Source: a virus
Lineage: Duplodnaviria > Heunggongvirae > Uroviricota > Caudoviricetes
DNA length: 15,283 nt
IMG/VR virus record: IMGVR_UViG_3300017778_003242
Span: 1 to 15,283 of that record
Strand: one strand, 5' to 3'
Below are positions 1-15,283 of this stretch, piece after piece. A program made the position numbers and the translations under genes. Below the pieces are notes generated by a model. The model was not told where the DNA came from, searched no databases, and saw only the letters and a program-made list of their open reading frames with translations. Position 1 is the stretch's first letter. The number at the start of each line of letters is the position of its first letter.

Positions 1-389
1 ACGGCGTAACCACCGGCGACGACTGAACCGAGCGTCACGTAGACGCGCCAGCCCGCCGGAAGAGCGATGTTCATCGGAATCTCGTAGCCCACGATCGAAC
101 CGTTTTCGATGTTGGTCGTGGCGGGCAAACCGAGTTCTTCGAACAGCGTGTTGTTGGTAGCCGTGGTCGTTGCACCACCGTTGTTCAGGAACACACGCAA
201 CACCGAGACAGCGTTGGTGCCTTTCGGCCTGACCTTGAGCTTCTGGAGGAACGACCCGTCCGCGCCCGCCGTGAACACGAGATAGCTCGTGCCAGACGTG
301 AGGTCTTTCGTCGTGTTGGCCGCGGTGACGGCGGGATCAAACCCGATGTTCGGGATGTCCGTGAAGATAGGGGCTGTATTGGCGACCAT
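1..389 (-). CDS. Small beta-rich hypothetical protein following the fibre gene; partial, 3' end lies beyond the window start
   Basis: Not in the ORF track. Manual translation from ATG at 389 gives MVANTAPIFTDIPNIGFDPAVTAANTTKDLTSGTSYLVFTAGADGSFLQKLKVRPKGTNAVSVLRVFLNNGGATTTATNNTLFEELGLPATTNIENGSIVGYEIPMNIALPAGWRVYVTLGSVVAGGYA with no stop. An AAGGGA SD-like sequence lies upstream and the start is 12 nt after the fibre stop. Confidence 0.85.
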   Translation of the reverse strand, partial: MVANTAPIFTDIPNIGFDPAVTAANTTKDLTSGTSYLVFTAGADGSFLQKLKVRPKGTNAVSVLRVFLNNGGATTTATNNTLFEELGLPATTNIENGSIVGYEIPMNIALPAGWRVYVTLGSVVAGGYA

Positions 390-401
390 GGTTTGGTTCC
401 C

Positions 402-3400
402 TTAGAAGTACGTTGAGTTGCGAATGCCGATAAGCAGACCGAGAGATACACCCGAAGCGACGGTAACGTCAATCTGTCCGCCGCCCGCGTCTGTTGCTGT
501 GATGTTGTCACCAACGAAGTTCAGGGTCGTCGCGGTAGCAACGGCGACGCCTTCTTCTTCAACGTCCACGCCCGAGCCACCGCCGCCAGAAGCGACAGAG
601 ATACGGCCAGCGTCCATGATGTTCCACGCGGAGCCGTCGAACTCGAACGAGCAGAACTGATCAGCGCCGGTCAGGGCGAAGGTGGTGCTACCCACGATGT
701 TCCAGTCGAATGCACCGCCACCCAGACGCGTGAACTTGACCCGGTCGCCCTCTTGAGCGCCAGTCGTGCCCAACGTGGCCGTACGCGTCGCCGTGAGTGT
801 AGCATTGCCTCGGACGTGGTCGCCATCCGTGTAGCGCGACCACGTGTAAGTATGCGCGGCGTCGGTAGCGATCGTGTCCACGCCAGATGGACGCGGGAGG
901 TTGTACGCGACCAGTATCCAGCCTGCGAGAGAGTATTCGAATTCGACCCAGTCGCCCGGTTTGGACAGGATGGCGTGCGCCGCACCGGCGATCGTCCAGT
1001 CGAAGTTGCCCGCGCTGTAACGGCAGATGCGGACACGAGCGCCGACAACGGCATTCGTCGTTCCGAGCGTGTAAGTGCGCGCGGCGGTGAGCGCCGTCGC
1101 AGAACGGATCGTCGGTCCGTTCGTGAGGTATTGCCACGTCGCGGTGTGGGCCGCGTCGCTCGCGATCGATTCGACGCCGCCCGTCGTAACGCGCACCCAG
1201 TTGGTGCCGTTTGACTGGAGCAAGCCCGCGCCAGAAGAGCCCGAAGTCGGCCCCATATCCGAGCAGTGGATGATGCCGGTCGTCGTGATCGTCGGGAGCG
1301 TCGAGATCGTGTAAGAACGCGGACGGAAGATGCGGTTGGCGTCAATGACCGGGTTTGCGCCGTACATGCTGAGCCCGACGCCGTACTGCCAGCGCATGAA
1401 CTCCGTTATCGCGACAGACCCCGGAGGGTTGAGGCTGATCGTAAACCGGCTTTCCATGTCAGTCGCAGAAGGTGTCGCGGCTATGATAGAAGCGGTTATT
1501 TGTGCAGAGGTTACGAAAGCTGCGCCGTCATACGCCACAAAAAGGTTCGAACCGATTTGGTCGTTCTGGATAACGACAAGGGGTCCGGCAAGCGTGCCTC
1601 GCGCCTTGCGCTGCGTCCAGTTGGGACCACCCGATCCGGTCACATACCGCGTGTAGTTCAGCGAGCCGACGGTGTTGTCAGCGATAAAGTTCCCCATCGC
1701 GCCGCCGGTGACGGTCACGTTCAGTCCGTTGCCGCCTGACTGGAAAATAGCGAGGGCGGGGCCGCTGCCGATCCCGGTAATCTGCTGGTTGTCTGTGAAG
1801 GCGTTCGCCAGCGCGAGCCCGGCCTTCTCGGAATCGAGTTCGTTGATCGCTGCCTGCACAGTGGTCGCGGCGATGTTTCCTGCCGCAGTGTTAGTGACCA
1901 GATCGCCGGTGATGGCTTGGAAAGACAGAGCGCCCGAACCGCGGCCAAGGAATTGACCGTCCGCTGATGCGGCGATGTCCGCACGAGCGCCGCCGGTGCC
2001 AGCCGAACGACCGAGCACGGATACAGCCGCAGCGTCGGCAAGCTTGTCGAGGCCAATGGTGTTGGTCGGGACCATGCCATTGGTGAGTTGAGTGAAGCCA
2101 AGAGCGTCAGCGACACGCGTCAAGAGGCGATCGTTCGCTGCCGCTGCGATGTCCGCGACGTTGCCGGTCGAGTTGGCCGAACGGCCAACGACGGTTAGCG
2201 CCGCGCTCTGGCGGAATTTGGCGTCGGACACAGCGTTGTTGGCGACCGTAAGGGCCGTGCCCCCAGCAGTCTTGGTGACATCGCCGGTGAAGGCGGAAAT
2301 CTGAATGCCACCCGTGGTCGTGAATTCGATACCGCCACCGACAGTGATCTCTTCCGGATCGCCAGTCGTCGCAGTGTCGCGACCGATCAGGCGATCGCTG
2401 GCAATGTTCTGCATCTTCGCGAAGCTGACCGCGTCGTTCGCAATCGTCTGCGCCGTGCCGCCAGCAGATTTGGTGACATCGCCAGTGAAGGCCGAAGTCT
2501 GGATGCCGCCGGTGCCGGTGAATTCGAGGCCACCGCCAACGGTGATCTCTTCGCCTGCGCCAGCCGCAGCGGTATCGCGACCGATCAGACGATCAGTTGC
2601 AGACACAGCAAGCTTGTCAGGACCGATGGTGTTGGTCGGGACCATGCCATTGGTGAGTTGAGTGAAGCCAAGAGCATCCGCAACGCGCGTCAGAAGACGA
2701 TCGTTTGCGCCCGCTGCGATATCAGCGACGTTGCCTGTTGAGTTGGCCGAACGGCCAACGACGGTGAGCGCCCCGCTCTGGCGGAATTTGGCGTCGGACA
2801 CGGCGTTAGCAGCGACTGTAAGGGCAGTGCCCCCAGCAGTCTTGGTGACATCGCCCGTGAAGGCCGAAGTCTGAATACCGCCCGTGGTCGTGAACTCGAT
2901 ACCGCCACCGACAGTGATCTCTTCCGGGTCGCCGGTCGATGCCGTGTCACGACCGATCAGTCGGTCCGTTGCGATGTTCTGCATCTTCGCAAACGACACC
3001 GCGTCGTTGGCGATCGTGGTCGCAGTGCCACCAGCGGCTTTCGTGACATCGCCCGTATGGGCCGAAGTCTGGATGCCGCCGGTGCCGGTGAATTCGAGGC
3101 CACCTCCAACGGTGAGTTCTTCCGTGTCTCCGGACAAAGCAGTGTCACGGCCAAGGATACGATCCGTGGCGATGTTCTGCATCTTCGCGAACGTGATAGC
3201 ATCATTCGCGACTGTGAGGGCCGTACCGCCCGCGGCCTTGGTGACATCGCCGGTGAAGGCCGAAGTCTGGATGCCGCCGGTGCCGGTGAATTCAAGGCCA
3301 CCGCCGACAGTGATTTCTTCCGCGTCGCCGGTCGATGCCGTATCACGGCCAAGCGGACGGTCCGTAGCGATGTTCTGCATCTTCGCGAACGTGACCGCGT

Positions 3401-4712
3401 CGTCGGCCAACATCCCCGTGACAACGCCGCCAGTCTCGATGGAGAAGGTATCGACAGTCAGATCGAGGCCAGCACCGGCAAGGTACGTGCCGCCGCCACC
3501 GCCGCCGCCGCCCGCGCTGAACTTCTGGACCATATTCCATTGCGTGCCATCGAACTCGTAAACGACCCAATCCAGAGCCGCGGCCAGAGCCGTCGTCGTA
3601 GCGCCAGCGATGTTCCAGTTGAACGCACCAGTCGCAGCAGCGGAGCGCACGAAAGCGGCGCGATCGCCGTTGGCGCATCCAGCCGTGGAGAGTGTGACGG
3701 TGCGGTCAGCCGTCAGTGCAACGTTCGCGCGAACGACGGGAGCGTTCGTCAGGCGGGACCACGTGAAGGTCAAGTTGACTTCAGTCGTTTCGTTTGCTGT
3801 ACCGCTTTCCTTTACGCGGTTCCAAGCCGTTCCGTTCGACTGGAGCACACCGGCCCCGCCGCCAAGGTCGGAAGCATGGATGAGGCCCGTCGTCGTGATA
3901 GTCGGAACCGTCGAAATTGTGTAGGAGCGCGGACGGATGATACGGTTCGCGTCAATAACGACGTTCGTACCGAACATCTGAATACCATTCGTGTGGTCGA
4001 TACGGAGAAGTTCAGTGTTTGAAATTCCTCCCGCCACGTTAGCGGACAGCACCCACTGACCACCCATTGCCGAAGAGCTGGGCGAAGTTTCCGCAACGCG
4101 CAAGTTCAGCGTTCCAATGGTTACATAGGACGAACCGTCATAGCCTTGACCGGCCATGCTAAGTGCGACGTTCGCGTTCGCTACGACAGTGGGAGTGGAC
4201 GCGTCCCCGAGGGATTTTCGACCTTGGAATATAGGCCCCGTTCCAGCGGAAGAGTTGCGGGTCGTCTGGAAAACCGCTGCCGCTGAATCGCCAATGACGT
4301 TCAACGTCGTACCAACGCCAGAACCACGCGAGAAGACATTCGCACCGGAGAAAGTCTGTGAGAGTTCGAGCCCCGCGATCAGGAGTTCCGCGCGCGTAGC
4401 ATCTTCCCACGCGCCAGCACTAGCCGTCTTGCGACCAACGAGATTGTATTGAGCCGTCGCGTTCGTGAGCTTGCCAAGGCCAAGGGTGTTGGCCGGGACC
4501 ATGCCGTCGGTGAGCTGTGTGAAAGACAGAGCGTCGGCGACGCGCGCGAACAGGCGATCGTTCGCTGACGCTGCGATGTCATTGACATCCGCGGTTACGG
4601 CGGTCTGGTTACCCTTAACAGTGAACGCCGGAACCTGAACCAGATCATTGTTGGTGATCGAGTTGGGTAGGACGCCAGTGGATACGGGATCGGGATAGAA
4701 CTTCGTGCCCAT
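402..4712 (-). CDS. Long repetitive virion fibre protein (tail- or head-fibre/adhesin-like), 1436 aa
   Basis: Gly/Ala/Thr-rich, with tandem 66-aa shaft repeats, GxGLxF beta-spiral-like motifs, a coiled-coil-like GNIAATTVQAAINELDSEK segment, poly-Gly linkers and repeated beta-rich domains ending in FEFDGxxW. AGGA SD upstream. Confidence 0.85.
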   Translation of the reverse strand: MGTKFYPDPVSTGVLPNSITNNDLVQVPAFTVKGNQTAVTADVNDIAASANDRLFARVADALSFTQLTDGMVPANTLGLGKLTNATAQYNLVGRKTASAGAWEDATRAELLIAGLELSQTFSGANVFSRGSGVGTTLNVIGDSAAAVFQTTRNSSAGTGPIFQGRKSLGDASTPTVVANANVALSMAGQGYDGSSYVTIGTLNLRVAETSPSSSAMGGQWVLSANVAGGISNTELLRIDHTNGIQMFGTNVVIDANRIIRPRSYTISTVPTITTTGLIHASDLGGGAGVLQSNGTAWNRVKESGTANETTEVNLTFTWSRLTNAPVVRANVALTADRTVTLSTAGCANGDRAAFVRSAAATGAFNWNIAGATTTALAAALDWVVYEFDGTQWNMVQKFSAGGGGGGGGTYLAGAGLDLTVDTFSIETGGVVTGMLADDAVTFAKMQNIATDRPLGRDTASTGDAEEITVGGGLEFTGTGGIQTSAFTGDVTKAAGGTALTVANDAITFAKMQNIATDRILGRDTALSGDTEELTVGGGLEFTGTGGIQTSAHTGDVTKAAGGTATTIANDAVSFAKMQNIATDRLIGRDTASTGDPEEITVGGGIEFTTTGGIQTSAFTGDVTKTAGGTALTVAANAVSDAKFRQSGALTVVGRSANSTGNVADIAAGANDRLLTRVADALGFTQLTNGMVPTNTIGPDKLAVSATDRLIGRDTAAAGAGEEITVGGGLEFTGTGGIQTSAFTGDVTKSAGGTAQTIANDAVSFAKMQNIASDRLIGRDTATTGDPEEITVGGGIEFTTTGGIQISAFTGDVTKTAGGTALTVANNAVSDAKFRQSAALTVVGRSANSTGNVADIAAAANDRLLTRVADALGFTQLTNGMVPTNTIGLDKLADAAAVSVLGRSAGTGGARADIAASADGQFLGRGSGALSFQAITGDLVTNTAAGNIAATTVQAAINELDSEKAGLALANAFTDNQQITGIGSGPALAIFQSGGNGLNVTVTGGAMGNFIADNTVGSLNYTRYVTGSGGPNWTQRKARGTLAGPLVVIQNDQIGSNLFVAYDGAAFVTSAQITASIIAATPSATDMESRFTISLNPPGSVAITEFMRWQYGVGLSMYGANPVIDANRIFRPRSYTISTLPTITTTGIIHCSDMGPTSGSSGAGLLQSNGTNWVRVTTGGVESIASDAAHTATWQYLTNGPTIRSATALTAARTYTLGTTNAVVGARVRICRYSAGNFDWTIAGAAHAILSKPGDWVEFEYSLAGWILVAYNLPRPSGVDTIATDAAHTYTWSRYTDGDHVRGNATLTATRTATLGTTGAQEGDRVKFTRLGGGAFDWNIVGSTTFALTGADQFCSFEFDGSAWNIMDAGRISVASGGGGSGVDVEEEGVAVATATTLNFVGDNITATDAGGGQIDVTVASGVSLGLLIGIRNSTYF
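2035..3404 (-). repeat. In-frame tandem repeat array in the fibre shaft: five 198-bp (66-aa) A units and two B units, including a 570-bp higher-order duplication
   Basis: The anchor tgttctgcatcttcgc occurs at 3371, 3173, 2975 (198-bp spacing) and 2405 (570 bp from 2975). A 50-bp exact match lies at 2056-2105 and 2626-2675. Confidence 0.95.
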
Positions 4713-4715
4713 GTC

Positions 4716-5045
4716 TTACGGTGTCCTGAAATAGAGGTTCCACGTGGTCGTCTCGCCGGGGAGGCTGAGCAGTTGCGTGTAGATCATCGTGCCCGCAACG
4801 GGCAGGATGAGACGCACAGGGACAACCGAGTTTACGCTGCGGTTGCCACGGACAATGGCGATTTCCACGTCCTCGTCAGTGATGATCTCGATGAGCCGGT
4901 CGTGGCCCGAATCCGTATTGATAGGGAAGGCCGCGCTCCAAGTCGGGCTTGCGGCGGGCGTGACGTTCTCATCGATCGCCGGAGCGCCTTTGATGGCTTC
5001 GCCGACGAATTGCCCGTTTTGGGATACACGAATTTGAACTGCCAT
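4716..5045 (-). CDS. Hypothetical 109-aa beta-rich protein, first gene of the fibre cassette (possible fibre base/adaptor)
   Basis: AGAGGT SD 8 nt upstream of the ATG. The stop is 3 nt before the fibre ATG. Confidence 0.8.
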   Translation of the reverse strand: MAVQIRVSQNGQFVGEAIKGAPAIDENVTPAASPTWSAAFPINTDSGHDRLIEIITDEDVEIAIVRGNRSVNSVVPVRLILPVAGTMIYTQLLSLPGETTTWNLYFRTP

Positions 5046-5070
5046 GGGGGTGCGACCTCTACACCTACAT

Positions 5071-5100
5071 CAGTAGCCATAATTAACCAAAGAAGTCAAG
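5071..5100 (-). promoter_or_regulatory. Putative sigma70-type promoter for the fibre cassette
   Basis: Minus strand reads CTTGACT-TCTTTGGTTAATTATG-GCTACTG: TTGACT at 5099-5094, an AT-rich spacer, and a GCTAC/CTACTG -10-like element resembling alphaproteobacterial housekeeping promoters. It sits in the 56-bp gap after the primase stop. Confidence 0.5.
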
Positions 5101-5101
5101 T

Positions 5102-7678
5102 TCAGACAAGACCATCCAGATCGTCGGTGATATCGTCCACTCCGTATCGGTCATCCGCTTCGAAATCCTGCATCACGTCCCCAGTGAGACTGCCGAACAG
5201 GTTTTCGATGTGAGCCCGGCACACCGGGAGCGGCGGCAGAACGATACATTCGGCCATTCCCTTCTCACTGGCGTCCACTTCCAAGAAGTCCAGACCCTCC
5301 GGAAGTTTCATCCGGCGCTTGCTCTCCGTCGTCTCCGGGAACATGAACTGGATGGCGGTCAGGAAGCGCGACTTGAAGTCGAACAGCAATTCACCCTTGA
5401 GACGTTCACCCATGAATAGTTTCATTGAGTTACGCAATGCAGTGACGGGCACTGCAATAGGACGTGTTTCCCAATTCGAGATGACGCCCTTGGTGGCCCG
5501 GTAGGTCGGCGAGGGGTCGAACATCATCGGCATCGATTCGTTGACGATGCGTTCGATCCACCATTCGGCGCGGTCGCCGTACTCGATACGGACTTGGCGG
5601 CGCAGCGCCGACGATGTGACGCGATCGCGCTCTGGTTCGAAGTCGCCGATCTCGTGGTGCATCAGGTCAAAGAACATCGCCTGAATGCCATCGGTGTGAG
5701 GGCGAGCCCGCGTGCCGTACAGGTCTTCATGCGCCTTCTCATAGATCGAGTTGGGCTTGCGGATGTTCATCTTCGCGTCGGTCACAACGTACCGGCGCTC
5801 GCCTTGCGTGGCGGCAACGACGTGCTGATCGTTGGACGCGATCATGAACTTAAGGTGGTTCTTGATCGTGGCCTGCGGCATGTACTTCTCTTCGACGCGG
5901 ATCGTCGGCGAGTTGATACGCTGCTTCACCTTGCCATCGATAGACTTGTCACCGGCGAAGAGAGCTTCGTCGAGGAACAACGCCAGCGTCGATGACATCT
6001 GGTTGTTGAAGCGTCCGAACACGTCGTCCTTCTCATCCGTCGTCAGGCCGTGCTTGCCGAACATATCGCGCCATGCGTTGGCGAACATCGACTTACCAAG
6101 ACCCTTGTCGCCTTGCATCACGAACGCAACGCGTTGCGCACCGGCGGGATGCTGGACGGAGTACGCCATCCACTTCATGACGTAGTCATACATCTCTTTG
6201 TCGCGGTCGCAGATGTTCTCGAAAAAGATTTCCTTCAGCCGGTCCCAGCTTCCATTGCCACGGAAGTCCGGATCGAACGGCCAGCCTCGCCACATATTGT
6301 AGTAAAGGCCTGTGGGAGTGGAGAATTCGGGATCACTGCCCGGTGCGAAATCGACGCCCATGTATTCGCGGCGCTGGGGATGGCGACGCCAGAAGTCGAA
6401 GTGCGTCATCTCCATCTTCTTCTCGCCGCCCGCTTGCGCGACAGAGGTGATCAGCGAACGGTTCGCGTCCATCTCGATCATGGCGCTACGCTTACGGAAC
6501 ACCGGGATAACGGTGCCGGACAGAGAGTGATATGTGTTGCCCATATAGAAGGGCTCGGTCGTCATGAGCACGAGCGCGTGCTCATCGTTCATCGCCTTGA
6601 CGATCTTCGTCTCAAGGCTTTCAGGCATGATCTCGCCTTCCAGCTCTTGGGCCGTGATGTCATCGAGATCGGTCGCGAACATCACGCTCGCGCTTTCCGT
6701 CGGCCATTTGGTACGCGGGATATTGAGCTGGCCAAGCACTTTGAATACGAGGCCTGTCTTCAGGCTGTCCACCTTCGGCGTGAGACTGTCCCAGCGCTTG
6801 CGGATGATCTCGTCTTGATCCGAATAGTTCGGATCGCGGATAGACCAGTCAGTGAATTCTTCACGCCCCGTGCCGCCTGTCATCCAGTGGCACGCCATCA
6901 TGAACTGTTCCCATGATGGGTCTGACCCCGACCGGAATGTCTCCGGCGGAATCAGAGCGAGCGTGTCTGCAAGCTGGAAAGACGAAAACCGACCAAAGCT
7001 CTCTTCACCGGCTTGCTTGACATAATCTGGGGGATCGATGTGCTTGAAAAGCTCCATGAGCTTTGCAGGCGCTTCGATCGTGTTGATAAGCGCGAACGAT
7101 TGGTCGCCCGGCTTGTAATAGTTGCCCGGCTCAATGCCTTCCTTCGCATCGCCGGGATGGATAGACCCCATGGCGACGACGTAGCGGCGAGCCCCGTGCT
7201 TGAATTCAACGCCGGGATATTCCTTGATCTGTTCTCGACCACGGAAGTCCTTCGGTATCCTTAGATAGATGTGAAGACCACGTCCACCCGTTTCGACGAA
7301 TGCGTATTGGCCGTGCTGAATGCCAAGGTCTGCAAGAAGCCTATCAATGCTTCGCTGACCGACGACGTTGCGCATACGGAGAACATCGTTGTGGACGTTC
7401 TCTTCCTTCAGTTTCATCATGACTGGATCGCGACGTGGATCGTAATCGAGAACGCCCCATCCGTCGCCTAGACGGAAGCCGACGTTTTTGCCGCCCTCCA
7501 TCCAATTAACCATATCATTGAATTCGAACTCTTCATTCGTCCAATCCTTAACGGACGGCGTCTTGCCCAACGGCTTGCCCTGCTTCGACAGCGAGCGCCA
7601 GTGGCAGAGCGGAATGAGTCGGTTGCCAAGCGGGGCGTATTGTTTAAGCCACTTCGCATTAGGAACGGGTTCGGTCAT
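5102..7678 (-). CDS. Phage primase: N-terminal bifunctional Prim-Pol domain, PriCT-2 domain and C-terminal SF3/DUF5906 (NrS-1-like) helicase, 858 aa
   Basis: Prim-Pol motifs GKTP, NVGFRLG..GVLDYDPR and VETGGRGLHIY. PriCT-2-like segment LADTLALIP...WEQFMMACH...F.DWS...Y...RKRWDS. Walker A GDKGLGKS, Walker B LFLDEA and motif C FMIASN. Confidence 0.93.
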   Translation of the reverse strand: MTEPVPNAKWLKQYAPLGNRLIPLCHWRSLSKQGKPLGKTPSVKDWTNEEFEFNDMVNWMEGGKNVGFRLGDGWGVLDYDPRRDPVMMKLKEENVHNDVLRMRNVVGQRSIDRLLADLGIQHGQYAFVETGGRGLHIYLRIPKDFRGREQIKEYPGVEFKHGARRYVVAMGSIHPGDAKEGIEPGNYYKPGDQSFALINTIEAPAKLMELFKHIDPPDYVKQAGEESFGRFSSFQLADTLALIPPETFRSGSDPSWEQFMMACHWMTGGTGREEFTDWSIRDPNYSDQDEIIRKRWDSLTPKVDSLKTGLVFKVLGQLNIPRTKWPTESASVMFATDLDDITAQELEGEIMPESLETKIVKAMNDEHALVLMTTEPFYMGNTYHSLSGTVIPVFRKRSAMIEMDANRSLITSVAQAGGEKKMEMTHFDFWRRHPQRREYMGVDFAPGSDPEFSTPTGLYYNMWRGWPFDPDFRGNGSWDRLKEIFFENICDRDKEMYDYVMKWMAYSVQHPAGAQRVAFVMQGDKGLGKSMFANAWRDMFGKHGLTTDEKDDVFGRFNNQMSSTLALFLDEALFAGDKSIDGKVKQRINSPTIRVEEKYMPQATIKNHLKFMIASNDQHVVAATQGERRYVVTDAKMNIRKPNSIYEKAHEDLYGTRARPHTDGIQAMFFDLMHHEIGDFEPERDRVTSSALRRQVRIEYGDRAEWWIERIVNESMPMMFDPSPTYRATKGVISNWETRPIAVPVTALRNSMKLFMGERLKGELLFDFKSRFLTAIQFMFPETTESKRRMKLPEGLDFLEVDASEKGMAECIVLPPLPVCRAHIENLFGSLTGDVMQDFEADDRYGVDDITDDLDGLV

Positions 7679-7704
7679 GTGTTCTCACGCTTTGGTCGAT
7701 CGCC

Positions 7705-7733
7705 TTCTTACGTCCGGGTACGGATCAAGTCAA
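7705..7733 (-). promoter_or_regulatory. Putative sigma70 promoter for the primase arm
   Basis: TTGACT (7733-7728), 17-nt spacer, TAAGAA (7710-7705), about 27 nt upstream of the primase ATG. Confidence 0.65.
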
Positions 7734-7747
7734 CTACAAAAAAGTTG

Positions 7748-7776
7748 TTGACCCCATGGCACGTCTCTGGCATTAG
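7748..7776 (+). promoter_or_regulatory. Putative sigma70 promoter for the rightward replication operon
   Basis: TTGACC (7748-7753), 17-nt spacer, CATTAG (7771-7776) preceded by TG-G, with an A-tract upstream of the -35. Confidence 0.55.
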
Positions 7777-7811
7777 ACGTTCGAGCGCATCAGAAAAGGA
7801 TCAACGCCCTC

Positions 7812-8474
7812 ATGAACACCCTCCATATTTCCACTGCGGGGCCGGAAGTCGCTTCCGCTCTTGCCGTACTCGGTGCGTCGCAACCGAACGCCGAATTCAC
7901 TCTCACGATCAACGGCGGCAATCTCGCCGCTCTTCTCGCCGGTGCCGCCATTGCCGGTGCGCCCGCTGTGGTTAACGCCCCGATGACTGCGGTCGCCCCT
8001 GTCTTCACCAAGCCCGCTGTTGTCGCGCCGACGACTGAAGGCGTCCTGCCGGGTTCCATGTCCGTCGAGATGGGCAAGCGCATCCGTCGCACGAAGGAAG
8101 AAAACGCCGCTGGCCTGACCATCGAAGAAGCCGAAGCGTTCCGCGCGTCCGGCCAGACCGATGCCATGGCGTTCAAGGCGGCGCTCGATGGCAATGCCCC
8201 GTCGTCTGAAGCGGCTGATGCCACCGGCGGCGTAGTCGCTACGGCCCCCACCTCGGCTCCGGAAGCCCCGGCACCGACTTCGACCGTCACTGAATCCGGC
8301 CCGGTCACCGAAGCTGATCTGCGCACCGCCGCAGCGGCGGCTGTCGGCGCTGGCAAGAAAGCCGAAGTCATGAAGATCGCGACTGACGCTGGCGTGAAGA
8401 AGTGGAGCGAGCTGGACCCGTCCAAGTACGGCGAAGTCCTGACCGCTCTGACGGCGCTGATGGTCGTCGGCTAA
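7812..8474 (+). CDS. Hypothetical Ala/Pro/Thr-rich protein with a small helical C-terminal domain, of the type often found upstream of DUF2800 genes
   Basis: AAGGA SD. C-terminal VTEADLRTAA...G..AEV.KI....GVKKWSELDPSKYGEV pattern, low-complexity linker and a basic KRIRRTKEE patch. Confidence 0.85.
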   Translation: MNTLHISTAGPEVASALAVLGASQPNAEFTLTINGGNLAALLAGAAIAGAPAVVNAPMTAVAPVFTKPAVVAPTTEGVLPGSMSVEMGKRIRRTKEENAAGLTIEEAEAFRASGQTDAMAFKAALDGNAPSSEAADATGGVVATAPTSAPEAPAPTSTVTESGPVTEADLRTAAAAAVGAGKKAEVMKIATDAGVKKWSELDPSKYGEVLTALTALMVVG

Positions 8475-8492
8475 TTCTACCTGTTGCGCTCA

Positions 8493-8525
8493 GTTACACT
8501 ACAGGAATGGTTCCTGTAGTGTAAC
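8493..8525. repeat. Perfect 15-bp inverted repeat (hairpin/cruciform) with a 3-nt loop
   Basis: GTTACACTACAGGAA-TGG-TTCCTGTAGTGTAAC in an intergenic spacer, with no U-tract on either side. Confidence 0.95.
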
Positions 8526-8547
8526 CGCGCCCGCCAAGGAAATTCTC

Positions 8548-8826
8548 ATGCGTAAGCACAAAGACCACGTCAAAGTCGCTGGACCGTCTGGCAAGCGCCC
8601 GGACCGCTTCTTTGGCCAGACTGAAATGAACCCGGTCGGCTTCCTCCAGACGCGCGCCCATGTGCGCAAGCACTTCCACCAGCTCAAGGCGCAGATGCGG
8701 CGCATGGCTCGTAAGATCGACTACAACTGGCCGCTCGTCGGCGAGAAGTTCGACGACAAGGGCAATCGCATTCCGTTCCGTGTTCTGCACGAAACGAAAG
8801 GCTGGCAGTCGGCGAGGATCGCCTGA
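8548..8826 (+). CDS. Hypothetical basic protein, 92 aa
   Basis: AAGGA SD, TGATG overlap with the next gene, and a C-terminal LHETKGW motif of the kind seen in small phage proteins. Confidence 0.75.
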   Translation: MRKHKDHVKVAGPSGKRPDRFFGQTEMNPVGFLQTRAHVRKHFHQLKAQMRRMARKIDYNWPLVGEKFDDKGNRIPFRVLHETKGWQSARIA

Positions 8827-9038
8827 TGGAAGAGGTAGGCACAGCACTTGCAATAAGTCCTTCTGGGCGGCGCGTGCCTATCGCTTTCCTTCAGGTTGGC
8901 GATAAGGTTCGGGCGTACCGGATAAAGGACGGCCAATACGCCAACTGGGAAATCGCTGTTGGCATCAATTTCAATTCAAAAGCCGAAGCCGTCGAACATC
9001 TCGAACGCAAAGGCTGGTCCGTGGAGATCGACGAATGA
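8826..9038 (+). CDS. Hypothetical protein, 70 aa
   Basis: Coupled to both neighbours (TGATG at 8824-8828 and ATGA at 9035-9038). Confidence 0.75.
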   Translation: MEEVGTALAISPSGRRVPIAFLQVGDKVRAYRIKDGQYANWEIAVGINFNSKAEAVEHLERKGWSVEIDE

Positions 9039-9286
9039 GTCACGTGTCAGTCTGCAAGAACGTGATCGCCGCCAACAACAAGAGAGGTTGGGTTGATCCT
9101 GATCCTGCTATCCGCATCTCGAACACGAAGAGCGGCAAGGCGATCGCCCGCGGCCACACTGTCGCGATCAAGGACAAGGCTGGCAACATAGTTGCACGCA
9201 TCGTCACGACGCAGGACGGAACGCCTGTGATCAAATGCGGTGCCAAGGTCGGCATCATCACCGAGTACCCAGTCGAGGTTCTGTAA
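9035..9286 (+). CDS. Conserved phage hypothetical protein, 83 aa
   Basis: Pattern HV..NVI.AN.K.G...P.I......GHTV.I....G..VA.IV...D..P...CGAKV.I.T, which I recall as a widespread phage family. ATGA and TAATG overlaps at its ends. Confidence 0.8.
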   Translation: MSHVSVCKNVIAANNKRGWVDPDPAIRISNTKSGKAIARGHTVAIKDKAGNIVARIVTTQDGTPVIKCGAKVGIITEYPVEVL

Positions 9287-10755
9287 TGACTGCCCACGCA
9301 ATTCTCGGCGCGTCATCGTCTGAGCGCTGGATGAAGTGTGCGGCATCGGTCCCGATGTCCGCGCCATTCCCCAACACCACGTCGTCCTACGCTGCCGAAG
9401 GCACCGTTGCGCACATGGTCTGCGAAGAGGCCACCAAGGCTGGCAAGAAAGCCTCGGCCTTCATCGGTATGTGGGGTGACGGCTCTGAGGCTCACAAGGA
9501 TGAGCCCCTGTACGCCAAGCCGAAGAAGCGCACGAAGTTCGAATTCGAAGTCACAGACGAGATGGCCCGTGCTGTCCAAGTGTATCTTGACGCGATCAAT
9601 GCCAAGGTCTTCGAACTGGAGCTGATGGGCCACACCGTTCAAGTCGGCGTCGAGACGGGCTTCTCGCTCGCCAAGGCGATGGGCCGGGACGATATGTTCG
9701 GCACCAACGACACGTCGGTATTCGTGCCGAAGGTTTATCTCGGCGTGTTCGACTATAAACATGGCCGCGGAAAGGTCGTTGAAGTCGAGGACAATCCGCA
9801 GCTCAAATACTATGCTCTCGGCAAGCTGATCGAAGTGTGCTGGAATGACTTGCTCGGCGGCTTCGATGAAGACCTGATGCCGGAAGAAATCGAGCTGTTC
9901 GTCGGCCAGCCCCGTGCGCCTCACGCTGATGGCCCGGTGCGCCCGTGGAAGATCGACCCGACTGCACTGATCGAAGACTTTGTCGCTGAGCTGAAAGACG
10001 CTGCGACCAAAGTGGATGCGATGAACGCCATCCGCGATGTGGCTCTCGCTGCCAAGCAAGAGCCTGCTTACCCGGAGGACGCATTCGCCGTCGGTGACTG
10101 GTGCGGCTTCTGCAAGGCCAAGATCGTGTGTCCTGCATTCCGCAAGGAAGCGCAACGCGCTATGACGAGCAACTTCGCTGACGACGGTTTGTCTATCGAA
10201 GAGCTGGGCGATCTCGCGGCTGAAGCCACGAAAGACATGGTCACCAAGACCGGCAAGAACAAAGGCGCTCCGTCGGCCAAGCCGATCAACGAGTGGACGA
10301 GATCGAAGGCCAATGAGATGGCCAAGCTTGTCGCCCATACGAACAGCCCCGATACGATCAAGCGCCTCTTGAATGCTGCCGACCTGATCGAGCAATTCGC
10401 CAAGGCCGTTCGGCTTCAAGCGTACAACATGGTCAGCCAAGGCGTCGATCTGCCAGACTACAAACTGGTGCGTCAGGCGACCAAGCGTCGCTGGGCTGGC
10501 GACCAGTCCGAGATCGCTGATACTCTCGGCCTCTTCTTCGATGACGAGGAAGTCTTGTTCGAGCCGCGCAAGCTGAAAAGCTTCACGGATATCGAAGAGA
10601 TGAATCCGGAAGCGGCGAAGCTGGTCAAGGGGTTGACCGAACGTCCGGACGGTGCTCTTGTGCTGGTCAAATCGACCGACAAGCGCGAAGCCGTGAAGGC
10701 CTCCGCATCGGATGCTTTCGAAGGCGATGAACTGGATGTCACCGAGTTGGAATAA
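9286..10755 (+). CDS. DUF2800 family Cas4-like PD-(D/E)xK nuclease, 489 aa; start reassigned from 9235 to 9286
   Basis: HAILGASSSERWMKC, AAEGTVAH, VGVE...FGTND...VFDYKHGRG, NPQLKYYALG, QPR and the Fe-S-type WCGFCKAKIVC motif. TAATG overlap with a GAGGT SD at 9275-9279. Confidence 0.92.
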   Translation: MTAHAILGASSSERWMKCAASVPMSAPFPNTTSSYAAEGTVAHMVCEEATKAGKKASAFIGMWGDGSEAHKDEPLYAKPKKRTKFEFEVTDEMARAVQVYLDAINAKVFELELMGHTVQVGVETGFSLAKAMGRDDMFGTNDTSVFVPKVYLGVFDYKHGRGKVVEVEDNPQLKYYALGKLIEVCWNDLLGGFDEDLMPEEIELFVGQPRAPHADGPVRPWKIDPTALIEDFVAELKDAATKVDAMNAIRDVALAAKQEPAYPEDAFAVGDWCGFCKAKIVCPAFRKEAQRAMTSNFADDGLSIEELGDLAAEATKDMVTKTGKNKGAPSAKPINEWTRSKANEMAKLVAHTNSPDTIKRLLNAADLIEQFAKAVRLQAYNMVSQGVDLPDYKLVRQATKRRWAGDQSEIADTLGLFFDDEEVLFEPRKLKSFTDIEEMNPEAAKLVKGLTERPDGALVLVKSTDKREAVKASASDAFEGDELDVTELE

Positions 10756-11107
10756 CTGCGACGAACCCGAGAACCAACTGTGGAAGGCGAAGGTCTTCCG
10801 AATGTTGTGCGATGCCCTCGGATTTGTCGGCGCAGGCATGAAGGTCAAGGACAAGCACAAGTGCGTGACGGAAGCGCGCTTGTGGTTCTACGACAAGAAG
10901 TACAAAGGCGAGTTTGAAGCGACGTGTGAGGCCGCTGGATATGAGCCCGAACAGGTGCGAGCTGCGGCGCGCAAACTGATCATGGCGAAGCAGTCCGGCG
11001 ACCACTCCAATGTCCCCGATTACTGGCGCAAAGCATTCAAGGATGGACGTATGCCTTCCCTGACTGCCTATAATGCCGCACTTGCCAATTCGGAAGAAGA
11101 CGAGTAA
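10736..11107 (+). CDS. Hypothetical helical protein; start uncertain (10712, 10727 or 10736)
   Basis: Pattern E..LW.A.V..ML.DA...EARLWF...F...CEAAG.EP..VR, recalled from small phage proteins. It fills the gap between the nuclease and SSB genes on the coding strand. Confidence 0.75.
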   Translation: MSPSWNNCDEPENQLWKAKVFRMLCDALGFVGAGMKVKDKHKCVTEARLWFYDKKYKGEFEATCEAAGYEPEQVRAAARKLIMAKQSGDHSNVPDYWRKAFKDGRMPSLTAYNAALANSEEDE

Positions 11108-11168
11108 GAACTACCTATCGCTGTCCAATGTCGTTCAGCGAGCATCACTGCCAAGGAAGGCACAAACT

Positions 11169-11816
11169 ATGACTACGCAAACCAAACCCCTGAACGAAAT
11201 CGTCACGTCCCCCATCGTGACCGCATCTTTCATCAGCGTCGATAAGGCTCGTCCTGACGACAACGGTGTCCTGAAGTTCAGCTCCACCTTCATCTTCGAC
11301 CCGAAGAAGCTGTCGGCCTCCGATAAGAAGCGGCTCGCCGCCATGAAAGAGATCGCCAAGAAAACTCTCGTGGCGAAGTTCGGCCCGGAATGCCTCGACG
11401 CGAGCGGCAATCCGAAGGGGAACTCCAAGTGGCCGTTCCGCGACGCCGCTGACCTGTCGAAACACAAGGGCTTCGAAGCTGGGAAGATTTTCTTCCGCGC
11501 TTCCACCGAACAGAAGCCCTCGCTCGGCAAGTACGTCGTCGAGAACGGCGTCGCCAAGGTCGTTGACGTGGATGACACGTCGATGTTCTACAGCGGCGCT
11601 CAAGTCCAAGCCAAGCTGAACTGCTTCGCTTACGACGCCAAGGGCAACAAGGGCGTCAGCTTCGGCCTGCGCTCTCTCGCATTCATCCGTGACGGCGAAC
11701 GTCTCGGCGGCGGCAACGAGGACGCCTCGAAAGCGTTCTCCGGCGGCGCTGGCCTCGACGCTTCGGAACTCGGCTTCGAAGAAGCTGCGAACGAAGGCGG
11801 CGGCGGTCTGTTCTAG
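11169..11816 (+). CDS. DUF2815 family phage single-stranded DNA-binding protein (Enc34/APSE type), 215 aa; start reassigned from 11073 to 11169
   Basis: Motifs WPFRDA, FFRAST..KP, FYSGA.V.A.LN.FAY...GNKGVSFGL..L.FIRDGERLGG, and an acidic tail ending in Phe. Strong AAGGAAGG SD before ATG 11169. Confidence 0.92.
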   Translation: MTTQTKPLNEIVTSPIVTASFISVDKARPDDNGVLKFSSTFIFDPKKLSASDKKRLAAMKEIAKKTLVAKFGPECLDASGNPKGNSKWPFRDAADLSKHKGFEAGKIFFRASTEQKPSLGKYVVENGVAKVVDVDDTSMFYSGAQVQAKLNCFAYDAKGNKGVSFGLRSLAFIRDGERLGGGNEDASKAFSGGAGLDASELGFEEAANEGGGGLF

Positions 11817-11906
11817 GCATAAAGGCGGGTCGCTCCCGCAATCTCCAGCATGTAATGCCTCTGCCGTAAAGTTTCGGATACGCAGCGTGTTGGTGAGGGC
11901 AATGTG

Positions 11907-11941
11907 GGCCGGAGGGGTTGTTCCCTCCGGTCTTCGCTTTT
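11907..11941 (+). terminator. Putative intrinsic terminator or attenuator immediately upstream of the MazG-like gene
   Basis: GGCCGGAGGG-GTTGTT-CCCTCCGGTC (10 bp with one G-U), followed by an imperfect U-tract TTCGCTTTT. Confidence 0.55.
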
Positions 11942-11959
11942 AGTAGGAGGACCAGTCCG

Positions 11960-12613
11960 ATGAAGTTGAACGACTATCAGCGCGAGGCCAGTGGCACCGC
12001 TATCTATCCGGGGCGCATGAGCCCCCATGGCATGATGTACTGTGCCCTCAAGATGAACGGCGAATCGAGCGAGTTGCTGGATCACGTTTATGACGCGGTT
12101 ACGATCGAGAAATTCAAGCCCGGCGAAGTCGGCTTGCGTCCTGACCGCCTCCATCTAATCGTCAAGGAAGTCGGCGACGTGGCGTGGTATCTTGCGGCCA
12201 TGGCTGACGAACTCCAGACCAGCCTCCACGCCATCTACGGCGGCGAGCCTATACTGGTTGAAGACGGCGCGGGCACTCTCGCGCTGAACGCAATGAAGCT
12301 CGATTCATTCGTCGGCCAGATCGCCGAACAACTCGGCAAGGCGATGCGCGACGACGGCTACGGAATGGAATTCGATTACAAGCCCGGCGCGTTGCGTGTA
12401 GGCGAGAAGGGCAACGGCAAGTTCGCATCCGACAGCCTCACTGATCAGCGCCGTGCCGTGATCATTGAAAACATGCACGGAGCGATGAACTCGCTCGTCT
12501 TAATCTGCGGAGAGCTGGACACATCACTACAGCTCGCTCTGGAGATCAACATCAAAAAGCTCGCTGCCCGGAAAGCCAAGGGCACGCTGAGCGGATCAGG
12601 TGACAACCGTTGA
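11960..12613 (+). CDS. mazG: MazG-like (all-alpha NTP pyrophosphohydrolase) protein with an internal duplication, 217 aa; start reassigned from 11918 to 11960
   Basis: YQ..A..TAIYP, GESSE, KEVGDVAWY and C-terminal NI.KL..R..KG.LSGSGDNR. Perfect AGGAGG SD at 11945-11950. Confidence 0.88.
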   Translation: MKLNDYQREASGTAIYPGRMSPHGMMYCALKMNGESSELLDHVYDAVTIEKFKPGEVGLRPDRLHLIVKEVGDVAWYLAAMADELQTSLHAIYGGEPILVEDGAGTLALNAMKLDSFVGQIAEQLGKAMRDDGYGMEFDYKPGALRVGEKGNGKFASDSLTDQRRAVIIENMHGAMNSLVLICGELDTSLQLALEINIKKLAARKAKGTLSGSGDNR

Positions 12614-12897
12614 GCGCCCTTCATGAACTGATCGGACTTCGCGATGATCTCCACAAGATCATCATCGGTGACCTTCTCCAGCACAACAAGAACGTGGTCG
12701 TCCACGATCCGTCGCGCGCTGGCGATACTGTCACTTTCCTCGCCCATGAGACAACTCTGGACGGCGTCATCGAAACAATCGCGTACACCATCGGAAGCGG
12801 AGATTATTCGCTTGACCTGAAGATGGTGAACGGTATGATGGCGACCATCGAAGTGCGCTCATACGCGCCGGAAGTTTCACTTGAAGGACTTGTCTGA
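12610..12897 (+). CDS. Hypothetical protein, 95 aa, TTG start
   Basis: TTGA overlap with the mazG stop, AGGT SD, and TGATG overlap with the next gene. Confidence 0.75.
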   Translation: MSALHELIGLRDDLHKIIIGDLLQHNKNVVVHDPSRAGDTVTFLAHETTLDGVIETIAYTIGSGDYSLDLKMVNGMMATIEVRSYAPEVSLEGLV

Positions 12898-13184
12898 TGG
12901 AAGACGAAATCAACGTCGATGCAATCGCCCTGAACCTTGGCGACAACGCCAAGAAGGCATTGCAGAATACAGTCGCCCGGATCGAACGTGTCCAAGAGGA
13001 CATCGACGAACACAAGGCGGCGCAGAAAGACATCTACGCCGAAGCGAAGTCCATGGGCTATGACGTGAAGGCGCTCCGCAAGGTCGTCGCCCGTCGCAAG
13101 ATGGACCGCCAAGAACGCGAAGAAGCGGACGCCATTCTCGAAACATACGAGACGGCGATCAACGGTCTGGAAGGCCTTGTCTAA
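12897..13184 (+). CDS. gapR: GapR-like nucleoid-associated protein (DUF2312/UPF0335), 95 aa
   Basis: L...V.RIER...D......KDIYAEAKSMGYDVKALRKVV..RK.D...REE.DAILE.Y..AI matches the Caulobacter GapR family pattern. Confidence 0.92.
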   Translation: MEDEINVDAIALNLGDNAKKALQNTVARIERVQEDIDEHKAAQKDIYAEAKSMGYDVKALRKVVARRKMDRQEREEADAILETYETAINGLEGLV

Positions 13185-15283
13185 GCACGTAACCCTCGAC
13201 TTCGAAACCCGATCAGAAGTCGGTATCGATGTCGGCGCTTGGCGCTACGCTGGCGATCCCTCTACGGAGGTGATGATGCTGGCGTGGGCCATCGGCGACG
13301 CCATCGAAAATCCCGACATCTTCTGGGGGCCGACCATCGCTCAACCGGCGGTGCTGGGGGAGCCGTACAAGGTCGGTGAGCGCAAGGGCCAGCCCCGCGT
13401 GCTCGTCCCGGCCATTGAGGTGCCAACGCCAGAACTGGACACGCTGACCGGCTTGCCGGTTTGCCCGCCCGCGCTCGTCAAGGCGATCGCCGACGGTATG
13501 CTGTTCGAGGCTCACAACGCTGAGTTCGAACGTGCTGTGTGGACGTGCATCTGCGTACGTCGTTGGGGATGGCCCCAGATACCGTTGCGCCAGTGGCGAT
13601 GCTCCGCAGCTAAAGGCGCAGCGTACGCTCTACCGCGCGATCTGGAGCGATTGGCGCGCGTCCTGAGTGTCAAGCATCAGAAAGACGTGGGCGAGGGTAG
13701 CGCTGCGCTCAAATCGCTCTACAAGCCCCGTGAGCCCACCAAGGATAACCCGCGGAAGTGGCCCGGCGACACGGCCACGTTCCTACGGTGCGCCGACTAT
13801 AACAAACAGGACGTGCGGGCGGAATACGATGTCTCGAAAGAGCTGCCCGATCTGATTCCATTCGAATGGGAAATCTGGTTCGTCGATCAAGAACTGAACG
13901 AGCGCGGCGTCAAGATCGACATCGATCTCGCTGAAGCGGCTATGCGTCTCGCTGAAGATGCGAAGCACGTGATGAACACAGAGCTGCGCGACCTGATGCA
14001 AGACCCGACGGTCACCGGCGGATCGCGCGATCGCGTGAAAGAACACCTTGGCCTGATCTACAAAGAGTTCGATGACCTTCAAGGCGAGACGCTGGACAAG
14101 GCGCTGGAAGACCCGGAGATCAGCTCTCACGCGCTGCGTGTGATTGAGCTGGTGCGCGATATCAACCGCACGACCACGTCCAAGTACAAGAAGGCCGTCG
14201 CTCGCTGCCTTGAGGACCACTTCGCCCGCTCGAACCTCATGTACTGGGGAGCCCAAACCGGGCGCTGGAGCGGCAAGGGTCTACAGCTCCACAATCTCAA
14301 ACGCCCCGGCAAGCCGCATCCGAAGTATGCGACGGCCAAGGGCAAGCTCGACATGGACAAGCTCGCCGCCGACATCAAACAGATGACGGTGAAAGAGCTT
14401 ATGCTTTTGTCGAAGATGCCGATCAACTTCCTGTCGGACGTGATCCGCGGCCTGATCATCCCACGCGCTGGTTACGAACTGGCGGTCGGCGACTACGCGG
14501 CTGTTGAAGCGCGCGGCGTGATGTGGCTGGCGAACTGCCAGATCGCTCTCGACATCTTCGCGAGCGGCAAGGACATCTATCTCGACATCGCCATGGAGAT
14601 TTATCGCCGCCATCTTACGAAGGCGGACGAGAAAGAACGCCAGCTAGGCAAGCAGGCGATCCTCGGTCTGGGCTATGGCATGGGAGCTGTGAAGTTCCTT
14701 GAGACGTGCGCGAAGTACAAAATCTTCTTCACCGAAGAGATGGCGCGAGCGCTGGTGCCGGAAGCTGACTGGAAGGAACTGGAAGAACTGTTCCGCGATG
14801 CCAAACAGGCGGCGATCTACGCGCCCGGCTATCTCATCACCGAAGAGACGTTGCCCCCGCTGATCATGGCGAAGTACATCGTCGATCGTTATCGCGGCAA
14901 GTACGATGAAGTGAAGAAGACGTGGCGCGAAGTCGAGAACGCGGCTATCGAAGCTCTTCAGCGAGCGGAGAACAACGACAAGAGCTGGGTCGCTTGCTGT
15001 GACAAGAAGATTCACTGGAAGAAGGTCGGCAACTTCCTGTTTTGCCGTCTGCCTTCTGGCCGGTTGCTCTCGTACCCGTTCGCGCATCTGAAAAACGAGA
15101 AGACCAAGTTCCTCGACAAGAATGGCAATCCTGTCTACAAGCCGTCCATCCGCTACTTCGCCGTTGACGGCCTCACGAAGCAATGGGGTCCGACGCACAC
15201 CTACGGCGGGGCACTGGTCGAAAACATCGTCCAAGCTATCTGCCGCGATCTCATGGCGTACGCGATGGTCATGTGCTTTCGCA
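13177..15283 (+). CDS. polA: Family A DNA polymerase with 3'-5' exonuclease (SPO2/APSE type); partial, runs off the window end
   Basis: Not in the ORF track. Manual translation from TTG 13177 is open for 702 codons, with ExoI DFETRS, ExoII AHNAEFER, ExoIII YNKQDV, TGRWSGKGLQLHNL, motif A GDYAAVEAR, motif B RQLGKQAILGLGYGMG and YGGALVENIVQAICRD. Confidence 0.96.
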   Translation, partial: MSKHVTLDFETRSEVGIDVGAWRYAGDPSTEVMMLAWAIGDAIENPDIFWGPTIAQPAVLGEPYKVGERKGQPRVLVPAIEVPTPELDTLTGLPVCPPALVKAIADGMLFEAHNAEFERAVWTCICVRRWGWPQIPLRQWRCSAAKGAAYALPRDLERLARVLSVKHQKDVGEGSAALKSLYKPREPTKDNPRKWPGDTATFLRCADYNKQDVRAEYDVSKELPDLIPFEWEIWFVDQELNERGVKIDIDLAEAAMRLAEDAKHVMNTELRDLMQDPTVTGGSRDRVKEHLGLIYKEFDDLQGETLDKALEDPEISSHALRVIELVRDINRTTTSKYKKAVARCLEDHFARSNLMYWGAQTGRWSGKGLQLHNLKRPGKPHPKYATAKGKLDMDKLAADIKQMTVKELMLLSKMPINFLSDVIRGLIIPRAGYELAVGDYAAVEARGVMWLANCQIALDIFASGKDIYLDIAMEIYRRHLTKADEKERQLGKQAILGLGYGMGAVKFLETCAKYKIFFTEEMARALVPEADWKELEELFRDAKQAAIYAPGYLITEETLPPLIMAKYIVDRYRGKYDEVKKTWREVENAAIEALQRAENNDKSWVACCDKKIHWKKVGNFLFCRLPSGRLLSYPFAHLKNEKTKFLDKNGNPVYKPSIRYFAVDGLTKQWGPTHTYGGALVENIVQAICRDLMAYAMVMCFR

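Follow-up and report, generated by a model that had tools for sequence, protein, structure and literature searches.

The 15,283 bases of DNA analysed here (the window) open a complete phage genome of 79,283 bases with direct terminal repeats. Three of the proteins encoded in it end in L-[D/E]-G-L-V directly before the stop codon, and a six-frame scan of the whole genome found a single further copy, on orf135. The sequence-only reading had placed the three endings at 5119-5102, 12880-12897 and 13167-13184, and we confirmed them there. The strict carriers and their tails are listed below, in window coordinates unless the genome is named.

5102-7678, minus strand: primase-helicase, 858 aa, with Prim-Pol, PriCT-2 and DUF5906/VapE-like NTPase domains and the C-terminal end DDLDGLV
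5102-5119, minus strand: primase-helicase tail, L-D-G-L-V and stop, unchanged in the 99% and 90% relatives
12610-12897, plus strand: orf95, an orphan, a small alpha/beta protein without a family or fold match
12880-12897, plus strand: orf95 tail, L-E-G-L-V and stop (SLEGLV), with a pLDDT of about 50 averaged over residues 91-95 and below 50 at residues 93-95
12897-13184, plus strand: GapR homologue (PF10073, 82.4 bits against a curated cut-off of 22.6)
13167-13184, plus strand: GapR tail, L-E-G-L-V and stop (GLEGLV), about four residues past the commonest family end
Genome 76960-77367, plus strand, beyond the window: orf135, a 135-aa orphan ending DDDLDGLV, the fourth carrier

The earlier claim implied that the ending should be enriched across the full genome, and this is what was found. 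In our 100-gene call of the whole genome, L[DE]GLV stands at the C-terminus of 4 of about 100 proteins and at no internal position in 22,801 residues; the calls come from our own simple codon-usage caller, which can miss small genes or choose other starts. The shorter [DE]GLV occurs internally twice, a rate of 8.8e-5 per position, giving about 0.009 expected C-terminal cases against the 4 observed. A reduced-alphabet 5-mer common to four proteins was reached in none of 20,000 draws of random internal positions, and the 4-mer version of this test in one of 5,000 draws of random positions. Once their last six residues were removed, the carriers had no significant similarity to one another, in agreement with the sequence-only reading. 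An acidic stretch precedes the tip in most of them, with 10 D/E and 1 K/R in the last ~25 residues of the primase-helicase. The tail of orf95 is non-acidic (3 D/E in its last 25 residues) and the tip is still present.

The codons of the fourth copy bear on the level at which the ending is kept. Three copies are written CTN GAN GGN CTT GTC and the orf135 copy is written TTG GAC GGG CTC GTA, differing at the wobble or first position in five of five codons. The CTT GTC pair, taken earlier to be invariant, is therefore not so genome-wide, as orf135 uses CTC GTA. Because the fourth copy is recoded throughout, selection, as judged from these codons, is on the peptide and not on the DNA, a claim of the sequence-only reading that is also borne out by the conservative changes seen in relatives. 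A nucleotide-level cause would have the GAnGGn codons double as the ribosome-binding site for a downstream gene that overlaps, or the 15 bases serve as a signal in DNA or RNA. In its favour, the genes of three of the four carriers run past the next start, by 1, 4 or 8 bases, and GAAGGA and GGAAGG lie at Shine-Dalgarno distance. However, 56 bases separate the primase copy from the next gene, and at most the Glu-Gly of two copies would be covered, leaving the flanking Leu and the Leu-Val unexplained. By rough gene calls, most tail carriers in two phages described below, Brevundimonas phage vB_BsubS-Delta (Delta) and Rhodobacter phage RcSimone-Hastad, also appear to be without a coupled downstream start. 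We regard a nucleotide-level cause as extremely improbable: a DNA-level motif is ruled out by the codons of the fourth copy, and a by-product of ribosome binding is ruled out as a general cause by that recoding together with the primase copy, which has no coupled start, as the earlier reading had already held against it.

Several other proteins of the replication and packaging machinery have either a looser form of the tail or none.

9235-10755, plus strand: Cas4/RecB-like exonuclease, acidic and without a hydrophobic tip here; its orthologue in the Delta lineage bears a shared tail
11073-11816, plus strand: SSB/annealing protein, T7 gp2.5-like (phrog_112), ending GGGGLF, a looser G-L-hydrophobic form
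13177-15283, continuing to genome position 15453, plus strand: family-A DNA polymerase, tail-less; candidate reader (binding partner) of the tails solely by analogy with T7 gp5
Genome 46755-47381: small terminase candidate, with a weak phrog_4044 match and homology to the annotated small terminase of Delta, ending DDLAGLT

The SSB tail had been proposed to be related to the strict ending, and this holds up, with an orf135 homologue ending DFGGLF bridging the strict and SSB-type forms. Relatives of orf95 ending IEGLT and IEDLT likewise bridge both, and the endings taken together suggest a working consensus of [D/E]-hydrophobic-x-G-L-[V/I/F/T]-COOH. Some further details of these genes are worth recording. 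The listed polymerase start, a TTG at 13177, falls within the last GapR codons, so that from this start the two genes would overlap by 8 bases (window 13177-13184). The SF2 helicase adjoining the polymerase (genome 16261-17859, plus strand; L003:1261-2859) ends EMRGLI, as it does in the 90% relative, with G-L-I preceded by Arg and not by an acid. A 133-aa orphan (genome 71811-72212, plus strand; L001:11811-12212) ends DDLDGIVHA, the motif with two extra residues, and no orthologue of it was found in the 90% relative.

All four strict tails are kept in the 99% relative (L004) and in the complete 90% relative (L005, 78.9 kb), and the only changes in them are Glu/Asp, Val/Ile or synonymous; the 90% relative has LDGLV on GapR and LDGLI on orf135. 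It also has a fifth carrier, ending IEGLI, whose orthologue here ends DDGMAF, a difference that may mean the tail was recently acquired or lost. The two genes of this pair (genome 65499-66248, plus strand, and G001 8259-9053, minus strand) are 72% identical. Further out, GapR homologues at 64-65% identity end in MDGLV and AEGLV, and the end found most often in the retrieved GapR homologues, ...ALGEI or a close variant, comes about four residues earlier. Homologues of orf95 at 57-64% identity end in IEGLI, IEGLT and IEDLT, so that [LI]-E-[GD]-L-[VIT] is retained down to 57% identity. The orf135 homologues have in common an N-terminal domain of ~65 residues, followed by a long low-complexity stretch and then the tail. 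Two of them (P0067 and P0068) carry tandem copies of the motif, an internal copy and a terminal copy separated by a short GDDP spacer, for example DISGLV...DLGGLV-stop, and such an arrangement suits a docking motif, as far as sequence can tell. Both orf95 and orf135 were without a match in PHROGs or Pfam, and ESM Atlas scores were below 0.8. Nothing in the PDB matched the orf95 model (pLDDT 84) at E <= 0.001, and the orf135 model (pLDDT 58) was too poor for a fold search. AlphaFold confidence is low at the orf95 tip and in the ~70-residue linker of orf135 (everything past residue ~70), which, as a feature of the models, fits a short motif on a flexible tether.

Degrons of the ssrA type typically end in non-polar residues, and HslV is activated by the C-terminal tail of HslU. 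The shared ending could thus be a degron, with a host AAA+ protease or the HslV-like peptidase (PPH) of the phage as its reader; the PPH gene overlaps orf135 by ATGA. The PPH gene after orf135 (with it at genome 76960-77810, L001:16960-17810) encodes a 148-aa HslV-like Thr1 peptidase that begins MTTIVY and matches phrog_1040; PPH is the HslV-like peptidase family of Fuchs et al. 2021 (PMC8665760). In a comparison with Delta, RcSimone-Hastad, Roseobacter phage RDJL6 and PaMx28, PPH was found only in this phage and its 90% relative, yet the first two of the phages that lack it have significant multi-carrier tails. PPH is also widespread, while orf135 has no homologue among cultured phages. The PPH peptidase as the common reader is therefore ruled out on phyletic grounds. 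More generally, SSB, primase and small terminase, all essential and required in large amounts, are among the carriers, and the internal second copy in two orf135 homologues means that a free carboxylate is not needed for every copy. On these points the shared degron, offered earlier as an alternative to docking, is in our estimation very unlikely.

To compare the tails beyond close relatives, 78 IMG/VR loci were collected with a primase alignment, alongside cultured phages. Delta has gene order in common with this phage, its replication proteins are ~30-38% identical to those here, and the polymerase is 38% identical to its annotated DNA polymerase I. No L[DE]GLV tails were found in Delta; instead, seven of its annotated proteins end in [F/W]DIL. 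These are the primase (EWDIL), the GapR homologue D47 (AFDIL; PF10073, 35 bits), the Cas4-like exonuclease (AFDIL), the small terminase (GFDIL) and the orphans DELTA_79, DELTA_118 and DELTA_119. An apparent carrier ending HWDVL is a spurious antisense ORF and was left out of the count. The Delta SSB ends DEFQL, and BabaJaga has the same pattern as Delta. In RcSimone-Hastad the ending is DPLA, on the primase, the SSB, the small terminase and a 112-aa protein. In RDJL6 the SSB and one small protein end in DPLD and another small protein in GPLD, while DFPDDL closes the primase and one small protein. Locus L107 has DFLD on both GapR and SSB and SYLD on the small terminase; locus L067 has EWDIL on the exonuclease, EWDII on the primase and DWDIL on a 212-aa protein. 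The PF10073 cut-off was passed by the homologues from Delta (D47), L107, L053 and L099. The expectation that orthologues in related phages would keep the tail thus stands for close relatives only, with Delta and other lineages having a different shared tail in place of L[DE]GLV.

Across the same orthologues in this alphaproteobacterial phage group there are at least four versions of the tail. From these comparisons, the same orthologues bear a tail in several lineages and its sequence shifts on all of them together. Such concerted change argues for one common reader. An explanation that does without a reader is that each acidic tail folds in cis onto the DNA-binding surface of its own protein as a DNA mimic. 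The gp2.5 tail of T7 provides a precedent, since it acts in this way on the OB cleft of gp2.5 and competes with ssDNA, and most carriers of known family bind DNA (primase-helicase, GapR, SSB, small terminase and exonuclease), with acidic stretches before the tip in most cases. Yet acidity alone leaves unexplained why unrelated folds have identical tips of four or five residues and why these tips change jointly between lineages, and orf95 keeps the tip on a tail that is not acidic. We consider folding in cis unlikely as the explanation, and the joint change is what a common reader would produce.

The strength of this co-variation was examined within and between genomes. The chance of the observed tail multiplicity was 0.0002 for this phage, and the observed multiplicity was reached in 0 of 5,000 draws each for the 90% relative, Delta and RcSimone-Hastad. 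Tail sharing was not significant in RDJL6, PaMx28, Xp12 and VBv52 by the reduced 4-mer test. In a permutation across 16 lineages with less than 60% primase identity, where genomes were shuffled within families, the within-genome similarity of tails across families was 1.31, compared with 0.85 +/- 0.09 when shuffled (p = 1e-4). The p value was 7e-4 without the discovery lineage and 0.05-0.06 without this phage and the two Delta-like lineages; the cross-lineage signal leans on a few lineages. The gamma- and betaproteobacterial phages of the same primase family (Xp12, PaMx28 and VBv52) have at most an [F/I]-[L/F]-[D/E]-type end on the SSB and one small protein, and the match is close in PaMx28 only. 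Going by the endings themselves, tail sharing is clear in a handful of alphaproteobacterial phage lineages and weak elsewhere.

That multi-carrier tails were seen only in alphaproteobacterial phages would fit a reader supplied by the host, either the beta sliding clamp or the clients of the host SSB tail (DDDIPF). Clamps bind short hydrophobic motifs of the QL[SD]LF or QLxLxL type, and the F-D-I-L of Delta resembles their L-[SD]-L-F core. In some distant lineages the SSB ends in sequences such as DDDIGF or DDDISF, near the bacterial SSB tip. A clamp gene of the phage's own was not found either: PF02767 had no match in this phage, and the same profile matched 10 of 14 control genomes. Against docking on a host hub, none of the tails has a Gln, the motif of this phage has an extra Gly, and DPLA and FLD do not fit the clamp pocket. 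A conserved hub should also impose one motif, but the motifs of this phage and Delta are sharply different and their hosts are seemingly related. T7-type family-A replisomes are not known to use clamps. A host hub is, on balance, an unlikely reader.

We think it fairly probable that the tails are a short linear docking motif through which one common reader engages unrelated DNA-transaction proteins, and that the reader most likely lies in the phage replisome. What was observed is a motif that is enriched, conserved and altered in concert; that it binds a partner, and which protein that is, we infer. The tip of the flexible, mostly acidic tail would be the docking handle, gripped by one partner on the primase-helicase, GapR, orf95 and orf135 and, in a looser form, on the SSB and small terminase. 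Motif and reader would drift jointly between lineages, so that the same proteins bear a different version in each. The analogy with T7 would place the reader among the components of the phage's T7-type replisome.

In T7, the tail of gp2.5 binds the same polymerase as that of gp4, both tails end in Phe, and the terminal aromatic residue is critical. The gp4 helicase docks on the polymerase by its C-terminal tails, whose negative charges meet basic, positively charged patches, and processivity falls about threefold when these tails are removed (PMC8472574). This phage likewise has a gp2.5-like SSB, a primase-helicase and a family-A polymerase (with matches to phrog_112 at 7.6e-29 and phrog_1156 at 3e-58 and with Prim-Pol/DUF5906 domains), and it likewise has flexible acidic tails with a hydrophobic tip that is the same on at least two proteins of one phage. 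The SSB and primase tips are of the same class, DDLDGLV and GGGGLF here and DPLA on both in RcSimone-Hastad. There are also differences. The number of carriers is 4 to 8 per genome here as opposed to 2 in T7, and they include GapR, small terminase, exonuclease and orphans. The primase-helicase here is of the Prim-Pol/SF3 type and that of T7 is a DnaG-DnaB fusion. Finally, the strict carriers end in Val or Ile, and those of Delta in Leu, rather than in an aromatic residue, although the SSB here does end in Phe.

Since the three-part T7-type module is present and a clamp gene was not found, a replisome reader is favoured. By this analogy our first choice would be the family-A polymerase and our second the OB cleft of the gp2.5-like SSB. 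The docking peptide proposed in the sequence-only reading, on the model of gp2.5, fits the comparative evidence. Because the small terminase is a carrier in other lineages, however, the reader need not be a replisome protein at all. Neither small terminase nor GapR is known as a replisome part from the systems studied, and for these two a polymerase in the role of reader would be without precedent. That the small terminase has a tail suggests that replication may be coupled to the initiation of packaging. Caulobacter GapR binds overtwisted DNA ahead of forks, and tethering the phage GapR to the replisome would make sense in this light. A phyletic search for the reader by BLAST gave one non-structural gene that is present in this phage, Delta and RcSimone-Hastad and absent from Xp12, PaMx28 and VBv52.

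Genome 18425-18925 (L003:3425-3925), plus strand: 166-aa protein (phrog_2165), the sole gene from the phyletic reader search

On phyletic grounds it is a candidate for a lineage-restricted partner, but too weak a one to support further conclusions.

A fuller version of the docking reading is that a single reader encoded by the phage, possibly the polymerase, gathers the primase-helicase, SSB, GapR, small terminase and recombination exonuclease by the same handle, with handle and reader co-evolving as lineage "codes". We put this forward tentatively, as a possibility. If true, one assembly would join replication to recombination, to the control of supercoiling in front of the fork and to the initiation of packaging, and the codes could stop co-infecting relatives from mixing their machines. 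If there is one reader, this phage group would be a natural experiment on the wiring of replication, DNA topology, recombination and packaging, and the tails would give a first functional handle on the phage GapR homologues, orf95, orf135 and Delta genes 79, 118 and 119.

In principle, tips of this kind have precedents in the tails of T7, the clamp ligands of T4 and the bacterial SSB tip. In T4, gp43, gp33 and gp55 have C-termini that bind the gp45 clamp, and the likeness lies in unrelated proteins from different processes using a short hydrophobic C-terminal motif on one reader, in that case a ring-shaped hub. The T4 motif is unlike the one here, and it is a clamp gene that this phage appears to be without. 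The bacterial SSB tip, D-D-D-I-P-F, is a hub for more than a dozen genome-maintenance proteins and is similar in being the hydrophobic tip of an acidic disordered tail that serves as a docking handle. The topology is reversed, however, with many carriers and presumably one reader here, and the DDDIPF ending itself was not seen in this phage, which has L[DE]GLV and GGGGLF instead. What is new is how many kinds of protein carry the tail, GapR, small terminase, exonuclease and orphans among them, and the lineage-specific versions on the same orthologues. We found no description of these tails in the Delta genome paper or in literature searches on phage GapR and gp2.5-like proteins.

A pattern scan of IMG/VR for DD[LF]DGLV-stop matched 14 DNA stretches. 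Half of these were not at the end of an ORF of at least 40 aa and are probably chance. The remaining matches were relatives of this phage and two unrelated carriers. One of the two is a primase-helicase of a different family (phrog_256, 1e-213) that ends REDDFDGLV, at L018:2136-4718, plus strand (L032:4687-7269; IMGVR_UViG_3300001592_001164); no second tail was seen on this unrelated 19-kb fragment (L018). The other is a 204-aa orphan ending TDDLDGLV, at L015:1029-1643, plus strand, and also on L016 (tail at 10018-10032), two large marine-type contigs on which it has a sulfotransferase-like neighbour; here the ending may be due to chance or to independent use.
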